Virus record (IMG/VR): IMGVR_UViG_3300037479_000437
Location: 233-64,232 of that record
Reading direction: 5' to 3' (one strand)
Length of the DNA: 64,000 nt
Origin: a virus
Shown: positions 1 to 64,000 of the stretch, piece after piece
Position numbering within the stretch: the first letter of the stretch is position 1
Layout of the letters: the number at the start of each line of letters is the position of its first letter
Notes under the pieces: generated by a model
What the model was told of the DNA's origin: nothing
Seen by the model: the letters and a program-made list of their open reading frames with translations, nothing else
Database searches by the model: none
Made by a program: the position numbers and the translations under genes

Positions 1-14
1 CAGGCGAATATTAT

Positions 15-689
15 GTGTGCCGTGACGGGGTCATCAGAGATATTTCCAGAGAAATAATTGCCTGGGGCTTTGGTGGTTATCTGCCGTCGAATATCTGGCT
101 GGGCGCTTCGATTGAAAACATGCAAACAGCCAAAGAGCGCATTCATCATCTGGTTGCAGCTACAGCGCCCGTGAAATTTCTGAGTTGTGAACCCTTGCTT
201 GACTGGCTGGATTTATCATTCTGGTTATTCAAGTGCAGAGAATGTCAGCAGCGATTTGACTATTCAGCGGGATTCTCGCTGTTTACACAAGAAAGCGGAC
301 AGGGCGAATGTTCTCTGGATATGCACGAAATAATCCCGGCGCCCTTGCTTGACTGGATTATCATCGGCGGCGAATCAGGCTTGCATGCGCGGCCTTTCAA
401 TCTTGATTACGCGCTGGCTTTGCTCACTCAATGTCAGCAGGCCGGAGTGCCGGTGTTTGTCAAACAAATGGGCGCAGTGCCAGTCATTTCAGCAAACGCC
501 TGGAAAGCACTCGACAATAAACCCGCACTGAAAGCTCGCATTCATTACAACATTCCAGCCGGGTATCTGGCTTTGAAATTCAACGATCCGAAGGGCGCTG
601 ATCCGGCTGAGTGGCCTGCTGAGTTTCGCATTCAGCAGTTCCCGCAACCCAAAGCCTGGAAAGACATGCCTGGAATTATTGGGACTTGA
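15..689 (+). CDS. Phage Gp37/Gp68 (DUF5131) family protein, probably 5'-truncated by the window edge
   Basis: Motifs IWLGASIEN, KFLSCEPLL, LDWIIIGGESG..ARP and VPVFVKQMG are typical of this family. Confidence 0.85.
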   Translation: MCRDGVIRDISREIIAWGFGGYLPSNIWLGASIENMQTAKERIHHLVAATAPVKFLSCEPLLDWLDLSFWLFKCRECQQRFDYSAGFSLFTQESGQGECSLDMHEIIPAPLLDWIIIGGESGLHARPFNLDYALALLTQCQQAGVPVFVKQMGAVPVISANAWKALDNKPALKARIHYNIPAGYLALKFNDPKGADPAEWPAEFRIQQFPQPKAWKDMPGIIGT

Positions 690-702
690 GAAAGGATTTT
701 CT

Positions 703-1296
703 ATGCCTCAGGAATTAAGCACCTCAATCAGATTACTGATCAATGCCGGAGTCAGTCGGCAATTTATGCAAAAGGTGTTTCAGAGTGAATCAATCTCTTT
801 CAGCCGACGTAATTTCAACACTCCGATTCCATTCAGTAAAATGCTCGAATATTGTGATCCTGATGATGTTATCTGGTCATTCAATGCAGTACAGCCGGAA
901 CAAAAATCACAAATTGAAAAAATCGCCAGACTGTTTGCCTGTGATTGTGCGGAACATTTACTGATCACTTTGTCTGAAGAAGAGATGAGTTTTCGCAGTC
1001 AGGCCGTCATCAATGAGGCTCGCCGGTTTGCGTCTGGCCTGAGTTCTGCTGATGAACTCAAAAAGGCAGGTAATGCAGCAAAACAAAGCGCACAGGAAGC
1101 GATGAATCAGGCGGCTGATGACTGGAATGAAATAACCAGGAATTGCTGGCTGGCGCGACGGAGCGCCTTCTGGTGTGCAGCGGATAATGCAATAGATGCC
1201 GCTCTTGAGTCTTCCGCATGGTCATTGATAGATAACGATGAGCAGGAATGGCAAAAACAGACGCTGCTTGAATATTTCAACGGAATCAGAAAGTGA
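703..1296 (+). CDS. Phage hypothetical protein with Imm5-like helical domain
   Basis: ARLFACDCAEH...INEARRFASG...ELKKA followed by an Ala-rich repeat. Confidence 0.55.
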   Translation: MPQELSTSIRLLINAGVSRQFMQKVFQSESISFSRRNFNTPIPFSKMLEYCDPDDVIWSFNAVQPEQKSQIEKIARLFACDCAEHLLITLSEEEMSFRSQAVINEARRFASGLSSADELKKAGNAAKQSAQEAMNQAADDWNEITRNCWLARRSAFWCAADNAIDAALESSAWSLIDNDEQEWQKQTLLEYFNGIRK

Positions 1297-1508
1297 AACT
1301 TTTGAGGAAAGCTATGGGAAAACAGAATACACCAAATCTGAGATGTTACTGCTGTAGTTTGGAAAGTGACGACGACGGCGTGCAAATGTGCAATTGTGTG
1401 GTCGCAACCTGCAATTTCTGCGCAGATTGCGCGGATTGTTGCGGGTGCTTTAAGGGTGATTGCCGATGCGAAGACAGTTCCAGTAATGAGGGTGATTATG
1501 ATGAATGA
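1293..1508 (+). CDS. Small Cys-rich hypothetical protein
   Basis: Overlaps neighbours operon-style; many CxxC pairs. Confidence 0.45.
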   Translation: MKLLRKAMGKQNTPNLRCYCCSLESDDDGVQMCNCVVATCNFCADCADCCGCFKGDCRCEDSSSNEGDYDE

Positions 1509-1803
1509 AGAATTTCACCTTGAATTTATCGAATGTCCGCAGTGCCTGAATATCCAGGATGCGCCAGTCGGGCATACGCAGCCTGTCTACAGCTACACGC
1601 ATGATTGTCGGTACTGCGGCTATACAATCCTGGAGTCTGAATGGAATAATGCTGTTCCAACTGCGGAATGCGCATACCATCTCGGCGTCGCTTATGCCTT
1701 GCGGGCTATGCTGCTTCCTCAGGAAGCTACGCCTGCCCGGATTGAAGCCGTTCTTCAGACAGCAAACAGTCTGTTACAGAAAGTGAAAGAACAAAACCAA
1801 TGA
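1498..1803 (+). CDS. Zn-ribbon hypothetical protein
   Basis: CPQC...CRYCG pairs; GAGG RBS-like sequence before ATG at 1498. Confidence 0.55.
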   Translation: MMNEEFHLEFIECPQCLNIQDAPVGHTQPVYSYTHDCRYCGYTILESEWNNAVPTAECAYHLGVAYALRAMLLPQEATPARIEAVLQTANSLLQKVKEQNQ

Positions 1804-2333
1804 TGAAACGTCATATCAGAGAATCAATTGATAAACAAAAAGAAAAACATCAGATCAGGCAATTGAGAATCACGTCCAGTCCCAAAGGTTACCAGCCCGA
1901 AGACTGGGCAGCACCTCTGACTGAAGGAGAATTGAATTATCTGCGGCTGTACATCAAACCTGAACTGATGGAAAAAATCAGACAACTCAATGAAAGCTAC
2001 CAGGCCCGACATTACACTTATGCCGATCTGCGCCTGGATGCGCTTGCGCAGACAATCCATTCAGTCGAGGCAGTCCGGCTGACTCAGCGTGAACTGCACA
2101 TGTGTCGGCTCTTGATGACGCATGCGCCTGATCCGGTTCCCTTTCAGGCTCTGATTGAAGCCTGGAAATTTGAGGGGGTAACTGAAGCAGGGCATGTCAT
2201 TGCAGTTTATGCTGCCAGTTTGCGCAAAAAAATACGCGCTGCCGGATCATTCCTGCGGCTATGCGGTGATTCAAAAGCCGGTCTTTGTTATTTTTCCGCT
2301 CCGGCAGAACGATCACCAGCAAGAGTAAAGTGA
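1800..2333 (+). CDS. Winged-helix DNA-binding protein (OmpR/PhoB C-terminal-like)
   Basis: LTQRELHMCRLLMTHAPDPV...VIAVYAASLRKKI resembles the Trans_reg_C pattern; no receiver domain. Confidence 0.65.
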   Translation: MMKRHIRESIDKQKEKHQIRQLRITSSPKGYQPEDWAAPLTEGELNYLRLYIKPELMEKIRQLNESYQARHYTYADLRLDALAQTIHSVEAVRLTQRELHMCRLLMTHAPDPVPFQALIEAWKFEGVTEAGHVIAVYAASLRKKIRAAGSFLRLCGDSKAGLCYFSAPAERSPARVK

Positions 2334-2365
2334 AAAAAGAGGCGCAATTGCTGAATTGCGCCTCT
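2332..2365. terminator. Intrinsic terminator hairpin between the convergent arms
   Basis: Perfect 12-bp stem agaggcgcaatt-gctg-aattgcgcctct (2338-2365) preceded by an A run, i.e. a U tail on the minus strand. Confidence 0.8.
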
Positions 2366-2434
2366 AAGCGATAACTGACGGATACTGCCCAGTGTCCGTC
2401 AGTCCCGCCGCGCCCCGATGAATGACGCGGCAAG

Positions 2435-2476
2435 CCTGCAATTTCCCGCCTGCAATGTCCCGCCTACAATGTCCCG
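2435..2476. repeat. Three 14-nt tandem repeats overlapping the tail-tip stop codon
   Basis: cctgcaatttcccg / cctgcaatgtcccg / cctacaatgtcccg. Confidence 0.8.
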
Positions 2477-5337
2477 CCCTTGCCATAAGGATCATCAACA
2501 ATAATCGAATCCGTCAAAGCCCAGGCGATATTTGAGGGCTGAGCGGCGCCTGCCAGTTCGATCATAAATTCATATTCAGTTTCAGGTGATAATCCGACTT
2601 TGGTATAGGTGGTCAACCCGCCAGACAATGCAATCTGACTCCAGGTTACTGTTCCGGCAATGCGCCAGTTGAGCGTCACGGCGCCGCTGTTGCCATTATT
2701 TCCCCAGGCCAGCGCAATCGAATACGGCCCGGTCGGTTGCGCGGTCAGTTGCGCCGGATCGCCAGCGGTATTGGCAGGCATAGTTGCTGAAGCGGCGTTT
2801 GACCATTCGGAATACTGAATTCCGGTATTCCATTTGTTTCTGACCCGATAATTGTGCGTTGAACCTGCACCGACCGTCCGGGTAAATTCAACCGTTGTGC
2901 CTGGCGTCAACGTTTGAATGACTGAGCCATCTTCTTCTACTTCGACAGAGTCATTATCTCCGGCGTTGCGTGTCCAGGTCAGTTTGACCTGCGTAGCTGA
3001 CAGGGGAACAGCGGAAAGACTGGCCGGGGCGCTGCGCGTCGTTTCCACGACAATCGGCTGATTCAGTGTCCGCACATAAGCGATGTTTGAGCGAAACTCG
3101 CCGTTGCTGCTGCGCCAGATGGCAAAATCATAAATTGAATCAGGCTGCAACCCGGAAGACAGATCAACGAGAAAAGTGTTTTCTGCCGGGCCAAGCGACG
3201 GGATGAATGGCGCAACGGGTGGAGTCAGCCACGTCCATCCTTCATAACCAATCAAGGGATGTTTGATAAAGACAGCCTGATTGACTCCGGCGTTCTTTGC
3301 CGGAGTCCAGGTCAGTCTGACTTTGCGATCACTGACCGGCACGGCAGTCAGATTCTGTGGACATTCATCAGGGTTGAGAAACGCCGGAAGTTCGTCAAGC
3401 AACTCACCGGCGACGCCTGACCAGGGGCGCCAGGTAATAAAGCGCGGTTGCGACCAGCCAAAAACATTGAGCAGGCGAAGCTCGAAAACTGCTTCCTCAC
3501 GCGGGTCAGCATTCGCGCGCAACAATACGCCTCCACCGGCTTTGCCCTGCCCGGTAAAGGGGTATTTGTTGTCATAGACCAGATTGCCGAATTTGTCATA
3601 AACTTTGAGCCATGCGGATTCCAGACTATCTGCGTTTGCCTTGCCATCAGCGTTGTCAGTTTCCAGATAGAGTCGAAAACCCATTTGCAGGCCATTCTCC
3701 AGAAGTTGAATATCATCATATTTGACTTTGGTGATACGCAGGCGATCAAAAACGCCAAGATCACGCCCCCGATAGCGCCCTGAGGGATCGAGCGCGCGAC
3801 GGGAACGCGAACGCGCGGCAATGCCGGGTGAAGCCAAAGGCGGCAGATCGCTGGTAATGACTGCCTGTACCGGCCCATGCAATTCATCACTGTAGAAATT
3901 TTCATTGTAGATTTGCAGTTTGAAACTGCGTAAGTCTTCATTATTCGTCACCGGCATGAAGGCTTCTTCTCTGACCAGCATTCTGACTGGCGCACGCTCG
4001 CGCAGGCCGAGTGAATCAAAGCTGATTTCGACAACATCACCTTTGGCTACCCGGTAGCTGTCGCCTTGCCCTTGTAATGAGGCTAGAACGTCAAGATCGT
4101 AATTTTCAATCATCAGCGTGCGCAAAGCCCGCTGCGCCTGCGATTCAGTCATGACGCCCCATGCCAGCGGTTCATCCAGTGGCCGCTCAAAGCCTTTTCC
4201 ACTGTCGCGGATTTCACTGATTTCCTTTTCCGTAAAATACAAATCGTCAAGATTGCGAAAGCGCACGCGGAGAACAGTTCGCCGATCTTCCGGGCGAATC
4301 CGACTGAACGTCACCGAATCAGTCACGATATTGGAAACGTTTTCAGAGTCAGGATCGCAACGGAACTGATGGACGACCGGACGAGTCGGAACAGACAGGA
4401 ATTTCACCTTGCCATTGACATCCTGCCACGTACAACCAGGCGCCAGCGCCATCAGATAAATGAACGCTTCGCCTGCCGGAACATTCTGAAAAGCCACGTT
4501 AGCCAGAAAACGTGGAACATATCCCCAGCGAAAATTTACTTCCGTCGCCGCTGGCGGCGCAGCAGTCAGAGTGATTTGTATGTCACTGTCTACGCTTTGA
4601 ATTTGAAATCCCTGCCCGGCTATCCAGACCGTTCCTGTCCATGACGATTCAAATTTCCGACCAGTCTTCCAGGTGACAATCTGATTGTTCACGTCCACTG
4701 TTGCTGTTCGTCCACCGATCCCCGGATTCCAGGGAATCAATTCTTCGCAGCGTTGCCGAAAAGCGAACCACGAAGCGAAATCAATCCGGCTTTCCGGCAG
4801 TTTCATCCGGCGCAGCAGAATATCCAGAGCCACGCGCGCCAGGTTCGCTGAATAACTGTCACCCTGCCAGTTTCCGCCTGCGTCATAATCCGGTACTTGC
4901 AAGGTGCGATAGTAAACTTTTAGGCGTGAGGGTTCTTCTTCACCTTCGCTGAAAGCCTCTGAGAGCAGTAATTCAAGATAAGCTGAACCGGAGAAAGTAA
5001 AAGCCAGAGTCGGATCGTAAGGCGCCTGCCAGAAATAAGGCGTACCCTGAATCGGGTCATCGAATCCGGCTGACAACTGCCCAGGATGATATTTCCAGTT
5101 CCGCGCGCCCTGGGCGTCAAATTCCGGGATTTCCTCGCCAGCGTAATAGACCGTCAGGGCGGTTTCTTTCCCGGCGATGATTTGTGAATCACAAACGCCT
5201 TCGCTGAGTAACGCAATCAATTTGATCCGATTTGTAGAGGTATCGCGCGCATAAGCTACCGTCGCGCCTGCGGTGATATGCTGCCCGTAAGGCAGCACAA
5301 CGCTTGTTCCGGCAATTTTATCAGAGAGTATCGGCAT
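2464..5337 (-). CDS. Tail tip / host-specificity protein (gpJ-like) with C-terminal fibronectin type III domains
   Basis: Position after the hub gene; YSANLARVALDILL, FLANVAF and WQDVNGKVKF tail-tip motifs; three Fn3-like repeats (e.g. PASLSAVPLSATQVKLTW...YRVR). Confidence 0.8.
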   Translation of the reverse strand: MPILSDKIAGTSVVLPYGQHITAGATVAYARDTSTNRIKLIALLSEGVCDSQIIAGKETALTVYYAGEEIPEFDAQGARNWKYHPGQLSAGFDDPIQGTPYFWQAPYDPTLAFTFSGSAYLELLLSEAFSEGEEEPSRLKVYYRTLQVPDYDAGGNWQGDSYSANLARVALDILLRRMKLPESRIDFASWFAFRQRCEELIPWNPGIGGRTATVDVNNQIVTWKTGRKFESSWTGTVWIAGQGFQIQSVDSDIQITLTAAPPAATEVNFRWGYVPRFLANVAFQNVPAGEAFIYLMALAPGCTWQDVNGKVKFLSVPTRPVVHQFRCDPDSENVSNIVTDSVTFSRIRPEDRRTVLRVRFRNLDDLYFTEKEISEIRDSGKGFERPLDEPLAWGVMTESQAQRALRTLMIENYDLDVLASLQGQGDSYRVAKGDVVEISFDSLGLRERAPVRMLVREEAFMPVTNNEDLRSFKLQIYNENFYSDELHGPVQAVITSDLPPLASPGIAARSRSRRALDPSGRYRGRDLGVFDRLRITKVKYDDIQLLENGLQMGFRLYLETDNADGKANADSLESAWLKVYDKFGNLVYDNKYPFTGQGKAGGGVLLRANADPREEAVFELRLLNVFGWSQPRFITWRPWSGVAGELLDELPAFLNPDECPQNLTAVPVSDRKVRLTWTPAKNAGVNQAVFIKHPLIGYEGWTWLTPPVAPFIPSLGPAENTFLVDLSSGLQPDSIYDFAIWRSSNGEFRSNIAYVRTLNQPIVVETTRSAPASLSAVPLSATQVKLTWTRNAGDNDSVEVEEDGSVIQTLTPGTTVEFTRTVGAGSTHNYRVRNKWNTGIQYSEWSNAASATMPANTAGDPAQLTAQPTGPYSIALAWGNNGNSGAVTLNWRIAGTVTWSQIALSGGLTTYTKVGLSPETEYEFMIELAGAAQPSNIAWALTDSIIVDDPYGKGGTL

Positions 5338-5343
5338 TACTGG

Positions 5344-6744
5344 TCACAGGATTTCCCAGGCGTCTTTCCATCTGATGGGCTGGTGAGGCCAGCCGGTTCC
5401 CGGATCGAAGGATGGATCAATGCCGCCCGTCACCGCTTGTTGCGCAATCGCGCCCATTGTCGGCAGGCCCTGAAAGCGATGTTGTCGGCCATGCGCTTTG
5501 CAGCCATTGACCGCATCATCGAACAGACGCGAGCAGAAAGTAGCTGAAGTCACTGCCCCGCATTTCGGCCCTTTGAAGTCAATCACGCAATGAAACGAGC
5601 GCGGACGCGCGCCCAGCCGCACAGATGGCGGATTCATATCCGAAGCGATTTCCAGTTTCAGCAACTCATCCGAGCCGGTGTCGGCCAGTTCCGGCGCGAT
5701 GATCGTTCCACTGAACACCTGATCGCCTGACCAGACATCGGGCGCTGTTTCAAACAGCCAGAAGATTTTCACTCCGGCGCCTTCGAGGAGTCGCGCCGGG
5801 TCAATGATCGCTGCGCCATAACGCAGAGATAAGTTGGTCAATGTCAGTTCAGCGTTATCCGGCGCGCGGCCTTCACTGAAGCGGATTTCAGGCGTGCCCA
5901 TCAGGTCACCTTCCCAGTTGTAATCGTTCCATTGTACCGGCGCCGTAGCCACGCGCAACGTGAAATTATCTTCTGTTTCATAAAAGAGTGGCAGATTGTA
6001 GCGCGAAGCCAGATACTGCTCTACGCGCTGGCGTTCAAGCAATGAAAGCAGTCGGGTATAAAACAGAACTTCGGCAATCTGTCCCTGAAACGGTTCTGTG
6101 CCATCGAATTTCCGACCCAGCCAGAGCGTAGTTGCGGCCAGGCCGTTGCTGTTCGTCGCCTGGATTGCCTGCGTTACCCCGTCCAGCCAGGAACGCTGTC
6201 CGCTGGGGTTGTTCGGACTGAATTGCACGGTAATGAGATGAAAAGCCTGATCATGAATTCCCAATGGAATTGAAAACTGCCCGCTCACGGTAAACATCCC
6301 ATTTGGATCGCCGATGATCGCGTAATCAGAATTGTTCTCCTGAAAGCGCAACATTGATCGGGCATTGCCACGCGCGACGATAAAGACAGTCATCTGTGAG
6401 CCGGGGCCGGGCGGGCCGATCAGCGCATCATCAACTCCATCGAACTCTATAACCGGACGCCCATTCAGTTGTGCATTGCGAAAGCGTGGGCGCTGGGCAG
6501 CAATTCCCTGTCCGGCGTCAAACGCGCTCGCGCTGCGATCAGGCCAGACTGCTACGCCGTCGCCTTCGTCAAGCGTCAAATCTTCGGCGCGGTACCAGGA
6601 GCGCAAACCAGGCACAAGCTGCGGCTCGACAATGCGCGGACCGGGAATAATAATTTCTGCCGCCTGGACAGTTTTCGCCGTTCCGGCATACAACCGCGTC
6701 AGAATTTGATCAGACAAATCACGAGCCATCAGATTGACTCCCAA
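5344..6744 (-). CDS. Baseplate hub / minor tail protein (gpL/DUF2163-like) with inserted LamG (concanavalin A-like) domain
   Basis: LRSWYRAED...WPDRS...LNGRPVIEFDGVDD...FQGQIAEVLFYTRLLS LamG signature; C-terminal Cys cluster (HC..DFKGPKCG...C.R....C..H.....F.G). Confidence 0.75.
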   Translation of the reverse strand: MGVNLMARDLSDQILTRLYAGTAKTVQAAEIIIPGPRIVEPQLVPGLRSWYRAEDLTLDEGDGVAVWPDRSASAFDAGQGIAAQRPRFRNAQLNGRPVIEFDGVDDALIGPPGPGSQMTVFIVARGNARSMLRFQENNSDYAIIGDPNGMFTVSGQFSIPLGIHDQAFHLITVQFSPNNPSGQRSWLDGVTQAIQATNSNGLAATTLWLGRKFDGTEPFQGQIAEVLFYTRLLSLLERQRVEQYLASRYNLPLFYETEDNFTLRVATAPVQWNDYNWEGDLMGTPEIRFSEGRAPDNAELTLTNLSLRYGAAIIDPARLLEGAGVKIFWLFETAPDVWSGDQVFSGTIIAPELADTGSDELLKLEIASDMNPPSVRLGARPRSFHCVIDFKGPKCGAVTSATFCSRLFDDAVNGCKAHGRQHRFQGLPTMGAIAQQAVTGGIDPSFDPGTGWPHQPIRWKDAWEIL

Positions 6745-7019
6745 TCAGGTAATTCGACTGTTTTTCCTTTCAGGTCATGCCAGCAGTCACCGAGAAACTG
6801 AATTTTGCCATCGGTAATGAATGAGTGGCATTGCCATTTCGTATTCCTGTTGACCATGATGCTTGGACTGACTGTGGGGCGTTCTGGCTTCTCATTCCAC
6901 AGCCAGCATGGTTCCGGGCCGGAGACTCTGACCCAATGGTCAGAGCGACAACCGGGGCAATGGAACAGATAAGCCTCGCCCTCAAATGTCGGATCGTTCG
7001 CTGGTTCAAATTTCGCCAT
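6729..7019 (-). CDS. DUF6527-like small Cys/His protein
   Basis: FHCPGC..H, W.WN....PTVSPSI, CHSFITDGKIQFLGDC.H.L.G.TV.LPD. Confidence 0.75.
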   Translation of the reverse strand: MAKFEPANDPTFEGEAYLFHCPGCRSDHWVRVSGPEPCWLWNEKPERPTVSPSIMVNRNTKWQCHSFITDGKIQFLGDCWHDLKGKTVELPDWESI

Positions 7020-7037
7020 GTTTCTCCCTGGTCAGAA

Positions 7038-7144
7038 GTCAATTTCGGCGTTTTTCAGCGTCGTGATTGCATTTTTATCCGGGGCGCAACCCCTTTTCCT
7101 GATCTGACGGCAAAAATGCAGCCACGACGCTCTAATGCGCAAAT
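7038..7144 (-). repeat. Copy 1 of a dispersed ~105-nt palindromic element
   Basis: 20-nt arms at 7057-7076 and 7112-7131 (18/20 complementary) around a 35-nt core; similar to the copies at 51174 and 61950. Confidence 0.8.
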
Positions 7145-7160
7145 TCTGCGCCCAGGGTTA

Positions 7161-10100
7161 TCAGGTCAGAATTGACTCAATATCTCCGGCCAGACCGGCC
7201 TGGCCCTGTTTGCGGACATCTTTGCGGACAACACGAACAATACTGCGCCGCCCTTCCGAAGTATTGTTGATTACGTTTGTCACGATCTTTGTCTGGTCTG
7301 CCTGCCCGATTTCAAAGGCATTGTTGACGATCAGCGTAATATTCACCGGTGTTGGAATAGCTGCGGCAATGTCGGTCGCAGCGGCTGGCGCGGGAATCGT
7401 CAGGGGCGCATTGAAGGAGGAAGCAGAGAAAGAATTATTGAATGACAAAGCGCGTGCGCGTGAGGCTTCAAATACCAGCCCGGCCAGGCGTGTCTGATCT
7501 GCCGGACTGACCACCAGTTCATTCCCGGTGACGCGGATCAGCCGCTCCAGTGGCGCAGTCAGTCCACCGCTGGCAAAGCGTGGTAATGCGGTCTGAGTGA
7601 CTCTGTTGCTGCGGCTGGAAATCGTTTCCGGTTGAGTCGCGCGTTGGAGCGTCGCGCCGGGTTGCTGCGCCGCGTCAGCCGCGCGATCATTGACGATTGA
7701 TCTCTGATCGAAGCGTGTTATCACAGATGAAGTCTGATTAACGATCTGCTTGTTTTCTTCCTGACTGCGCCTGGTTTCATTGAAGAGAGAATGCGCAGAC
7801 TGACGCTGAACTTCGGATGACTGAGTCAGATTTTCATTCTGTCTCAAATTGATCTGATCAATCGTTGTTTCCCGGCTTCGTTCTTTGCGCGTCAGGGCTT
7901 CCCGGACTGAAGTTGTCTCAATCGGCGCGCGGCGCGAGCGGGAAGTCGTCAGAATCAAATCAGCCAGATTTGCCTGTTGATGCGGATTCAGCACGAGTTC
8001 ATTGCCAGTGACGCGAATCACTTTATCGTCGCTGCCGTCAAATACGCCCGGCACGCGCCCGGTAAACCCGCCTGAAGCAAATGTCGGTAATAATAAATCA
8101 CTTACTCCCCGGCGTTTCTGCTGTCGTTCGGCAGCTTCTTTGAGCGGCGCAACATAAACGCGATCCACATCAGCCAACTGGTTTTTCAGACGACTTTCCC
8201 GAACTGATTTTGTTTTGATCTGATTGAGCGCGGCTACAGTCTGCTGCCGCAACTGCGCCGCTTCGGCCAGCGCCTGGGCGCCGTCTATCCGGTCAGCATT
8301 GACCAGGCGCGTCAGTTCAGCCAGGCGGTCGGCTTCAGCGCGCCAGATGGCATCGGCATTTTTCTCATCTGTTTTTCGCTGTTTTGCCCGGCCCAGGAAA
8401 AAGCTTCCAATCAGCAGTCCGATTCCGGCAATAATCGTAATCGGATTGGTCAGCAGGCCGAAGGCAGCAGAACCAAGAATTGCCGCATTCGTTCCCCCTA
8501 CACCCAGGCCGGTCAACAAGCCAGTAATTGCGCCTGTTCCGGCAATTCCGGCAAACGCTGAAGCGCCGAGCAGCAGCCCGCCTGCGCCGCCCAGGATTTT
8601 GCCCGCCGTGCTTTGCCCGCCAAGTTGCGTTCCCAGCGATAACCCAAGCAGAGGCGCCAGGGGAGCCAGGCCCTGAAGGAAAGAACCGCCCGCAATTGCT
8701 CCGCCTGCCGTTGTGCCAGCCTGCGCGACAAAGGGCGGCGTGCGGGCCAGTTCGGTCAGTCTCGACTGACTCAGAAAAGCCTCAGTCAAAGTCTGCGCTG
8801 TGCCTGCTGCGCCGCCAATCCCCCCAATTCCTCCAATCGCTGCGCCCTTCGCATTGCGCGCCAGCGCAGCCGCCAGGGTTGCCGCTACGGGGGCAGCGGT
8901 GGCGATATTTCCGCCTGGCTGTCCGCCGGGTCGGAGCAGGCCGGCCAGTGCCGCAATCGGATTGAAGCCCCCGGTTGCGCCTCCTGCGCGCGCGCCGCTG
9001 ATCGCTGACAGGGTTTGCGCAAGCTGCTGCGGCGCGACAAACGGCGGAGTTTGAAATCCACCTGCTCCGCCGCCGAGAATTGCCTGCAAGACAGAGCCGC
9101 CACCAGCCTGTTGTCCGCTCTGTCGCGGCGCGAGAAATAACGAAGCGATTGAGCCGATCAGCCCGCCGCCCCCGCCGAAAATCCCGCCTCCGCTACCGCC
9201 ACCAGCTACGCCCGTCAGCACGCGCGTAATCAGATTGCGCGTAATCGTTTTGATCAAATCTGCAACAATTTCACCGAAGAAGCCGAGTTTGGCCGTCAGT
9301 TTATCAATTCCGCGCTCAAGCACGCCGATAAATGTCTCATACGCTTTGATCTGCGCGTCGGCGACGGCTTCAGTCAGGCCCTTTTGTGCCGCCAGGTGTT
9401 CCAGTAACTTCCGGTTCGCTCTGTCCTGCCGGAAAATCTGATTGTCAGCAAGCTGCTGCTGAATTTTTTCCTGACTGGTCAGTTCAGCGCCCAGATTGCG
9501 CAACGCGGCAATCCGTTCATTGATCTGCAACAAATCGCGCTCGGCTGTTTCAGCTTCTGCGCCGCCCAGGGATTGCTTTTGTTCGAGCAACTGGCGCTGT
9601 AAGACGACTTCTTCGAGCAGGACAGTGCGCAGCCTGCGCCGGGCTTCAATCTGCGCGTCAGCGGCTTCTATTGCGTCAATCTGGCCGCGTGACTGAGCGC
9701 CGCTGATCTGTTCTTCCACGATATTCAGAGTTGTTTGCGTGGCGTCAAAACGTAACTCACTGCGTTTGACCTGCTCATTCAGATCAAAATGAGCCAGGCG
9801 TAGTTCCTGCATTTTTTCGATCAGATCAAGAATGTCGCGGCGTCCGGCCTGCGCGGCGGTTTTGACGGCTTCGGCATATTCTTCCGCCAGCCGCCGGTTG
9901 AAGGATTCCTGCTTTACTCCGGTCAGTTCAAGGTACGCAATCCGGGTCTGTTCGATTGAGCGGCGTTCCTGCTCTTCAGTCTGGCGCCGTGCGGCTGCAT
10001 TCGCTTCTGGCAAGGCTTGTTGTTTTTCGCGCAGGACAGCACCCTGACTGCGCAATTGTGTGGCTTGCGTTTCAAGGCGCAATATTTCCTGTTCTTTTGC

Positions 10101-12839
10101 CCGGCGCGCGATTGCCTGTCTGATTTCATCTTCGATGGCCGTGACAGCCTGCCGGTTTTCACGAATTTCAAGCGTCAGACTTTCCTGCTCAATTTGTAAT
10201 TTTCTGGTGTAATAACTCTGCGTTGTAATGATCGTGGCGTCATAGCTGGCTTTGAGCGCAGCTTCACGGTTGCGCAATTGCTCACGGATCAACGCGGTTT
10301 CAGCCGTCAATTGCGCTTTGGTCAATTCGACCTGCGCACGGGCCAGTTGTGCAGCTTCTGATCGCTTTGCTTTGGGTTCGCTTGCGATCCCCTGGGATGG
10401 GAGTGACGCAACCGGCGAATCGGTTTTTGTGCGGAGGAAATCACGAAACGCAAAGGCGTTACTGACTCGCTGCTCTTTCTGCCTCTGCGCAGTCTGTTGA
10501 GTTGTCCGACGAAAAGCGGCGCCAATCAATGCCTCAACTGCCAGGCCGACACCGGGGATGAATTTATCAAGAGTGCGCAACAGACTGCGCCCGATAGCTT
10601 CGCCAATGTTCGTTCCAGCCAGTTCGCCCAGGCCGACGAATTTCAAAAGCTGATCAAACAGGTTGCGCACAATTTCAAGCGTAGAGACAACACCCTGCGC
10701 AGTAATGTTTTTGATCGCTTCCCAAACACGGATTTGAATGCGCTGAATTGTTTCTCCGGCTGCCTCAAAGTGCCCGGTCAGTAATTGCAGAGCCAGCGTA
10801 ATATACTCACCGATAACTCCCCAGATGTTGCGAATATATTCTGCTGCAAAATCAAAAGCCGGAAGCAGGACGCTTTTGACAATGCCTGAAGCGCGTTCAA
10901 AGATCGTCGTGATTTCCGCCCAGACACGCCCGATGAATTCCTGCACCAGTGGGCCATTCTCACGCCACCATTCGGCAATCGCGTCAAAGCGTTCGGTTAC
11001 AAAAGCCGCGATCTGCGCTGTCAGTTCACGAATGCCGCCAAAGTTCGTCTGCCATGCCAGATACAACGCTGCCGCTGCTGCAATCACTACTCCAATCGCA
11101 ATGCCAATCGGGCCAAGCGCGGCTGAAATCGCTGTTCCTATTCCGGCCAGGGCGCCGCCTGAGCCAAACAATGCGCTGATTGAAGAAATCGCAAAGGCAA
11201 GTTGTCCGAACAATAACAACGCCGGGCCGATAGCGGCCAGTAATCCGCCGAAAATAACAATCGCCTGCTGCACAGATTGCGGCAGAGCGCCGAATAAGGC
11301 GCTTAATCTTTCAACTCCCTGCGCCAGCTTTTCAACTGCCGGTTCAATCAAGTCAAGAATGCGCAGGCCAAGCGGACGTAACGCGACAGTAATTCGGTCA
11401 CGCATTTTCTCAAAGCGCGTCGGAATACTTTCTGTGACACGTTGCAAACCGGGCACTTCAGTTGCCGCCTGAGCAAAAGCCGCAAAGAATTCATCAACCG
11501 TGTCAATGCCCAGCTTGCGCGCCTGTTCGCGGATGGCTTTTGCGTCCAGGGGTGAAGCGACTTTGAAAGTGCGTTTGATGATTTCGCCACCAAGCGGCGC
11601 CGCGCCAACCAGTTCCTTCAAATCAGGCCGCTGGAAATCACGAGTGACAAGCTGCACAAGGTTTTGAGTAAACCGCGCCGGATCACGCAGCGGCGCAACA
11701 GCATTCAAGCGGCCAATTGCGGGCAGAATACGATTGATCGTTTCCTCAGTCGCTCCGGCAACACGCAGTTGCACGTCCAGTGTTGAAGCGAGTGCAGTAG
11801 TCAGACCAGGAGTTTTCTGCGCCAGCGCAACCAGGGCGCGAAAACGCGCTTCTGCCCCTTCTGCGCTCCCGATAAACGCGCGCAGCACATTGACGTTGCG
11901 ATCAATCTCAGCCGCGCTTTTGACTGCTGCTGCGCCCAAAGCTACCAGCGGCGCCGTCAGGCCAATGCTCAACGTTCGTCCGGCGTCTGTCGCTGCTCGC
12001 CCAAACGCCTGAAGCCTTGTTCGTGAATCGTCAAAACCAGCGTTGCGCCGCGCGGCAGAAGCAATCAACTGATCATCAAGAGCATTCAATGCCTGACCGC
12101 TGCGTCCGAAGGCGGCGCCCAGCCCGGCAGCATCAGTGCCCAGCGCGACATTCAATCCCTTCAGCCGTAATGATGATCTTTCCACATCACTCAGCACGTC
12201 GCGGAAGCGTTGCCAGGCCGGGGCTGCCCGCGCCGCCGCCTGTTGCGCATCAATGCCCAGCGCGGCAAAATCTGCGCGTAAACGTCGCGCCTGTTCCGTG
12301 TCCTGTGTTGTCGCAAGAATGGCGCTTTGCTGAAAATTCGCAGCTACAGTTCCGCGTCCGGCAGTGACTGAGCCGATGGCGGATTGCGCTCGCGCCAGGG
12401 CAGGCTGAATCTGCCCGACCCGTTTGATCAGATCAGTAAACGCCTGCTCAGGGCGCAACAGCGCCTGCTGAATATTGACGCCCAGATCATTGAATGAGGA
12501 TTTGAGTTCGCGGGCAAAGGCAGTTGATTTCGTTGAGGCTTCAACCAGACTGGCCTGAAAGTTGGTAAACAGCCCGCGCGCATTGAAATCCGCGCCAACT
12601 CCGCTGAGGTTGAATTGCAGTTGTTTGAGTGCGTCAGAAAAGCCGGTCAGTCTTGTATTGCGCGCGATTTCAGCGGCTGAACCGAAGCCGCGCTGCGCCG
12701 CCTGCGCCATCGCTGCGGCAGATTGTGCTGAACGATCAAGTTCCGCCGTCAGGTTACGCGCAGCCGTTGCCATGCGCCGCGCCCCTGCCTCTGCGTCAGC
12801 CGTACTCCACCGGATTTCAAAAACAATGTCCTCGGCCAT
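7161..12839 (-). CDS. Tape measure protein
   Basis: 1892 aa, Ala-rich and helical; N-terminal TMP motif (GRTLSIGLTAPLVALGAAAVKSA), hydrophobic mid-region, long coiled coils; follows the chaperone genes. Confidence 0.92.
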   Translation of the reverse strand: MAEDIVFEIRWSTADAEAGARRMATAARNLTAELDRSAQSAAAMAQAAQRGFGSAAEIARNTRLTGFSDALKQLQFNLSGVGADFNARGLFTNFQASLVEASTKSTAFARELKSSFNDLGVNIQQALLRPEQAFTDLIKRVGQIQPALARAQSAIGSVTAGRGTVAANFQQSAILATTQDTEQARRLRADFAALGIDAQQAAARAAPAWQRFRDVLSDVERSSLRLKGLNVALGTDAAGLGAAFGRSGQALNALDDQLIASAARRNAGFDDSRTRLQAFGRAATDAGRTLSIGLTAPLVALGAAAVKSAAEIDRNVNVLRAFIGSAEGAEARFRALVALAQKTPGLTTALASTLDVQLRVAGATEETINRILPAIGRLNAVAPLRDPARFTQNLVQLVTRDFQRPDLKELVGAAPLGGEIIKRTFKVASPLDAKAIREQARKLGIDTVDEFFAAFAQAATEVPGLQRVTESIPTRFEKMRDRITVALRPLGLRILDLIEPAVEKLAQGVERLSALFGALPQSVQQAIVIFGGLLAAIGPALLLFGQLAFAISSISALFGSGGALAGIGTAISAALGPIGIAIGVVIAAAAALYLAWQTNFGGIRELTAQIAAFVTERFDAIAEWWRENGPLVQEFIGRVWAEITTIFERASGIVKSVLLPAFDFAAEYIRNIWGVIGEYITLALQLLTGHFEAAGETIQRIQIRVWEAIKNITAQGVVSTLEIVRNLFDQLLKFVGLGELAGTNIGEAIGRSLLRTLDKFIPGVGLAVEALIGAAFRRTTQQTAQRQKEQRVSNAFAFRDFLRTKTDSPVASLPSQGIASEPKAKRSEAAQLARAQVELTKAQLTAETALIREQLRNREAALKASYDATIITTQSYYTRKLQIEQESLTLEIRENRQAVTAIEDEIRQAIARRAKEQEILRLETQATQLRSQGAVLREKQQALPEANAAARRQTEEQERRSIEQTRIAYLELTGVKQESFNRRLAEEYAEAVKTAAQAGRRDILDLIEKMQELRLAHFDLNEQVKRSELRFDATQTTLNIVEEQISGAQSRGQIDAIEAADAQIEARRRLRTVLLEEVVLQRQLLEQKQSLGGAEAETAERDLLQINERIAALRNLGAELTSQEKIQQQLADNQIFRQDRANRKLLEHLAAQKGLTEAVADAQIKAYETFIGVLERGIDKLTAKLGFFGEIVADLIKTITRNLITRVLTGVAGGGSGGGIFGGGGGLIGSIASLFLAPRQSGQQAGGGSVLQAILGGGAGGFQTPPFVAPQQLAQTLSAISGARAGGATGGFNPIAALAGLLRPGGQPGGNIATAAPVAATLAAALARNAKGAAIGGIGGIGGAAGTAQTLTEAFLSQSRLTELARTPPFVAQAGTTAGGAIAGGSFLQGLAPLAPLLGLSLGTQLGGQSTAGKILGGAGGLLLGASAFAGIAGTGAITGLLTGLGVGGTNAAILGSAAFGLLTNPITIIAGIGLLIGSFFLGRAKQRKTDEKNADAIWRAEADRLAELTRLVNADRIDGAQALAEAAQLRQQTVAALNQIKTKSVRESRLKNQLADVDRVYVAPLKEAAERQQKRRGVSDLLLPTFASGGFTGRVPGVFDGSDDKVIRVTGNELVLNPHQQANLADLILTTSRSRRAPIETTSVREALTRKERSRETTIDQINLRQNENLTQSSEVQRQSAHSLFNETRRSQEENKQIVNQTSSVITRFDQRSIVNDRAADAAQQPGATLQRATQPETISSRSNRVTQTALPRFASGGLTAPLERLIRVTGNELVVSPADQTRLAGLVFEASRARALSFNNSFSASSFNAPLTIPAPAAATDIAAAIPTPVNITLIVNNAFEIGQADQTKIVTNVINNTSEGRRSIVRVVRKDVRKQGQAGLAGDIESILT

Positions 12840-12845
12840 CGCTCG

Positions 12846-13148
12846 TCACCAGGGGCGTTGCAGTTTGCGCCGGACTTCTTCCAGTTTTGCGCGTTCTCGT
12901 TCACGTTCGGCCTGAATCTGCTCATACTCCGCAATCGCGGCCTGCCAGGCTGCCAGACCGGCCCATTCATCAGGCTCCAGCGCATCAGGATACAGATAAG
13001 CCGCGCCTGACTCCTTCATCAGTCGCAGATCAGATAACCGGCTGATCCAGCGTTCCAGACCCGGTGGTTGTTCAGTCGGCTTCGTTGCCAGCCGTTCACA
13101 GCCGCCGCAAATCTGTTCGACCGTCATGCTTTCGTTTTCAAGCGCCAA
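12846..13148 (-). CDS. Tail assembly chaperone, downstream part (gpT-like)
   Basis: Directly upstream of the tape measure gene; its frame stays open back into the 3' end of the preceding ORF. Confidence 0.55.
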   Translation of the reverse strand: MALENESMTVEQICGGCERLATKPTEQPPGLERWISRLSDLRLMKESGAAYLYPDALEPDEWAGLAAWQAAIAEYEQIQAERERERAKLEEVRRKLQRPW

Positions 13149-13258
13149 CTGATAACGCGCCAGCCGGTAGCTGCGCCCACACCATTCTTCGCCCAGGCAG
13201 CGGCCATAAATATCGCCTGCGCGCAGATATTCGCGGAGCCAGACGCGCAGGCGTTCGG

Positions 13259-14071
13259 TCAGTCCGAGATTGTGCCCTCGAAAACATTGATCAGCGCCTG
13301 CACCGCTTCACGCATCAATGGCGGTTCGATCTCAGTCAGGAAGTTTTCGCGGTCTTCTTCTGACCATGCCCGGCCTTCATAAGTAAACCCTTCGGCTTTG
13401 ATCAGTAATTCACAGAAGAGATCAACCGCTGGCTTGAGTTGCGCCGTGATGGTTGTCTTTGCGCGCTTGCCCTGAAGCGAGACGATTTCATCGAAGCTGG
13501 CAGTCCGATAAATTTCAAGCTGACGCTGAGTCGGGGGCTTGAAATACAACCGGACCAGATAGCGCGGCTGTTGGACTTCGTCTTCCTGGATTTCCAGCCG
13601 GACAATCCATTGTCGCCGGGATGAGAGCATGACAAAGCCGTCATCATCCCCGGTTGTGCCTTCGACAATGGCGCGTGATTTCCAGATATTTTCAATCGCG
13701 CTGCTTTTTATTCCGGCAGGCAGTTCAGCCAGTTGCTCTTCAGTCAGATGACTGAATTGCCCGGTAAATTTTTCAGCGCGAGTGGCCGGGCGATATTCGG
13801 CATAGCCTTCGGCAATCTGATCGTAGAGCCAGGCATTGGCAGCCTCAAGATTGATCGGATCACGCTTGATGACCGTGCGGGAAAGCTGAGTTTGTGAGGC
13901 GTGAATTTTCTGCTCCCGAATGTAGAATTCTTCACGAGTCGGTTTGCGGAATTTGTGGACTGTGACAATCGGCGCTCCGCCCGGCAGCGCATCGGCGAGC
14001 GTTGCCTGCACGGGCATCGTCAGAGAGTTTACTTTCACTTCCCAGGTCTGGTGCCGGGCGTTGGTTTCCAT
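13259..14071 (-). CDS. Tail assembly chaperone (gpG-like)
   Basis: Positional assignment between the tail tube and tape measure genes. Confidence 0.55.
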   Translation of the reverse strand: METNARHQTWEVKVNSLTMPVQATLADALPGGAPIVTVHKFRKPTREEFYIREQKIHASQTQLSRTVIKRDPINLEAANAWLYDQIAEGYAEYRPATRAEKFTGQFSHLTEEQLAELPAGIKSSAIENIWKSRAIVEGTTGDDDGFVMLSSRRQWIVRLEIQEDEVQQPRYLVRLYFKPPTQRQLEIYRTASFDEIVSLQGKRAKTTITAQLKPAVDLFCELLIKAEGFTYEGRAWSEEDRENFLTEIEPPLMREAVQALINVFEGTISD

Positions 14072-14370
14072 AATTTTGACTCCATCGGTTGAGTTGCAGG
14101 TTGACTGGAAATTGCTGATTCAGATTCTTCAACGAGGTCAGGGGCAGTAACTGACTCCGGCTCACTGCCTGAGTCCGGTTTTACAGCAGGCTCAGGCGCC
14201 GATTCAAGCCCGCGCGCAATGCGATAGTCGCGCAGAGAAACGAGTCGGCCACCGGAAGGAATAAGCGCCTCAGGATCGCCTGAGAGCAAGGCATAATGAC
14301 TGATGATATTCAGATCATCCGCTGATAATTCAGCGAATGGCCGGACATAGAGGTCATTCGGTTTTTCCAT
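14035..14370 (-). CDS. Hypothetical protein with acidic Pro/Ser-rich C-terminus
   Basis: ORF inside the tail operon with a GGAG RBS. Confidence 0.45.
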   Translation of the reverse strand: MEKPNDLYVRPFAELSADDLNIISHYALLSGDPEALIPSGGRLVSLRDYRIARGLESAPEPAVKPDSGSEPESVTAPDLVEESESAISSQPATQPMESKLWKPTPGTRPGK

Positions 14371-14404
14371 TGAGCAGTCTCCTGGATTCAGACGATGCTG
14401 GAAA

Positions 14405-15478
14405 CTATTCCAGCGCCGTGAGCAGATTGCGTACTCTGGCCTTGATCAGACCGTTCGTGACCGGATCGAGCTTGGCGTCTACAGTCAATCGAATGGCCGC
14501 AATGTCGTCAACTGACGTGCCGGGAATAGCCGTAATCACGCCAATCGGCATGATCAGATCAATTTCGGCGCGTTCCGGCCCGGCGGCAAGCTTTTCGCCC
14601 TGCATGGCGATCTTGAAATTCGTCACGTCCTGATTGTCCTGCGCCAGAACCAGTTCTGCCTGATCCGCATCAACCGACAGATCAACTGTCAATTGTGCGG
14701 ATGGCACGCCGGTCAGCATGCGATTCTGATAGGCGCCCTTCGTGTAATCCGCGCCATCAATCGGCGGGTCGCAGGGGCGTCGGTCAGTGACTTTGGCGTT
14801 TTTGTTGAGTTGGAGTTGCCAGTTCAGAATGCGCCCGCACAGGTCAACCGTACTCACACCGTTGAAGTAGGTCAACCTGGTTGCGGGGCTGATCATGTAG
14901 TTGTACTTGGTCAGCGGCGCCGGAACTGTAAAGACCGGAGTGATAGTCGAAATCTTCGTATACTTGCCGCTGCCGTCAAGCTGAAATGTCCCCTGCGGCG
15001 TTCCACCCTTTTGTTGAGCGACGGTCATGCCGGTAACGCACATGCCGGAGAAGAGCGTGTCATAGCCACCGATTTTCGTAAAGAAGCCGGAAGAAGGCAT
15101 TTGCGCGCCGCCCCCCGCAATGTTCTGCATCAGAATTTCCCAGTCATTGACGACTGGTGGCCCGGCGACTACCTGCGTTGCGATCACACTCCCACCCAAT
15201 GCCCGCGCGAGCAGATAAGCGAAGAAATCAGTGTTCATGTCTTCGATTACCTGAATCTGCGGCTGCTTCCAGTAATCATTGCGATATTGCGTCGGGTAGC
15301 CGTAGCCCGCGCCGATTTTTCCGGCGTCTGAGACTTTTTCCGGGTAAGGCGTCGGCCATTCAGTGCTGGTCGTTTTGACGCGAATATAATCAGCGCCATC
15401 AGTTGGCGACGTGTTGTACGTTGTCTCGCGGAGTTTTGAGATTCCAAGTTCGAGTACCTTAATATCGAATTCAGCCAT
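14405..15478 (-). CDS. Major tail tube protein
   Basis: 357-aa beta-rich protein after the tail terminator; GAGGGAG RBS. Confidence 0.75.
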   Translation of the reverse strand: MAEFDIKVLELGISKLRETTYNTSPTDGADYIRVKTTSTEWPTPYPEKVSDAGKIGAGYGYPTQYRNDYWKQPQIQVIEDMNTDFFAYLLARALGGSVIATQVVAGPPVVNDWEILMQNIAGGGAQMPSSGFFTKIGGYDTLFSGMCVTGMTVAQQKGGTPQGTFQLDGSGKYTKISTITPVFTVPAPLTKYNYMISPATRLTYFNGVSTVDLCGRILNWQLQLNKNAKVTDRRPCDPPIDGADYTKGAYQNRMLTGVPSAQLTVDLSVDADQAELVLAQDNQDVTNFKIAMQGEKLAAGPERAEIDLIMPIGVITAIPGTSVDDIAAIRLTVDAKLDPVTNGLIKARVRNLLTALE

Positions 15479-15555
15479 GACAATATCTCCCTCTGGTTGC
15501 GCCGCGCGTCAATCGGGCCGTTGATGCCCGGCAATGATCGGATCCAATGAAAAAC

Positions 15556-16038
15556 TCAGCAAATGTTCTGATAAAGTTCAAGGTCAAGCTGGCATTTGGC
15601 GATATGGACAATGCGGCCTGAAAGCGGAAATTTATCGCTTTCATACATCGTCAATCCACGATGTCCTTTGACTGCCATCCCGGCATTGTCAAGTTCAAGC
15701 GTTCGCCGGGCTGCCAGCCAGGCAGCCACTTCATCAATTTCACGTTGAAAAATTGTCATCGTTGAAGGTTCCTGCGCTTTCGAGCGGGCGCCATAAAAGA
15801 GCCAGATTTCAAAAGTCCAGGTTACGATTTCCTTGCTCGTTCCTGCCGGGGCTTCTGTTCGTCCACGCCGTTGCATGATCCAGGCATGAATTTCATTGTT
15901 ATCAGCCCGCGATTTGAGACAATTGGCATTGAATTGCTCATCCATTTCCAGCGGCCAGTCACTCCAGACGGCAGCCTGAGGCGCGGCCTGCTGAATCAGT
16001 TCACGCAACTTATCCCGGACTTCCTGCTCTGTGACCAT
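15556..16038 (-). CDS. Tail terminator / completion protein
   Basis: Size, position and the V..KLRELI...AP.A.V pattern. Confidence 0.6.
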   Translation of the reverse strand: MVTEQEVRDKLRELIQQAAPQAAVWSDWPLEMDEQFNANCLKSRADNNEIHAWIMQRRGRTEAPAGTSKEIVTWTFEIWLFYGARSKAQEPSTMTIFQREIDEVAAWLAARRTLELDNAGMAVKGHRGLTMYESDKFPLSGRIVHIAKCQLDLELYQNIC

Positions 16039-16054
16039 TCATATTCACCCATGC

Positions 16055-16528
16055 TCATCGTCTGAAATGACCTGCCAGTCGAGTTGCCGCGCGATCAAAG
16101 GCCGCACGCATTGCCGGGCGCGCCTTCCTGAGCGCATGTCGCAATGGGAAACGGCCTTTGATTCCTTTCTTCGCAATTGATTTTGCGATTGCCCAGGCGC
16201 TGCCGGTAATTCCTTTTAATCGCATCCATGACGCAATGATCGAAACCGGGGGCATTGGCTTGTTCGGACGCCGGCCTTTTTCCACATTGATCCAGTGATC
16301 TGCCGCAGTCATGGAAAATTGCTGAATCGAACCACGTTGCTGATATTTTGTGGAAACACTATCTATCAAAGCCGCTGAAGCGACAGCGCCAACTGCGCGA
16401 ATTTCACTCTTATAGGCGCGAGTCAGGGCGCTGGCGGCTTCCTGCCCGGCCCGACGAAATTCAGTCCTGATGGCAGCGTCCGGCTGCTTCCATTTTGGAT
16501 TCAGTTTGACCTGGAAATTCAAACTCAT
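16055..16528 (-). CDS. HK97 gp10-like neck protein
   Basis: A.ASAALIDSV...HWINVEKGRRP.K.MPP...KSIAKKGIKGRFPLR motif. Confidence 0.75.
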   Translation of the reverse strand: MSLNFQVKLNPKWKQPDAAIRTEFRRAGQEAASALTRAYKSEIRAVGAVASAALIDSVSTKYQQRGSIQQFSMTAADHWINVEKGRRPNKPMPPVSIIASWMRLKGITGSAWAIAKSIAKKGIKGRFPLRHALRKARPAMRAAFDRAATRLAGHFRR

Positions 16529-16531
16529 TTT

Positions 16532-17002
16532 CTAAAACATCAGCAACATGCTCTGATTAGCGGGCGGCGAGCCGCCCGCTTCCTTGAACGTTGCAATTAC
16601 CGCGCCCCAGGCACGGCTGGTAATCCCGGTCTTGGCAGCAGTATAAGCCCCAGTTGCGCTGACAATCCGATACCCTTCGCTGATCGTTGAATTATTGGCT
16701 GCTCCGCCGCCTGCCGTTCCAAGTCGCTGACCATTGGTAAATGAATTACTCCATGTTCCGGCATTGTCTCCATTCGGCCCTTCTGTCCCAATTGCGCCGA
16801 TCAGAATTTCATTCGCCTGACTGGTTGTGGGAGCCGCGCCCGAACTCGGACTTGTCCCGCTTCCTGCTGCCGCTGTTCCCTGATCCACCGGTGCTGCGGC
16901 GACTTCGGGCCACACGGGCGTTAGATCGCGCAGCGCGGCGCCAAGTCCGGTGGTTGCGTTGCGGAATCTCTCTTCGCCCTGAATTTCAGTCAGATCAAGC
17001 AT
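16532..17002 (-). CDS. Apparently chimeric ORF: virion-morphogenesis-like N-terminus fused to a Ser/Thr/Gly-rich beta domain
   Basis: Abrupt composition change after ...ALRDLTPVWPEVA. Confidence 0.45.
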   Translation of the reverse strand: MLDLTEIQGEERFRNATTGLGAALRDLTPVWPEVAAAPVDQGTAAAGSGTSPSSGAAPTTSQANEILIGAIGTEGPNGDNAGTWSNSFTNGQRLGTAGGGAANNSTISEGYRIVSATGAYTAAKTGITSRAWGAVIATFKEAGGSPPANQSMLLMF

Positions 17003-17799
17003 TAGCGCGCCGTGGTGAACGCCTGTCGCAGCAGAATGTAATCAACCCAGAATGTCCGCGCGGTCGTTCCGGCTGATTTGATAATCCAGGCGCCGATGCT
17101 TGTCTCGCGCCCGCTGGCAGTCGGAATGTTCGTCGTTACTGAACCGAGCGAGGTTCCATTAGCGTAATATGTCGCGTTCGTTCCAGCAGCGTTGAGTTCA
17201 AGGTAAAGCTTCGTCCAACCGGAAGTGACGGCGACGCTGGTAATCGTTTTTGTTCGAGTGGAGTTATTCGCCGCGCATATTTTCCAGTTTGCTGAAGTTG
17301 CCTCATCATACTCAAAATAAACGCCGTCTACAGCGTCGGCTGTAAAGGTGTCCATCAACCCTACTCGAATGATATAGCGTTCGGCGGATGTTGACAGCGT
17401 TGGAATGTTAATCAGAGCCTCATAAATCAACGATCCGCCGCCGAGGCGGAGACAAAGGGCATTTGAGCCGAATCCGGCGCGTCCGGTTGCTGTCGTGCCG
17501 GTACTAACGCTGACTATCCCCGGATGGTTCGGTTCAGCGGCGATTGCGCTGAGCACTGCTCCGGTTCCCGAAACGCCGGTGGTAAAATTTCCGCCGCTAT
17601 TCGTTGAATTAAGAAACTCTTCAAAGAACGTAAACCAGTTCGCCCTGTCCCAGCCGGGATGAACTGATCCAATCCAATCGCGGACGAAGCGCGTCGTCGC
17701 CGCGTTCTCGCTGTTATCGTTCGGGTTGGCTACCGGGAGCGCAATATTCGATGTGTACGCATGCGGAAGATTGCGCTCCGCGATTGTAGTTTGAGCCAT
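17002..17799 (-). CDS. Virion-associated lectin/beta-sandwich-like protein
   Basis: Thr/Gly-rich; NHPGI...TGTTATGR...DGVYFEY...W motif seen in phage fibre proteins. Confidence 0.5.
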   Translation of the reverse strand: MAQTTIAERNLPHAYTSNIALPVANPNDNSENAATTRFVRDWIGSVHPGWDRANWFTFFEEFLNSTNSGGNFTTGVSGTGAVLSAIAAEPNHPGIVSVSTGTTATGRAGFGSNALCLRLGGGSLIYEALINIPTLSTSAERYIIRVGLMDTFTADAVDGVYFEYDEATSANWKICAANNSTRTKTITSVAVTSGWTKLYLELNAAGTNATYYANGTSLGSVTTNIPTASGRETSIGAWIIKSAGTTARTFWVDYILLRQAFTTAR

Positions 17800-17803
17800 T
17801 CAA

Positions 17804-18628
17804 TTATTTGCGATACGAAACTCTCAGTTTTTCTCCGCTTGTCGGAGCGGTCAGCATCGTAATACTGGAGCCGCTGATCGTATAGTCATTGCCGCTGCCG
17901 GATTCCTGAAGGACTCCATTGAGATAAACATGCTCGCTTCCTGCAACGGGTGCATTCGCCAAAGTAAAAGCGGTATTGCTTCCGTTAATTGAACCGGAAG
18001 GAATCTCTTTATCAACGAAATTGGCGGCGGTCAGGCCGGACGACGTATCCTGCGTGTACGTAATGGCCGTCGTATTGAGTGTTCCGCCGTCATTGACCGG
18101 ACAGAAGAACCTGGCGTCAGCGTACAACGTACCTTCATTGACACTGACGAGTGAACCAGGAAATTCAGACCACGAATCAGAATCAGTCGCTCTGGTCAGC
18201 GCAGAACCGCTGCCGTTGAATACGTAAATACCGTTTTCCTGCTGCGATGATTGCGCTCTCACCAGAAGTCGGTCGCCATTTGCAAGCGTTACGCCATCAA
18301 ATACATCCGTCCCCGGGTTGCTCAGAGTAATGTTCGCGGTCGTTGCAGCGCGAACGTTTCGGTATTTATAAATCGCTGAAAGATTACCGACTGCCGTATC
18401 AACGTAAGCCTTATTGGCCGCGTCGTTGTTGCCACTCGGAGTACCGACGTTGGTTAGCAGATTGCCGCCAAGTGACTGATTGCCGGTAAAGGCAACCGAG
18501 CCATCTTTTTTGATGAAATTTGCGCCGTCTGCCAGTTTGCTCGAATCAATTGCTGCGCCTGCCGCAACTTTGGCATTGTTGATTGCGCCGTCTGCGATTT
18601 GCCGGTTGACGATTTGCGTGGTAGCCAT
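17804..18628 (-). CDS. Virion fibre/decoration protein
   Basis: AANKAYVD, VRAATTANITLS and DGVTL..GDRLLVR.Q...ENGIYV are typical fibre motifs. Confidence 0.65.
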   Translation of the reverse strand: MATTQIVNRQIADGAINNAKVAAGAAIDSSKLADGANFIKKDGSVAFTGNQSLGGNLLTNVGTPSGNNDAANKAYVDTAVGNLSAIYKYRNVRAATTANITLSNPGTDVFDGVTLANGDRLLVRAQSSQQENGIYVFNGSGSALTRATDSDSWSEFPGSLVSVNEGTLYADARFFCPVNDGGTLNTTAITYTQDTSSGLTAANFVDKEIPSGSINGSNTAFTLANAPVAGSEHVYLNGVLQESGSGNDYTISGSSITMLTAPTSGEKLRVSYRK

Positions 18629-19308
18629 TATGACCTCTCGTAATCAATCTGAACTGTTTCACCAGTTTCAGGTGAACTGGTCAGAGTGATTGTTCGTGTG
18701 CCGCTGGTTGTAAAATCAATTCCCGGTCTCTGCACGATTCCATTGATCTGTACTTCGACAGATTCCGGGATAAAATCATAAATTGATATAAACGTCGCAT
18801 TGCTTCCATTGATTGCGCCAGCCGGAAATTCTCCGATTTCAAATTGTCCGCTGCCGCCTGCGCTCGGCGGCGCGCCAGAGGGCTGCCATAGTGGAATCAG
18901 CGGGTCTTCATGTTGAAGCCCGGTCGGATCCCAGCTTTCACCAGTACTTTCCAGATGAAAGACTGTCGCATAAGGGTGCTGGATCGAATGCCGCAATGCT
19001 GCTTTATAAATCAGATTGCTGATCACTACGCCTGCGGTATTCGCTAAGACTGCTGCACGGGTTCCCGCTTTCAAATATTTCAGATCACAGATCAGCAGAG
19101 TTTCCTGAGCGCCGGTTATTTGTTCCTTGCGTTCACGCAAAGCCCAGCGTTCAGCCAGTTGGGCAAATGCCGTCCACTCGCCAACTTCAACTCCGCTGCC
19201 GTAACTGAGAAACGTCACAGTTGCCGGATCAGTTTCGGCCAGCGGATCACTCCGAAGCTGATGCGCCAGGGCCAGCGTCTGACTGTATAATGCTTCATGA
19301 AAGTTCAT
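18628..19308 (-). CDS. Head-closure-like protein with appended C-terminal beta domain
   Basis: Position after the head-tail adaptor; C-terminal domain shared with 17804-18628. Confidence 0.5.
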   Translation of the reverse strand: MNFHEALYSQTLALAHQLRSDPLAETDPATVTFLSYGSGVEVGEWTAFAQLAERWALRERKEQITGAQETLLICDLKYLKAGTRAAVLANTAGVVISNLIYKAALRHSIQHPYATVFHLESTGESWDPTGLQHEDPLIPLWQPSGAPPSAGGSGQFEIGEFPAGAINGSNATFISIYDFIPESVEVQINGIVQRPGIDFTTSGTRTITLTSSPETGETVQIDYERS

Positions 19309-19784
19309 GAAATATCCCTGCCGAAAACTTCAATCTGCCGGTCATCCGTTGTCAAATCATCGAATGGATCAATTGCCCGGACATCAATCGAAGGCGTTGC
19401 GGCTTCAGTTTCGGCGATGATCAATGAGTCAAGAGTCTTTGTCGCGCGCAGTTCGAGCGCCGCTACAGCAACATTGATCTGCTCCGGCGTGGCATTCTGT
19501 ACTTCTACTCCATCAGGCAGTCTCAATCGAATAGCTGCGCCGGTTTTAAGCAGCACGACATTCCGATTTTCGAGCAGATACGCCCAGCCGAATAATTCTT
19601 CGCTGAGCGCCAGCAATCGCGCTGTTGCCGCAGCCGGATCAGTCGCCGTTGCATCATAGACTGCTCCGCTGACAATGCGCCGCACACGTTGCTCGCTGTA
19701 CAGCAGAATGTCTGTCAGCAGGTCGTCATCAACATCATCAACCGGGTGACGCTGCTGAAATTCCTGTGGCGTAATCACGGGCAT
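19305..19784 (-). CDS. Head-tail adaptor (gp6-like)
   Basis: ITPQEF...DDDLLTDILLYSEQRVRR pattern and position. Confidence 0.6.
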   Translation of the reverse strand: MPVITPQEFQQRHPVDDVDDDLLTDILLYSEQRVRRIVSGAVYDATATDPAAATARLLALSEELFGWAYLLENRNVVLLKTGAAIRLRLPDGVEVQNATPEQINVAVAALELRATKTLDSLIIAETEAATPSIDVRAIDPFDDLTTDDRQIEVFGRDIS

Positions 19785-19791
19785 CGGGCAT

Positions 19792-20118
19792 TTACTTCTT
19801 CGTTTCGGGCGGTTTCGTTGCTGCTTTCGCTGCTTCTGCTTCCGCCAGTTTCTTTTTCAATTCGGCGTTTTCGGCAGCCAGCGCCGCCGCGTTGCTGGCT
19901 GCCGCATTAGCGACGGCCTGAGCAGCTTCAATAGAAGTCTGGATTTGCACTTTTTCCTTATCTTCTTCATCGGGCGTGGCCGGGCGAATCGCGTTCAATT
20001 GCAAGTACCGGTTAACATCCGGTGACGCGTCGTCAAGAGTAATGACACTACCTTTTGTTGCATCACCGGCATCGCCGCACCGCACAGCTTCAAACAAAAC
20101 TACATATTTTCTGGCCAT
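19792..20118 (-). CDS. Small capsid-associated protein
   Basis: Follows the capsid gene; G.VITLD...YLQLNAIRP with an Ala/Lys tail. Confidence 0.5.
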   Translation of the reverse strand: MARKYVVLFEAVRCGDAGDATKGSVITLDDASPDVNRYLQLNAIRPATPDEEDKEKVQIQTSIEAAQAVANAAASNAAALAAENAELKKKLAEAEAAKAATKPPETKK

Positions 20119-20183
20119 GATTTCCTCGGATCAATAAAAGCACGGACTCTGATCATCCATGCTGATTGGTGGTTATGATCAGA

Positions 20184-21206
20184 TCAGACGCTCAGCACGA
20201 TGATCGAACCCGGATACCACAGTTCAACCCCGCCGTTGTGTCCCTGGAAGACTTCGACTTTGACCGGCGGTTCTTCATCCGTTTTGACGTAACTGAAAGC
20301 GCCCGCGCGCACGGATCCGCCAGTGATGTAGTTGTTTGCGTTGATCGTTTCAGTGTAGGAACCGAGCGGCTGCCCATCACCCCGCCGACCGAAGACGACG
20401 ACTTTATCGTCAGGAAGAAACAGATTTTCCGCGCCCGCGTCATCCGTCCAGGTGTCATCCATGATCTGGATATTCGGGAGCAGTTCATCGCTCAGCACGC
20501 TGGTCACGCCCAGCAACCCGTTCGCTGTGCTGCCGCTGCCGACGCGCCGCCCGCCGAGATCAGCCGCATTGGCATTGCCAAAGAGATAGTTGGCTGTCTG
20601 CTGGTTCATTACCGCAGTCGAACCTTGCCCGAAGGTAGCTCCGAAGCCACGTCCGCGCAGGGCATTTTGCCGCAGATCAGCCAGCGGTGTTGCAGTTGCC
20701 AGGTTTGACCAGTCTGATCCGGCAAACTGCCTGACCGGGTAAGTGTCGGTGTAGATCACCCGGTTGCCATCCGCGATTGAAAACGTGCCAGTGACCACGA
20801 GCGTCCACAGGATATGCCGTTTCAGCGCGACTTCCCGGACAAGCAATTCATCCTGCGCTTCAGAGATCAGGTCATTGATATTGATCGGGCCACTTCCGGC
20901 CAGCGCAGCGCGTTGCGTCATCTGGCGTTCGTCCAGTTCCTTGCGGTCGCCATAGTAGCCAGGCATCATCTCGTAGATGCGACTGCCACGTTGCGCGACT
21001 GAACGAAACGGCGTGCCCAGCCCGCGCGCCTGTTGCAATCCGGCATACAGATCCTTCTGCTCCCAGCGCAGGCGATCTGTTTCTTTCTGCACGACAGGGA
21101 AATATCCGAAAATCGGATCAGCCGATGCGCCCGTCGTCATCGGTTGCGTTTTGAGGCGCATGATTTCCTGCCATTGCTCGTTGGTTTTGAAGTCGAAGAC
21201 TGCCAT
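20184..21206 (-). CDS. Major capsid protein (lambda gpE-like)
   Basis: 340 aa after a gpD-like gene; GGAG RBS; gpE-family layout. Confidence 0.85.
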   Translation of the reverse strand: MAVFDFKTNEQWQEIMRLKTQPMTTGASADPIFGYFPVVQKETDRLRWEQKDLYAGLQQARGLGTPFRSVAQRGSRIYEMMPGYYGDRKELDERQMTQRAALAGSGPININDLISEAQDELLVREVALKRHILWTLVVTGTFSIADGNRVIYTDTYPVRQFAGSDWSNLATATPLADLRQNALRGRGFGATFGQGSTAVMNQQTANYLFGNANAADLGGRRVGSGSTANGLLGVTSVLSDELLPNIQIMDDTWTDDAGAENLFLPDDKVVVFGRRGDGQPLGSYTETINANNYITGGSVRAGAFSYVKTDEEPPVKVEVFQGHNGGVELWYPGSIIVLSV

Positions 21207-21285
21207 TGTAGTTCTCCTTGTAGTTCAGCGCCTGATGAGCAAAATCAGCAGGCCGATGAATTCAGAAAGTGAAACGTCTGAAGCT

Positions 21286-21696
21286 TTAGAAAATGAACCA
21301 TGTGCCGACAGTTCGGCCATTCAGTTCATCAGCAATCGTGCCGTCGAAGCTGACAATCTGCGCGGTGTCGAAAACGCCGCCCAGCCAGACTTCACAATCA
21401 GGGACTTTTTCGCCATCCCAGCCGCCTGACTGACCACCAGTGGCAGACAGCGTAATCGCGCCGTTGGCGTCAACCTGCATGTCGTACTTGGCGATGGCAA
21501 CGGCTACCTGAGAGCCGTCGCTGGCCCCGCCGTTGCGGATTTTCAATTTACCGTCTGCCGTGACGCGCCCCAGCACCGTCCCTTTCGGGATGTTCTGCGA
21601 AGCGGAAAAGCGAAAGGCAGCGGTGAAGTTTCGCTCGTTGTTGATTACCGGCTTGAGAAAGTCCGGCGCAAAACTGTGCAAGTGACTTGCAGGCAT
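21286..21696 (-). CDS. Head decoration protein (lambda gpD-like)
   Basis: IPKGTVLGRVTADGKL...DGSQVAVAI motif. Confidence 0.85.
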   Translation of the reverse strand: MPASHLHSFAPDFLKPVINNERNFTAAFRFSASQNIPKGTVLGRVTADGKLKIRNGGASDGSQVAVAIAKYDMQVDANGAITLSATGGQSGGWDGEKVPDCEVWLGGVFDTAQIVSFDGTIADELNGRTVGTWFIF

Positions 21697-21754
21697 ATTG
21701 CTGATCCTCCATTGAAGGGCGCAAACGCGCCAGTTAAAGATTCAGACTGACTGC

Positions 21755-23416
21755 TCAGGCCGGATGTCCGGCCTGCTCTTCCTCAACCAGTTTCAGAGCG
21801 CGACGCCCCAGCGGCGTTTTTTCCAGAACATCGGCATGCGGATGTTTCCCGACATTCTTTTCCGATTCGACGGGCTGATCATCTGCCGGATCAGAGTTGA
21901 GCGTTTGAAGACCATTGATTTTTTCTTCAAACATTTGATGACGTGGCGCTGTTTTGAGCATCGCCATCAGACTGTCAAACCGCGAGCCTTCAGCCAGCGG
22001 CTGTTGTTCATCGCTTTCAAGTAACAGCGTCGCCAGCCGGGTAAATTCTTCTCTTTGCGCCGGAGCCAGACAGGCTGCCCGGTGCAAGTCAGCGTAAGCC
22101 ACATCAATCGTCATGGCGCGATGCTGCCGGGACACTTCAATCAGCTTCGCTTCCATCTGCGCCAGGGTGTTGGCTTCGACTTCCTGAACTGTGACCGGAC
22201 TTTGATCCGGGTCAGCCAGGACAGCTGGCTGATTTTCCGAAGCTTGTTCTTTTGGCGCTTCTGCCGCCAGAATTTCTTCCAGCCGGGCGCGGGTCTCTTT
22301 GTCGTCTGATAAACCCAGGGCCTTTTGCAGTTTTTCCCAGAGTGTCATGTTGTTTTCCTCCACAAATTCGAGAGATTCAATGCCGGATTGTGACGCTGCC
22401 GTCTGAGCATTCGGTTGTGAATGATACGAGATTGAAATGACCGGCGTGCTGGTGATTTCTGCGCTTTTGATTTCAATGATTTTGTCAACTTTATCGAATG
22501 ACTCAACGTCTGCCCGCAGCCCGGAGACACCATAACGTTTGCGCTGTTTGCGCGCTTCGGCTAAGGCGTCCGCAAAGAAGCCCTGGCGGTCAATCATTTT
22601 CGCTTTCAGCGCGTCAGCAGTAATCAGCATGCCGCCCTGGCCGAACTGTTGTGCAATCTGCTCAGTCGTTACCTTTCGGCCAGTGGCGACGGCCTGATAA
22701 AACTGCTCTTCCAGTTTGTCGAGCAGAGCCGTGATTTCCAGCCGGGCGAAATTCGACTCCGAGCGGACATCAATCCGCTTCTTCGGCGCGCGGCCTGAAA
22801 CGAAGGAATAAAATTTCACGCCCATTTGTTCCCAGTAACCACGCGCATCGGCCCACTCCACAACTACCCCGATTGATCCCTGTTCGCTGGTTGGATCACT
22901 GACAATCGTTGACGCCTGGGACCCAAGCCAGTAAGCGGCAGAAGCCATGCGCCCACTGTTATAAGCGATGACTGGTTTCTTTTTCGCAGCGCGAGCGATT
23001 TCCGCTCCGGTTTCCGCAATGCCCATCGCCTGCCCGCCAGGGCTGTTGATGTCAAGAATGATTGCCGAAATATCAGGCGCGTCAGCAGCAGCAGAAATGC
23101 GATTGCGGACAGCGCCGGTCAGCAGACATCCGCTCAGCATCTGCCAGAAGGACGGAAGAGCCACCAGCGGCGCTTTAATATTGATGATCGCAATTCCGTC
23201 CTCGGTTTTTGGCAGCGTTCTGGCAAGTTCATCAGGGCTGGTTGCGGCGGCGATTTCAAGCTCGTGCTGCTGTTCGGGCGTTGGTTCACTACTTACTGAC
23301 AATTTACCGGCCATACTGATCAATTCACGTAACCCGGCTTCAGTAATCAGCCAGGGGGTATTGCAAAAGAGATCAGTCAGATTGATGCGCTCAATCAGTT
23401 TTTCGTGTTCGTTCAT
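21755..23416 (-). CDS. S49 capsid maturation protease fused to scaffold domain
   Basis: ILDINSPGG, MASAAYWLGSQA and GSIGVV S49 motifs, followed by an acidic coiled C-terminus. Confidence 0.9.
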   Translation of the reverse strand: MNEHEKLIERINLTDLFCNTPWLITEAGLRELISMAGKLSVSSEPTPEQQHELEIAAATSPDELARTLPKTEDGIAIINIKAPLVALPSFWQMLSGCLLTGAVRNRISAAADAPDISAIILDINSPGGQAMGIAETGAEIARAAKKKPVIAYNSGRMASAAYWLGSQASTIVSDPTSEQGSIGVVVEWADARGYWEQMGVKFYSFVSGRAPKKRIDVRSESNFARLEITALLDKLEEQFYQAVATGRKVTTEQIAQQFGQGGMLITADALKAKMIDRQGFFADALAEARKQRKRYGVSGLRADVESFDKVDKIIEIKSAEITSTPVISISYHSQPNAQTAASQSGIESLEFVEENNMTLWEKLQKALGLSDDKETRARLEEILAAEAPKEQASENQPAVLADPDQSPVTVQEVEANTLAQMEAKLIEVSRQHRAMTIDVAYADLHRAACLAPAQREEFTRLATLLLESDEQQPLAEGSRFDSLMAMLKTAPRHQMFEEKINGLQTLNSDPADDQPVESEKNVGKHPHADVLEKTPLGRRALKLVEEEQAGHPA

Positions 23417-24011
23417 AACGATACTCGAAGGTACAACGACAGTTTGAAAGACAGGCGCAATCCTCGCTTATTTCAGGCAGCGTGCCGGGCGCCTGCCAGC
23501 TTTTTGCCGCATATTCAAGACAGTCAGCGCAATTATGTGCAGCATGCAACAAGCGACGTTCTTCTTTTACCTTGCGATGCGCTGCAAAATCACGTCGGCG
23601 CTCGCGCTCCCAGGTAGCTGACATGGCTCGTGTATACATGCGCAGGCGATTGTAAACGCGCCCGTCTATTTCCAGTCCGGCTTCCAGTTCACGGGCAAAA
23701 TTATCAAGAGCCTTCAATTCGCCTTCAATCCGTTGTTCCATTGCGCGCCGGTCAGCGCGGGAAACTGATTTCCAGCCACCGTGCGCTATCGAACCCGTCG
23801 CAATATGCCCGCTCCGAATCAGTTTCTCCATGCGGAACTGCCAGGTCTCCAGGCGCAGAGTTCCGGCTTCCAGTCGTCGGGTCAGTTGTTCCATTTCGCG
23901 CCAGGCCTGTGAGCCAATGCGCTCTGTTGCGCCGCGCACCTTCGCTGCGGCAACAAAGGAGCCGTCTGCGTTGCGAAAGCGTCTGGCGGCGGTGTCCCAT
24001 TTGATCGGCAT
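23391..24011 (-). CDS. Minor head morphogenesis protein (Mu gpF-like)
   Basis: C-terminal H..HNC.DC...C.CLSNCRCT; adjacent to the portal. Confidence 0.7.
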   Translation of the reverse strand: MPIKWDTAARRFRNADGSFVAAAKVRGATERIGSQAWREMEQLTRRLEAGTLRLETWQFRMEKLIRSGHIATGSIAHGGWKSVSRADRRAMEQRIEGELKALDNFARELEAGLEIDGRVYNRLRMYTRAMSATWERERRRDFAAHRKVKEERRLLHAAHNCADCLEYAAKSWQAPGTLPEISEDCACLSNCRCTFEYRYERTRKTD

Positions 24012-24014
24012 TCC

Positions 24015-24200
24015 TCAGCTTTCTTCGTCGTCTGCTTCCCCTTTGCTGACCGGATCAGCTTCCATGAAGTCCTGCGCTCCGGCAGCGCGGGCAAGATCGC
24101 GCGCTTCATCAATTCGCGGACGGGTAATTTGCGACAATCGTTGCAAGTCTCGCTGGCTGCGTCGTAACGCTTTACCCTTTGCCTTTTTCTTTTCGCTCAT
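24015..24200 (-). CDS. Small basic hypothetical protein
   Basis: ORF coupled to the portal gene. Confidence 0.4.
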   Translation of the reverse strand: MSEKKKAKGKALRRSQRDLQRLSQITRPRIDEARDLARAAGAQDFMEADPVSKGEADDEES

Positions 24201-25593
24201 TTTTCTGATCCTGTCGTTCCGGCTTTTTCTCGTTCTGCTGGCGGGCGCGAGAGACCGGGAAATTCATCAGCGCATTCAACGGGTCTTTCTGATCTTCTTC
24301 CCACCAGTTGATATGGCCCAGCGCAGCAACTGCGCTCGCCAGCGCAGCCACGTCTTTTGCTTCAACGGCGCCGAGCGAAATGCGTGGCATGATGTGCCAT
24401 GAAGACTCGCCGAAGTTTTCAGTCAGAAGCGGTTTCAGAATGTCAGTTCGGATCATTTCTTCAACATCACTTTTGATCGAATGAATGAGCATCCATAGCA
24501 CTCGCAAAGCCGTATCAGCCGCCGCACGGGCATTATGTTCGCCTTCCAGAACAGCCAGCGTCTGACCGAGCAGCACACGCACACTGCGCTGAGTCAGCCA
24601 GTTGAAGGCTTTGATAAACGACTCACCGTCGTTCGCCGATTGCACGATTGAAATCTTTGCGCCGTTGCGCACGGCCACCGTTCCACCCTGGCGCAACCGG
24701 CGCAGAGCCTGATTCATGTAAGCCACAGGCGAAATACGCACTGGTTTGCCGTCACGGATGACCGGGGCGCCGGTTTCATCGAAGCTCGGCTCATCCGGGG
24801 CATTCGGCGCACATTCGCCGATGATGAAGCCCCCTCCGAAGATTTGCAGATGCCGCAGATATTCAGGCTTCAACTGCCGCCGCATAGTCCAGTCACCGAC
24901 CAGCGGGCGCAAAGTCGAACGCCCGCGCGGGTCTTCATCCACCAGACAATGATTCAGCACAGCGCATTTTTCGCGGGGTAAAATTGTGGTCTCATCAGCA
25001 ACGATTTGTGAAGCTACGCCCAGACGTGAATCACGCCCGACCCAGGCAAAGCCGCGAATATTCAGATATTCATCCACCGCAAAAGCCACGTTGCGCACTG
25101 GCTTGACTTTGATCGAACCGACCGTCGTATAGCCCTTAAAATCGCCCTGCGTAATCGGCGCCCAGGTAATTTCCGCGATCTTATAGCCGTAAATGCGAGA
25201 GTCGAGCATCTGATGCAATGTGCGTCTGAACGGAACAGGCAGATTACTGATCATCCAGTCAGCAAACGCCGCCAGTTCGGTCGCGCGCTGATAATCCGGC
25301 GCGGCAGGATCATCCATCGCCGCCAGCACCCTGATTTCCTGATTCAACACGGCGTTTTTGAGAATCATCAATGGCGTGGCAATATCTGCGTCATCCGCCA
25401 TGCGCTCATACGTCGCAAATCGCTGGCGAGTATCGTAATCAGTTACTTCAACGCCGAGCGCTTGCACTCCGCGCACGACTCCGCCTGCTGTTCCCACAAT
25501 ATAATCCTGAGCGAAATCATCGTTACGTGAGGGAACGAGAACAGCAGCCGAAACGGCTGATCCAGCCGCGCGATATTTGCGGTTGCGTTTCAT
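24172..25593 (-). CDS. Portal protein (DUF935 / Mu gp29-like)
   Basis: YERMADDADI, YGYKIAEI.W, EDPRGRSTLR and RVLLGQTL motifs. Confidence 0.88.
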   Translation of the reverse strand: MKRNRKYRAAGSAVSAAVLVPSRNDDFAQDYIVGTAGGVVRGVQALGVEVTDYDTRQRFATYERMADDADIATPLMILKNAVLNQEIRVLAAMDDPAAPDYQRATELAAFADWMISNLPVPFRRTLHQMLDSRIYGYKIAEITWAPITQGDFKGYTTVGSIKVKPVRNVAFAVDEYLNIRGFAWVGRDSRLGVASQIVADETTILPREKCAVLNHCLVDEDPRGRSTLRPLVGDWTMRRQLKPEYLRHLQIFGGGFIIGECAPNAPDEPSFDETGAPVIRDGKPVRISPVAYMNQALRRLRQGGTVAVRNGAKISIVQSANDGESFIKAFNWLTQRSVRVLLGQTLAVLEGEHNARAAADTALRVLWMLIHSIKSDVEEMIRTDILKPLLTENFGESSWHIMPRISLGAVEAKDVAALASAVAALGHINWWEEDQKDPLNALMNFPVSRARQQNEKKPERQDQKNERKEKGKG

Positions 25594-25824
25594 TGTCGGG
25601 TTGTTACTGCGGGGAAGAGAAGGCAGGCAATCCGGGATTGCTGACCAACAGGCTTACACATTGCCTCAGTCGCCGTAAGCCCTGCTCGACTGCCTGCCTT
25701 CGGACGGCCCACGCCGGAAGACTCCTCTCAACCTGACGTGGTATTGCCTGACTGCCCGGCACTATAAGCGATCATCAATGATCTGTCTATCAGAATCAGA
25801 AAATTGCAATTAAGCATTTTTTGA

Positions 25825-26157
25825 TTACGGATACTTTGAGTGATTGATCAGACTGCGCAGTTCGCTCAACTGGTCATTGATGTCCGTGATTCGCTGGCCA
25901 ATACCCTGAAGCACTCCGGTTTGTTCACGCTGAGTGACGTACTGCTGGCGCATCTGATCGAAACGTTCGTCGGAGTGCTGCTCCAGAATCTGAAGACGCT
26001 GATTGATCGCTTGTAAATCCTTATGCAGGGGTACGAGTTTTTCATCCAACTGACGCGGCGAAACTTTGCGCAGAGAAGAAACAAGCCAGCCGGTCAGCAG
26101 ACTGCCCACGATAGTCAGGAAATATTTGATTATTTCAGTAACGTTATCTGAAATCAT
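25825..26157 (-). CDS. Membrane-anchored coiled-coil protein
   Basis: N-terminal TM segment (IIKYFLTIVGSLLTGWLV) followed by a coiled coil. Confidence 0.5.
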   Translation of the reverse strand: MISDNVTEIIKYFLTIVGSLLTGWLVSSLRKVSPRQLDEKLVPLHKDLQAINQRLQILEQHSDERFDQMRQQYVTQREQTGVLQGIGQRITDINDQLSELRSLINHSKYP

Positions 26158-26247
26158 ACGTATCAAGCTCCATGTCGTGAACGGCACAGAGCGGGGGAGC
26201 CGTTTGATCGTCAGATGTCGGGACATTCGTTGTTTTACTCACTCAGG

Positions 26248-26370
26248 TTACTCGCACTCAGGCGGCACGACAATCGCATCTTCTTCCTCAAGCTGTGCGA
26301 CGCCATCATCGAATTGAAGTTCCAGATCGTCGTCGTCAAAAACCAGTTGCACTTCACAGATGTCAGTCAT
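26248..26370 (-). CDS. 40-aa highly acidic peptide (not in the ORF track)
   Basis: Manual translation MTDICEVQLVFDDDDLELQFDDGVAQLEEEDAIVVPPECE; GGGAG upstream. Confidence 0.45.
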   Translation of the reverse strand: MTDICEVQLVFDDDDLELQFDDGVAQLEEEDAIVVPPECE

Positions 26371-26403
26371 AAAGACGCTCCCGTAATAATTTCCAGCCAG
26401 TTC

Positions 26404-29400
26404 TCAATCACGCTCAATCAGGCCGTGAATAAGCGTCACGCGCTCATTGGCGGCAGTCACGACGCGCCAGCGAAACCAACCCTGTCGCCAGAGTTGCTGA
26501 TTGACCACCAGTTCAGTCGCCTGCACGATAAAGGCTCCGGCAGTTTGTTCAATCACAATATCTCCGGCGTCCGAAGTCAGCAATAACAACGGAATGATCT
26601 GCGTTGACTCATAGCGTGAGCGCCGGATTTCAAATTCTGCCTTGCACCCGGTCAGATCAAGAATTTCAGCGCCCCGGCGAAAGACACGCCGCACGCGGAA
26701 AGCGTCACCGGTCTGCATGCGATAGTCCTGGCGAGTCGGTTTGATCGAAGCGTTCGGCGCAAAGCGATTGACTGCAATCACAGTAAATCCAAGCGCTGGA
26801 CTGACATCATTATTCGGGTTCGTAACCGTAATGTTTTTGACACCCGGCACTGACATGTCTCCGGTGGTCAGTTGGGCAATCAACTGCGTGCCGTTGACGT
26901 AACTGGTCGTTCGCGCCGAGCCATCTACCTTGACCACTGCGCCGCTGGCAAAATTTATTCCGGTCAGAGTCAGGGCCAGATTGCCCTGAGTGCCTTCAGG
27001 CGCAGAAGAAGGCGACAAGCTATAGATCGTCGGGCCGGTCGGATTGGCGACAGTCAGTTGCGCGACATTCGATGACTGACCATCAGGGTTGACCAGAACA
27101 ATATCATGCGGGCCAAGCGTCTGAATGTCACTATTCTGGACGCTGATGTCCGCTCGCGTCGCCGAAACATAGCTGGTCGGGCGCTGAACGTTCTGAATCT
27201 TCCCGGCTACTCCGGGTTGAATATCTCCACCATTCACGATCAGCGTAAATGCGCCACTGTTAATGATGACCGAAGACGGAGAAAGCGTACTGATAAATGG
27301 TGGTGGCATAGATTGACCTGCGGTAATGTTAAAAGTGCGACTGGCTGACGTTCCACCGCCCGGCGTCGGATTGAACACGGTCACAGAAGCTGAGCCGGAA
27401 ATCTGAATATAACTGGCCGGAACGATGGCAGTCAGTTGAGTAGGAGAAACGAAAGTTGTAGATAAGGGTTGATTGTTCCAGCGCGCCTGACTACTCGCGA
27501 CAAAATTTGAGCCGGTCAGAGTCAGCGTAAACTGTGGCCCGCCTGCTGCTGTTGTGGTTGGTGAAATACTGTTCAGAACAGGCACAGGATTGCTGGCCGC
27601 ATTGATCGTAAAAGTCAGACCATTAGAAATCTGCGTATCAGGATTCTGAACTGTAATCGTCGCGCTTCCGGCTGATGTTATATCGGTTGCCGGAATGGTC
27701 GCTGTCAATTGTGTAGCTGATCCGAACGTCGTTGTTCGGTTCGAGCCATTCCATCTGACGACTGCGCCGCTGACAAAATTCGCGCCGTTGACGGTCAGCG
27801 TGAATTGCGCTCCTCCCGCAGTAGTCGAAGAGGGTGACAAGGTGCTGAGCGAAGGCGCACTGGCGCTGTTGATGGTAAATGTCTGATTGCCGCTGGTCTG
27901 ATTGTCCGGGTTACGGACTGACACCTGAGCCGTTCCGGCAGCAGCTATATCACCAGCGGTAATCGTCGCGGTCAATTGAGTCGAAGAGCCGAAAGTCGTG
28001 GTTCGGTTTGAGCCGTTCCAGCGAACCACAGCCCCGTTGACGAAGTTTGCGCCGTTGACCGTCAGGGTGAATTGCGCTCCCCCGGCAGTCGTGGAAGACG
28101 GCGAAATCGAACTGATCGCCGGAGCCGGGGCGTTGATCGTAAAAGTCAGACTGTTACTGGTCTGAGAGTCAGGATTGATAACTGTGATCGTCGCCGTTCC
28201 GGCTGCCGTAATATCAGTCGCCGGGATCGTGGCGTTCAGTTGAGTTGAAGAAACAAAAGTCGTTGAGCGATTCGAGCCATTCCAGCGCACAATCGCCCCA
28301 TTGACAAAGTTTGCGCCATTGACGGTCAGCGTAAACTGCGCCCCCCCGGCAGTCGCTGAGGACGGGGATAAGGTACTGAGCGAAGGCGCAGGAGTGCCGC
28401 CAGTCGTAATCGTAAAAGTGGCGCCGCTGGACGTGCCGCCGCCAGGGGTCGGATTGAAGACCGTGACCGTCGCAGTCCCGGCTGAAGCAATGTCGCCAGC
28501 CGTGATTGTTGCAGTCAACTGGCTGGGGCCGATAAATGTGGTTGCCCGATTCGAGCCGTTCCAGCGGACGACAGATTGTGCATTGAAATTCCCCCCATTG
28601 ACCGTCAGGGTGAATTGCGGGTCACCAGCGACTGCCGTAGTTGGCGCAATCGTACTGAGTGACGGAACCGGATTATTGACAACGAGCGAGGCGCTGTTGC
28701 TGACGTTGTTATCCGGGTTGATAACCGTAATCTGCAATGTTCCGGCAGTCGTAAAATCCGCCGCCGGAAGGACGCCAGTGACCTGCGTTGCGCCAACAAA
28801 AATTGTTGTCCTGTTTGAACCGTTGACGCGCACGATAGCCCCGTTCTGAAAATTCTCGCCAAAGACTGCGATTGAAGTCTGCGGCGCCCCGGCAGTGACG
28901 TTGGCCGGTGAAAGAGTTGAGATTGTTGGGAGCGTCGTGGAAACGTCTGAGAGATATTCGATCAGCGCCTGATCAGTTTGTCCGGCTACTTTCGCTGTGC
29001 TTGAACGGTATGTGCCGTTCATAAAATTGATCGGCGTGCGAGTGGAAAAATCAACGCTCGCGCCCTGCGCTGCTTCTCGCCAGAAACAGACATCCCGGAA
29101 CATCTGATCAGCAATCGTCCGTAAATCAGTGCGCCCGGTAAAGCGCGCAGCGGCAATTATGGCGACAATACAAATGTCTACTGTAACCACATAGGCAGAA
29201 GCATAACTGTAAGTTGCCGTCTGATCGAAATCTCTGACGGCATAGGGTTGATAGCTGGCCCCGCCACCAGTAGCGCCGACTAAAGGACGATTGGCCTGAG
29301 GCGATCCGGCAGTCGCATCGCCTTTAATCAGCCAGTCGGCAATGCGCACAATAAACGCTTCCAGGGCTGTGTCGGGCGCGCCCTGAATGCGTTTCTCCCG

Positions 29401-31935
29401 ACAGTATTCAAATAACGCGACTGCCGGGTAGCCCATCCAGATATAAGCGCCGAGAATCAATGAAGGGCCGTTATTCGCCTGACCTGCCGCGAAGAACCAG
29501 CCCTTCGATCCCTGCGCTTCTTCGTTCAAACGCAAGTGATCAAGATACTGCTTTACCAGAGTCAGATCATTCTGCACCCCATCATAGTTGTAGGCGTTCA
29601 TCAATTCGAGCGCCGCCCAGCCCGCATGCCGAGCTTCTCCGGCTGTTCCGGCGCCGCTCAGCAGCCAGCCGTTATGAACCGAATCACCAACATTCGTTCC
29701 GACAAAATTATAAGTGCGAGCGCGATTGGCGACTTTATCCAATGTTTCGCGGGCGATTGGATCGCCCGTAATCAGCCAGTAATAATATTTCCCCCGGCTC
29801 CAGGAATGTGAAGGGCGCGGATTCTGAAGACCCGTGACCGGATCAGTAGAACGTTCATAACGCGAAGTTCCGCGAAAATCCATTTCCGGGATGCCGTTCT
29901 GCGTTTCCGCTGACTGAACTGTTCCGCTGTCGGTCATAAAGCGCGCATGAGAGGCGCCAAGAAAATAAGCATTCGGATCGCCGCCCCTGACCCATTCCCG
30001 CAGAAGGGCGCCGTCTATGTCATAACGATTGTAGGTCAGGCCATCCTGATCACTGCGCAAATTCCGATACTGATCCCAGCCGAACATCTGACCCATGTTA
30101 TGAGTCGAACCCGGAAACAATTGCGAACCCAGCCGATGCTCAAAGATCGTTCCGCGCGGAGTCGAGCCGAGCGCTTCCTGGCTGTCACAATCACTGAGCC
30201 GGTAAGCGCAGCCGAAATAACGTTCAGCCCGGTTGGCAGCCTCGGCCAGTTCGGCGCTTCCCCCGAATTGTGACGCCTGCCAGGTTTGCATGGGCGCGAG
30301 CGCATTACTGAATACCTTTGTCGCACACCAGTCTGCGCTGTGCGGCGTCACCGGCATCACTGAAGTCAGGTTGAATTGCGCTGCTGATACTCCGCCCAGA
30401 TAGAAATCCCAATGCTGAGTAAAGCCATGCCAGAAACGGGTAGTATTGCCGCCGCCGAGCGCCGGGAAAATATACCAGTTGATCAGATTGCCCGAAGCCT
30501 GGAGCCGCTGCGGAAACATCTCGGCAAATTCTGCGATCCCGACTTTGAAGTTGTTGGCCGAAGCGATTTCCCGCGTGATCGCATACATGCCGTCGTTGAC
30601 AATGCGCGTGGTCGCGGCGCTGAGCGTGGTAATGGAAACGTCGCTGGCCGTTGTGCTGAAGGCAGTCGGGAAGGACATTTTCAACTCTTCAAAGAAAATG
30701 TCCTGCACCTGATGATTGAAATCAGTCGTCAGATTCTTCAACCGCAAACGCGCTCGAACGTAATTCTTGTTGGCATAGAAGTAATAATAGATGTCGAAAG
30801 AGAAATCAGGAATAGCCGTAGTCGAGCCATCGGCGCTGATAATGCCTGATTGCTTCAGAATAACTTCATAGGCGTTTTGTCTGACTACCGTTGCGCCGGT
30901 AATCAACGAGTCTGTTGGAGTAGGCGTTGGAGGTGGAGCGCCTTCTATCGAAGCGTTACAATGAACAAGAATTTCCACCGGCAAATCACGGTCTACCGTA
31001 ATTTCATTGCCGCTGATACTGCTGATCGTAAAGAGACCGTTAGTGTCATTTCCAGCCAGTTGAGCGTCTTCTACTGTATCGTTGACCAGCAGATTACCGA
31101 GCGCGGTCAGTTGAGCTGACTGGTACGGATTATCATTATGAATCTGATTCGTATCCTGATAGAAATAGGTAAAAGCGTCAGGATCATCACCGGTCAGCAG
31201 AAATTCCCGTCCTGTCCCCCGCGCAAAAATGATATTGCGATGCGGGTTTGTGCCCGGCTGATTACCCCCGTTCGGTTCTTCACGATACCATGTGCCGTAA
31301 TGATCGCCGGTCAGATTGATGTCCGTCGTAGTATGGGACAGATACTTTGATGACCAGGCGAATCTGACCTGATCGTTCACGGCGAAAATCTGACTGGCCA
31401 GTTGAATCTTGCGCTGCCCGGCTGCCGCCGCCTGCGGCCCGTCGGCAGGCGAGAGCGTTGGATGCTTGACCACTTTGACGCTGTTTGGCGTGGTCACAAG
31501 CGGAGTAGTCAGACGCGGTTTTGAACCTGCCGCCAGTTGCTCTGCGCCGTTCTGCACAAACTGACTGATCAGATCGCGCCCGGTCTTCGGAATGCGCACG
31601 TCCAGCGCCGCGCCGTTCTGCACGCGAATATCTGAAGCGCCGTTGGTGACGGTAAAGGCCGAGGGGAGCGTCTGTGATTCATTGGTGTCAATCAGGTGAT
31701 GTTCGCCGGTCGCAGTCGGCTGAAAACTGACCAGGACATTCTTGATCGCTTTTGACGTGTCTGACGCCAGCCCGCGCCAGCGTGATTGCACGATCATTGT
31801 TGAAGGCACAACCAGCCCCAGCACCGTGCGAATGCGCAGAACAGAGACATCAATTACGTTGGCCAGTTCGGAAATGGGCAAGCCGATGGTAATCGGATTG
31901 GTCGTGTCGGTAACTGTAAAGCGAAGTGGATTCAT
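26404..31935 (-). CDS. 1843-aa virion-associated protein: lyase-like (PL26/YetA-like) region, eight IPT/TIG repeats, BppU-like C-terminus
   Basis: N-terminal ITIGLP...QSRW...IKNVLVSFQ; barrel-like [18 protein letters not shown]; eight P.(I/L)S(T/S)(L/I)SP...L.VNG.NF...VRWNG repeats. Confidence 0.75.
26700..28930 (-). repeat. Eight tandem IPT/TIG domain repeats (~87 aa each)
   Basis: Repeats visible in protein and DNA (e.g. recurring gagccgttcca/gagccattcca). Confidence 0.85.
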
Positions 31936-32462
31936 CAGAATTCAGCTATCGGTGTCGTGACATCCCAGGTCAGAACGTGATTGAGCGTATATTCAACCGG
32001 GCCATCGAACCAGAAAAACCCTTTGAGTTGTGTCTGCTGATCGTCAAACCAGAAGGGCAGATGCAAATGCATGTCATCATAAAACGTCAGAAATTCATTG
32101 AACTCCTGATCTTCCAGGCGCATTTGCAGTTTCCATGAGCGTTTCAGATTGCCGCGTCGTCTGACCTGCCGACTGCGATCCATCGCCAGAGAAATCTTTC
32201 CGGCGATTTCGGCCTGGCCCTGCTGCCCGTAGCTGCCACACCAGCGAAACTCTTCGCAGGCGAGCGCAGCAGCATAAAACGTTTCACCGTTTGAGGTGCA
32301 GGAAACAAGCGCCGGGCCGGGCGTCATGGGCGCAGTGTACAATCCGGCAGAAGTGATTGAGCCGAAGCTGGCGGCCCAGGTGACCGGATTGGGAGCAGTG
32401 GTTGTAAATTGCAACGTATGGCCCGTGAGAAGCGGCTGGCGTTGCGGCGTGATCAGTGGCAT
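31935..32462 (-). CDS. Minor tail protein (gpM/DUF2460-like) with short N-terminal Ig-like segment
   Basis: SRQVRRRG...RSWKL...EFLTFYD......FWFDD resembles gpM-like distal tail proteins. Confidence 0.6.
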   Translation of the reverse strand: MPLITPQRQPLLTGHTLQFTTTAPNPVTWAASFGSITSAGLYTAPMTPGPALVSCTSNGETFYAAALACEEFRWCGSYGQQGQAEIAGKISLAMDRSRQVRRRGNLKRSWKLQMRLEDQEFNEFLTFYDDMHLHLPFWFDDQQTQLKGFFWFDGPVEYTLNHVLTWDVTTPIAEF

Positions 32463-33225
32463 GCGCAGCCCCGATTCAGTGCTGATGTTTCAGTCACTGA
32501 ATCTGAGTTTGGGCAGTGAGAGAGTATTTAGCAGAAACAGCGAGGAAAGGGAAGCAGGAAGAACAGGATCAGACGAGAGCAGAAAGAGTCTCAGAGAGTG
32601 AATACACCAGGGGCTGTCCCGTCTTACCACCTGTCGGATTTGTCGGGTCGGACTGACGTATGACTTATGCTGGGCTGCTTGACAGTGTTCTTTCAGAGAG
32701 TCTCGAAACGATTACTGACGACAGATTTTTGATTTTGCTGGTGGCTTGATTCGACCGGGACGCCGCCCCTGGAAAGCAGGATCGAGTACCTGCTCGTTGC
32801 CCGGAAAACTGCCGACGCGGGCAGAATCTGTCTTTGTCGTTTCGGGGTTGACAACGCACCCCGTAGGACCATCATTGCAAACCATATTACAGTGACAATC
32901 TTGCTGTGGCGTTACTCTCGCTGCGGCATAATTCGCATACACTGTTAAGGGAGCGTCGTGTGAACACCAGGTCCAATGACGCTCCCTCGTTGTTTTTGCG
33001 AAGCTTGTTTTTGCCTCAACGATCATTATACAATCGCAGAGACGGGATGACTTGCTCACGCAAATTCAACCCGGCAACGAGCGCAGGGGTTCAGAATTCA
33101 CCTGCCGGTTAGCTTGTCCGGCCAGGAAAAAAATGAAATTTTGAATTCTTTCGCTCATTCCATCCGCTGAATTACAAAACGCGAATCGCTTTGTGCTTCA
33201 GCCTTTCCTTTCAATTAACGGTCAG

Positions 33226-33265
33226 AATAACCGCGTCAGGCTTTCGGGCGCGGTTATTTCTTTCT
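33226..33265. terminator. Probable terminator hairpin
   Basis: aataaccgcg...cgcggttatt followed by tctttct. Confidence 0.6.
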
Positions 33266-33319
33266 GAGACCGGGCGGCTCCTGAAAGGCAATGAGTCGCC
33301 TGATGAAGTTTGTCTTTCA

Positions 33320-33580
33320 TCAAAATAAACCTGATAAAAAACCGCCTTCAATGTGATGCGTCTGACGAAAGCAGGTCAGCATTTCAGCAAATTCAGCGCG
33401 CAATTGCGGTGTGCAATTATGAGCATGATGTTCGATGCAATGCATGCACAAAAGACATCGGATTGACTGCTCACAATCACAGCGCAAGCCTTTAACGCAC
33501 CCTGTACCTTCTGACGCGCCACAACAAGGGCAGCGAAACTGAGCAATTCGTGAAGTCATTTGTGTAATCGAGCAGGTCAA
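33320..33580 (-). CDS. Cys/His-rich hypothetical protein
   Basis: CPCC, C....CDC, CLLC.HC.EHH. Confidence 0.45.
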   Translation of the reverse strand: MTCSITQMTSRIAQFRCPCCGASEGTGCVKGLRCDCEQSIRCLLCMHCIEHHAHNCTPQLRAEFAEMLTCFRQTHHIEGGFLSGLF

Positions 33581-33739
33581 GCGAAGGGACTGTCAGCCGG
33601 TCAGACAATCCCTTCTCCCATCTGCGCTCTCGCTTGTCTCCGTCATGACCAGCTTTCCAGTGAGTATGATCATGACGCCCCAGCTACGCAGTGGTTTCAT
33701 AAATTACGCGAAAGGAGACTGCCTGAGCAGACAGAATAT

Positions 33740-33964
33740 TTACTGCCCTTCGCCGCCGCAGCCCATGATCTGTTTGTATTCCCGACAGCATGTATCGAGA
33801 CATAGAATCCCCTCGCCGCTGCCACAACCTGAGGTTTCACCCTGACAATTGTTGCACGGGCCGGTGCAGGTGCATCCACAATCGAAGGGCCGAGAGGCTG
33901 GCGCAGAAGCGCCTGAAAGCAAGAGCAGAGAAGCAAAAACAATGGTTGTCAGAATTCTTTTCAT
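33740..33964 (-). CDS. Secreted Cys-rich peptide (10 Cys)
   Basis: Signal peptide MKRILTTIVFASLLLLSGASA; GGGGA RBS; even Cys number. Confidence 0.65.
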   Translation of the reverse strand: MKRILTTIVFASLLLLSGASAPASRPFDCGCTCTGPCNNCQGETSGCGSGEGILCLDTCCREYKQIMGCGGEGQ

Positions 33965-34028
33965 GACTGGAAAATCCCCTTTGATAAATTGATCAATGAC
34001 GATGAAGTGGTGATGAGCAGCACGCTGC

Positions 34029-34610
34029 TTAATGACTGATCAGCCAGCTTGTGCGATCAGTAAATTTCACCTGCCCGATAAACGCATGCAATTCAGATCG
34101 CGGCCCTTGTCTGAGCCAGCTTGTGGCGCGTTCCAGACCCGGCTGAACGGTAATTGAGGCGCCGTTGGGCCGGGTAATTTTCTCCGAGGGAATAAATTCC
34201 CGCCGTTCGAGCAGAAAGCGTGCGCCGGGCGGAATGCGCACGCCGGATTTGATCAGGACACGCATTTCAGTCGTCCGGTCATTACGAATTCCGATGGCGA
34301 AAGAAGTAATCGTTTTACCTGAAACGTTCTGAACCATCGCTTCCGGCACGGAAGACACGAGCGAGAAAGGCGTCAGAGCGCCGGTGAGCGCGGTAAAATC
34401 ACCGGCTGCCGCTTCCTTGACTGTAGCCGACAGCAGCAGCAGCGGTGAGTCAGGTTCGTTGCGAATGGTCAGTTGTTGCTCGGTTGATTGATTGATCCGC
34501 GCGAGTCGCGCCTGAGCCGTTTCATTGCTCGCTGCCTGCATGGCCGGGCGCAAAGTCGCGGCCAGTCCGCTGAGCAGCAACAGAAAAACGACGACAAGTA
34601 TTTTGTTCAT
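34029..34610 (-). CDS. Secreted hypothetical protein
   Basis: Signal peptide MNKILVVVFLLLLSGLAA; AGGAG RBS. Confidence 0.7.
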   Translation of the reverse strand: MNKILVVVFLLLLSGLAATLRPAMQAASNETAQARLARINQSTEQQLTIRNEPDSPLLLLSATVKEAAAGDFTALTGALTPFSLVSSVPEAMVQNVSGKTITSFAIGIRNDRTTEMRVLIKSGVRIPPGARFLLERREFIPSEKITRPNGASITVQPGLERATSWLRQGPRSELHAFIGQVKFTDRTSWLISH

Positions 34611-34701
34611 GGTCGAAATCTCCTGGTTACGTAGTGAAGTGAAGCGTTAAGTTGCGTGAGAGTCTGAGTATGTGCCTGATCAAACTTTAATGTCAAACGA
34701 T

Positions 34702-36339
34702 TCAGGCCAGGTCGTCGGCCAGCGCGCGCCACGCCTCGGCGTCTTCTGCCTGTGAGTAATAATCGCTGGCGGCAATCAGTTCTGCTTCCGGTTCTCGTAA
34801 ACTGGCTTTCCAGACGGCCATTGACTGCGCCACTGCCGCATCAATCTGATTTTCAGTTGAGAGCGTGCCTTTGATCAGCCGAACGCGCCCCGCTTCCTGT
34901 TCCTGAATTCTGGCTGCGCGTAAATGCGCGAGCAGGTCGGGAGTGTGATAATTCTGGATGCGCCCGGCGCGATATGTCCGCATCAGAAAGGTGTCTGATT
35001 TGACGCGATCAATTCCCTGGTTGAATTCAAACACCGGAATGCCTTCCCGCCGTAAATTGAGCATGACCTGGTGTAATTGAAACGGATCATACCAGAGTTC
35101 GCGTAACAATCCCTGCTGCCAGAGCGTGCGTACTGTCTCGGCCAGCGTTGCCTCAAGATCAATGTCCTGTCCGCGCGGATCCCAGACCTGGACGTAACCA
35201 GTCTGGTAATAATCATCACCGGCAATGCTCACGCGCCGCGCGCCAACCAGCGCCGTTGTGTCGCGCCGCTGTGAAGCGTCTGCGGCAAAAATCATCGGCT
35301 CCGCCAGCGGGCCGGCGAGTTGTAAGCTGCGCGCTAAAGTCGTTTCATCCAGAAACGCGCCGGTTGATTGCACAAACCAGTTTTCATGCAAGCGGCGATA
35401 AGTATTGGCCGTCAATTCAAGGCGCTGCGCCGTATAATAGTCCTGCCCGGCCTGATCAAGCTGCCAGGGCATTGTGTGTTCATGTGACCAGTACACGAAC
35501 AGCCTTGCGTCAGGCAATTCATAGCAGGGCAAGTCAGATAGTTCGGCCACCTGGCGCACACCCGGACAAAGCGCGCGTTCATCAAATTCCTGAAAGATTT
35601 GCAGAAAAATGCGCCGCAACGGCGTGTCTTCATCTGAAAACCCGGCATAGGTTTCCACCCAGCGCAATGAGATTGGTCGGGTTGGCACGGGCACCAGTTC
35701 ATCCCACAGCCGTTGATCCCCGGCCTGTTTCATTGCCCAGGTTTCAGACCATAAAGTCAGCCCGTAATTACCTCCGGCTTCGGCGCTGTAGTTATTTGGA
35801 ATAGCGCGAACCAGCGTGCCATTCGGAAGCTGCATGACTGGCCGGGCTGTTTGTGAAGTCGGGAAACGTCCGACCAGGCGAAAGATCGTCGGAGCCATCT
35901 GTCCGAAGATTCGGGAAGATGACTGTTGCTCCGTATTTGCCACGCAGTAAATAATATTGGGCGCTCCGACATTGGCTGCAAAGTATGCGCCTACGGCTGC
36001 CGCAATCATTGTTTTGCCGCTTTTCTTCGGCTCGCTCCAGACTACCGTGTCGTAACGCAATCGGCCATTGGCCTGCGGCGTCAGGCAATGATCTATGATT
36101 CGGCGCTGCCGGGCAGTCAGTCGCAAACGCGCCGCCCGGTTATAATCAAAAGTTGCGAGATTGACGGTGGTAAAGTCAAAGACATTGTCTTCAATCCACT
36201 TTGAAGGCTGAGGTAAGACGAGATTCAGAGTAAGTTGCGTTTTACCGCGCTGTAATTCTTCTTTGAAAGCTTCGGCCAGCGCAATCGCGCTTTCAAGGTC
36301 TGAGTCTGATTGAGTTGATTGATCAGCGATCATGTTCAC
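34702..36339 (-). CDS. terL: Terminase large subunit
   Basis: Walker A-like WSEPKKSGKT; nuclease motifs AADASQRRDTTALV, YDPFQ and IDAAVA. Confidence 0.92.
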   Translation of the reverse strand: MNMIADQSTQSDSDLESAIALAEAFKEELQRGKTQLTLNLVLPQPSKWIEDNVFDFTTVNLATFDYNRAARLRLTARQRRIIDHCLTPQANGRLRYDTVVWSEPKKSGKTMIAAAVGAYFAANVGAPNIIYCVANTEQQSSSRIFGQMAPTIFRLVGRFPTSQTARPVMQLPNGTLVRAIPNNYSAEAGGNYGLTLWSETWAMKQAGDQRLWDELVPVPTRPISLRWVETYAGFSDEDTPLRRIFLQIFQEFDERALCPGVRQVAELSDLPCYELPDARLFVYWSHEHTMPWQLDQAGQDYYTAQRLELTANTYRRLHENWFVQSTGAFLDETTLARSLQLAGPLAEPMIFAADASQRRDTTALVGARRVSIAGDDYYQTGYVQVWDPRGQDIDLEATLAETVRTLWQQGLLRELWYDPFQLHQVMLNLRREGIPVFEFNQGIDRVKSDTFLMRTYRAGRIQNYHTPDLLAHLRAARIQEQEAGRVRLIKGTLSTENQIDAAVAQSMAVWKASLREPEAELIAASDYYSQAEDAEAWRALADDLA

Positions 36340-36515
36340 TTCACTTCTTCAAACAGAAGGTCAGGATAGTTAATAACCATGCCAGCAGCATGAGCCAGAA
36401 GCAGGTAACTTCATCACGCAGCGCAGTCAGGATTGCCAGGACAGGAAAAGTCAGCATCAGAGTCAGACAAAGCCGCCTGACGCTGAAACCCGGTTGATTA
36501 CCGAGTGAGCGTTTC
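36339..36515 (-). CDS. Small two-TM membrane protein (not in the ORF track; coordinates approximate)
   Basis: Manual translation MKRSLGNQPGFSVRRLCLTLMLTFPVLAILTALRDEVTCFWLMLLAWLLTILTFCLKK. Confidence 0.45.
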
Positions 36516-36522
36516 ATTTTAT

Positions 36523-37777
36523 CGAAGCCTCAAAGAAGACCCCCGCGCTTCAGGCGGGGGATGAATTTGAGAAGCCCGAAAGGGCTTGATTTATGCACTT
36601 GAAAGATTTTGCATAAAATGCGATAATTCTTTCGTGCATAAGAATTACGAATACAGGTTGTATCCAACCAAAAAGCAAATTACGTTGCTTGAACAGTGGC
36701 TTGATGAATGCCGTTGGCTCTACAACAAATTGCTTGAGCAGCGTAAATTGGCTTACGAGTTGGAGAAAAAGACGTTGAAAATGTATGACCAAATCAACGG
36801 GTACGGCATGTTGAAGCAAGAACGTGAGAGCCTGAATCTTGTGCATAGCCAAGTTCTGCAAAACGTGGCAGTCAGAATAGACCTGGCATTTAAGGCATTC
36901 TTTCGCCGCATCAAGGCAGGCGAGAAGCCGGGCTATCCGCGCTTTCGCGGCAAATATCGCTACGATTCTTTCACCTTCCCACAAGTACCTTCGGGTTGTT
37001 CGATTGACGGTAATCATCTGAAGCTGTCGAAGATTGGCAAAGTCAAAATCAAACAGCATCGCAAGCTGGAAGGCGTGCCGAAGACCTGCACAATTAAGCG
37101 TAGCAGTACAGGGAAGTGGTACGCTGTGTTTTCCTGTGAAGTCGAACAGTCCGCTCCATTGCCTAAAGCCAAATCCGAAGTCGGCATTGATGTTGGCTTG
37201 GAATCCTTTGCCTATTTGTCGGATGACACCCGTATTGAGAATCCGAAGTTTTTCCGGCAAGACGAAAAAGAAGTGGCGAAGGCGCAGCGCAAATTGAGCA
37301 AGGAAGCCAAAGGTACGCCAGCGCGAGCAAGGCGCAGAAAGCCTGTAGCTCGCATTCACGAGCGCATTCAATGGCGCAGAAAGAATTTCGCGCATCAAGA
37401 AGCGCGCAAGATTGTTAATCAACACGGAGTTATTTGCGTTGAGGATTTGAACGTCAATCGAATGCTCCACAATCATTGCTTGGCAAAATCTATCAGTGAT
37501 GCGGCGTGGTCGTTGTTCTTTCAACTGATTCAGAGCAAAGCGGAAGAAGCTGGCCGAATCGTAGTGAAAGTCAATCCCGCCTACACATCGCAGACGTGCC
37601 ACCAATGCGGACACAGGCAAAAGAAAAACCTGAGTGAGCGTTGGCATAAATGCGAGTGTTGCGGGTTTGAATGTCATAGAGACTTAAATGCTGCGTTGAA
37701 TATTAAGGCTTTGGGGCTACAAAGCCTGTTCGTTACCGAACAAGAAGCCGCTCCTCTTTAGGGAGCGGAGTAGTCAC
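36523..37777 (+). mobile_element. IS200/IS605-family element, TnpB only (IS1341-like)
   Basis: Preceded by TTTAT; left-end hairpin cccccgc-gcttcag-gcggggg; right-end hairpin ccgctcc...ggagcgg ending GTAGTCAC. Confidence 0.85.
36634..37761 (+). CDS. tnpB: RNA-guided endonuclease TnpB
   Basis: YEYRLYPT, RuvC residues GIDVG / VEDL / RDLNAALNI and Zn finger CHQCG...CECCG; GTG start chosen by homology. Confidence 0.95.
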   Translation: MHKNYEYRLYPTKKQITLLEQWLDECRWLYNKLLEQRKLAYELEKKTLKMYDQINGYGMLKQERESLNLVHSQVLQNVAVRIDLAFKAFFRRIKAGEKPGYPRFRGKYRYDSFTFPQVPSGCSIDGNHLKLSKIGKVKIKQHRKLEGVPKTCTIKRSSTGKWYAVFSCEVEQSAPLPKAKSEVGIDVGLESFAYLSDDTRIENPKFFRQDEKEVAKAQRKLSKEAKGTPARARRRKPVARIHERIQWRRKNFAHQEARKIVNQHGVICVEDLNVNRMLHNHCLAKSISDAAWSLFFQLIQSKAEEAGRIVVKVNPAYTSQTCHQCGHRQKKNLSERWHKCECCGFECHRDLNAALNIKALGLQSLFVTEQEAAPL

Positions 37778-38109
37778 CTGATTTTCTGCCGTTGAAGCTG
37801 CTCATTGATCTGCGACAATTCATCCAGAGTGAACTGTTGCCCATCATACACAAAGCCCCGCCCATCGCCGTGATCAGAAATGACGGCCTTGCGCAGCGTG
37901 CCATCCGGTTGCTTCAGCTCAACCTGCAAAATGCGTTGCGCCGGGGGCTGCGCCGGAACAGCCGAAATAATAGTTGGCGTCTGCGGCTCAGCGCGGCCCT
38001 GATCAAGTCCGACTTTGTACGCGCCGGAGCCGGAAAGCAACGCGGTCGTCAAAGCAGTCACGATCAGGCTGGTTTTACTGCGCTGGGGAGCTTTGTTTTC
38101 TGATTCCAT
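37774..38109 (-). CDS. Membrane-anchored hypothetical protein
   Basis: N-terminal TM segment; its stop codon is now supplied by the IS end. Confidence 0.55.
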   Translation of the reverse strand: MESENKAPQRSKTSLIVTALTTALLSGSGAYKVGLDQGRAEPQTPTIISAVPAQPPAQRILQVELKQPDGTLRKAVISDHGDGRGFVYDGQQFTLDELSQINEQLQRQKIR

Positions 38110-38130
38110 AAGCTTGAATGCTTGAATGAA

Positions 38131-38335
38131 TTACGTTTGATCGGGAAAACATCGCTTGCACAAGCGTCCGGCTTTTCCGCGACGAAAGGGCGCATTGACA
38201 TAATTGAGCGCCAGTTGCAGTTCAGCGAATCGTTGCACACTCCTGACGTACTCAGCCCCGCAGCGTTGTGACTTCTGATGAGCGTCGTAAACGATGCGAT
38301 GACTTGAAACCCAGTAGCGGGATTTGGTGGTCGGC
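38131..38335 (-). pseudogene. 68-aa ORF whose ATG was split by the IS insertion
   Basis: Removing 38336-40052 restores GAGGGTTTT-ATG-CCG-ACC... and an open 207-nt frame. Confidence 0.55.
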
Positions 38336-38351
38336 TTGACACTCCCGCCGC

Positions 38352-39482
38352 CTAAAGGCAGGGGATTCTTTGGTCAACAGGCAGAGTAACCGCTGCCCTC
38401 GCAACTCGCGCTGTCCGAGCGAGTATGTTTCGCGCCGCATTATGGTCTCTCTGAGCAACATAGCCACAAACAATGCAACGGTGTTCGCGCACTGCCAGCG
38501 ACTTCTTCACTCTTGCCCCACACTGCGAACAGTCTTGACTGGTGTAGGCAGGCGCAACTTTCCAAACCTTCCGTCCAGCGTTCTCAGCTTTGGCGGTCAG
38601 GATATTCACGAAAGTTCCCCATGCTGCATCAGTGATGGCTTTAGCGAGATGATGGTTTTTCACCATCCCTTTTATGTTCAAGTCTTCAATGGCGATTTCG
38701 TCAAACTCGCGCAGCAATTGATTGGCCGTTTTGTGAAAGAAATCCTGTCGTTGATTCGCAACTTTCAAGTGTTGCCTGGACAACAACCGAACCGCTTTTT
38801 TACGATTTGCGCCGCCGCGTTTCTTCTTGCTGACTTTGCGTTGCTGGCGTTTCAAGCCAGCTTCAGCCGTGCGCAAAAATCTCGGATTCTCAATTACCTC
38901 GCCCGTCGAAAGGGTAGCAAAGTTTTCCAGCCCCACATCAATTCCCACGCTCTCGCCAGTTTTCGGCAAAGGCAGCGGCGCATCTTCTGCTGTGAAGATG
39001 ACAAACCAGCCATCCGCTTGTCGGCGCAGCGAGCAGGTTTTGATTTTCCCGCCTACTTCCCGCGACAAACGCAGACGAACAGAGCCGATTTTCGACAAGG
39101 TAAGCTTGTTGCCTTCCAACTTGAACCCGCTTTGCGGATAGGTGAACGAATCATAGCGGTTGCGCCCTTTGAAACGCGGGAATCCAACCTTGCCTTCGCC
39201 TTTCTTCACGCGAGTGAAAACCGCCTTGTAAGCCTTATCCAGTCGCTTCAACACGTCCTGCAAAACTTGCGAGTGAACACCTGCCACGTCTTCGCGCAAG
39301 TCTCTGATTGCGCTCAATTGGTTGGCTTGGTCGTAGTAGTTCAGCGAGGTTTTTGCTTGCTGGTAAGCAGCGCGGCGTTCCTGCAACGCGGCATTGTACA
39401 ATTCGCGGCACACGTCCAACGTGGCATCAAGACGTGCGGCGACGCGCTTGGACGGTTTCAGCTTGTACTTGAATGCTTTCAC
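38352..39482 (-). CDS. tnpB: RNA-guided endonuclease TnpB
   Basis: GIDVG / IEDL / RDHNAARNI RuvC triad; CSQCG...CIVCG Zn finger. Confidence 0.95.
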   Translation of the reverse strand: MKAFKYKLKPSKRVAARLDATLDVCRELYNAALQERRAAYQQAKTSLNYYDQANQLSAIRDLREDVAGVHSQVLQDVLKRLDKAYKAVFTRVKKGEGKVGFPRFKGRNRYDSFTYPQSGFKLEGNKLTLSKIGSVRLRLSREVGGKIKTCSLRRQADGWFVIFTAEDAPLPLPKTGESVGIDVGLENFATLSTGEVIENPRFLRTAEAGLKRQQRKVSKKKRGGANRKKAVRLLSRQHLKVANQRQDFFHKTANQLLREFDEIAIEDLNIKGMVKNHHLAKAITDAAWGTFVNILTAKAENAGRKVWKVAPAYTSQDCSQCGARVKKSLAVREHRCIVCGYVAQRDHNAARNILARTARVARAAVTLPVDQRIPCL

Positions 39483-39485
39483 TTT

Positions 39486-39890
39486 TCACCCTTGCCGTTG
39501 GTTCTCAACGTATTGCTTAATCGCATCCAATGGCGCACCGCCAACGGTCACAACAAAATAGCTAGGACTCCACAAATGACCGCCCCACAAACGATTCTTG
39601 AGCCGGGGAAATTCTTGAAACAAGCGCCGCGCCGTAACTCCCTTCAGACTGTTAATGAGCTTGGAAAGCTGATGCGTTGGCTTCGTTCTCACCACAATGT
39701 GAACGTGGTCAACTTCGTTTTCCGTTGCAAGCAATTCAACATCGGCTTTCTCGCACAACTCGCGCAACAATGCAGACAATCTATCGCCAACTTCGCGCGT
39801 CAAAACAGTACGCCGATATTTCACGCACCAAACAATGTGAAGTTGAAGTTGGTGTACCGAATGACTACCAGATTGAAGGTCGTACTTCAT
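39486..39890 (-). CDS. tnpA: Y1 HUH transposase TnpA
   Basis: HIVWCVKYRR, DHVH (HUH), LWSPSYF and YVENQ (catalytic Tyr). Confidence 0.95.
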   Translation of the reverse strand: MKYDLQSGSHSVHQLQLHIVWCVKYRRTVLTREVGDRLSALLRELCEKADVELLATENEVDHVHIVVRTKPTHQLSKLINSLKGVTARRLFQEFPRLKNRLWGGHLWSPSYFVVTVGGAPLDAIKQYVENQRQG

Positions 39891-40061
39891 ACCGTGAAGT
39901 ATAACACAACCAATTCCACAAACAACGCAAATCTTCTGTTCTTGCAGAAGTTCCGCAAATGCAACCAATTATCTCTTTCGCGGGTATCGAACCCGCTCAG
40001 AGATGTGAAATTCATCCCCTCCCTGAAGGAAGGGGTCTTCTTTCACGATTTGATAAAACCC

Positions 40062-40787
40062 TCAGGCAATCCGACGTACAGCTTTGTCGGCCAGTTGTGT
40101 TTCGTCCGGGCAGGCCTGGCGGGCCAGTTCCAATGCTCGCTCAGTAGTTGCGCCAGTTCGCTGTGCAATCCGTTCCGCCAGTTGCTTCAGATATGCCTGC
40201 GCCTGTTCTGATGTTTCAATACGCGCAATCATGGACAATTCGCCGGTCACCTCAATTTCAGTGCGTACAGTCGGACGCTCAACCGCCAGGTTGCCGATTT
40301 CCGCCAACGTGCGCGTGAGGTACGCCATGGTATTGAAACTCCACTGCGCCGGTTTGATGATGATTGTCGCCATGGCGCCGGGGTTGTCCGGGTCAGGCGC
40401 CTGACGAATAATCTCCCGCGTGGGCATAGCGGCCATTTCAGTTACTTTTTGCAAGAGCAGGTCACGCGCTTTCCACAGGTCTTCGCGTTGTTGCTCGTTG
40501 CGTTCAGCCCAGACTTTCTGCGCCCTGCGTTCGAGTTTTTCCTGCTCTTTCACGCGCGCCTGATCCAGCCAGGCGTCAAAAGCAGCGCAGCGGCTGACCC
40601 ATTGATGCTGGCTGCTCCACCGGCCCATCAGAGTAAAACTTTTTCCGATCTTAGCCGCGACACCTTCCAGCGAGCGATCAATGCCCATCTGCCGATACGC
40701 GACGAAAGCTTCCCAGGCTGGCGTGGTTTCAGTCGCGCGGCGCTCCCAGGGAGCAGTCCCAGGCGAATTAACTGATTTGATCGGCAT
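40062..40787 (-). CDS. Terminase small subunit-like protein
   Basis: PWERRATET..AWEAFVAYRQMG..RSL...WS....W..R..AFD; upstream of terL once the IS elements are removed. Confidence 0.65.
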   Translation of the reverse strand: MPIKSVNSPGTAPWERRATETTPAWEAFVAYRQMGIDRSLEGVAAKIGKSFTLMGRWSSQHQWVSRCAAFDAWLDQARVKEQEKLERRAQKVWAERNEQQREDLWKARDLLLQKVTEMAAMPTREIIRQAPDPDNPGAMATIIIKPAQWSFNTMAYLTRTLAEIGNLAVERPTVRTEIEVTGELSMIARIETSEQAQAYLKQLAERIAQRTGATTERALELARQACPDETQLADKAVRRIA

Positions 40788-40812
40788 AACAGAACTTCTT
40801 TATTCCTTCAAC

Positions 40813-41094
40813 TCATCCTTGCGGAGCCGGAGCAAAGGGCGCGGGCGTGTCAGTCTCATCACGAAAGTAATTTCCGTGCAGCGTAGTCGCGCTTTTGTAC
40901 GGCACATTACGAATGACTTCAACGTGACGACCAGTGTGCGGATCGAAATTGCGCTGACTCGGAGAAACAATGACCAGGTGAACAAGGTCGTCAGAGATAA
41001 CCAGCGTCAGCAGCGCGTGATAAGCCACGTTCATTTCGCTATGGTAGATTACGTGATCGCCGAGTGTGCGTTGCATGATTGCTGTTTCATTCAT
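40813..41094 (-). CDS. Hypothetical protein
   Basis: ORF in the late operon with an AGGAG RBS. Confidence 0.45.
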   Translation of the reverse strand: MNETAIMQRTLGDHVIYHSEMNVAYHALLTLVISDDLVHLVIVSPSQRNFDPHTGRHVEVIRNVPYKSATTLHGNYFRDETDTPAPFAPAPQG

Positions 41095-41230
41095 GTTCTG
41101 AGACTCCTGGTTAAATATCCGCTGGCTTCACAGCGGATCATAAATCAGTTGTTGCGCTGCTGCTGGATCAAGCGCCGGGCCGCAGTATTCAAACACTGCG
41201 CAGGGGCGGCCCCCCAGCGCCGGGCGTCCA

Positions 41231-41443
41231 TTAGCATCCCGCAGAGCTTTCTGTCCAGGCGACTACAGGTTTGCGTTGCCCGAAGCGCCGATAGAGACCG
41301 CGCAGATATTCGATGTTTTCAGCATCGTGAATGCGCGCATTGTCAGGATCACAGTGTAAGGTAGAAAGTGTCACGACTGCCGGATACTCAGGCTCATTCA
41401 GCAATAGCTCATTCGCATTCAATTCAGAAGATGTTGGGAGCAT
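41231..41443 (-). pseudogene. Truncated ParB/Srx N-terminal domain
   Basis: L..DPDNARIHD..NIEYLRGLYRRFGQRKPVV, then an early stop before the G(H/N)GR motif. Confidence 0.6.
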
Positions 41444-41454
41444 AGAAAATAAGG

Positions 41455-42015
41455 CTAACGCAAACGTGCAAACAACATCGCAACTGGCGCCACGATTTCA
41501 AGCATAATTGCAGTCAGCGGTTTATCCAGAAAGCGTCTGATCCGACCGGGCCGCGCCTGCTGATCAGCCAGCGCAAACAAACGTTTCAGAGTTTCAATTT
41601 CCTGTCCAAGCTGTTTGACCTGCTCAGCATAAAGCTCGCGCTCGCGCTGATCAAGCTGACTTGTGCGCCCGGAAAGTTCAAGCTGTTGATTCAGCAGTCT
41701 GATCTGCTCTTCCAGCAGACGCTTATCCTCGGCCAGGTTGAGCAGGGCGCGCAGGCGAGCAACAGGTAGCGCGCGGTATTGTATTCCCTCAACCGTCAGG
41801 ATCAGCGTGCCGTCGTCCAGCCGTTCCATCTGTTGCGCATGTCCCTCGGACTCAGGCTTCGTTGCGCTGCTCAGCACACGCACCGCCCAGCGCCCGTCAT
41901 CAGGAATTTGCGCCGGGCAGGGGCGCACGCAAAATATCATCATCAGACCGGCCAGCAGTGTGATTCTGCCCGATCCGTGTTTGCAACTCAGCGATGGCGC
42001 GTTTGAGGGTTTCAT
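41455..42015 (-). CDS. Spanin-like lysis accessory protein
   Basis: Hydrophobic segment ending in Cys (LLAGLMMIFC), coiled coil, overlap with the upstream ORF; lies in the lysis cassette. Confidence 0.45.
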   Translation of the reverse strand: MKPSNAPSLSCKHGSGRITLLAGLMMIFCVRPCPAQIPDDGRWAVRVLSSATKPESEGHAQQMERLDDGTLILTVEGIQYRALPVARLRALLNLAEDKRLLEEQIRLLNQQLELSGRTSQLDQRERELYAEQVKQLGQEIETLKRLFALADQQARPGRIRRFLDKPLTAIMLEIVAPVAMLFARLR

Positions 42016-42211
42016 TCAATGCAAAGAGATTGGCGCGATCAATCACCAATGTCTGACGTTCCTGTTCGAGCGTCACAATGCGCTCAGCCTGGCGCGTGAT
42101 TTCCGCCAGCGCCTTTGCGCGTTCGGCTTCGTATTGCTCGCGCTCCCGCTTCGCCTCCGGGTTGACTGCTTCGAGCAGCGAATAGAGCAGGCGCAGGATC
42201 AATTGGCGCAT
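41900..42211 (-). CDS. Coiled-coil lysis accessory protein (Rz-like)
   Basis: Directly after the holin-like gene; coiled coil. Confidence 0.45.
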   Translation of the reverse strand: MRQLILRLLYSLLEAVNPEAKREREQYEAERAKALAEITRQAERIVTLEQERQTLVIDRANLFALNETLKRAIAELQTRIGQNHTAGRSDDDILRAPLPGANS

Positions 42212-42213
42212 GT

Positions 42214-42378
42214 CTATTCCTTCGGCTGGCTGTCGCGGGCCAGCAGGCCAAGGGCCAGCACGCCGACCGCAATAATGACTTCACGGAAGGACGCCGGGAT
42301 GGCGATATTGAAATGCGCGAGCAGCGTGGCAACGAAAGTCAGCACGCCGGTAATTGTGGTTTTCGGGTCAGTAAACAT
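42214..42378 (-). CDS. Holin-like two-TM protein
   Basis: MFTDPKTTITGVLTFVATLL...IIAVGVLALGLLARDS; near the endolysin. Confidence 0.65.
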   Translation of the reverse strand: MFTDPKTTITGVLTFVATLLAHFNIAIPASFREVIIAVGVLALGLLARDSQPKE

Positions 42379-42503
42379 GATTGACAGCCTCTTTCTGATT
42401 AAGTAACACCTTTTTCCTACCCGGCTGCAACAATTTCTCTGCTTGCCCTGATCATGCAAATTACTGACTCCGGGGCGGTTGATGAATCAGAGATCGCAGA
42501 ATT

Positions 42504-42791
42504 TCATTTCCGGCGTACCGGGTAAGTCAGTTTCTGCCGTAGTTTTCCCTGCTTATCCTGAATGATGACGCTGGCCGGCCGATTGTTGCGCGCCAGTTCT
42601 TTTGCGGCGTTGATGGCAATCCGCTGATTCCATGCTCTGTAGCCCATTCTTTTGCCCTGATACCGGACATCCCAGCGAGGGTAAGGCGTGAGCGTGTAAA
42701 CCACGCGGTAGTTGGTAATCCGCTTTGGGCGTTTGATCGTTGTCAGCTTGCCCAACTTGCATAGGGTCAATCCATCCATCAAATAAATCAT
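42504..42791 (-). CDS. DUF2188-like protein
   Basis: WDVRYQG...NQRIAINAAKELA.......VIIQDKQGK.....TY. Confidence 0.65.
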   Translation of the reverse strand: MIYLMDGLTLCKLGKLTTIKRPKRITNYRVVYTLTPYPRWDVRYQGKRMGYRAWNQRIAINAAKELARNNRPASVIIQDKQGKLRQKLTYPVRRK

Positions 42792-43223
42792 TCAGGGATA
42801 AAACACGCGGTGTCCGCTGGCTGGGGGGATTGTTTGCAAATGTGCCCAGCGCGGCGTTGCGTCAGGGTGTTCCATCCAGAGGCCGATTTCTGTCAGGGCT
42901 TGTTGCCCGGCAGGGGTCATCAGCCAGGTGTCCAGGTCGCCGTCGTCGTCGGATAAATCGCAGGCCCGGGCGGTCAGGTGCTTTGAGGCGCGGGCAGCTT
43001 TTTTGACGCGCTTGTTGACAATCGGGGGGCGCCAGCCGCTGTTGACCGAACGCTGGGCGGCCTGGGGTTTGGCAGCGTAGAAGCGAGTCAGCAATTGATT
43101 GACCAGCGCGATTGTGTGCGCCGCGTTCTGTGCGATTTCAGCCGTCAGGGCTGCCGGATATTGTTTATCGCGGCCTTTGTAATAGTCTGTAAGCGTAAGT
43201 GTGAGCATGGTTTCAATTTTCAC
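42792..43223 (-). CDS. Endolysin, peptidase M15 family
   Basis: VNSGWRP..VN......ASKHL.ARACD...W.HLQ Zn-binding H-x6-D...H motif. Confidence 0.85.
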   Translation of the reverse strand: MKIETMLTLTLTDYYKGRDKQYPAALTAEIAQNAAHTIALVNQLLTRFYAAKPQAAQRSVNSGWRPPIVNKRVKKAARASKHLTARACDLSDDDGDLDTWLMTPAGQQALTEIGLWMEHPDATPRWAHLQTIPPASGHRVFYP

Positions 43224-43393
43224 GCAAAAGCGTCAGCAGGTGGCGTGAGAATTCCACCCGAACACCCACGCCACCTTTTCCCCCGCGCTAACGGGCGCAC
43301 TGTATCACAATGCCGCAAGTTCAGGCAATCCATCAAATTCAGGTGAGCCTGACGCCGGGCGTCAGGGCTGGCGAAAGCAACGAGTGGTCAGGC

Positions 43394-43798
43394 TCAGCGG
43401 CGCGCAGGTTTCCAGGCGCGATCCAGGAGTGCGCCGTTGAAGGATTGTTTGCCGGAGCCGTCCGCCTTGCCTGCCACGCTTTCTTCTTCACTTGTTTGCG
43501 CGCTGTTGAGGGCATCCGGCGCATGGATTTCAGGCTCCGGTAAATTCTCCGACTCAATCAATTTTCTGCGCCGCCCTTTGCGCCAGCCACGCGGGGGCGG
43601 ATCGAAGGCCGCGAGCGCGTCAGCCGGGATCAGCCAGTATGCGCCGCCCGGAGTTTGTTCCCGGTATGCGCCGGGAATGGCGCCCTGGCGCAGGTGATAG
43701 AGCAGAGCCGGGCGGGAAAGCGGGCGCTCGCCCGTCGTGCGCCATCGCTTGAGGGCTTCAGTAGTCGTCAGCCAGGTTGTTCCAGATTTTTCGCTCAT
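43394..43798 (-). CDS. HTH DNA-binding regulator (excisionase/MerR-like)
   Basis: WLTTTEA...SRPALLYHLRQG.IPGA......YWLIP; divergent from the early promoter. Confidence 0.7.
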   Translation of the reverse strand: MSEKSGTTWLTTTEALKRWRTTGERPLSRPALLYHLRQGAIPGAYREQTPGGAYWLIPADALAAFDPPPRGWRKGRRRKLIESENLPEPEIHAPDALNSAQTSEEESVAGKADGSGKQSFNGALLDRAWKPARR

Positions 43799-43905
43799 TT
43801 CACGGGCAAAAATAAATAAAAGCCCCTGAGAAGTAAAATTCTTCGCACGCAACCGATTGAAAACAAAGCAAATATAAATTATTTCAAAAAAACTTTATCT
43901 TGTAT

Positions 43906-43934
43906 TTGACGCATAAATCAAAAGGGGATATTAT
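43906..43934 (+). promoter_or_regulatory. Sigma70-type early promoter
   Basis: TTGACG-N17-TATTAT with an AT-rich upstream tract. Confidence 0.8.
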
Positions 43935-43940
43935 TATTTC

Positions 43941-44540
43941 GCAGTCGAGAGAGATTGACATCACGGAAGCGAAACCCGAAGCGGATTAACAAGTAGCTGA
44001 CGTGGTGAGTTGATTGAAAATCAAATTCGAGCAGACAAGGGCCGTAGGGAAACCCGGCGCAGAAGGGATTAAAAAGTAGCTCTTCGGAGTGAAACCCGGA
44101 GCCGGAAATAACAAGTACCCGCCGACGCCGTAATCAATCGGCATACGGAAGGCAGAAGGGCCATCAGACAGTCGTGAGGCTGGCGGAATCTGTTCGGGCG
44201 TGGGAATTACGGGCACAACGCAAAATAATTGCCTGAACGCTGGCACAACGTCGCCGGAAAGCATTCCGGGACAGACGCGGGCGAGCGCAGAGACTGAGGC
44301 TGTCACTCAGAGGGAAATACGAGGCGCAGCGGATTTGAATCCGCCCACACGGAAGCGCGTCACACATTCCCGAAAATAATCTGTCAGTGAAATCCTGCGC
44401 AGGCGAACTCCCCTGAGGAAATAAAAAGTAGCCGCCAGGAAATAAAAAGTAGCTGACAGGCTGCTGTGTTACTGAACCCCGAAGCGGAATAATAAGTAGG
44501 CGACACAGGAAGGCGAAACAGAAGCTCACAGCTTCTGTCT
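43941..44540 (+). ncRNA. Candidate structured leader / ncRNA with internal repeats
   Basis: No convincing plus-strand ORF; six GGA(A/T)TAA(C/A/T)AAGTA-type motifs, GNRA/UUCG hairpins and a terminal hairpin at ~44518-44538. Confidence 0.5.
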
Positions 44541-44906
44541 GATCGGCACGAGCAACTGATCACTGATGAAGCCTGCTCAATCATGCAATCATGCATGCAA
44601 TTCAACCGGAGAAAAATCATGACGCACAAAAAAGCGAAAGCCGCAAAAACACACGAACCTGACCACGAGAATTGCTCCGGGCTGGAGCCATACCACCTGC
44701 TCATGCGCGTGCAGGTCATTGTCGAAGGGCAGCAGGCTCCGCCGCAGCGCGAAAAAAAGCCGCACACGGAAATGTGTTGCACCGGCCTGCGGGAGTTGGA
44801 GAGGGCTTTGATCGCTCTTTCTCGCTGAAGAGGCAGGGCAATTCTGATTTTCAGCCCGCGAAGTTTTCCAGTGTGAGCGCACACGCGGGCCAGAAACAAT
44901 CATTGA

Positions 44907-45473
44907 TTGCACAGAAAGGAATTCTTTATGTTTACAGTTACACGACTCAACGTTATTTCCAATCCCTACGCGCCAGGCGCGCGCGCTTGCACGTTCTCCG
45001 CGCCTGACCCCGGCGACTCACTAATCATGCGCACAATCGCAGAATCTCTGCGCTGGCTCGCTGAGTCCGAGCAGACACCAGAAACCAGAACGCCGGAACC
45101 CGACAAGCCGCTGTTCAACCCGCTGCGCTTTTCCAGCGCGCGAGTCAAAACACACCGCCCGGCGCCGGTTGCTCAACCTGTCAAAGCTGCTGCGCAATCC
45201 ACTCAGACCCGATCTGCGCAGATAGCCCGCGCCGGGCAGAATCCGACCACATGCAAGCCGTCACTCGTCGCTGTCGCGCAGGCTCTGCGCCTGATTGCTC
45301 CGGCACTGACTGGCGTGCGTCTGCTCGACATGATGGGCGTCAACCACAGCGGACGCTCTTATCTGCGTTACGTCAACTGTGTCGAAGGCCGCGCCTGGGA
45401 AGCGCGTTCGCAGAATGAGCGCGCGGCGGCTGAATGGGTCGCTGCCCAGGTGCTGCATGCTGCCGGGTTGTAA
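44907..45473 (+). CDS. Early hypothetical protein
   Basis: AAGGA RBS before ATG near 44928. Confidence 0.55.
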   Translation: MHRKEFFMFTVTRLNVISNPYAPGARACTFSAPDPGDSLIMRTIAESLRWLAESEQTPETRTPEPDKPLFNPLRFSSARVKTHRPAPVAQPVKAAAQSTQTRSAQIARAGQNPTTCKPSLVAVAQALRLIAPALTGVRLLDMMGVNHSGRSYLRYVNCVEGRAWEARSQNERAAAEWVAAQVLHAAGL

Positions 45474-45623
45474 ATTGCGCCCGGCGCTTCAACCAATTCT
45501 TTCCGGTGAGTCTCCATGTGTAATTCTGGCGGGTCAGGAAATAATTGCATTCCTGACTCGCCTTTTTTTAACGAGTCCCGCGCCGGAGTCATTCCCGGCG
45601 CCCCAACAGGAGCATAAATAACC

Positions 45624-46766
45624 ATGAACGCACACCAGTTAATTATTGCCCGCGCCCAAAGCGCAGGCAGCGTCGCAACTACCGTTGCCGGAGCTAGTCG
45701 CTATCTGCTGTGCATGGCTCGCGCCGCCGTGCCCTGGAAGCAGCCCAAGCCGCCCGCGTTTCTGCGCCGCGAAACCAAAGCGCAATATCAAGTGAAAAAT
45801 CATCAGCGGCGCCTGATCGCTCGGTTCATCGGCTGGCGGTTCATCCGCAAGGGCTGGCTGACTGACGCTGACCTGAGCTTCATTTCGCGTCACCCTGATC
45901 GCTGCCTGCTGCTTGAATTACGCGCCTGCCCGCTGTATGCCCGCGCAGTGTTTCCGCACGCCCCGCTTCAGCAGTATGATTCGCTTAAAGCCGAACTGCG
46001 GCAGTGGGAGCGCGCCAAAGGTCGGCTGGAAGCCAGTAACCTGCTGGCCGCAGACGCTTATGACCGGGCGCCCTGGGGGCGCCTGCGCAAAACCTTTCAG
46101 GGAAAATGCGGCCTGCGCGCCGGAATTTCCACAACTGACAACGGGAAATCCGGCTGGGATAAAGTAGTCTGGCATAAAGCAGACTACACGCACATCATTC
46201 CACCAGAGCCGCATGCAGCGATCTGGGAGAGCTACTACGTCAGCGCCGATCAGTCCGTTCATCGCGTACTGCACACCAGCAGTTTTATCGAAATTGATGA
46301 TCGTCCGGCTGTGCGCATAGCTTCGCCCCAGGCTGCTCCGGTTGTGCGAACGCATCACCAGCGGCGCCTGCTGGCCCCGGAAGTACCCGACATTCTGACC
46401 CTGGGCTACGACCGCAAGGCTCAGACATTTACGCTGACAGACGGATTTGGTGAAATCTATCATTTGGACAAAATAATTATCCGCTCGCGCAAACAGGCTG
46501 CTAAGCAGGTTCGCAAAGCCATCGCTGGGCTGCGTCGGCGCAGAGCGCAAAAATTCTCTCTGCCTGCTGATCTGACCCGGTGCTATGTCTCACTCACCGA
46601 TTCGGTGGAGTCGGGCAATTGTGAGTCCCAATCACAAAGCTTTGCTCGTCAGGCCTGGGCGGCGATTGGCGCAACGGGGGAAACCGCTGTCCGCGCTGAC
46701 GTGGTTCTCTCCCTGCGCAATGATGAGTATACCCGCCGCGCCGTCGCGTTTGCCGCCGCGCGGTGA
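45624..46766 (+). CDS. Early hypothetical protein
   Basis: AGGAG RBS; 380 aa; C-terminal S.ESGNC motif seen in phage proteins. Confidence 0.6.
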   Translation: MNAHQLIIARAQSAGSVATTVAGASRYLLCMARAAVPWKQPKPPAFLRRETKAQYQVKNHQRRLIARFIGWRFIRKGWLTDADLSFISRHPDRCLLLELRACPLYARAVFPHAPLQQYDSLKAELRQWERAKGRLEASNLLAADAYDRAPWGRLRKTFQGKCGLRAGISTTDNGKSGWDKVVWHKADYTHIIPPEPHAAIWESYYVSADQSVHRVLHTSSFIEIDDRPAVRIASPQAAPVVRTHHQRRLLAPEVPDILTLGYDRKAQTFTLTDGFGEIYHLDKIIIRSRKQAAKQVRKAIAGLRRRRAQKFSLPADLTRCYVSLTDSVESGNCESQSQSFARQAWAAIGATGETAVRADVVLSLRNDEYTRRAVAFAAAR

Positions 46767-46818
46767 GAATCCTGTTGAGTGAGCGATTGTCAGGCGAGTT
46801 GGCGCTCAATCAATCGGG

Positions 46819-46859
46819 CCGGGCAGGAAAGTAATCATTTGACTGGCTTTCCTGCCCGG
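46819..46859. other. 13-bp perfect inverted repeat (intergenic hairpin)
   Basis: ccgggcaggaaag-N15-ctttcctgcccgg. Confidence 0.6.
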
Positions 46860-46891
46860 AATCAGCCTGAAACGAATGACGGGAGCAAATC

Positions 46892-47107
46892 ATGACTGAA
46901 GAACAGATGCGGCTACAGTTACAGCAGATCAAACACAATTTGAAAACAACTGAATGGACTATTCAACGGCAGCGGGAAAGCCTTGCCTGGCTGGAACAAA
47001 CTGCGCAAGAACAACGCCTTGAAATTCAACGCCTGGAACGCGCGTTGTCCGTTCATGTCAAACCGACTGAGAAACCTTCAAACGAAGACGAAGGATGGAC
47101 GCTGTGA
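46892..47107 (+). CDS. Small coiled-coil protein
   Basis: GGGAG RBS; heptad pattern. Confidence 0.55.
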   Translation: MTEEQMRLQLQQIKHNLKTTEWTIQRQRESLAWLEQTAQEQRLEIQRLERALSVHVKPTEKPSNEDEGWTL

Positions 47108-47376
47108 AAAATACTTTGCATTCAGAACAAAACTTTGATTACAAACCGCGCCCTGACGCTGCCGCCTGGTCACGCCTGGCAATTTACTGCTCAGCAGTCG
47201 AAGCCTTCGATCTGCAACAACAGTATTGCGATGCGCTGCTTGCTCGCGCCGGAACGTCTGATCTGAAAGAACGCGCCCGGTTGCGTTTGCAAATGGACGC
47301 CGCTGTCCGCCGCGCGCGACGCTTACAACGTTCACCATTGCGGTTGATCGTTCCACTTCAAAAGGAGGTTGATTGA
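47095..47376 (+). CDS. Hypothetical protein
   Basis: Overlapping operon arrangement. Confidence 0.5.
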   Translation: MDAVKNTLHSEQNFDYKPRPDAAAWSRLAIYCSAVEAFDLQQQYCDALLARAGTSDLKERARLRLQMDAAVRRARRLQRSPLRLIVPLQKEVD

Positions 47377-48905
47377 TGATGATGCTCGAAACTTACAAAA
47401 AAGCCCGTCGCGCCGGAACGCCACTGATCGCCATCATGACCCCTGACCCGGCAGCGACAATCAATACGCTCATCAGCAACGAGGCGATCATAATCCAGTG
47501 GGATATTTGCAACGGCTGGCGGGCATGCACCGCCGTTGCAGAGTCTTTTCTGCGGACTCTGGCTCAGGGCAATGATGTCCAGGCCATGACCTCGAACCCG
47601 GCAGAAATGATCATTCTGGCAGCGCAACTCCCGGAGCAATCAACTCTTTTCGTTCTGAACGCACAGCGTTATCTGACCAGTGACTCATCACCGGCGACAG
47701 CCGGATTCATTCAGGGATTGTGGAATTTGCGCGATCAGTTCAAAGCGAATAATTCAGCCGTCGTTCTGCTTGCGCCTGAACTGACTCTGCCCATAGAACT
47801 GCAATCAGATGTTCTGGTGATTGATGAGCCGCTGCCGGATGACGCTGCTTTGCAAACGATCATCACAACGTTACACGCCGCCAATGAATTACCTGAGCCG
47901 GAGCCGGAAATACTTGGCCGCGCGGTTGACGCATTGCGCGGCCTGGCAGCGTTTCCAGCCGAACAGGTCACCGCCATGTCGCTGACCCGGCGCGGCCTGC
48001 TTGTCACTGAAATGTGGGAACGCAAACGTCAGCTAATTGACGCCACGCCCGGCCTGACCGTCTGGCGGGGCGGCGAAACCTTTGCTGACATCGGCGGCTC
48101 GGACGTAATCAAGGATTTCCTGCGGCGCATTCTGGCAGGCGCCGCCGCGCCTCGCGTCATTGTGTTCATTGACGAAATTGAGAAAGCAATGAGCGGCGCG
48201 CAGGGCGACACGTCAGGTGTGTCGCAGGGATTTCTCGGCACATTGCTGACTGAAATGCAGGACACTAAAGCCTGCGGCTCAATTTTTATCGGCCCGCCTG
48301 GAAGTGGTAAATCAGCCATCGCCAAAGCCGCAGGCGCTGAAGGCGGCATTCCCACGATTGCGCTTGATTTGTCAGGGATGAAAGCATCCCTGGTCGGCGA
48401 GTCTGAGCAACGCTTGCGGCAGGCTTTGAAAGTCATTCGCGCAGTCGGCAGTGATCGCGCGCTCTGGCTGGCCACCTGCAACCGGATCAGCGCATTGCCG
48501 CCGGAACTGCGCCGCCGCTTTACGCTGGGGACTTTTTTCTTCGATCTGCCGACTGAAGAAGAACGCCGCGCCATCTGGGCGATCTGGAAAGCAGCTTATT
48601 CGCTGGGGTTGGATGATTCACTGATTGCCAGTTTTGTCCCCTCTGACCGGGCGGCGCTCAATGACGATGGCTGGACTGGCGCAGAAATCAGACAATGCTG
48701 CGATGTCGCCTGGCGGCTGAAGATCAAACTCAGCGAAGCGGCGCAATTCGTTGTGCCCGTCGCTCGCGCGGCGGCGGATGAAATCGAAGCCCTCAGGCGT
48801 CAGGCGTCAGGCCGTTTTCTTTCGGCCAGCTACCCTGGCGTTTTCAATTACCAACCGACTGCCGTGTCTGCGCCAGCGCGCGGAAGGCAACTCAACATCG
48901 AATGA
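47373..48905 (+). CDS. Ycf46-like AAA+ ATPase
   Basis: Walker A GPPGSGKS, VGESEQRLRQAL and LPPEL; Walker B-type FIDEIEK; N-terminal Ycf46-like region. Confidence 0.85.
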   Translation: MMMMLETYKKARRAGTPLIAIMTPDPAATINTLISNEAIIIQWDICNGWRACTAVAESFLRTLAQGNDVQAMTSNPAEMIILAAQLPEQSTLFVLNAQRYLTSDSSPATAGFIQGLWNLRDQFKANNSAVVLLAPELTLPIELQSDVLVIDEPLPDDAALQTIITTLHAANELPEPEPEILGRAVDALRGLAAFPAEQVTAMSLTRRGLLVTEMWERKRQLIDATPGLTVWRGGETFADIGGSDVIKDFLRRILAGAAAPRVIVFIDEIEKAMSGAQGDTSGVSQGFLGTLLTEMQDTKACGSIFIGPPGSGKSAIAKAAGAEGGIPTIALDLSGMKASLVGESEQRLRQALKVIRAVGSDRALWLATCNRISALPPELRRRFTLGTFFFDLPTEEERRAIWAIWKAAYSLGLDDSLIASFVPSDRAALNDDGWTGAEIRQCCDVAWRLKIKLSEAAQFVVPVARAAADEIEALRRQASGRFLSASYPGVFNYQPTAVSAPARGRQLNIE

Positions 48906-49243
48906 AAGGAACTGCAATCATGCCCTGCTATCAGGAAAGAAAAATCACAACCGAAATCAGTGTCAGCGATCCGCAAATCCTGCGCGCCGGGTTGAAAAAG
49001 GCCGGCTTTGAATTGCGTGAAACCAGCGTCGGCCTGTTCGTTCGTGATCCGAACAAATACCAGGAAGCGACGATTGACGCGCGCGGGCGCATCGTTTACA
49101 GCGAAGGCGATAAAGTGATGGTCAATCGAATCAAGCGCGCCTATGCGCAGGAAGTCGTGGCAACAACAGCAAAACGTTTCGGCTGGCAGCTTGCGCCAGT
49201 CAAAAACGAGCCGCACAAAGTCGAATTGAAAAGAAAATTCTGA
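48902..49243 (+). CDS. DUF1257-like protein
   Basis: IKRAYAQEVV...AKRFGW; adjacent to the Ycf46-like ATPase. Confidence 0.55.
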   Translation: MKGTAIMPCYQERKITTEISVSDPQILRAGLKKAGFELRETSVGLFVRDPNKYQEATIDARGRIVYSEGDKVMVNRIKRAYAQEVVATTAKRFGWQLAPVKNEPHKVELKRKF

Positions 49244-49255
49244 AGGGAGTGACTG

Positions 49256-49771
49256 ATGCCTGACTTCAACCGTACTGAGTGCGCCTGTCATGATTGTCGC
49301 TCGTTCTGCAAATCAATGCCGGGCGCGCTGACGCCGGACGATCTGCCACGCATTGCCGCATTTTTGCAGATGGATCACGACTGGCCGGAAATGCTGAAAC
49401 GATATTTCAACGCTTCACCCGGCGCTTTGGTGGTGACGCATGGCGTTCTGAAGCGTGTCGGAACAATCGTTCCGGCGCGCAAAGAAGACGACAGTTGCGT
49501 CTTTTTTGACGAACAGGAACGCTGCCGCATTCATCCGGTTGCGCCCTTCGGCTGCGCGATGTTCGATAACCACATTGAGCCGGAAGACGGCTCAAAAAAA
49601 CACGATTACCTGATCCAGATCACGGCCAGGGCGCATGTTGAGCATGCGCCTTACGCAATCTGGCATCGCTGGCTGACTCACATCAATCGAATCGCTCCGG
49701 CGCCGGAAGTCCTGCGCCAGCGCATGCGTGAACGTCAAACGAACGATAGGAAGGAAACAAAATGCAGATAA
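49256..49771 (+). CDS. YkgJ-like Cys-cluster protein (CxxCxxxC)
   Basis: C.C.DC...C; CVFFD...CRIHPVAPFGC. Confidence 0.7.
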   Translation: MPDFNRTECACHDCRSFCKSMPGALTPDDLPRIAAFLQMDHDWPEMLKRYFNASPGALVVTHGVLKRVGTIVPARKEDDSCVFFDEQERCRIHPVAPFGCAMFDNHIEPEDGSKKHDYLIQITARAHVEHAPYAIWHRWLTHINRIAPAPEVLRQRMRERQTNDRKETKCR

Positions 49772-49977
49772 CAAACGAACAGAAAATGATCGTTGAAATT
49801 CTGGATGATGGAACTGTCAAAGTAGAAACCGGCGACTTGTCCGGGCCGCTTCATCAGAAAGCAGATGAATTCCTGGCCATGATGGCAAAGCTGCTGGGCG
49901 GCGAAGTGACGATTACAAAAATCGGACACGATCATCACCATCATCACGATCACGCAACCAGAAAGCTGAAACAATAA
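49762..49977 (+). CDS. DUF2997-like protein
   Basis: IVEILDDGTVKVET.DLSG...LLGG; His-rich tail. Confidence 0.6.
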   Translation: MQITNEQKMIVEILDDGTVKVETGDLSGPLHQKADEFLAMMAKLLGGEVTITKIGHDHHHHHDHATRKLKQ

Positions 49978-49990
49978 GAAAGGAACTCCA

Positions 49991-50935
49991 ATGACTCCCG
50001 CAACAACAACATCACAACTTCAAACGCAAATCAACGAAGCAACAGTCTGTCTTGACCTGACGATCACTGCGCCCGGTGTGCGGCGCAAACTGGATGTCAA
50101 ACGCCTGAACGAACAAGCCGACCGCGAAATGCTCCACGCAAGCAAGAATATTATCGAAAGTCCGGCTATGAGTCCGATCTGGAACCGGGACGCTGCGCTG
50201 CGCGCCTGGATCAAATCGCGCGCAGTGCCGGTTTCAATGCTGCGCAATGGCTTATATCTGATCCCTCTGGCGTTGATGGAACAGGTAGACCAGGCGATTG
50301 AAAGCTATCGTATAGAACGCCAGACGCTGATTGACGCATTCTTTGTGCGTTACCCCGCGCTGATCGAACGCGCCAGGGAAACTTACGAAGCGTTGGGGTT
50401 ATTCGATGAACGCGACTACCCGGCAGCGTCAGAGTTGCGCCAGGCTTTTTTAATCACCGTCAGATACCTGACTTTCAACGTTCCGAAGGCGCTTGAGGAA
50501 ATCAATACCCGGATCTTTGAGCGCGAACGGCAACGAGCGGAAACAGAATGGAGCCGGGCAATTGATGAAATCCGTAACGCGCTGCGCGAAAATTTTGCCG
50601 GCCTCGTGACGCAGATGGTGGCGCGTCTGGGCGAAACGAAAAACGGCGGCAGAAAGGCTTTACGCGATGACGCGCTGGCTGACCTGACTGATTTCATCAG
50701 CGTTTTTGAAGCGCGCAATCTGACAAATGACGCTGATCTTCAGGTCTTGATCAACCAGGCGCGGCAGACCATGCGCGGCCTGGAAGTTGATCAATTGCGC
50801 GGAAAAAACAGCGAAACGATGCGCGATAGTGTGCGCGCATCGTTTGAGACCCTGAATGACAAACTGAATGTTCTGGTCAAACCGGCTGGGCGGAAACTTC
50901 AGTTCGACCAGGCTGACGATGAAGCACCACAATAA
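49991..50935 (+). CDS. DUF3150-like phage protein
   Basis: GLYLIP, FF..YP..I, FNVP and FEARNLTNDADL; helical. Confidence 0.6.
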   Translation: MTPATTTSQLQTQINEATVCLDLTITAPGVRRKLDVKRLNEQADREMLHASKNIIESPAMSPIWNRDAALRAWIKSRAVPVSMLRNGLYLIPLALMEQVDQAIESYRIERQTLIDAFFVRYPALIERARETYEALGLFDERDYPAASELRQAFLITVRYLTFNVPKALEEINTRIFERERQRAETEWSRAIDEIRNALRENFAGLVTQMVARLGETKNGGRKALRDDALADLTDFISVFEARNLTNDADLQVLINQARQTMRGLEVDQLRGKNSETMRDSVRASFETLNDKLNVLVKPAGRKLQFDQADDEAPQ

Positions 50936-51155
50936 ACTGAAGAGCAGAGAGCGGCTGGTAACTGCTCTCTGCTCATTGCCTGAAGAACAACGGCGTGAAT
51001 TGTTCACGCTGCGCCGCGCGCAACGTCAGGAAATTTTTCGCCGGTTTGAAGAATATCGCCTGACCTGCGCCCGGCTGCATGTCCCACTTGAGTCTGCGTC
51101 CTGGCTGGCCGACGCAATTCTGCTGGTGCAGCAGGTCGGCAGATTTGAAGACTGA
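50868..51155 (+). CDS. Hypothetical protein
   Basis: Probable ATG at ~50919, overlapping the upstream stop. Confidence 0.4.
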   Translation: MFWSNRLGGNFSSTRLTMKHHNKLKSRERLVTALCSLPEEQRRELFTLRRAQRQEIFRRFEEYRLTCARLHVPLESASWLADAILLVQQVGRFED

Positions 51156-51173
51156 AAAGATTAAAATCCGGGT

Positions 51174-51272
51174 TTTGCGCAGACAGGCCCGCTGCTGCAT
51201 TTTTTTGACGTTGCGCAAGGGAGAACAAGGCTTTGTGGTCAAAAATGCAGCCTTGAGGCTCTAAAACGGCAA
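51174..51272 (+). repeat. Copy 2 of the dispersed palindromic element
   Basis: tttgcgca...gctgcattttt-N36-aaaaatgcagc...aggct..aaaacggcaa. Confidence 0.7.
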
Positions 51273-51340
51273 TCCGGGCACTCTGAACAACCGTCGGTCA
51301 ACCCCCGACGCAAGCTGGAGAAATAATCGGAGAAATAATC

Positions 51341-51742
51341 ATGGAAGAACTGAACAAAACAGTCCCCGCGTATCGTCGTCCGATTCGGGAAATCATTGCC
51401 GATTTGAGCAAGCCGATCCCGGATCGCTTTCTCAAGGACAAAACCATCAAAGGGAACAAACTGACTTACATTCCCTGGTATCACGCGATCAAACTGCTTG
51501 ACTGGTTTGCGCCGGGCTGGTCGTTTGAAGTCAGAGAGATTTCCCCGACTGGCAAACAAACCGTCCTGGTGGTCAGGCTGATCATTCCCGCCGCTGAGGG
51601 CGATGTCTGGCGCGAAGCGACAGGCATTGAAGAAGATGATGTCACCGGCTACGGCGACACCAGTAGTAACGCCGAGTCTATGGCACTGCGTCGCGCAGCC
51701 GCTAAATTCGGCCTGGGCCTCTATCTGTACGATAAAAAATGA
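51341..51742 (+). CDS. Rad52/22-like single-strand annealing protein
   Basis: YIPWYHAIKLLD.FAPGWSFEV...REATG...SNAESMALRRAAAKFGLGLYLY. Confidence 0.88.
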   Translation: MEELNKTVPAYRRPIREIIADLSKPIPDRFLKDKTIKGNKLTYIPWYHAIKLLDWFAPGWSFEVREISPTGKQTVLVVRLIIPAAEGDVWREATGIEEDDVTGYGDTSSNAESMALRRAAAKFGLGLYLYDKK

Positions 51743-52044
51743 AAGGAATTGTCATGAACGATCAAATCGTTGGTTATCGCGGAAAGTCAGGAAAGCTGCG
51801 AGCGTATAAAAAAACTGCCGAAGCCCCTGATAAATTCAATCCCGGTCAGCGCCGGGTCAAACTGGAAAGCTTTGACGGTGAACTGGTCTTTTGGGTCAGC
51901 TCCAGCAAACTCGAAGCTGCGCCCACGCAATCCGGCCTCACTCAACGCAGCCGGGGGTGCTCCTGCAACATGGAGTGTTGTCAGCCCCGGTGTCATTGTG
52001 AAACTCACTGCAATTGTCGCGGCGGCCATATTTTTGACTGTTGA
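51739..52044 (+). CDS. Hypothetical protein with Cys/His-rich C-terminus
   Basis: C-terminal CSC..ECC...CHCE.HCNC.GG...DC. Confidence 0.55.
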   Translation: MKGIVMNDQIVGYRGKSGKLRAYKKTAEAPDKFNPGQRRVKLESFDGELVFWVSSSKLEAAPTQSGLTQRSRGCSCNMECCQPRCHCETHCNCRGGHIFDC

Positions 52045-52202
52045 TTGATTCGGCGCATGCAAATCTCATAAAGACAACAATGGAAAACGCCCATGAGTAC
52101 ATTTCAGCAAAAAGTCAGCAAAAAGTCAGCAAAAAGCCATCTTGCATCGGCGGAAGCAACGGTTCAGCGCATCGAACATTTCATCAACACCGGTGAGTAA
52201 GT

Positions 52203-52541
52203 ATGACTTCTGAAGAAATCAAGCGTATCAAGCAACAATTTTTCGCCGAAGACATCGTGATTCCTGATCAGGCGTATCCGCATCCGCTGCCACCCGACCT
52301 TGCGCCCTGGTATGTCTATCTGCCTGACAGCGGCCATTCTATTCTTTGCTTTCTGGATGGCTTCTATGATCCGGTAAGCCTCGGTACTGACGACGCCTGG
52401 CAACAAATGTGTCCTGTTCCGGTCAGGACAGTGCTACGCGGCTGGCGCATGCTGGAAAGCTGGCCGATAGCTCTGAGTGGCTTCAGTTATGACTCAGCGC
52501 GCGGCCTGCTGCTCACAGACCCCGCCGATGAAGAATTCTGA
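52203..52541 (+). CDS. Hypothetical protein directly upstream of the GGYNN array
   Basis: 112-aa ORF whose stop codon lies ~25 nt before the array leader. Confidence 0.55.
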   Translation: MTSEEIKRIKQQFFAEDIVIPDQAYPHPLPPDLAPWYVYLPDSGHSILCFLDGFYDPVSLGTDDAWQQMCPVPVRTVLRGWRMLESWPIALSGFSYDSARGLLLTDPADEEF

Positions 52542-52565
52542 GAGCAACAAGGTTCCGGGTTAGCT

Positions 52566-53190
52566 CACGCCCAGCCGGGCTTGGCCCGGCTGGGCGTGGT
52601 AAGGTAAGGAACCAGGCGCGGCCTGGGTTGAGCCAGGCCAGGTCAGGCATGGGTTGCGGCAGGCTCCGGCAGGGCTTGGATTGTGGCGTAGCACGGCAAG
52701 GTAAGGCCTGGTGTGGCAGGGATTAAGGTACGGCCCGGCAGAGCAGGGCCTGGTCAGTCGAGGCTTGGATTAAGGCGAGGCAGGCTTTGGTATGGCAGGG
52801 CAAGGCTCGGTTCGGCAAAAGCAGGGATTCAGGCCAGGCAAGGCTTGGCAAGGCGTAGTATGGCGGGAATTGAGGCAAGGTAAGGCAAGGCGTGACCGGG
52901 TAAGGCTTAGCAGGGATTGAGGCCCGCTTAGGCGCGTCGTGGTTAGGCTTGGCGAGGATTGAGGCACGGCTTGGTAAGTCAGAGCATAGCTCGGCACGGA
53001 CTCAGGCAGAACCGGGCAAAGCAGGAAATGGATTGCGGTCAGGCGAGGCGTGGCGCAGCATTGCAGGGTATGGATTGAGGCAAGGCGCAGCGAGTCAAGG
53101 TCGGGCTTGGCCAGGATTCAGGCGCGGCAGGAGTTGGCCCCGGCGAGGCAAGGCAGGGAATAAGGCACGGCGCAGCATGGCAAGGATTTA
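52566..53190 (+). repeat. GGY-NN pentamer array punctuated by GGATTNA-type heptamers (candidate guide-RNA array)
   Basis: Manual parse: 13 heptamers bound 12 units of 4-10 pentamers (modal unit 42 nt); 15-bp hairpin at the 5' end. Confidence 0.9.
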
Positions 53191-53258
53191 TCTCACTCAA
53201 CAGTAAACCAGCGCGGTTTATTGAAACAACAACCTGTCAACAGAAAGAGAACAAACCG

Positions 53259-53945
53259 ATGACTGAGAAATCAGTAAAAATTCCAGTGGTTACGATCAAA
53301 CTGACCGGCTTGACCCCGATGCTTCATCACCGGGATAACATCGAATGGTCGGATTTGATGGAAAAATGGCGCAAAGACCCGAACAACAAAAAACTCGGCA
53401 AGGCGGGCGATGACCGGACACCCGCCTGGACGTGGATCGGCTCACTCAATCACGACAACCAAAGAGTTGCCATTCCCTCAGATAACCTGATGGCGTGCAT
53501 GAGAGATGGCGGAACGCTGGTCAGCGATCCGATGGGCAAACGCGGGAAATCACTGAAATCAGAAACACAATCAGGCTTCCAGGTATTGGAGGCTTTCTGG
53601 CCAATGCTGGTCAATGGCCGGGAAATCCCTTACAAGGAAATCGAGCCTCTTTTACAGGAGGATGATTTTACACAACATCAGCAACGTTGCTCTGCTCTGG
53701 GCTTTCAGCTTTTCATCAAACGTGCGCGCATCGGAACAGCAAAGCACGTTCGCGTGCGTCCGCAATTCGATAACTGGACTGCCACAGGCAGAATTGCCAT
53801 CACTCTGCCCAAACTCAACCCTGACATCCTGCTTCAGATTCTGAATCAGGCCGGGCTGTATAAGGGCCTGGGCGACTGGCGACCGGGAGCAAAAACGCCG
53901 GGCGCGTTCGGGCAGTTCAAGGCTGAAATCATCTCAGTAGAGTAA
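53259..53945 (+). CDS. Stand-alone Cas7/RAMP-like protein (Vipr-like)
   Basis: N-terminal IKLTGLTPMLHH, VAIPSDNLMACMRDGG, RVRPQF..W and C-terminal Gly-rich loop AGLYKGLGDWRP...GAFGQF. Confidence 0.75.
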   Translation: MTEKSVKIPVVTIKLTGLTPMLHHRDNIEWSDLMEKWRKDPNNKKLGKAGDDRTPAWTWIGSLNHDNQRVAIPSDNLMACMRDGGTLVSDPMGKRGKSLKSETQSGFQVLEAFWPMLVNGREIPYKEIEPLLQEDDFTQHQQRCSALGFQLFIKRARIGTAKHVRVRPQFDNWTATGRIAITLPKLNPDILLQILNQAGLYKGLGDWRPGAKTPGAFGQFKAEIISVE

Positions 53946-54044
53946 GGCCGGGAGTGAGGCACGGCATGGCGAGGCCAGACGCGGCCTGGCTCGTGCCGGG
54001 TAAGGAACAGAATCTGGCCTGACGTGGTTTAGTCAGGCCAGATT
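53946..54044 (+). repeat. Second short GGY-NN run plus 13-bp hairpin
   Basis: ggccg ggagtga ggcac ggcat ggcga ggcca gacgc ggcct ggctc; then aatctggcctgac-N8-gtcaggccagatt. Confidence 0.75.
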
Positions 54045-54075
54045 TGAATACGGCCTTCGTCACCAAGGAATTCTT

Positions 54076-54570
54076 ATGAGCAAAGTATTTTTCGGTGGTG
54101 TTCCGACAAAACCGGAAGTTGACAAATTGATGAAGGAACTCGCGCCCTTTGAGCGCGGTCAGCTTCTACTTTATGAACAAGTCGAAGCCGTCATCAACAT
54201 AAGACGTGATAAAAACAGATTTTACACTGTCACTATGGCTTTTCGTAAACGATTGCTGAACGAATTCAACATTCTCACCAAAGCAATCCCGAACACAGGG
54301 TTCAAATTGCTGACCGAATCGGAGCGACAACGGGTTGATGAACAGAAACAAAAAGCCGGATTGCGTGGATTTGGCAGAGCGCATCGTGACATGACTCAAA
54401 TTCAAACGGAATTACTGGATAATGATGCGGATCGCCTGCGCCTTGCTGCCATGCAAACCGAAAGTAACAAAATGATTGGCGCAGCGCAGACATTTTATCA
54501 AAATGTCCAGCGCATTGCCGGAAAAGCGCCTGCTCAATTGCCGCGTTTTGCTGGCAAAACAGCCGATTAA
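54076..54570 (+). CDS. Basic helical protein, probable partner of the RAMP-like gene
   Basis: Next gene after the second repeat run; AAGGA RBS; Lys/Arg-rich. Confidence 0.65.
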   Translation: MSKVFFGGVPTKPEVDKLMKELAPFERGQLLLYEQVEAVINIRRDKNRFYTVTMAFRKRLLNEFNILTKAIPNTGFKLLTESERQRVDEQKQKAGLRGFGRAHRDMTQIQTELLDNDADRLRLAAMQTESNKMIGAAQTFYQNVQRIAGKAPAQLPRFAGKTAD

Positions 54571-54579
54571 GCAAGCAAC

Positions 54580-54614
54580 AAAAAAAGAGAGCGCCTGCAC
54601 ACCGACAGGCGCTC
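54580..54614 (-). terminator. Intrinsic terminator oriented for the minus strand
   Basis: gagcgcctg-N8-caggcgctc preceded by an A run on the plus strand. Confidence 0.65.
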
Positions 54615-54689
54615 CGACTGATTGAATGGAATTCTTTATGCGATAGGAATAATCTATCTGATCTGACAACTGAATTCAAGAGGAAGCCT

Positions 54690-55184
54690 ATGCCTGACAC
54701 ACAACTGATGAATGCGCTCGACTTGAAATACCCGGACTGGCAATTCAGGATTACTCAGACTTTCCTGTTCGGCAATGAAATCATCATGATCGCAGAACTG
54801 ACGCTGAGCGGTGTTACTCGCGCAGCCTGCGGAACAGCCAGCCTGGACGCTTTTGAAACTGTTCTGCAAGCCGAAGAGCAGGCTTTTCAACGCGCCTGTG
54901 ATAAATTTCCGGCCTTGAAACAACCAGACACGTCACGCAAAACAGAACCAGCATCAACGCCGTCGCTCGCTGCTGTCCCCATTCCCCGGCCAGCGTTTCC
55001 AGAAGCACTGGTCACTCCAGGACAATTGCGACAAATCAATGCGCTGGCCGAAAGTCTCCCGACTGCGGCAGGAGACTTATGCTTTAGCAAATTCAACTGC
55101 GAACCAGAACATCTGACTGCCAGCCAGGCGACACAATTCATTGTCTCTTTGAAGGCATTACGAGAGAAAGAGAAAAATTCATGA
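54690..55184 (+). CDS. Second, divergent Rad52/22-like protein
   Basis: LDLKYPDWQFRI...AELTLSGVTR..CG...AEEQAFQRAC.KF; C-terminal TPGQL..I..L helix. Confidence 0.55.
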   Translation: MPDTQLMNALDLKYPDWQFRITQTFLFGNEIIMIAELTLSGVTRAACGTASLDAFETVLQAEEQAFQRACDKFPALKQPDTSRKTEPASTPSLAAVPIPRPAFPEALVTPGQLRQINALAESLPTAAGDLCFSKFNCEPEHLTASQATQFIVSLKALREKEKNS

Positions 55185-55579
55185 TCACCTCAGGTACATG
55201 GAAACTAATCCGAGTCAATGCTGACCGTGATGACGAGCATTTTGAAATCATGGCAGAAGATAAGTCACAAAACGCAATTTCGGAAATTGCCAGACTGGAC
55301 GATATTTTCGGCTTTCCGCCAGGCGTTGCTGAAGCCAACGGGAAAATCATGGCCGCTGCGCCGGAAATGCTGCGGCGCCTGCAATCCGCAAAAAAGCTGC
55401 TCCTGGGATTGATTGACGCAAAAGACAGACTGGAACTGCCGGAACTGGCGAGTTATACGCTCTGCTTTCTTCTTGGCTTGATCCAGGGCGGAATAGATGC
55501 CGCCGAAGCCGGGATCAGTGTTTATTCACCACCCGCTTTGAATGAACCTGCTGACTGGTCGGAGACAATTGATTTGTGA
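55181..55579 (+). CDS. Phage hypothetical protein
   Basis: T.G.W...EAN..IMAAAPEML..L is a common phage motif. Confidence 0.6.
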   Translation: MITSGTWKLIRVNADRDDEHFEIMAEDKSQNAISEIARLDDIFGFPPGVAEANGKIMAAAPEMLRRLQSAKKLLLGLIDAKDRLELPELASYTLCFLLGLIQGGIDAAEAGISVYSPPALNEPADWSETIDL

Positions 55580-55621
55580 TCCTTCGCTGATTAAACCGGG
55601 CTATCTCCATCAACGAAACTT

Positions 55622-56014
55622 ATGACCCTTCAGGAACTGGAACTGAATATCAGGCAGTCAGTCAACGAACTGCGCGAAGCCAACACACTGCATCGCGCCG
55701 CTGCTCGTGAGTGGGCTGTAAAAATGAATCGCTACAGGCGGGCTAAAGCGACTGCTTTTGTCAAACTCTGCGGAGATGAACCCTCGCGCAAAAAAACCAA
55801 TCCTGAAAAAGAAGCCATAGTTGATCTGTCAACGGAGAGTGAATGGCTGGAGGCGCATCTGGCTGAGGGCGAAATGATGGCCATGAAAGAACTCGTAATC
55901 TCACTTCAGAAAACTCTTTCTGCCTGGCAGACTCTGGCTTCAAACACGCGAACAGAAATTGATCTGACGCGACAACCTTACGAAAATCGCCCGGTTGCGC
56001 GGAGAAACCCCTGA
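55622..56014 (+). CDS. UvsY-like coiled-coil recombination mediator (tentative)
   Basis: Y..AKA.AF...KT..EKEA....LQ..LSA.QT pattern. Confidence 0.45.
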   Translation: MTLQELELNIRQSVNELREANTLHRAAAREWAVKMNRYRRAKATAFVKLCGDEPSRKKTNPEKEAIVDLSTESEWLEAHLAEGEMMAMKELVISLQKTLSAWQTLASNTRTEIDLTRQPYENRPVARRNP

Positions 56015-56048
56015 AACCGCTCACCAGTAAATTTATTTCCCGCCTCCC

Positions 56049-56076
56049 TTTACTTTTTCCGCAAAGCGAATATTAT
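56049..56076 (+). promoter_or_regulatory. Possible promoter of the replication operon
   Basis: TTTACT-N16-TATTAT. Confidence 0.4.
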
Positions 56077-56248
56077 CTCTTTGCAAAACAGCTTCAGGAA
56101 TGACAATCCTGAACCACAACCTCAAACGACACGCTGAAGGTTTGTCCAAAGCCCTTTGCAGGGGGCTGGCTCCTGTGGATTTGTCACCCACAGCAGAATC
56201 GTGTCAGCCAGCACTCCGCAAAGGGCTTTTGCCGTTCTCACCACCACA

Positions 56249-57967
56249 ATGATCATTCGACAATCGGGATTGCACGGGAAAACTCCCATTTCGCGCTCGC
56301 TCTTGCAGGATCATTCCCTCAGTTTTGCTGCTCGCGGCATGCTCTGTTATCTGCTCAGTCATCCTGATTCCTGGGAAATTCGCCTGGATAACCTGGAAGA
56401 AGAAGGCAGCATCACTACCGGACAGCGACGGCAGATTATGCGCGAAGCGGAAGCAGCGGGCTACCTCGAACGCATCAGAACTCACACCGCTGAAGGGCAT
56501 CTTGAGTATCGTAATATCCTGCATGAAGCCCCATTACCACACGCACAGCGAACACGTTTGCAAAGTCCGCGCAACAGACACTTGCTGCAAATGTCTGCGC
56601 ACAACCTGACTCAGGCTGAAAGCAGTCAGGATTTAGCCGCATCCAATGAGTCACCATATGCAGATTTACCATATATGGTAAAAGTGAATATGGTAATCCC
56701 GGAAGCAGACGGCACCATATCTCCAAAATCTGCATATGGTGACATCTCTGAACTCTCCTGTTCTCAGTCACTTACTGTTGATGTTATTGAACCACCATAT
56801 GCGGATTTACCGCATATGGTAAAAGCGCATACAGCGACGGAAGCCGGTTTCACCATATGCGCAAAATCTGCATATGGTGGTTTTTCTGCAATCGCGCAAG
56901 TCCTTTATTTTCATCCACCGTCTGTTTGCTTTGTCAAGCCACCATATGCACTTTCACCATCTACGGTAAAATTGCATATGGCCATACATAATAGGAACAT
57001 GATTAGTGAATTAATAATACATGCAAGTGATTCTCCCCATGGGGTTCATGAAAACACTGTTCTTCAGGAACAAAAACAAAGTGATTTAATACATCGCGCG
57101 CATGACATGCATGCGCGCGCGCGCGAGGCAGAAGCCGACGAGCCGACAGCGCAGGAACTTCCCGCCGCGCCCGGCCCGGAGAGCGGCGGGCTGTCGCCCG
57201 CCCAGCCCTCTGAGTTTGTTTTTTCGCTGTGTTCTGATCCGACCCGGCAGGCGCTGTATCGGGGCGAAACGGCGCCGGTGCTGCGTTCCAACCGGGCGGG
57301 CCTGACCGATACAGCGGATTTCAGTGAGTGGCGCGACTGGTGCCACGATTTTTTCAAGTGGAACTGGGAGAAAAAATACTCCGGGCAGAAATTCAAATGC
57401 TCGCGCAATGACGGCATGCGGTTGTCCGGGCTGCTCAAGGCGCAGGAAGCACTGACGTGGCGCGACTGGCGCGCAGCAGTTCACAATTACTTCCACAGCG
57501 AAGGGCTGGCGCTGCACACGCTGGGCGATCTGGCGAATCGGTATACGACTTTTCGCGCACATCCGCTCAATCGCTTCAAGCAACCGCAGGAGAATTATCG
57601 GGCCAGTGAATTCCAGGGGTTGACCCCGGCAGAAATGATCGCAATTTTTCATTACGATCAACGACACTCAATTCGCAAGCAGGCTTTTGGCCGGATCAGC
57701 GTGCTGATCGAACAGGAAACTCTGACCCGACAACCGGCAGATCCGGTTGAGTGGGAATGGCTGCGACTATTGCTGGCCGGTGAAATTGATCCGCTCCAAT
57801 ATCCGCGTCTGTTTCAGTATCGCCCGATCTATTATGCCCGACGCGGGTTGCCAGTCCCTGACACTTTGACGCCGGAGCAGCGTCGTTTCCGCGATGAAAT
57901 TCTTGCCGCAGGCGGCTTGCTGCCTGCTTCCTCACCATCTTCGGAAATCATTCAGGAAACCAAATGA
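56249..57967 (+). CDS. Replication initiator (N-terminal wHTH, lambda O-like organisation)
   Basis: QDHSLSFAARGMLCYLLSHPDSW...EAAGYLER; internal iteron-like repeats; directly upstream of the primase-helicase. Confidence 0.75.
   Translation: MIIRQSGLHGKTPISRSLLQDHSLSFAARGMLCYLLSHPDSWEIRLDNLEEEGSITTGQRRQIMREAEAAGYLERIRTHTAEGHLEYRNILHEAPLPHAQRTRLQSPRNRHLLQMSAHNLTQAESSQDLAASNESPYADLPYMVKVNMVIPEADGTISPKSAYGDISELSCSQSLTVDVIEPPYADLPHMVKAHTATEAGFTICAKSAYGGFSAIAQVLYFHPPSVCFVKPPYALSPSTVKLHMAIHNRNMISELIIHASDSPHGVHENTVLQEQKQSDLIHRAHDMHARAREAEADEPTAQELPAAPGPESGGLSPAQPSEFVFSLCSDPTRQALYRGETAPVLRSNRAGLTDTADFSEWRDWCHDFFKWNWEKKYSGQKFKCSRNDGMRLSGLLKAQEALTWRDWRAAVHNYFHSEGLALHTLGDLANRYTTFRAHPLNRFKQPQENYRASEFQGLTPAEMIAIFHYDQRHSIRKQAFGRISVLIEQETLTRQPADPVEWEWLRLLLAGEIDPLQYPRLFQYRPIYYARRGLPVPDTLTPEQRRFRDEILAAGGLLPASSPSSEIIQETK
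56650..56990. repeat. Iteron-like direct and inverted repeats (CACCATATGC core), candidate replication origin
   Basis: caccatatgc(a/g)gattt and its complement aaatctgcatatggtg recur several times, followed by an AT-rich tract. Confidence 0.75.
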
Positions 57968-59952
57968 AACCATTGAATGGACAAGTAATCTCTAAACTCA
58001 ATGAATCACAATCCTTCAACCCGACTGAATCAATTCCGACGCCAGGCGGTCTGGCGCCAACCAGCCTGCTTGAAGCGGCGCTGGCTTACGCGCTCCGGGG
58101 ATGGAGCGTGTTTCCCTGTCACACTCCGGCGCAAACGGCTTCAGGTTGTTCCTGCGCGAACAAAGAATGCTCGCATCAGGGCAAACATCCGCGGGTGCTG
58201 AAAGGTCATCACGCCGCAACGACAGAAGCAGCGCAGATTCGTGAATGGTGGCGCATGTGGCCCGACGCGAATATCGGCATTGCCACCGGGCCAAGCCAGC
58301 TTTTTGTCGTGGAAATTGATCACCAGGACGGCGGGCTGGAAACCTGGCGAAGTTTATGTCAGGCCCATAATCTGCACGCCGATCCAACGGCGCCGGGCTG
58401 CATTGTTACGAGCGGGGGTGGCGGAAAGCATATCTACTACCACCGACCTGAAGATTGTCAACTGACCATCGCCAACAGCAAATCAGGCGTCAGTCTGGGG
58501 CCGGGAATTGATTTTCGCGCCGGTGCGGGCTATGTCATCGCGCCCCCATCACTGCATCGCAGCGGGCGGCGTTATACGTGGGCGCGCTATGCGCCTACGC
58601 TCCCGACCTTACCCGCCTGGATTCCCGAAGTGATCGAACAGCAGCGACGGGAGAAAGCGCCGGAATTGAGCGGAGAGATGCTGCGTTTGCGTGGCGCAGA
58701 ACGAATCAGCACGGGACAACGCCATCGGTATCTGCTCAATGTCGCCGCATCGCTCCGTCATCAGGGCTTCGATCAGGCAACCATTCTGGCCGCGCTGCAT
58801 GCAGAAAATACCAAATGCGAGCCGCCCAAATCTGCCGAGGAGTTGAGCAGCATTGCCGCCTGGATCAGTCAGAAACCAGTCGGGCGCGCACTGGACACGA
58901 TGCTCACTCATCCGGGTCTGCTCCCGAAAGAAGCAGAAGCTGCGACAGAGCAGGCGCCAGCTATTCTGACTCTGGAAGCCTATCGCAGCGAAATTGAACA
59001 GATTTATCACAACGGCTTACCGCGCGGCGCTTCGACTGGCTGGACTGCGCTGGATCAGTTATTCACTGTTCTGCACGGTGGTCTGACGGTTATCAGCGGC
59101 TATTCCACCATGGGCAAAACAGCGTTTCTCTCAGCCCTGCTGTGCAATCTTGCGGCTGAGCAGAAATGGAAGTTCGGCTTGTTTATCCCGGAAATGCGCC
59201 CTTACGCCAGTTACTTTTTCCGGCTGGCGGAAACCTGGAAAACACAACCCTTTTCCCGCTGGGTCCCGGGCCGCGCTTCAGCCCAGGAACTGGATGAGGC
59301 CATCACGGGAATGGCGGAATATCTTTTCCCGCTTGACGCCTGCGGTGATGCAGCCTTTACTTTCGACTGGTTCATTGACTCGCTGTGCCGGGTTGACGAC
59401 GCCTGCAAACTGGACGCGGTCATCGTGGATCACTGGATGAAACTCATTCATCCTGCGCCCCGTCATGGAGAGCATCGCTCTGATGTGGTTATTCGCCAGG
59501 TCAATCAATTAAAGCAGCTTTGCGAACTGCGACAGATTCACTGCTTCCTGGTCGTTCATCCCAGGTCCTTGCCACGTGGCAAGGACGGGCGCTTACCTGT
59601 CGCCGACATAGACGACCTGCCGGATAGTCGCGGCTGGCCTGCGCTGATTGATAATTTCATTATCCCGCACCGCGATAAAGCGGCAGGCGATAACCGGGTG
59701 ACCATTCACGTTCGCAAGCGCAAGCCCTGGTGGATCGGGGCTGAAGGCGAATGCGATTTGTTTTATGATGCGCTGACCGGCGCTTACACTGAGTCAGTCG
59801 TGACCGGGAACTTTGTGCAGGAAGTGTTTGATGATTATAAAACCCGCGCCGCGAATGATTCAGCAACCCGTGCCGCAGATGACTCAGCGCGGTTGACTGA
59901 TTCAGAGATTTTCGGCGCGGATGTGGAACCCGGATTCAAAGCGCCGTTTTAG
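57964..59952 (+). CDS. Bifunctional primase-polymerase (Prim-Pol + PriCT) fused to DnaB/Twinkle-like helicase
   Basis: GWSVFPCH, KHP, W...PDANIGIATG, IDFRA.AGYVIAPPSLH; Walker A GYSTMGKT; IVDHW and LVVHPR. Confidence 0.9.
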   Translation: MKPLNGQVISKLNESQSFNPTESIPTPGGLAPTSLLEAALAYALRGWSVFPCHTPAQTASGCSCANKECSHQGKHPRVLKGHHAATTEAAQIREWWRMWPDANIGIATGPSQLFVVEIDHQDGGLETWRSLCQAHNLHADPTAPGCIVTSGGGGKHIYYHRPEDCQLTIANSKSGVSLGPGIDFRAGAGYVIAPPSLHRSGRRYTWARYAPTLPTLPAWIPEVIEQQRREKAPELSGEMLRLRGAERISTGQRHRYLLNVAASLRHQGFDQATILAALHAENTKCEPPKSAEELSSIAAWISQKPVGRALDTMLTHPGLLPKEAEAATEQAPAILTLEAYRSEIEQIYHNGLPRGASTGWTALDQLFTVLHGGLTVISGYSTMGKTAFLSALLCNLAAEQKWKFGLFIPEMRPYASYFFRLAETWKTQPFSRWVPGRASAQELDEAITGMAEYLFPLDACGDAAFTFDWFIDSLCRVDDACKLDAVIVDHWMKLIHPAPRHGEHRSDVVIRQVNQLKQLCELRQIHCFLVVHPRSLPRGKDGRLPVADIDDLPDSRGWPALIDNFIIPHRDKAAGDNRVTIHVRKRKPWWIGAEGECDLFYDALTGAYTESVVTGNFVQEVFDDYKTRAANDSATRAADDSARLTDSEIFGADVEPGFKAPF

Positions 59953-60098
59953 GCGCCAGGAGAAGCGCAATGCGATACGTTCTGGAGTCTTTGCTTAATG
60001 AATTACTCGCCGGGCTGCCTGCTCGTTTGCGCAGGCCGCATTTACTAATTCCGATTCGCATTCCTGAACCGCGAATCATTTTCCAGGGAGGAACAAAA

Positions 60099-60422
60099 AT
60101 GGCAATTACAATCACCGCAACGCAGAAATTTACGGCTGGCCCGGTGTCCGCCGTTGACGCGCACGGCAACCCGGCGCAGATAGACGGAGCGCCAGCATGG
60201 TCTGTCTCAGACACAGCTCTGCTCGCTGTGAATGTTGCAGCAGACGGCCTGAGCGCAGACATTCAGGCTGTTGGGGCGCTGGGTCACGCGCAGGTCGTCG
60301 TGTCGGCTGACGCTGACCTGGGTGAAGGCATTGAGACCATCAGCGGCATTCTGGAAGTGGAAATTGTCGCGGGTCGCGCAGTCAGCCTGACTGTGCCTGC
60401 CGGTGAACCGACAGAGCAGTAA
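60099..60422 (+). CDS. Small Ig-like (Big) domain protein
   Basis: GGAGG RBS; VDAHGNPA.IDGAPAWSVSD...V. Confidence 0.6.
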   Translation: MAITITATQKFTAGPVSAVDAHGNPAQIDGAPAWSVSDTALLAVNVAADGLSADIQAVGALGHAQVVVSADADLGEGIETISGILEVEIVAGRAVSLTVPAGEPTEQ

Positions 60423-60502
60423 GGTTCGATAACTGGCGCATAGAGTAGACAAATAAATGTCTTGCTCTATGTGCCAGCCTATTCTTCGGAAAGATCAACA
60501 AC

Positions 60503-60748
60503 ATGGAATTCCAGGCCGTTTCAATCAAAGACCGTCAATCAATTGCCGAATTCGTCGCAGCCAATACCGCCAGCGGGTTTTTTTCCTCACATCAGTTACT
60601 GATCGTGACCGCACTGATTACCTTGTCGAACGGTAATGCGCAAACAGAATTCAGCAATGAAGACATGAAACGCATGATCAAAGTAACCGCTGAACTATTC
60701 GGTTTTCAGGGAATATGTTTGTTTGAAAGTGAAAGGAATTCAGGCTAG
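60503..60748 (+). CDS. Hypothetical protein
   Basis: ORF in the early operon. Confidence 0.45.
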   Translation: MEFQAVSIKDRQSIAEFVAANTASGFFSSHQLLIVTALITLSNGNAQTEFSNEDMKRMIKVTAELFGFQGICLFESERNSG

Positions 60749-60752
60749 CTGT

Positions 60753-61133
60753 ATGGCTTTTCATGTTCCTGAACAATACCGCATTTTACATGGCGTTATG
60801 CGCAGCAGCATCAGTGATGGTAATAACGGCGCATTTCAGATATTACCCTCAGAAGCAAAGCGCCGCCCGTTGTTTTTCTGCATGGCCAGTGACGGTTCGG
60901 GCTGGGAGCATGTTTCTGTTTCAACTTCCGTCCGCTGTCCGACCTGGGCTGAAATGTGCTGGATCAAATCGCTCTTCTGGGATGAAGAAGATTGTGTCAT
61001 TCAATATCATCCCCCGGCTTCACAATATGTCAACAATCATCCTTTTTGCCTGCATCTCTGGCGCCCGACTGACTGTGACATTCCGCAACCCCCGACTGAA
61101 CTGGTCGGTCTTTTAGTTGAAGAGAAGAATTGA
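60753..61133 (+). CDS. Conserved phage protein of unknown function
   Basis: GWEHVSVS...CPTW.EMC.IK.LFW..E..VIQYHP....YVNNHP.CLHLWRP. Confidence 0.8.
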   Translation: MAFHVPEQYRILHGVMRSSISDGNNGAFQILPSEAKRRPLFFCMASDGSGWEHVSVSTSVRCPTWAEMCWIKSLFWDEEDCVIQYHPPASQYVNNHPFCLHLWRPTDCDIPQPPTELVGLLVEEKN

Positions 61134-61372
61134 AGAAAAGTGAATCAGTGAAAACCTCATTCAGAGAAGCAGTATTGAAATATTACCCCAACGCGAAATG
61201 TCGTCGCATTTCATCAGCCCGCTTATTCGGGGTCTGGCTCGAACCCGACCGGCCAGGCGCTCCGGCAGGAATTGCCGTTTCCGGTTCACGAGCCTGGTTG
61301 CTCGCATTTCTGGCAATGGATAAACCGGCTGCGCCAGTTAAAGAGCAGGATCGTCAGACAGAGGACATTTGA
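61130..61372 (+). CDS. Hypothetical protein
   Basis: Overlapping operon arrangement. Confidence 0.45.
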   Translation: MKKSESVKTSFREAVLKYYPNAKCRRISSARLFGVWLEPDRPGAPAGIAVSGSRAWLLAFLAMDKPAAPVKEQDRQTEDI

Positions 61373-61411
61373 ACGAGTTGGCTGAAAGCAGATTCTGAAG
61401 AGAGAAAAATC

Positions 61412-61633
61412 ATGACAGCAGACGATATTCAAATCGGCAAAACGTACCGCGCGAAGCGATTCAGAAAATCAATTTTCGGATTCAATAACGACCGGCGCAT
61501 TCTCTGGATCAGTGAAAACCGAACCATGATTCAATACGACTCAGATACGGTAGCCGATGGGCGCCTGTTTCCGATTATCTCAATGGAACAGTTTCTGAAA
61601 TGGGTCAAATGTGAAGTAATCGCAGAAAGTTGA
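61412..61633 (+). CDS. Small beta-rich hypothetical protein
   Basis: IQIGKTYRAK...R.ILWI.....QYD. Confidence 0.55.
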   Translation: MTADDIQIGKTYRAKRFRKSIFGFNNDRRILWISENRTMIQYDSDTVADGRLFPIISMEQFLKWVKCEVIAES

Positions 61634-61642
61634 ATTGAAAAG

Positions 61643-61891
61643 ATGAAAGAAGATAAATTTATCGTTGTCTGGCATAAGGACGCAGGATTGATCGTCAGTA
61701 AATTAGTAGCTGAACATTTCGGACTGCACGATCAGCAGAGAATCACTGACGATATTGAAGCAAATTGTCTGATGCGCAGGCAGGCTGAATACATGAAAAG
61801 CAGAATGGAGCGCAGACTGGCGGAACTGAGAGAACAGAAAAAATCAAAGGATCAATCCAGTGAAGACTTCCCCGGATGGATCAGTTCCTGA
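61643..61891 (+). CDS. Hypothetical protein
   Basis: Lies between two ~35-nt direct repeats. Confidence 0.5.
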   Translation: MKEDKFIVVWHKDAGLIVSKLVAEHFGLHDQQRITDDIEANCLMRRQAEYMKSRMERRLAELREQKKSKDQSSEDFPGWISS

Positions 61892-61949
61892 AATGGGTCA
61901 AAGAAGAAGTGGCCGACCAGTGTTGAACGGGTTTAAATCAAATAACGGA

Positions 61950-62054
61950 TTTGCGCATCAGGGCGTCGTGGCTGCGTTTTCCGAGCAGATGACAGGTTTC
62001 ACTTTGATCTGACCCTGAAAATGCAGCCACCAGGCTGAAAACGGCAAATTTGAC
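61950..62054 (+). repeat. Copy 3 of the dispersed palindromic element
   Basis: tttgcgcatcagggcgtc gtggctgcgttttc-N35-gaaaatgcagccac caggctgaaaacggcaaatttgac. Confidence 0.8.
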
Positions 62055-62087
62055 ATAAATCAGCCGAACAAGGTGAAGGATTTGACG

Positions 62088-62618
62088 ATGAATCGCACAC
62101 TTTACGAAATCAGTAGTGATTTGCTGGCGCTTGATGAACTTCTTTCCGAAGTTGAGGGTGATGTGACTGATGATGAAGCTTGTGCCGCAATTGACGCCTG
62201 GCTCGCAGAACTCGGCTCAGAGCGCAACCGCAAGCTGGATGCCTACGCTGCGCTGCTCCGAAATTATGAGGCGCTGGCTGACGTTGCAGAAACAGAATCT
62301 CTGCGACTCGCTGAACTAGCCAACGCGCGAAGAAAAACGGCTGAGCGGCTGAAAACGCGATTGAAAGAATTTTTTGCACAACATAATCTGACCAAACTCA
62401 GTACGGAGCGATTCAGCTTCGCAGTGATAAAAAACGGCGGTAAAGCTCCATTGCTGATTCCTGATTCATGGCTTGCTACACCGGCTGCCGCGCCTGAACG
62501 ATTTCATCGGCGACGAATCGAACTCAATAAAGAGGACATTCGCGCGGCGCTTGAAGCAGGCGAACTGATTCCCGGCTGCGCAATTGATCAGAGAGGAACG
62601 CATTTGCGAATCAAATGA
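62088..62618 (+). CDS. Siphovirus Gp157-like protein
   Basis: TLYEIS..L...KLDAY...RLK.....KNGGKAPL...I...L..G..IPG......HLRIK. Confidence 0.85.
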   Translation: MNRTLYEISSDLLALDELLSEVEGDVTDDEACAAIDAWLAELGSERNRKLDAYAALLRNYEALADVAETESLRLAELANARRKTAERLKTRLKEFFAQHNLTKLSTERFSFAVIKNGGKAPLLIPDSWLATPAAAPERFHRRRIELNKEDIRAALEAGELIPGCAIDQRGTHLRIK

Positions 62619-63193
62619 TATGGAAATTGCAAGATGAAACTTTTAATTTGTCCGATTTTTTCAACATGAAACGCTATACCATTGGAATTGACGGCGGGCG
62701 AACAACCGGCGTGGCCGTGTTTGACCGACAAACCAGGACGCTCAGCAACCTGACCACGACGGATTACTTCGGCTGCCGCGCCATGCTGGCGACATTCAGA
62801 CCTGATGAGTGCGACGTGATTGTCGAAGATCCCTCACAGGTTCATCCCGTGTTCCAGCGCCCGCTGAAGGAACCAGTGACCGAACGCCAGGCCCATTTGA
62901 TCCAGATGAAGATCGCTCAGGCTGTGGGAGCCGTCAAACAACAGACCGCTTTGCTGATCGAAGAGTTGCGCCGCATGGGTTTCAATGTTATCGCCGCCCG
63001 CCCGATGTCCAGGGCGAAGAAGGCGAAAAACGACGCCAGGCAATTCGCCCTGCGCACCGGCTGGGTCGGCTCAACCAATCAACATGTGCGTGACGCAGGA
63101 ATGTTGTGCTACGGGGTAATGAGTTGCGTGCAACTGCTCAAGCTCAAAGCGCAGCCAGCATTCCTGCCACGCGCCCGAACCCGGAGAAAGTAA
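62615..63193 (+). CDS. RuvC/RNase H-fold nuclease (resolvase-like)
   Basis: YTIGIDGG.TTGVA, VIVED and HVRDA; probable start at 62666. Confidence 0.7.
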   Translation: MIWKLQDETFNLSDFFNMKRYTIGIDGGRTTGVAVFDRQTRTLSNLTTTDYFGCRAMLATFRPDECDVIVEDPSQVHPVFQRPLKEPVTERQAHLIQMKIAQAVGAVKQQTALLIEELRRMGFNVIAARPMSRAKKAKNDARQFALRTGWVGSTNQHVRDAGMLCYGVMSCVQLLKLKAQPAFLPRARTRRK

Positions 63194-63197
63194 AAGC

Positions 63198-63512
63198 ATG
63201 AACATCAGCGTCCTCACCCGTCTGATTGAAAAATTCAAGACCTGGTCTCTCTCACCCGACCTTGCGCCGATGCCTGAAAGCCGAGTTGAAAAATTGCAGG
63301 CTTCAGCAGATTCATTGCCGCAGGCGCCGCATAAACATGAATACGCGATACAACAAGTAGTCGAAAGCTGGGCTATTACTCGCAACAATCGCCCGATCAT
63401 TATTGTCGGCGCAGGCGAATACGCGCGCGAACGCGCCAGTCAGATTGCTGACCGGATGAATCGCAATGAACAAATCAGAATCAGAAATAATCAGTGCGGA
63501 AACTGCGCTTGA
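63198..63512 (+). CDS. Hypothetical protein
   Basis: ORF in the early operon. Confidence 0.45.
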   Translation: MNISVLTRLIEKFKTWSLSPDLAPMPESRVEKLQASADSLPQAPHKHEYAIQQVVESWAITRNNRPIIIVGAGEYARERASQIADRMNRNEQIRIRNNQCGNCA

Positions 63513-63723
63513 ACGCCTGGCGTATGCCAGCCGGATTCTCAGCGCGTTGACCCTTTGGGACATGCGCCCAGGAGCATTTATCCGGGTCTGCAAACAAGCG
63601 CAACAACAATTATCTGAACAACCGATTGCACAACAACGATCTCTCGTCCGACACTGGCTGCTCGCTGACTTACGCTTGAGACAACATTTTGACGCACAAA
63701 CAAGCCATGAACCATATGAATGA
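63466..63723 (+). CDS. Hypothetical protein
   Basis: ORF in the early operon. Confidence 0.4.
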   Translation: MNKSESEIISAETALERLAYASRILSALTLWDMRPGAFIRVCKQAQQQLSEQPIAQQRSLVRHWLLADLRLRQHFDAQTSHEPYE

Positions 63724-64000
63724 AGATACTCAAAACTTACTTGCTGAACAAAAAAGAAAGGCTGATGGCGCTTTGCATCAGGCCATCAATCGTCGTCAGG
63801 AACGCCTGCGCCAGAGACGGCCAATGGGTGACGCCTTTGAACGCTGGTTGTATGAAGCCCGGCGTCTGGTCGAAGAAATTCCTTATCTGACAAAATTATT
63901 CAAAGCTGAAGAAGCTGGCGAACTACCCACCAGTTTCAGGCATTGTTCACGTTCTCCGGTAAAGCAGATCGAAAACAATCATCTGACCTGCTGCCTCGGC

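What the first reader, a model, noticed from the sequence alone, without database searches (positions are those of the whole stretch)
7038..7144. Dispersed ~105-nt palindromic element with a fixed-length variable core, three copies (here, 51174-51272, 61950-62054)
All copies read TTTGCGCA..(A)G(A/G)GC...GCTGC(A/G)TTTT-[35-36 nt]-AAAATGCA(G/A)(C/T)C...GCT..AAAACG(G/C)C, with inverted arms of 11-20 bp. The cores are largely dissimilar but conserved in length. Each copy is intergenic and in the sense orientation of its operon: minus strand after the tape measure gene, plus strand before Rad52 and before Gp157. Inference: an RNA-level element (RNase III-type processing or antitermination hairpin), a MITE/REP-like unit, a two-half-site protein or recombination site, or a scaffold carrying a variable guide-like core.
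Basis: seen in the sequence. Interest (0 to 1): 0.65.

Follow-up and report, generated by a model that had tools for sequence, protein, structure and literature searches.

The report
Palindromic mini-insertion repeats in a phage
Three copies of a roughly 100-126-base hairpin-forming DNA repeat sit between genes of an uncultivated phage; they look most like small insertions of a MITE-type mobile element, missing from the nearest relative, so this is a new example of a known kind and not a new RNA-guided system.

Summary
There are exactly three copies (7047-7143 minus strand, 51174-51270 plus, 61950-62045 plus), far beyond chance. Each has a conserved left arm, a conserved but different right arm, and 37-38 poorly conserved bases between the inner boxes. 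All three are intergenic and lie in the sense of their operon.

The new evidence is comparative. The only close relative I could find (IMG/VR record G001, syntenic at 65-75% nucleotide identity) has no copy. At the three matching places it has tight gene junctions or a different gene. Each window copy is also flanked by a 7-8-base direct repeat (per-site chance 0.025, 0.025 and 0.09). In copies 1 and 3 the similarity between copies starts and stops exactly at those repeats. That is the signature of an insertion with target-site duplication.

No copy turned up in IMG/VR, JGI/ENA metagenomes, GTDB genomes, GenBank phages or plasmids. Rfam has no match. The element is unrelated to the IS605 ends in the same genome, and the phage's VIPR guides do not match the cores.

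Best reading, at 0.45: a low-copy MITE-like palindromic insertion, co-transcribed as a long hairpin. An effect on the messenger RNA is inferred, not shown. The contrast between conserved arms and a variable centre is only partly explained.

The parts
7038..7163 (-). Copy 1, whole unit between its flanking direct repeats. The conserved block is 7047-7143. It fills the gap between the tape-measure stop codon (7161-7163) and the DUF6527 gene start (7019).
7164..7171 (-). Copy 1, left 8-nt direct repeat. It overlaps the last codons of the tape-measure gene.
7030..7037 (-). Copy 1, right 8-nt direct repeat, just before the ribosome-binding site of the DUF6527 gene.
51173..51270 (+). Copy 2, with conserved block 51174-51270. 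It lies between the 95-aa ORF (stop at 51153-51155) and the Rad52-like gene (ATG at 51341). It is the most diverged copy and the weakest hairpin.
51165..51172 (+). Copy 2, left 8-nt direct repeat. It overlaps a segment that resembles the outer part of copies 1 and 3, so its meaning is uncertain.
51271..51278 (+). Copy 2, right 8-nt direct repeat.
61941..62055 (+). Copy 3, whole unit between its direct repeats, with conserved block 61950-62045. It lies upstream of the Gam-like (Gp157 family) gene, whose likely ATG is at 62088. It is the best hairpin (z -5.5).
61934..61940 (+). Copy 3, left 7-nt direct repeat.
62056..62062 (+). Copy 3, right 7-nt direct repeat.

Best explanation
The element is a small, non-coding, palindromic insertion of the MITE type. 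It carries no enzyme of its own and landed three times in gene-to-gene gaps of this phage lineage, after that lineage split from its nearest known relative. Each landing left a short duplication of the target. Because every copy lies inside an operon, it is transcribed with its neighbours and should fold into a long hairpin: an outer stem of about 5 bp, a conserved internal loop, and an inner stem of up to about 20 bp. That hairpin may be cut or bound by RNase III-type enzymes, or may shield the upstream message, as shown for Correia elements of Neisseria. Shown here: the repeat family, the flanking direct repeats, and the absence from the relative. Inferred: transposition as the way of arrival, an unknown and probably host-encoded enzyme, and any effect on RNA.
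For: (1) Each copy is flanked within 35 nt by an exact direct repeat of 8, 8 and 7 nt. In 20,000 random placements in the same genome, P(>=8) is 0.0245 and P(>=7) is 0.089 per site, so the joint chance is about 5e-5. (2) In copies 1 and 3 the similarity between copies begins right after the left repeat (a shared 5-mer) and ends right before the right repeat (a shared 9-10-nt outer segment), as expected for the ends of an inserted unit. (3) The nearest relative G001 (TerL 71% aa, syntenic at 65-75% nt over nearly the whole window) has no copy by profile or pattern search. At site 1 its tape-measure stop is followed after 11 nt by the next tail gene. At site 2 the two flanking genes overlap by ATGA. 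At site 3 a different gene is present. (4) The size (98-126 nt), the lack of coding capacity, the intergenic position and the inverted arms fit the published definition of prokaryotic and viral MITEs (PMC11602168). (5) The left-arm and right-arm similarities group the copies differently, and copies 1 and 3 share a core 9-mer in opposite orientation. This points to exchange between copies at the DNA level. (6) On the RNA side, the sense strand folds 1.2, 5.7 and 5.1 kcal/mol better than the antisense strand.
Against: The direct repeats sit at different distances from the conserved block: 20/9, 1/0 and 9/10 nt. The inverted arms are subterminal, not at the very ends, which is unusual for DDE-type MITEs. 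The repeat of copy 2 overlaps sequence that looks like part of the unit in the other copies. Recent transposition from one master copy would give similar cores, yet the arms are 77-90% identical while the centres are near random. This needs either different source copies, constraint on the arms, or fast decay of the palindrome centre. There are only three copies. No transposase can be tied to them, and none was found in about 40 ORFs scanned apart from the IS605 TnpA/TnpB. No further copy exists in any collection searched. G001 is not a precise empty site: at sites 2 and 3 the surrounding sequence is also replaced. All three copies being in the sense orientation has a 1-in-4 chance under random insertion.
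Confidence: 0.45

Rival explanations
1. It is a selected RNA element: an intercistronic hairpin kept for messenger processing, stability or attenuation (RNase III-type site or 3' stabiliser). How it arrived would then be unimportant.
For: All copies lie in the sense orientation between co-directional genes. They start 17, 18 and 23 nt after the upstream stop codon. The sense strand folds better than the antisense strand in all three. Different flanking bases extend the stem base in each copy. Two more distant relatives have unrelated hairpins at the same place upstream of their Rad52 gene.
Against: There is no covariation in the arms. Copy 2 has four mismatches and a z-score of -1.2. The arms are conserved in sequence beyond what pairing needs. 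No U-tract follows the hairpin, so it is not an intrinsic terminator. The closest relative does without it at all three sites. Rfam has no match.
Confidence: 0.25
2. It is a DNA site: two half-sites for a phage or host protein (regulator, recombinase), or a cassette-boundary sequence that promotes module exchange, like the PeSL cassettes of T4-type phages.
For: Each arm is conserved in sequence, the spacing is fixed, and the outer boxes are asymmetric. All three copies lie at indel or replacement junctions relative to G001. Two of them directly precede genes (DUF6527, Gam-like) that all four relatives lack. Amino-acid identity to G001 jumps from 41% to 83% across copy 2.
Against: No sigma-70-like promoter lies in or next to any copy, although the phage's early promoter is a good sigma-70 match. 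All copies are inside operons. No binding protein is identifiable. At site 3 the replaced segment begins about 800 nt upstream of the element, not at it.
Confidence: 0.17
3. It is a REP/REPIN-type or IS200/IS605-derived palindromic element moved by a Y1 (HUH) transposase, such as the TnpA encoded at 39486-39968.
For: It has a REPIN-like layout, with two inverted conserved arms and a less conserved spacer. A Y1 transposase gene is present in the same genome.
Against: The arms share nothing with the ends of the IS605-type elements in this genome. By established knowledge of the family, Y1 elements insert without target duplication, yet repeats of 7-8 nt are seen here. No conserved tetranucleotide lies next to the copies. 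No high-copy family appears in any genome or metagenome scan.
Confidence: 0.05
4. It is a fixed scaffold that presents a variable, guide-like or decoy-like 35-nt core as RNA.
For: Conserved arms frame a variable centre of nearly constant length. The phage already carries an RNA-guided VIPR locus.
Against: The cores have no match of 12 nt or more elsewhere in this genome or in three relatives, apart from one chance 12-mer, and none in 50,697 phage records. VIPR guides read by the published one-base-skip rule do not hit the elements at up to 3 mismatches. Similarity fades gradually from the arms into the core, as in a decaying palindrome, rather than stopping at a sharp boundary.
Confidence: 0.04

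Closest known systems
Correia repeat enclosed elements (CREE / NEMIS) of Neisseria (PMC2649163)
   Same: They are about 105 bp or 155 bp non-coding units with 26-bp inverted ends and a directional core. They duplicate the target, are mostly intergenic, and also occur in a prophage region. When co-transcribed, the inverted ends form a hairpin that RNase III binds or cleaves. They are also recombination hotspots.
   Different: There is no sequence similarity. CREE have over 100 copies per host genome and a conserved core. Here there are three copies, in a phage only, with diverged centres. The flanking repeats are 7-8 nt, not the very short duplication I recall for CREE (own knowledge, not checked). 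No IHF site or promoter-forming end was recognised.
MITEs in viral genomes (vMITEs; Nadal-Molero et al. 2024, PMC11602168)
   Same: They are small non-coding units with inverted repeats and 2-10-bp target duplications, intergenic, and rare in phages.
   Different: Published vMITEs usually have matching copies in the host genome. No host or other copy was found here, and the inverted arms are not flush with the duplications.
PeSL (promoter-early stem-loop) cassettes of T4-type phages (Arbiol et al. 2010, PMC2839356)
   Same: They are repeated stem-loop motifs between a stop codon and the next ribosome-binding site. They lie preferentially in front of accessory genes and at insertion, deletion or replacement junctions between close relatives.
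   Different: PeSLs are defined by a strong sigma-70 promoter joined to the stem-loop, and none is present here. PeSLs number about 50 per genome and have no flanking target duplications.
REP / REPIN elements with RAYT transposases (own knowledge)
   Same: Two inverted conserved arms and a less conserved spacer form a hairpin of about 100 nt in intergenic DNA.
   Different: REPINs are high-copy chromosomal elements tied to a RAYT gene and have no target duplication. None of this is seen here.
RNase III processing hairpins of phage T7 early and late transcripts (own knowledge)
   Same: They are dispersed, sense-oriented intergenic hairpins with an internal loop, inside polycistronic phage messages.
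   Different: T7 sites are about 50-60 nt, are conserved among relatives, and have demonstrated cleavage. Here the nearest relative lacks the element and nothing is known about cleavage.
Integron attC sites such as Vibrio VCRs (own knowledge)
   Same: They are imperfect palindromes of about 60-140 nt placed right after an ORF, all in one orientation, with conserved ends and a variable centre.
   Different: The defining core sites at the two ends are not present, and no integron integrase was found among the ORFs scanned. attC insertion leaves no variable target duplication.

Membership tests
MITE (miniature inverted-repeat transposable element) | Small (50-800 bp) non-coding unit | tested here: met
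   The units are 98-126 nt. No ORF is shared by the copies.
MITE (miniature inverted-repeat transposable element) | Terminal inverted repeats of at least 10-15 bp | tested here: inconclusive
   The inverted arms have 10-22 paired bases. In copies 1 and 3 they begin 9-20 nt inside the unit, so they are not at its very ends.
MITE (miniature inverted-repeat transposable element) | Target-site duplication of 2-10 bp flanking each copy | tested here: met
   Exact repeats of 8, 8 and 7 nt flank the copies. The per-site null is 0.0245, 0.0245 and 0.089. They are clean for copies 1 and 3 and ambiguous for copy 2.
MITE (miniature inverted-repeat transposable element) | Presence/absence polymorphism at orthologous sites | tested here: met
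   The element is absent at all three sites in relative G001. Only site 1 is close to a simple empty site.
MITE (miniature inverted-repeat transposable element) | A parent IS or transposase with matching ends | tested here: not met
   The only transposase genes found belong to the IS605 type, and their ends are unrelated to the element. The host genome is unknown.
Correia element (CREE) | The 26-bp Correia repeat sequence and its characteristic core | tested here: not met
   The element's arm sequences share nothing with the CREE end and core motifs quoted in PMC2649163 (compared by eye). The element has no match in any collection searched.
PeSL cassette | A sigma-70-like promoter joined to the stem-loop | tested here: not met
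   No promoter-like site lies in or beside the copies. The best arm reading is 6 of 12 consensus positions, judged by eye.
PeSL cassette | Lies between a stop codon and a Shine-Dalgarno sequence, in front of accessory genes, at junctions that differ between close relatives | tested here: met
REP/REPIN | High copy number in a cellular genome and an associated RAYT gene | tested here: not met
   No copies were found in 185,579 GTDB species genomes or 241 million metagenome records with the three-box pattern. The Y1 gene present belongs to an IS605 unit.
Integron attC | Conserved core sites at the two ends (RYYYAAC and GTTRRRY) and an IntI integrase | tested here: not met
   Read from the sequence, the left ends carry only the last 4-5 bases of the first box, and no GTT box lies at the right end. 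No tyrosine recombinase was found among the ORFs scanned.
RNase III processing site | About two turns of double-stranded RNA in the transcript, and cleavage in vivo | not testable with these tools
   Copy 1 has a stem of about 22 bp, copy 3 about 14 bp plus interrupted pairs, and copy 2 about 10 bp. Cleavage needs an experiment.
Any Rfam family | Score at or above the family's gathering threshold | tested here: not met
   There were no matches at gathering scores in the window. At lax E-values only generic hairpin (microRNA-precursor) noise appeared.

The most novel reading that the evidence does not exclude
The arms are a recognition frame for a phage-encoded protein, and the unit spreads within phage genomes by its own means. 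It would carry a fast-changing cargo of about 35 nt, displayed in the loop of a transcribed hairpin, to act as a decoy or guide against hosts or rival phages. This would be a scaffolded variable-loop RNA family unrelated to CRISPR or VIPR.
Probability: 0.05. Interest if true: 0.8.

Novelty: new member of a known kind. Interest (0 to 1): 0.35.

Why it matters
Transposable elements, MITEs included, are rare in phage genomes (PMC11602168). A three-copy family with no counterpart in very large sequence collections shows that such elements can settle in the tight gene junctions of a phage. One of the junctions here is at the very end of the tape-measure gene. If a host genome carrying the same element is found, the element would link this orphan phage to its host. 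If the hairpins are processed, they would be a simple case of an insertion rewiring operon expression in a virus. The finding also warns that a frame of conserved arms with a variable core does not by itself indicate a guide RNA.

Tried and rejected
(1) Copies elsewhere. There were five pattern scans of IMG/VR, JGI/ENA metagenomes and GTDB genomes. All hits were inspected and were chance or unrelated conserved sequences. BLAST of whole units and of the cores against phages and plasmids found nothing.

(2) Relatives through neighbouring proteins. The Gam-like protein and the 466-aa tail protein gave none.

(3) VIPR guides targeting the cores: none at up to 3 mismatches, and real guides did no better than reversed controls.

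(4) Relation to the IS605-type ends in the same genome: none.

(5) Sigma-70, sigma-54 or Bacteroidetes-type promoter in the arms. There was no consistent match. A sigma-54-like spacing occurs only in the left arm of copy 1 (by eye).

(6) Intrinsic terminator: no U-tract follows the hairpin in the sense direction.

(7) The shared 9-mer as a polar signal. It is a common coding-strand word in this genome (15 sense against 4 antisense occurrences for its 8-mer, 10 expected), so it is not special genome-wide, although sharing it between two cores is not chance.

(8) Removing copy 1 in silico to restore alignment with G001: not decisive beyond the tape-measure end.

(9) Host hunt: TerL was not found in 401 sampled Pseudomonadota genomes.

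Full report
**What the window is.** It is nearly all of a 64.6-kb IMG/VR virus record, linear, with CheckV completeness 79%. It is a tailed phage. The late genes lie on the minus strand from about 2.4 to 43.9 kb: tape measure, Mu-type portal, S49 protease, an E-type capsid protein and TerL. The early genes lie on the plus strand from 43.9 kb: an AAA ATPase, a Rad52-like annealing protein, a primase-polymerase/helicase, a Gam-like protein and a Holliday-junction resolvase. The early promoter at about 43.9 kb is a good sigma-70 match. Earlier notes of this scan describe a VIPR guide-RNA locus at 52.6-54.6 kb, a structured leader RNA at 43.9-44.5 kb and IS605-type elements.

**Checking the observation.** The three copies are real.
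- Degenerate patterns for the left and right arms give 3 and 4 matches, against 0.04 and 0.00 in shuffles.
- A profile built from the copies finds no fourth copy and no lone arm in the genome.
- The conserved block is 97, 97 and 96 nt. The inner boxes are 37, 38 and 37 nt apart.
- The two arms pair through their inner 10-20 bases. Their outer parts differ from each other, and that difference is kept in all copies. This gives the unit a direction.
- By that direction copy 1 is on the minus strand (99.7 against 34.7 bits), so all three copies face the same way as their operon. With three copies, this has a 1-in-4 chance of arising at random.
- The blocks begin 17, 18 and 23 nt after the upstream stop codon. 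For copy 3 the figure is 58 nt if the other candidate stop is the real one. They end 27, 70 and 42 nt before the next start codon.
- The cores are not entirely unrelated. Similarity decays from the arms inward, and copies 1 and 3 share a 9-mer next to opposite arms.

**Folding.** As RNA, the sense strands fold to -42.1, -41.1 and -47.8 kcal/mol, and the antisense strands to -40.9, -35.4 and -42.7. The z-scores against shuffles are -3.1, -1.2 and -5.5. The consensus is an outer 5-bp stem, an internal loop of about 7 by 8 nt whose two sides are both conserved, and an inner stem of up to about 20 bp. There is no compensatory change in the arms. Copy 2 carries four mismatches, yet each of its arms still resembles the corresponding arm of the other copies. 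Sequence is therefore conserved more than pairing. No Rfam family matches.

**Searching elsewhere.**
- Pattern scans of IMG/VR (four patterns), of 241 million metagenome records and of one genome for each of 185,579 species returned only chance or unrelated hits. I read every hit.
- BLAST of whole units and of cores against GenBank phages and plasmids found nothing.
- The element is therefore not a widespread host repeat in sampled data.

**The relative.**
- Single-protein searches with the neighbouring genes found no kin. The DUF6527 family is common in phages, but only at 55% identity or less and in varied contexts.
- TerL found one real relative, G001, a 67.4-kb record labelled provirus. 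It aligns with the window at 65-75% nucleotide identity through almost all modules. Its late block is inverted relative to the window.
- G001 has no copy of the element.
- At site 1 in G001, the tape-measure stop is followed after 11 nt by the start of the 466-aa tail gene. Both the element and the DUF6527 gene are missing.
- At site 2, the orthologue of the 95-aa ORF and the Rad52 gene overlap by ATGA. Amino-acid identity to the window is 41% on the left and 83% on the right.
- At site 3, an unrelated 159-aa gene stands where the window has three small genes, the element and the Gam-like gene.
- Three further Rad52-bearing records (50-65% identity) also lack the element, DUF6527 and the Gam-like gene. 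Two of them have unrelated hairpins upstream of Rad52.

**Flanking repeats.**
- Each copy is bracketed by an exact direct repeat within 35 nt of the block: 8 nt at 7164-7171 and 7030-7037, 8 nt at 51165-51172 and 51271-51278, and 7 nt at 61934-61940 and 62056-62062.
- For random pairs of 35-nt windows at the same spacing in this genome, P(>=8) is 0.0245 and P(>=7) is 0.089. All three together have a chance of about 5e-5. Copies 1 and 3 alone give about 2e-3.
- In copies 1 and 3 the stretch between repeat and block is itself shared. A common 5-mer follows the left repeat directly, and a common 9-10-nt segment ends directly at the right repeat. Similarity between the copies therefore ends where the repeats begin.
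- The left repeat of copy 1 overlaps the last codons of the tape-measure gene.
- This is the pattern left by insertion with target duplication.
- Three weak points remain. The arms are subterminal. The distances from repeat to block differ between copies. The repeat of copy 2 overlaps sequence that resembles the outer segment of the other two.

**Weighing the readings.**
- The comparative and flanking-repeat evidence favours a MITE-like insertion, at 0.45. Its published definition is met for size, non-coding nature, target duplication and presence/absence. It is only partly met for terminal inverted repeats, and not met for a parent transposase (PMC11602168).
- The nearest described analogue in form and likely consequence is the Correia element. 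It is about 105 bp, with inverted 26-bp ends and a directional core, duplicates its target, is found also in a prophage region, and forms an RNase III substrate when co-transcribed (PMC2649163).
- The main unexplained point is the contrast between arms at 77-90% identity and near-random centres.
- A single recent master copy cannot explain that contrast. Possible explanations are separate source copies from an unsampled host family, constraint on the arms, exchange between copies, or fast decay of the centre of a palindrome. Exchange is suggested by conflicting arm groupings and the inverted shared 9-mer. Rapid change at palindrome centres is known behaviour of long palindromes in bacteria (own knowledge).
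- A purely RNA-level, selected hairpin (0.25) fits the orientation, the position after stop codons and the sense-strand stability. It does not fit the weak copy 2 or the relative's compact junctions.
- A DNA protein site or PeSL-like cassette boundary (0.17) fits the junction positions. It lacks the promoter that defines PeSLs.
- A link to the Y1 transposase in the genome is unlikely.
- The guide-like core idea is not supported.

**Limits.** There are only three copies and one informative relative. The host is unknown. One tool (look-up of encoding contigs) was closed. Nothing here tests RNA cleavage or protein binding.

Noticed in passing
window 2500-40500 against G001 (loci L138-L141): The whole late (structural) block is inverted relative to the nearest relative, in which early and late genes all run one way. 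In the window the block is bounded by a convergent terminator region near 2.4 kb and the divergent promoter region near 43.9 kb.
   Followed up: partly
window 6729-7019 and 62088-62618: The DUF6527 gene and the Gam-like (Gp157 family) gene that directly follow copies 1 and 3 are absent from all four related records (G001-G004). They are accessory genes of this lineage.
   Followed up: partly
window 51317-51340: An exact tandem duplication of a 12-nt unit containing the ribosome-binding site lies immediately before the Rad52-like start codon. A small hairpin lies at about 51293-51309 between copy 2 and this duplication.
   Followed up: no
window 61583-61634 and 61876-61927: A 52-nt gene-end segment is repeated at 75% identity. 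The second copy is out of frame with the ORF that runs into it (61643-61891). This could be a frameshifted paralogue or a fused gene, and it leaves the true stop before copy 3 ambiguous (61891 or 61926).
   Followed up: no
window 62048-62062 and 43905-43921: The right outer segment and flank of copy 3 closely resemble the -35 region of the phage's early promoter: about 15 shared bases with a 2-nt gap. No -10 box follows at copy 3.
   Followed up: no
window 56647-56978, and G001 about 5950-6230: Arrays of palindromic iterons lie inside the 603-aa gene upstream of the primase-helicase. The relative has iterons of a different sequence at the same place. This is a likely replication origin with lineage-specific repeats.
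   Followed up: no
window 1800-2333: This ORF has an OmpR/PhoB-type winged-helix DNA-binding domain (Pfam Trans_reg_C, E 5e-7). It is the only recognisable DNA-binding regulator found among the ORFs scanned.
   Followed up: no
window 36550-37677: A 375-aa ORF beside IS605-like end hairpins has no Pfam match, unlike the TnpB at 38352-39482. It may be a diverged TnpB-like gene.
   Followed up: no
L143 about 2750-2950 and L144 about 2880-2930: More distant relatives carry unrelated strong hairpins (one terminator-like) just upstream of their Rad52 gene. This suggests the position is a recurrent transcript boundary.
   Followed up: no

Follow-up and report, generated by a model that had tools for sequence, protein, structure and literature searches.

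Hammerhead ribozymes in phage transcripts have reportedly been known since 2011, with their purpose left open. The hallmark of the type II class is a pseudoknot between loop I and nucleotides 3' of stem II (PMC3088659). The element described here shares with the type II hammerheads (RF02276; Perreault et al. 2011, PMC3088659) the CUGAUGA core, the GAAA and GUC elements, the topology and the pseudoknot, and it likewise lies within a phage polycistronic transcript. It differs from them in that an additional A follows A9, stem III has 9 bp and the score is below Rfam detection and, unlike the known type II hammerheads, it ends a long leader of modules which are related to its own 5' half.

In its proposed mode of action the leader can be compared to the CsrB/RsmZ sponges, which are likewise RNAs of several hundred nucleotides with many copies of a short binding motif among small hairpins. 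However, the repeat in the leader is not a bare GGA loop but a module of two helices, 31-80 nt long, in which about 18 positions are fixed, the 3' end of the leader would be made by a ribozyme and not by a terminator, and GGA is not enriched, so that membership in this group is unsupported. The modules also bear similarities with the sarcin-ricin or loop E (bulged-G) motif, where strands of AGUA and GAA lie opposite each other beside a Watson-Crick helix. Judged by eye, the AGUA end of an invariant 9-mer appears to face GAA beside the outer helix of the module in the required orientation, while the loop is much larger than in the known motif and asymmetric, with 4-5 nt facing 11-13 nt. Overall, we propose that an early phage RNA released by a ribozyme serves as a multivalent binding platform, and for this whole chain, function included, we estimate a probability of roughly 0.4.

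Results and discussion

The leader locus

The window, i.e. the whole 64-kb stretch of DNA that was analysed, holds nearly all of a 64.6-kb uncultivated viral contig. The phage looks siphovirus-like. Its minus strand carries tail genes and a gene for a tape-measure protein, and its plus strand the genes for early functions and replication. An AT-rich divergent promoter region separates a minus-strand gene for a 134-aa protein, which starts at 43798, from the first ORF of the plus strand, with its ATG at 44619, and downstream of this region there are about 680 nt without a credible ORF. The gene calls in an independent assembly of the same phage leave an identical gap of 820 nt. The locus has the following features:

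43394-43798, minus strand: divergent 134-aa gene, the sole conserved neighbour of the leader
43906-43934, plus strand: sigma70-like early promoter with 10/12 matches and a 17-nt spacer; predicted start near 43941
43941-44539, plus strand: predicted non-coding leader RNA of about 599 nt, between the predicted start and the cut site of the hammerhead
44540-44618, plus strand: short 5' UTR of 79 nt remaining on the early mRNA after the predicted cleavage, with a ribosome-binding site, then ATG 44619
44619-44828, plus strand: first early ORF

The preliminary description of this DNA had placed a near-consensus promoter just upstream of the leader, and the sigma70-like site is found there; it is also present, with unchanged spacing in the alignment, in L133, the one related contig that carries the leader. 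From this promoter we infer that transcription would start at about 43941. The scan for terminator-like sites after the promoter, which extended to 44900, found none. The absence of a convincing plus-strand ORF from the leader, noted in the same description, was borne out by the comparison with L133, in which ORFs of neither strand are kept, including the sole plus-strand ORF of at least 50 aa (44200-44379). The plus strand of the leader folds better than shuffled sequences (z -3.4), with z -1.45 for the minus strand (20 shuffles each). The stretch is non-coding and conserved on one strand in a second phage.

Over its N-terminal 74 aa, the product of the divergent 134-aa gene shares 47% identity with that of the gene at the equivalent position in L133. 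The protein reads by eye as a possible excisionase or MerR-type HTH protein, and it has no match in Pfam or PHROG. A second promoter-like site (43933-43961, minus strand, 9/12 matches) faces this gene and overlaps the early promoter back to back, a possible switch region. The first gene after the ribozyme is wholly different in the two phages (44619-44828 in the window, 3515-3939 in L133), although the leader is kept. Leader and divergent gene appear to behave as a cassette ahead of variable cargo.

Repeats and module architecture

The degenerate motif GGA, 1-2 nt, TAA-N-AAGTA is present in six copies between 43983 and 44500, all on the plus strand, and in no copy on either strand in the rest of the 64 kb; for a looser form of the pattern 0.38 matches are expected by chance. 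The preliminary description had given the motif positions correctly (about 43971, 44050, 44091 and 44474, with tandem 3' halves at 44417/44438), and the small hairpins that it listed are all present (cUUCGg at 44082-44087, ccggaa-agca-ttccgg at 44254-44269, gcggatt-tg-aatccgc at 44329-44344 and a hairpin at 44518-44538). The 9-mer UAANAAGUA is the same in 15 of 15 copies, six in the window and nine in L133, except at its free position, and every one of these 9-mers has its own upstream GAAA(C) strand. The copies in the window belong to the following modules (those in L133 carry the letter V):

43959-44007, plus strand: module U1, with outer helix 43959-70/43996-44007, GAAA at 43971, inner hairpin and 9-mer 43987-95
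44043-44084, plus strand: module U2, with 9-mer 44070-78; a UUCG mini-hairpin links it to U3
44085-44123, plus strand: module U3, with 9-mer 44109-17
44399-44436, plus strand: module U4, nested inside U5, with 9-mer 44422-30
44380-44460, plus strand: module U5, with outer helix 44380-88/44452-60, GAAA at 44389 and 9-mer 44443-51; U4 lies in the loop of its inner hairpin
44464-44508, plus strand: module U6, with outer helix 44464-73/44499-508 and 9-mer 44490-98; it directly precedes the hammerhead

Each module runs from the outer helix through the 5' GAAA(C) strand, the inner hairpin and the 3' strand back to the outer helix. The 3' strand consists of 1-3 nt and the invariant UAAYAAGUA, and in each of the 15 copies a GGA precedes the 9-mer at a distance of 1-4 nt. 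The inner hairpin always opens with C-C/G-G, followed by a third pair that is G-C, C-G, U-A or G-U, and its loop ranges from 3 nt to a whole further module. There are three such nestings (U5 encloses U4, V7 encloses V6 and V9 encloses V8), two of which are reproduced in minimum-energy folds. The outer helix has 2-9 bp and a different sequence in each module. The units are 31-81 nt long with spacers of 0 to about 260 nt and hairpins of variable sequence, while about 18 loop positions per module are invariant in the 15 copies over about 30% divergence. No Rfam family matches the modules at E values up to 10, and in the literature the 9-mer strings were found in primers only.

The array is new as far as Rfam and our searches go, and it is known from two genomes. 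A type III antitoxin RNA or an RNA anti-CRISPR repeat mimic was considered and rejected in view of the unit lengths, spacers and variable hairpins given above. A PreQ1-I-like hairpin with an A-rich tail was rejected for want of an Rfam match, DnaA boxes, a parS half-site and a K-turn were considered by eye and dropped, and the single weak Rfam match, to a frameshift element at 15 bits, was regarded as noise.

The GGA triplets

The preliminary description had counted 19 GGA on the plus strand versus 5 on the minus strand and had proposed a CsrB/RsmZ-like sponge for the GGA-binding host protein CsrA/RsmA. The count is right, but its significance is lost against dinucleotide shuffles (n=1000), which contain on average 15.1 +/- 2.8 GGA and reach 19 in 119 of the 1000 cases; the asymmetry follows from the base composition of the plus strand, which is 61% purine and 15% T, G-rich and C-poor. 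The GGA that regularly precedes each of the 15 9-mers would suit CsrA, and so would additional conserved sites (types ACGGA(A/U)GG and CAGGAAGG) and the 19 plus-strand triplets as such. However, the GGA of the module forms the 3' arm of the inner hairpin and does not lie in a loop, the invariant 9-mer and the GAAA strand are left unexplained by CsrA, and the leader has neither a match to the CsrB/Rsm families of Rfam nor a terminator. A CsrA sponge is in our opinion very unlikely.

Evidence for structured RNA

The 10-nt flanks of each module pair with their own partners at a mean of -8.65 kcal/mol, compared with -5.24 kcal/mol for non-cognate flanks. This was equalled in none of 20000 permutations overall, in 56 of 20000 for the window alone and in 47 of 20000 for L133 alone. 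With a covariance model built from four seeds, eight more copies are recovered, every one of them in plus-strand orientation; the rest of the 75 kb searched gives no match below E 1.3. Pairing extends to 88.5% of the cells in the module alignment; shuffled alignments give 81.5%, with 1 of 500 shuffles reaching the observed value, and controls with slid partners 2.5-60%. The covariation score is 0.21 against 0.11 for shuffled alignments (again 1 of 500), a value which rests on paralogous copies and few events in the two genomes that carry the module.

The individual modules vary in strength. U1 appears in the minimum-energy fold (z -2.4), scores 55.7 bits with the covariance model and has a cognate flank duplex of -10.5 kcal/mol. 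U6 scores 49.3 bits, and one of its outer pairs is U-A in the window and G-C in its L133 counterpart V9. The nesting of U4 in U5 is reproduced in the minimum-energy fold (z -2.96), with nine contiguous pairs in the outer helix of U5; U4 scores 22.3 bits (E 0.005), and its ortholog V6 keeps both helices, the middle outer pair being G-C in U4 and A-U in V6. U2 (19.0 bits, E 0.033) and U3 (20.2 bits, E 0.017) are orthologs of V2 and V4, and in all four of these the outer helix is weak. Single modules are not unusually stable, with z values from -3.0 to +1.2.

One inner hairpin contains a G-U pair which would become a C-A mismatch if read on the opposite strand. The nesting, the matched half-sites, the G-U pairs and the strict orientation on a single strand argue that the repeats are RNA and not duplex DNA sites, and that they are structured RNA modules is very probable. 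The alternative at the DNA level would be iterons of a replication origin near the AT-rich stretch at 43800-43940, or operators for the neighbouring HTH-like protein. The repeats are all direct, two copies are only 21 bp apart, an AT-rich tract adjoins them, and the sole conserved neighbour reads by eye as a DNA-binding HTH protein, all of which would fit. On the other hand, the copies are spaced by 83, 39, 313, 21 and 47 bp with no helical phase, complementary cognate flanks and nesting would be meaningless for a duplex site, G-U pairs are present, and the array runs directly into an RNA ribozyme to which it is related. Such a DNA element is therefore most improbable.

The relative that carries the leader

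L133, a viral contig in IMG/VR, was found with a DNA pattern derived from three copies of the repeat. It has four exact and five further copies, which sit downstream of an equivalent promoter. The genes that it shares with the window have about 70-76% nucleotide identity, and its leader aligns with that of the window in blocks of 68-74% identity separated by indels of 2, 19 and 32 nt, which are not multiples of 3. RNAalifold on the two leaders predicts 126 pairs, of which 27 are compensatory. The covariation in a related phage which the preliminary description had proposed to look for is thus present in the stems, the pseudoknot and the modules.

BLAST of the leader against deposited phage genomes gave no match, and searches with the flanking 380-aa and 134-aa proteins returned no close relative. 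A first loose DNA pattern yielded chance matches only, as did a strict pattern in collections of metagenomes and genomes; when relaxed and applied to viral contigs, the pattern returned L133 alone. Among 50 relatives selected by their AAA ATPase (at most 55% identity) the motif was absent by regex and k-mer scans, and also by the module covariance model in the 40 loci to which this was applied. Two of the contigs with chance matches, L162 and L139, are coding sequence and an unrelated AT-rich satellite, respectively. In L129 (a locus with a 42%-identical homolog) the promoter is directly followed by an HNH-like gene, with no leader between them. L139, a 1308-nt metagenome contig, has on its minus strand an AT- and purine-rich repeat with a period of about 200 nt and words of the type GTAAGAAGTAA, and it matched the search pattern twice by chance.

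The L133 record is classed as a provirus in IMG/VR. Its tail-fibre gene directly adjoins the counterpart of the 134-aa gene, in the opposite orientation to that in the window (window 2464-43223 compared with L133:1-1844), which points to an inversion of the structural block relative to the early block between the two phages. A distant phage contig, L130, encodes a CsrA-family protein (PF02599) at 10567-10758 and also carries a 30%-identical homolog of the 380-aa early protein of the window.

The hammerhead at the 3' end of the leader

Directly after U6 follows a sequence that we assign to the type II hammerhead ribozymes, with these predicted parts:

44511-44578, plus strand: type II hammerhead ribozyme, by orthology to L133:3400-3465 and a core read by eye
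44511-14/44571-74, plus strand: stem II, an open stem
44515-18, plus strand: GAAA of the core
44518-38, plus strand: stem III hairpin of 9 bp, in which A44518-U44538 is the A15.1-U16.1 pair
after C44539, plus strand: cut site, the GUC ending at C44539
44540-62, plus strand: stem I hairpin, loop-closed
44563-69, plus strand: core CUGAUGA, then an extra A at 44570
44550-54 with 44574-78, plus strand: pseudoknot of 5 bp from loop I to the 3' tail

The ortholog at L133:3400-3465 matches RF02276 (Hammerhead_II) with 45.0 bits, above the cut-off of 37. The window copy gave no score against Rfam at E values up to 10 and stays below the gathering cut-off. The Rfam scan suggested in the preliminary description thus leaves the modules without a family and finds the ribozyme by way of its L133 copy (45.0 bits, RF02276). 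The unconstrained minimum-energy fold of 44503-44582 is a three-way junction with stems I and III capped and stem II open. Stems I and III differ in sequence between window and L133 with the pairing kept, and the pseudoknot of L133 likewise has 5 bp, with one exchange from A-U in the window to G-C. The conserved core, the stem topology and a pseudoknot of at least 4 bp, which define the type II class, are all present in the window copy, but the class also has no insertion between A9 and the 10.1-11.1 pair, where the window copy has the extra A44570, which is absent in L133. The same A insertion is found in one viroid hammerhead, which cuts only moderately slower (PMC3705267). As judged from sequence, the identity as a hammerhead is strong for L133 and is based on orthology and the core read by eye for the window copy.

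The terminal hairpin at about 44518-44538 had previously been taken as a plain hairpin; it is present, but as stem III of the type II hammerhead. The proposed cut after C44539 would give an RNA of about 43941-44539, which is almost exactly the stretch (43941-44540) that the preliminary description had proposed as a discrete, structured and internally repeated non-coding RNA of about 600 nt at the start of the early transcript. That proposal is well supported by the conservation and covariation with L133 and by the ribozyme at the 3' end, and we consider the release of a discrete RNA by the hammerhead to be likely.

RNAalifold also pairs 44458-44462, upstream of U6, with 44570-44574 in competition with stem II, and the end pair of this helix is A-U in the window and U-A in L133. 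In the predicted structure such a helix could hold the ribozyme inactive or gate the cleavage. A second long-range helix, 44013-18 with 44578-83, also has one swap. Cutting of the modules in trans by the hammerhead was considered and rejected, as its arms form closed hairpins and, by eye, the bases adjoining its core show no complementarity to the 9-mer.

The ribozyme also bears on the suggestion, made in the preliminary description, of a put/nut-like leader that modifies RNA polymerase for processive antitermination. The leader lies directly after the early promoter, and the hairpin followed by an A-rich box in each module loosely recalls boxB/boxA. However, nut and put RNAs act while tethered to the polymerase, and severing by a ribozyme before the first gene works against such tethering, so that this idea is a poor fit with an RNA that gets cut off. 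We know of no precedent for 6-9 copies in a nut/put-like leader, and no terminator-like site follows the leader in the scan to 44900. We give antitermination very little credence.

Relation of the modules to the ribozyme

The module layout resembles that of a type II hammerhead from which stem I has been deleted and in which the core has been changed, and the module model weakly matches the 5' halves of the hammerheads in both phages (10.9 and 10.5 bits). As the counterparts of G5 and G8 differ, we read the modules as probable relatives of the ribozyme rather than as active hammerheads. A module that derives from the hammerhead, with its loop as a binding pocket (an RNA-only device for counter-defence or takeover), or one that forms a minimal self-cleaving class of its own, is a doubtful extension of this reading.

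In a stricter catalytic version the modules would be hammerhead-derived, stem-I-less motifs that cleave or ligate themselves and chop the leader into small RNAs. The layout parallels the hammerhead order of stem II, GAAA, stem III, junction strand and stem II, the module model has the weak matches just mentioned, and an invariant internal loop is typical of small ribozymes. New self-cleaving classes have also been found beside known ribozymes. Against catalysis, the G5 and G8 equivalents are changed, the modules lack stem I, which positions the scissile bond, a comparison with the known ribozyme families gives no match at E values up to 10, and the helices have only 3-4 bp. We regard catalytic modules as quite improbable.

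Ribozyme-ended leaders in distant relatives

Self-cleaving ribozymes were also found at the early regions of distant relatives, which were identified by way of their AAA ATPase (at most 55% identity) and all lack the module:

L177, 2816-2888 and 4106-4173: two Hammerhead_II ribozymes, 44.2 and 42.6 bits, with a leader of about 200 nt before the first
L171, 4676-4773: Twister-P5, 39.5 bits, with a leader of about 370 nt
L182, 5224-5283: Twister-P5, 46.5 bits
L128, 3048-3101: type III hammerhead, complete by eye, 25.1 bits, E 0.005, below the cut-off, with a leader of about 440 nt

Where the sequence was read, the common design is a promoter, a non-coding leader of 200-440 nt, a self-cleaving ribozyme, a ribosome-binding site and the first early gene. 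The ribozyme class varies among the relatives, while the position is constant. The presence of different classes in one position suggests that the release of the leader from the mRNA is itself what is selected.

These relatives can also be used in favour of a leader that acts only in cis, in which the hammerhead trims the mRNA to a defined 5'-OH end in the manner of an insulator and the released piece has no function, while the modules shield the untranslated RNA from Rho and RNases or tune the timing of the ribozyme. The unrelated leaders of 200-440 nt in the distant relatives also end in ribozymes, so that the cut may be the conserved feature; the window leader is G-rich, C-poor and without a terminator, and the alternative helix with the A-U to U-A swap competes with stem II beside U6. 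However, about 18 invariant positions in 15 copies over about 30% divergence go far beyond what shielding or spacing needs, and most of the modules lie 100-550 nt from the ribozyme, too distant for gating. A purely cis-acting leader therefore seems to us rather unlikely.

Proposed mechanism and function

In the multivalent platform that we favour, host RNA polymerase would start at about 43941 immediately on infection, or on induction, and the modules would fold while being transcribed. The hammerhead would then cut co-transcriptionally after C44539, freeing an RNA of about 599 nt with a terminal hairpin and a 2',3'-cyclic phosphate at its 3' end. The early mRNA would be left with the 79-nt UTR and, going by hammerhead chemistry, a 5'-OH. 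The freed RNA would display many copies of one invariant purine-rich loop, and this multiplicity leads us to suggest, tentatively and at somewhat less than even odds, a function as sponge or scaffold. It is tempting to speculate that the RNA, as a multivalent decoy or sponge, captures a single partner early in infection. This might be an RNA-binding protein of the host; a small ligand would be less likely. Neither CsrA nor Hfq nor RNase E is clearly indicated by the invariant GGA, the GAAA strand or the AAY-AAG triplets. Of the four hypotheses in the preliminary description, a new large non-coding RNA with repeated AGUA/GAA modules is the best fit.

In the doubtful extension of this reading mentioned above, in which the invariant loop is a specific binding pocket, the multi-copy decoy could soak up a host protein of defence or RNA metabolism, and conceivably a nucleotide used in immune signalling. 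On the same view, ribozyme-released leaders could form a widespread class of early phage effectors that has gone unrecognised, as the ribozyme at this position differs among related phages. The ribozyme described here would have a clear job, which is to end a long, conserved and organised non-coding RNA at the start of an early operon. The module, previously undescribed and present in 15 copies, has a hammerhead-related layout and can nest in itself, and it is a compact candidate for an RNA sponge or for a new small functional RNA fold in phages.

The VIPR array and other minor observations

The phage has its own VIPR guide array at 52.6-53.2 kb, punctuated by GGATTNA heptamers. The heptamers at 52720-53190 (GGATTAA, GGATTGA, GGAATAA and others) resemble the GGATTAA or GGAATAA that immediately precedes the 9-mer in 9 of the 15 modules; GGATTAA itself is present in 6 of the 15. 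The leader contains no GGY-NN pentamer tract, the VIPR guides have no match in the leader (their best matches are elsewhere, most with several mismatches), and the L133 record, which is incomplete, has no Vipr match. The leader was accordingly rejected both as a VIPR guide-RNA array and as a guide target, since only the 7-nt resemblance of GGATTAA is left, and this resemblance between array and modules is probably due to chance.

Two of the relatives have conspicuous stretches of their own. In L181 at least 22 tRNA genes stand in a row at 1-3909, upstream of the early region. In L200 many repeated 8-mers (type GGCGAGG / GGCGTGGC) fill the stretch 6854-8163, which lies upstream of the AAA ATPase and looks like another GGY-NN (VIPR-like) array.

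Follow-up and report, generated by a model that had tools for sequence, protein, structure and literature searches.

Viral Interference Programmable Repeat (VIPR) is a CRISPR-related DNA-silencing system that was discovered only months ago. Two 2026 preprints describe three components: Vipr, which is a minimal RAMP protein; the accessory gene vap; and vrRNAs, in which GGY alternates with NN. The NN bases recognise double-stranded DNA, and one base of the target is skipped for each repeat (10.64898/2026.04.26.720920, 10.64898/2026.04.26.720927). The second preprint assigns one Vipr protomer to each YNNGG repeat, with the GGY bases hidden and the NN bases presented; a protomer that binds G1 and G2 leaves Y3 to the next one, whose pocket for this base does not admit purines (10.64898/2026.04.26.720927). 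Biochemistry has so far covered only the tail-capped type II guides. In the type II system of the Escherichia phage SUSP1 (PDB 36pp), each vrRNA has its own gene of ~100 nt, comprising 12 repeats and a pseudoknot tail of ~40 nt. The legend of Fig. S18 in the first preprint describes another architecture, the “staggered vrRNA arrays,” in which abutting vrRNAs overlap by 1 nt at their ends and have no tails or ribozymes; in the preprint text, confirmation by sRNA-seq is given for the other two vrRNA architectures and not for the staggered one (10.64898/2026.04.26.720920).

Here we describe a VIPR locus in a 64,000-nt stretch of phage DNA (hereafter, the window) taken from a 64.6-kb IMG/VR virus record (IMGVR_UViG_3300037479_000437). 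The locus is surrounded by phage genes; its features are listed in Table 1. In a single-sequence phmmer search, residues 11–226 of the window Vipr matched SUSP1 Vipr (PDB 36pp_D) with an E-value of 1.6e-9, which reached 3.2e-17 with a family profile, at an identity of only ~25–29%. Residues H17, R138, D177, W178, and R179 (SUSP1 numbering) were invariant in an alignment including both proteins; the second preprint names them as the readers of G1, G2, and Y3 in the SUSP1 structure (10.64898/2026.04.26.720927). The AlphaFold (AF2) model of the window protein had a pLDDT of 94.6, and the Foldseek matches listed for it (50/50) were all type III-A Csm or type VII CRISPR effector chains, with probabilities of 0.94–1.0. 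The protein matched phrog_4652 and no Pfam family. Among 5.8 billion proteins, the nearest relative was 58% identical, and hundreds of relatives fell at 40–58% identity to the window protein. No close relatives were found in the genome contigs searched, and the GGATT array could therefore not be compared between near-identical phages. Judged by these identities, the window Vipr is a very divergent lineage.

The product of the vap1-like gene was 37% identical (E 5e-28) to that of the gene following vipr in the related locus L001. Its similarity to SUSP1 vap1 was collinear and weak (25% identity, E 6e-5); it matched phrog_5926 and no Pfam family. No cas families were detected by Pfam in the neighbouring genes, where Vipr was the sole RAMP protein. 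A Rad52/Rad22-family single-strand annealing protein (PF04098, E 4.3e-8) is encoded two genes upstream of the array. The window also carries an IS605-type element, whose TnpB-like ORF had its top relatives (60–69% identical) in MAGs of Blastocatellia/Pyrinomonadaceae and other Acidobacteriota; this is a weak hint that the phage host may be a soil acidobacterium.

Vipr homology, conservation of the GGY-contact residues, the adjacent GGY/NN array, the vap1-like gene, and the phage context together identify the locus, at the level of sequence, as a phage VIPR system, and thus as a system of a known kind. The array itself is quite probably the vrRNA (guide) array of this system, with tail-less guides bracketed by heptamers that divide it into separate guides.

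Table 1. Features of the VIPR locus and selected other genes of the window; positions are those of the window.
Feature	Position	Strand	Description
TnpB-like ORF	38352-39482	-	IS605-type element
Rad52/Rad22-family gene	51341-51742	+	Single-strand annealing protein
GC-rich 5′-edge hairpin	52566..52598	+	3′ arm already consists of GGY-NN pentamers; read from sequence
Lead region	52578..52677	+	Short degenerate GGY-NN units of 6, 2, 5, and 4 pentamers
Lead heptamer-like breaks	52608; 52625; 52651	+	GGAACCA; GGGTTGA; GGGTTGC
Main vrRNA array (probable)	52678..53190	+	12 units of 4-10 pentamers each, bracketed by 13 GGATTNA-type heptamers
Heptamers 1-7, in order		+	GGATTGT, GGATTAA, GGATTAA, GGATTCA, GAATTGA, GGATTGA, GGATTGA
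Heptamers 8-13, in order		+	GGACTCA, GGATTGC, GGATTGA, GGATTCA, GGAATAA, GGATTTA
vipr	53259..53945	+	228-aa RAMP protein, just downstream of the array; predicted GGY binder
Extra unit 3′ of the vipr stop	53951..54010	+	GGAGTGA at 53951, seven pentamers at 53958-53992, slipped GGTAA, GGAACAG at 54004
13-bp hairpin between the extra unit and vap	54011..54044		Scored terminator-like, minus strand
vap1-like accessory gene	54076..54570	+	164 aa

The window locus shares with the SUSP1 type II system the Vipr homologue with its G1/G2/Y3 residues, the vap1-like second gene, the location in a phage, and GGY/NN pentamer guides that flank the genes on the same strand. In contrast to the separate, tailed SUSP1 vrRNAs, the 12–16 guides of the window, mostly of 7–8 repeats, follow one another in tandem and are separated by breaks of no more than 7 nt. 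None of its units shows the type II guide architecture of 9–16 repeats followed by a ~40-nt structured 3′ tail. The legend text on the staggered arrays fits the window, since the pyrimidine that follows the 2-nt insert of a heptamer (see below) could be counted in both neighbouring units; the window architecture may therefore be that of the staggered arrays, as far as the legend, taken apart from the figure, allows a comparison (10.64898/2026.04.26.720920). In the text examined of the three VIPR preprints, no description of a GG-R-N-Y heptamer, of its purine, or of the bracketing of units was found, and that of the third (October 2026) contains nothing on guide processing.

The locus also resembles class 1 CRISPR arrays and Cas7 filaments, with the same RAMP fold and one protomer per fixed RNA step. 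In both systems, a conserved element stands on both sides of each variable guide, and guides turn over while the effector is conserved. Unlike CRISPR loci, however, it has no CRISPR repeats, no cas1/cas2, and no other cas genes, its guides are discontinuous, with information in 2 out of 5 bases, and its separator measures 7 nt versus a repeat of ~30 nt. Assignment to CRISPR-Cas was rejected, as the tandem-repeat search of the array (TRF) returned a 5-nt period only and Pfam no cas families. The general picture of what VIPR is remains unchanged by the locus, which extends it by a very divergent Vipr lineage and, as weakly hinted above, possibly by an acidobacterial host.

Layout of the probable guide array

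Re-parsing of the window showed that the main array is a non-coding run of GGY-NN pentamers interrupted by heptamers, all 13 of which lay exactly where the earlier note had placed them. The units contained, in order, 7, 8, 9(+1 slip)+1, 7, 8, 7, 7, 5, 7, 7, 4(+1 slip)+3, and 4 pentamers; the median was 7, the value found in 7 of the 12 units. A phase tracker recorded a +2 shift at each heptamer and no other +2 break between 52678 and 53190, which bore out the proposal that the heptamers break the 5-nt phase. The tracker also recorded the two +1 slips already marked in that note. The pentamers themselves were partly degenerate, with a perfect GGY in 59/84 and a deviating one in 25/84 (30%). The self-identity of the array reached its maximum at a lag of 42 (0.48), above that at a lag of 5 (0.45), against a background of ~0.25.

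The GGATT core was found in 10 of the 13 heptamers. It was also concentrated in the array, with 10 occurrences in 513 nt versus 82 in the other 63.5 kb (1.29/kb; ~0.7 expected). Position 3 was A and position 5 was T in all 13 heptamers, and position 7 was A in 11. In five of the 12 units, RGCAG abutted the following heptamer (core GGATT or GGAAT). Many units of four related loci (L101, L102, L104, and L109) carry a comparable additional 3′ element, G-AGCRN-GGCAA, ahead of the heptamer, an indication that the conserved motif at unit ends exceeds 7 nt.

The NN strings of all 12 units had been quoted correctly and differed from each other. They were A/T-rich, as had been claimed, with a GC content of 39% at the NN positions, compared with 61% at the first and 46% at the second codon position in the phage's own genes. 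The count of seven NN per unit probably omits the variable dinucleotide within the heptamer, whose last two bases may represent a further guide dinucleotide. Folding of the array RNA was no better than that of shuffled sequences (z -1.47), and the lack of significant folding of its own fits a guide coated by protein.

The phase parse further revealed that the array extends beyond the main block, both upstream, into the lead region, and after vipr, as the extra unit. The core GGAAC, which closes arrays in the relatives, occurs in the window both in the lead region and at the end of the extra unit. The 5′-edge hairpin had no match to an Rfam family.

Heptamers and guide turnover in related loci

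For comparison, 84 related loci were taken, and their arrays were dissected with a simple run-finder for in-phase GGY-NN runs. Among these loci, 7 nt was by far the commonest short interruption of the Vipr-linked arrays, with 82 cases in 20 IMG/VR loci, 70 of them distinct. The 70 distinct junctions gave the logo G69/70, G70/70, A63+G7, N, C58+T12, N, N, i.e., the consensus G-G-purine-N-pyrimidine-N-N, with GGAAC as the commonest core. Since position 5 was a pyrimidine in 70/70 junctions, the heptamer is most simply read as a normal GGY whose Y is set apart from GG by a 2-nt insert (GG + 2 nt + Y-NN). The inserted dinucleotide differed between loci and also within one array (AA, AT, AG, and AC in L094 and L111). 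The rule thus appears simple and conserved: GGY plus a 2-nt insert headed by a purine.

A heptamer stood first in 10 of 13 arrays and last in 11 of 13; likewise, the 12 window units are enclosed by 13 heptamers. The units of the relatives had a median of 9 pentamers (range 4–17). These lengths are close to the 9–16 repeats given for published vrRNAs (10.64898/2026.04.26.720920) and support their reading as guides. Guides are much more compactly packed in the window and the 20 related loci than in the systems with tailed guides.

On the Vipr tree, the proteins linked to heptamer arrays formed one clade (support 100/95), and the other large group was associated with guides carrying long tails of 30–70 nt. 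The window protein formed a long lone branch between the two groups, outside the heptamer clade, which weighs against the guide-boundary reading of the window array. A search of IMG/VR for the exact double-heptamer pattern with a 42-nt spacing gave 28 matches, all of them coding repeats or chance occurrences and none VIPR-like. In a 53%-identical relative, the tails between guide blocks contained, by eye, a hammerhead-like CUGAUGA...GAAA core (L004:3735-3790 and its repeats); no Rfam match to a hammerhead was obtained for the long tails of such relatives at E up to 0.01. Ribozyme-interspersed vrRNA arrays are mentioned in the preprint (10.64898/2026.04.26.720920).

Comparison of L101, L102, L104, and L109, which derive from uncultivated phages in IMG/VR, was the most informative with respect to guide turnover. 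Their Vipr proteins were identical at 222/222 or 220/222 positions, and the vipr DNA of L101 and L104 was 88–100% identical per 50-nt segment. As in the window, arrays lie on both sides of vipr in these loci, GGAWT-type heptamers (GGAWTNT) separate the GGC-NN units, and GGAAC closes the arrays. The four loci differ from the window in a Vipr only ~46% identical to the window protein, in the greater length of their units (6–13 pentamers), and in the additional 3′ element mentioned above. The numbers of units and the NN strings were all different among them. Different guide sets between conserved heptamers, combined with an identical Vipr, indicate on sequence grounds that guides are exchanged as units while the effector remains unchanged, a logic comparable to that of spacers and repeats. 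In addition, units common to two arrays (L076/L105 and L092/L098) aligned flush with the unit end, at the 5′ start, and a duplicate unit within L107 was flush at its 3′ end. Unit turnover and flush shared units argue for a multi-guide cassette in which the heptamer is the guide boundary. Of the proposal originally made from the window alone, i.e., a multi-guide cassette whose heptamer is a processing site or filament boundary, the boundary is supported by the adjacent Vipr, by heptamers that separate and usually bracket the units of 20 related loci, and by unit turnover; the interpretation as a whole is supported in part. The four loci form a natural series for following the gain and loss of VIPR guides.

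Possible role of the heptamer

The position of the insert suggests how the array might work. It would be transcribed from the plus strand together with vipr and vap, and each guide in the transcript would be delimited on both sides by a GGAUUNA-type heptamer, with no long structured 3′ tail. Because the insert falls at the handover from GG to Y and the Y pocket excludes purines, the purine-headed dinucleotide would sit at a protomer–protomer junction and would be expected to break the register of the filament. One transcript would then be divided into ~12–16 independent short RNPs, each built of ~8 protomers and covering 24 bp with ~16 specificity bases, provided that the last two bases of the heptamer also pair. 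The exposed 2-nt linker would be the likely place where some RNase separates the guides. In the strongest form of this model, the heptamer is a self-sufficient filament stop, at which one Vipr filament ends and the next starts without a tail, a ribozyme, or a dedicated processing enzyme. We advance this form tentatively and consider it possible, at slightly worse than even chances. Were it correct, no smaller natural units of RNA-guided DNA binding would be on record. If the heptamer either ends filaments or directs cutting, the partition of tail-less arrays into guides would be explained, and a recipe for multiplexed engineered VIPR guides would be at hand. Some of the window units may be weak or dead, because 25/84 pentamers are degenerate and most units, with 7 pentamers, are shorter than the published 9–16 repeats.

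The same array could be imagined as one long vrRNA, as a whole or in large parts, with the heptamers acting as tolerated hinges or kinks in a continuous filament. The second preprint reports that vrRNAs in nature can reach 30 repeats and that the length of the filament depends on that of the RNA (10.64898/2026.04.26.720927), and neither Rfam nor folding made any ribozyme or structured tail visible between the units. A continuous filament would, however, have to accommodate a purine in a slot described there as purine-excluding, together with a register shift of 2 nt where two protomers meet (10.64898/2026.04.26.720927). Moreover, the first and last units are also flanked by heptamers, loci of identical Vipr differ in their guides by whole units although the heptamers are conserved, and shared units align flush with the unit end. 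We therefore regard a long continuous vrRNA as unlikely. About equally improbable is a sequence-specific nuclease site that is composed of the heptamer with its biased flanks and cut by a host RNase, Vipr, or Vap in the manner of a Cas6 repeat, the geometry of the filament being irrelevant. The conserved motif does exceed GG-R-N-Y: in the related junctions, A predominates in the NN that immediately precedes the heptamer (49/70 and 41/70 at its two positions) and position 6 is a purine in 83%, and the window adds the A at position 7 and the RGCAG unit ends. Such biases could mean that the element is recognised by its sequence and does not act through geometry alone. In addition, GGAUU resembles RN|WUU, the RNase E preference. 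On the other hand, the commonest core, GGAAC, lies outside that preference, and the inserted dinucleotide varies between and within arrays, which leaves GG-purine-N-pyrimidine as the only constant part; Pfam recognised no nuclease domain in vipr or vap.

The guide-boundary reading was also weighed against the possibility that the array is a decaying, largely non-functional remnant, whose short units and heptamers are scars of slippage or unequal recombination. The degenerate pentamers, the two +1 slips, the very short lead units, and the absence of a detected target in the searches run (see below) would all be expected of such a remnant. Nevertheless, frequent internal degeneracy is reported for working vrRNAs (10.64898/2026.04.26.720920). 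The vipr and vap frames are intact, the key RNA-contact residues of Vipr are kept, and the heptamer is highly regular (GGATT in 10/13), its grammar recurring in 20 independent loci, so that decay is a very unlikely explanation. Regularly spaced GGA motifs also recall the CsrB and RsmZ sponge RNAs, and the 13 GGA-containing heptamers might accordingly make the transcript a sponge for a CsrA/RsmA-type protein. No Rfam match to CsrB/Rsm was found even at E up to 10, the GGA motifs do not lie in hairpin loops of the array RNA, whose fold was indistinguishable from shuffles, and the motif is fully explained by its linkage to vipr in 20 loci. The sponge was rejected on the basis of the Rfam and folding results and the Vipr linkage, and its probability is close to nil.

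Searches for targets of the guides

Most natural targets published for VIPR lie in coding sequence, where the skipped base coincides with the wobble position (10.64898/2026.04.26.720920). The earlier idea that the AT-rich targets may be promoters received no support from the present results. The window units were searched against 494 kb of local phage DNA with skips of 0–3 nt; nothing exceeded the shuffled controls. The longest clean unit, at 52767 (U03), had one IMG/VR match to its exact 18-nt pattern, with the skip on codon position 1; the matched contig gave no match to any other window unit. In metagenomes, the same pattern had 46 exact matches, whose extension into the flanks was at or below chance. 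The best TnpB match came from a Blastocatellia MAG; in 301 genomes of that class, a 20-nt pattern of the unit with ≤2 mismatches gave 7 matches versus 8 for the control. All of these searches had little power, and they speak neither for nor against targeting by the window units.

The long units of relatives were also searched against IMG/VR for matches ending at heptamers, which gave 1 and 0 matches, i.e., chance level. Two sister phages share a guide start of 8 repeats (L076:2299 and L105:2216). This start had 13 exact 16-nt matches in IMG/VR, none of which extended past the 8 seeded repeats. In 9/9 cases with a long ORF, the skipped base was at the wobble position, and the matches spelled T-[DE]-[IM]-S-G-[IM]-V-[CW] or [HQ]-T-[IM]-P-[DE]-[IM]-S-V. 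Finally, guides from two different long-tail VIPR loci, L066:2249 (17/18) and L052:2403 (17/20), matched the same site in a third related phage, L069:765 on the minus strand, under the 1-nt skip rule. These were the only strong skip-1 matches in the local DNA set, and they look like real inter-phage targeting within this Vipr family.
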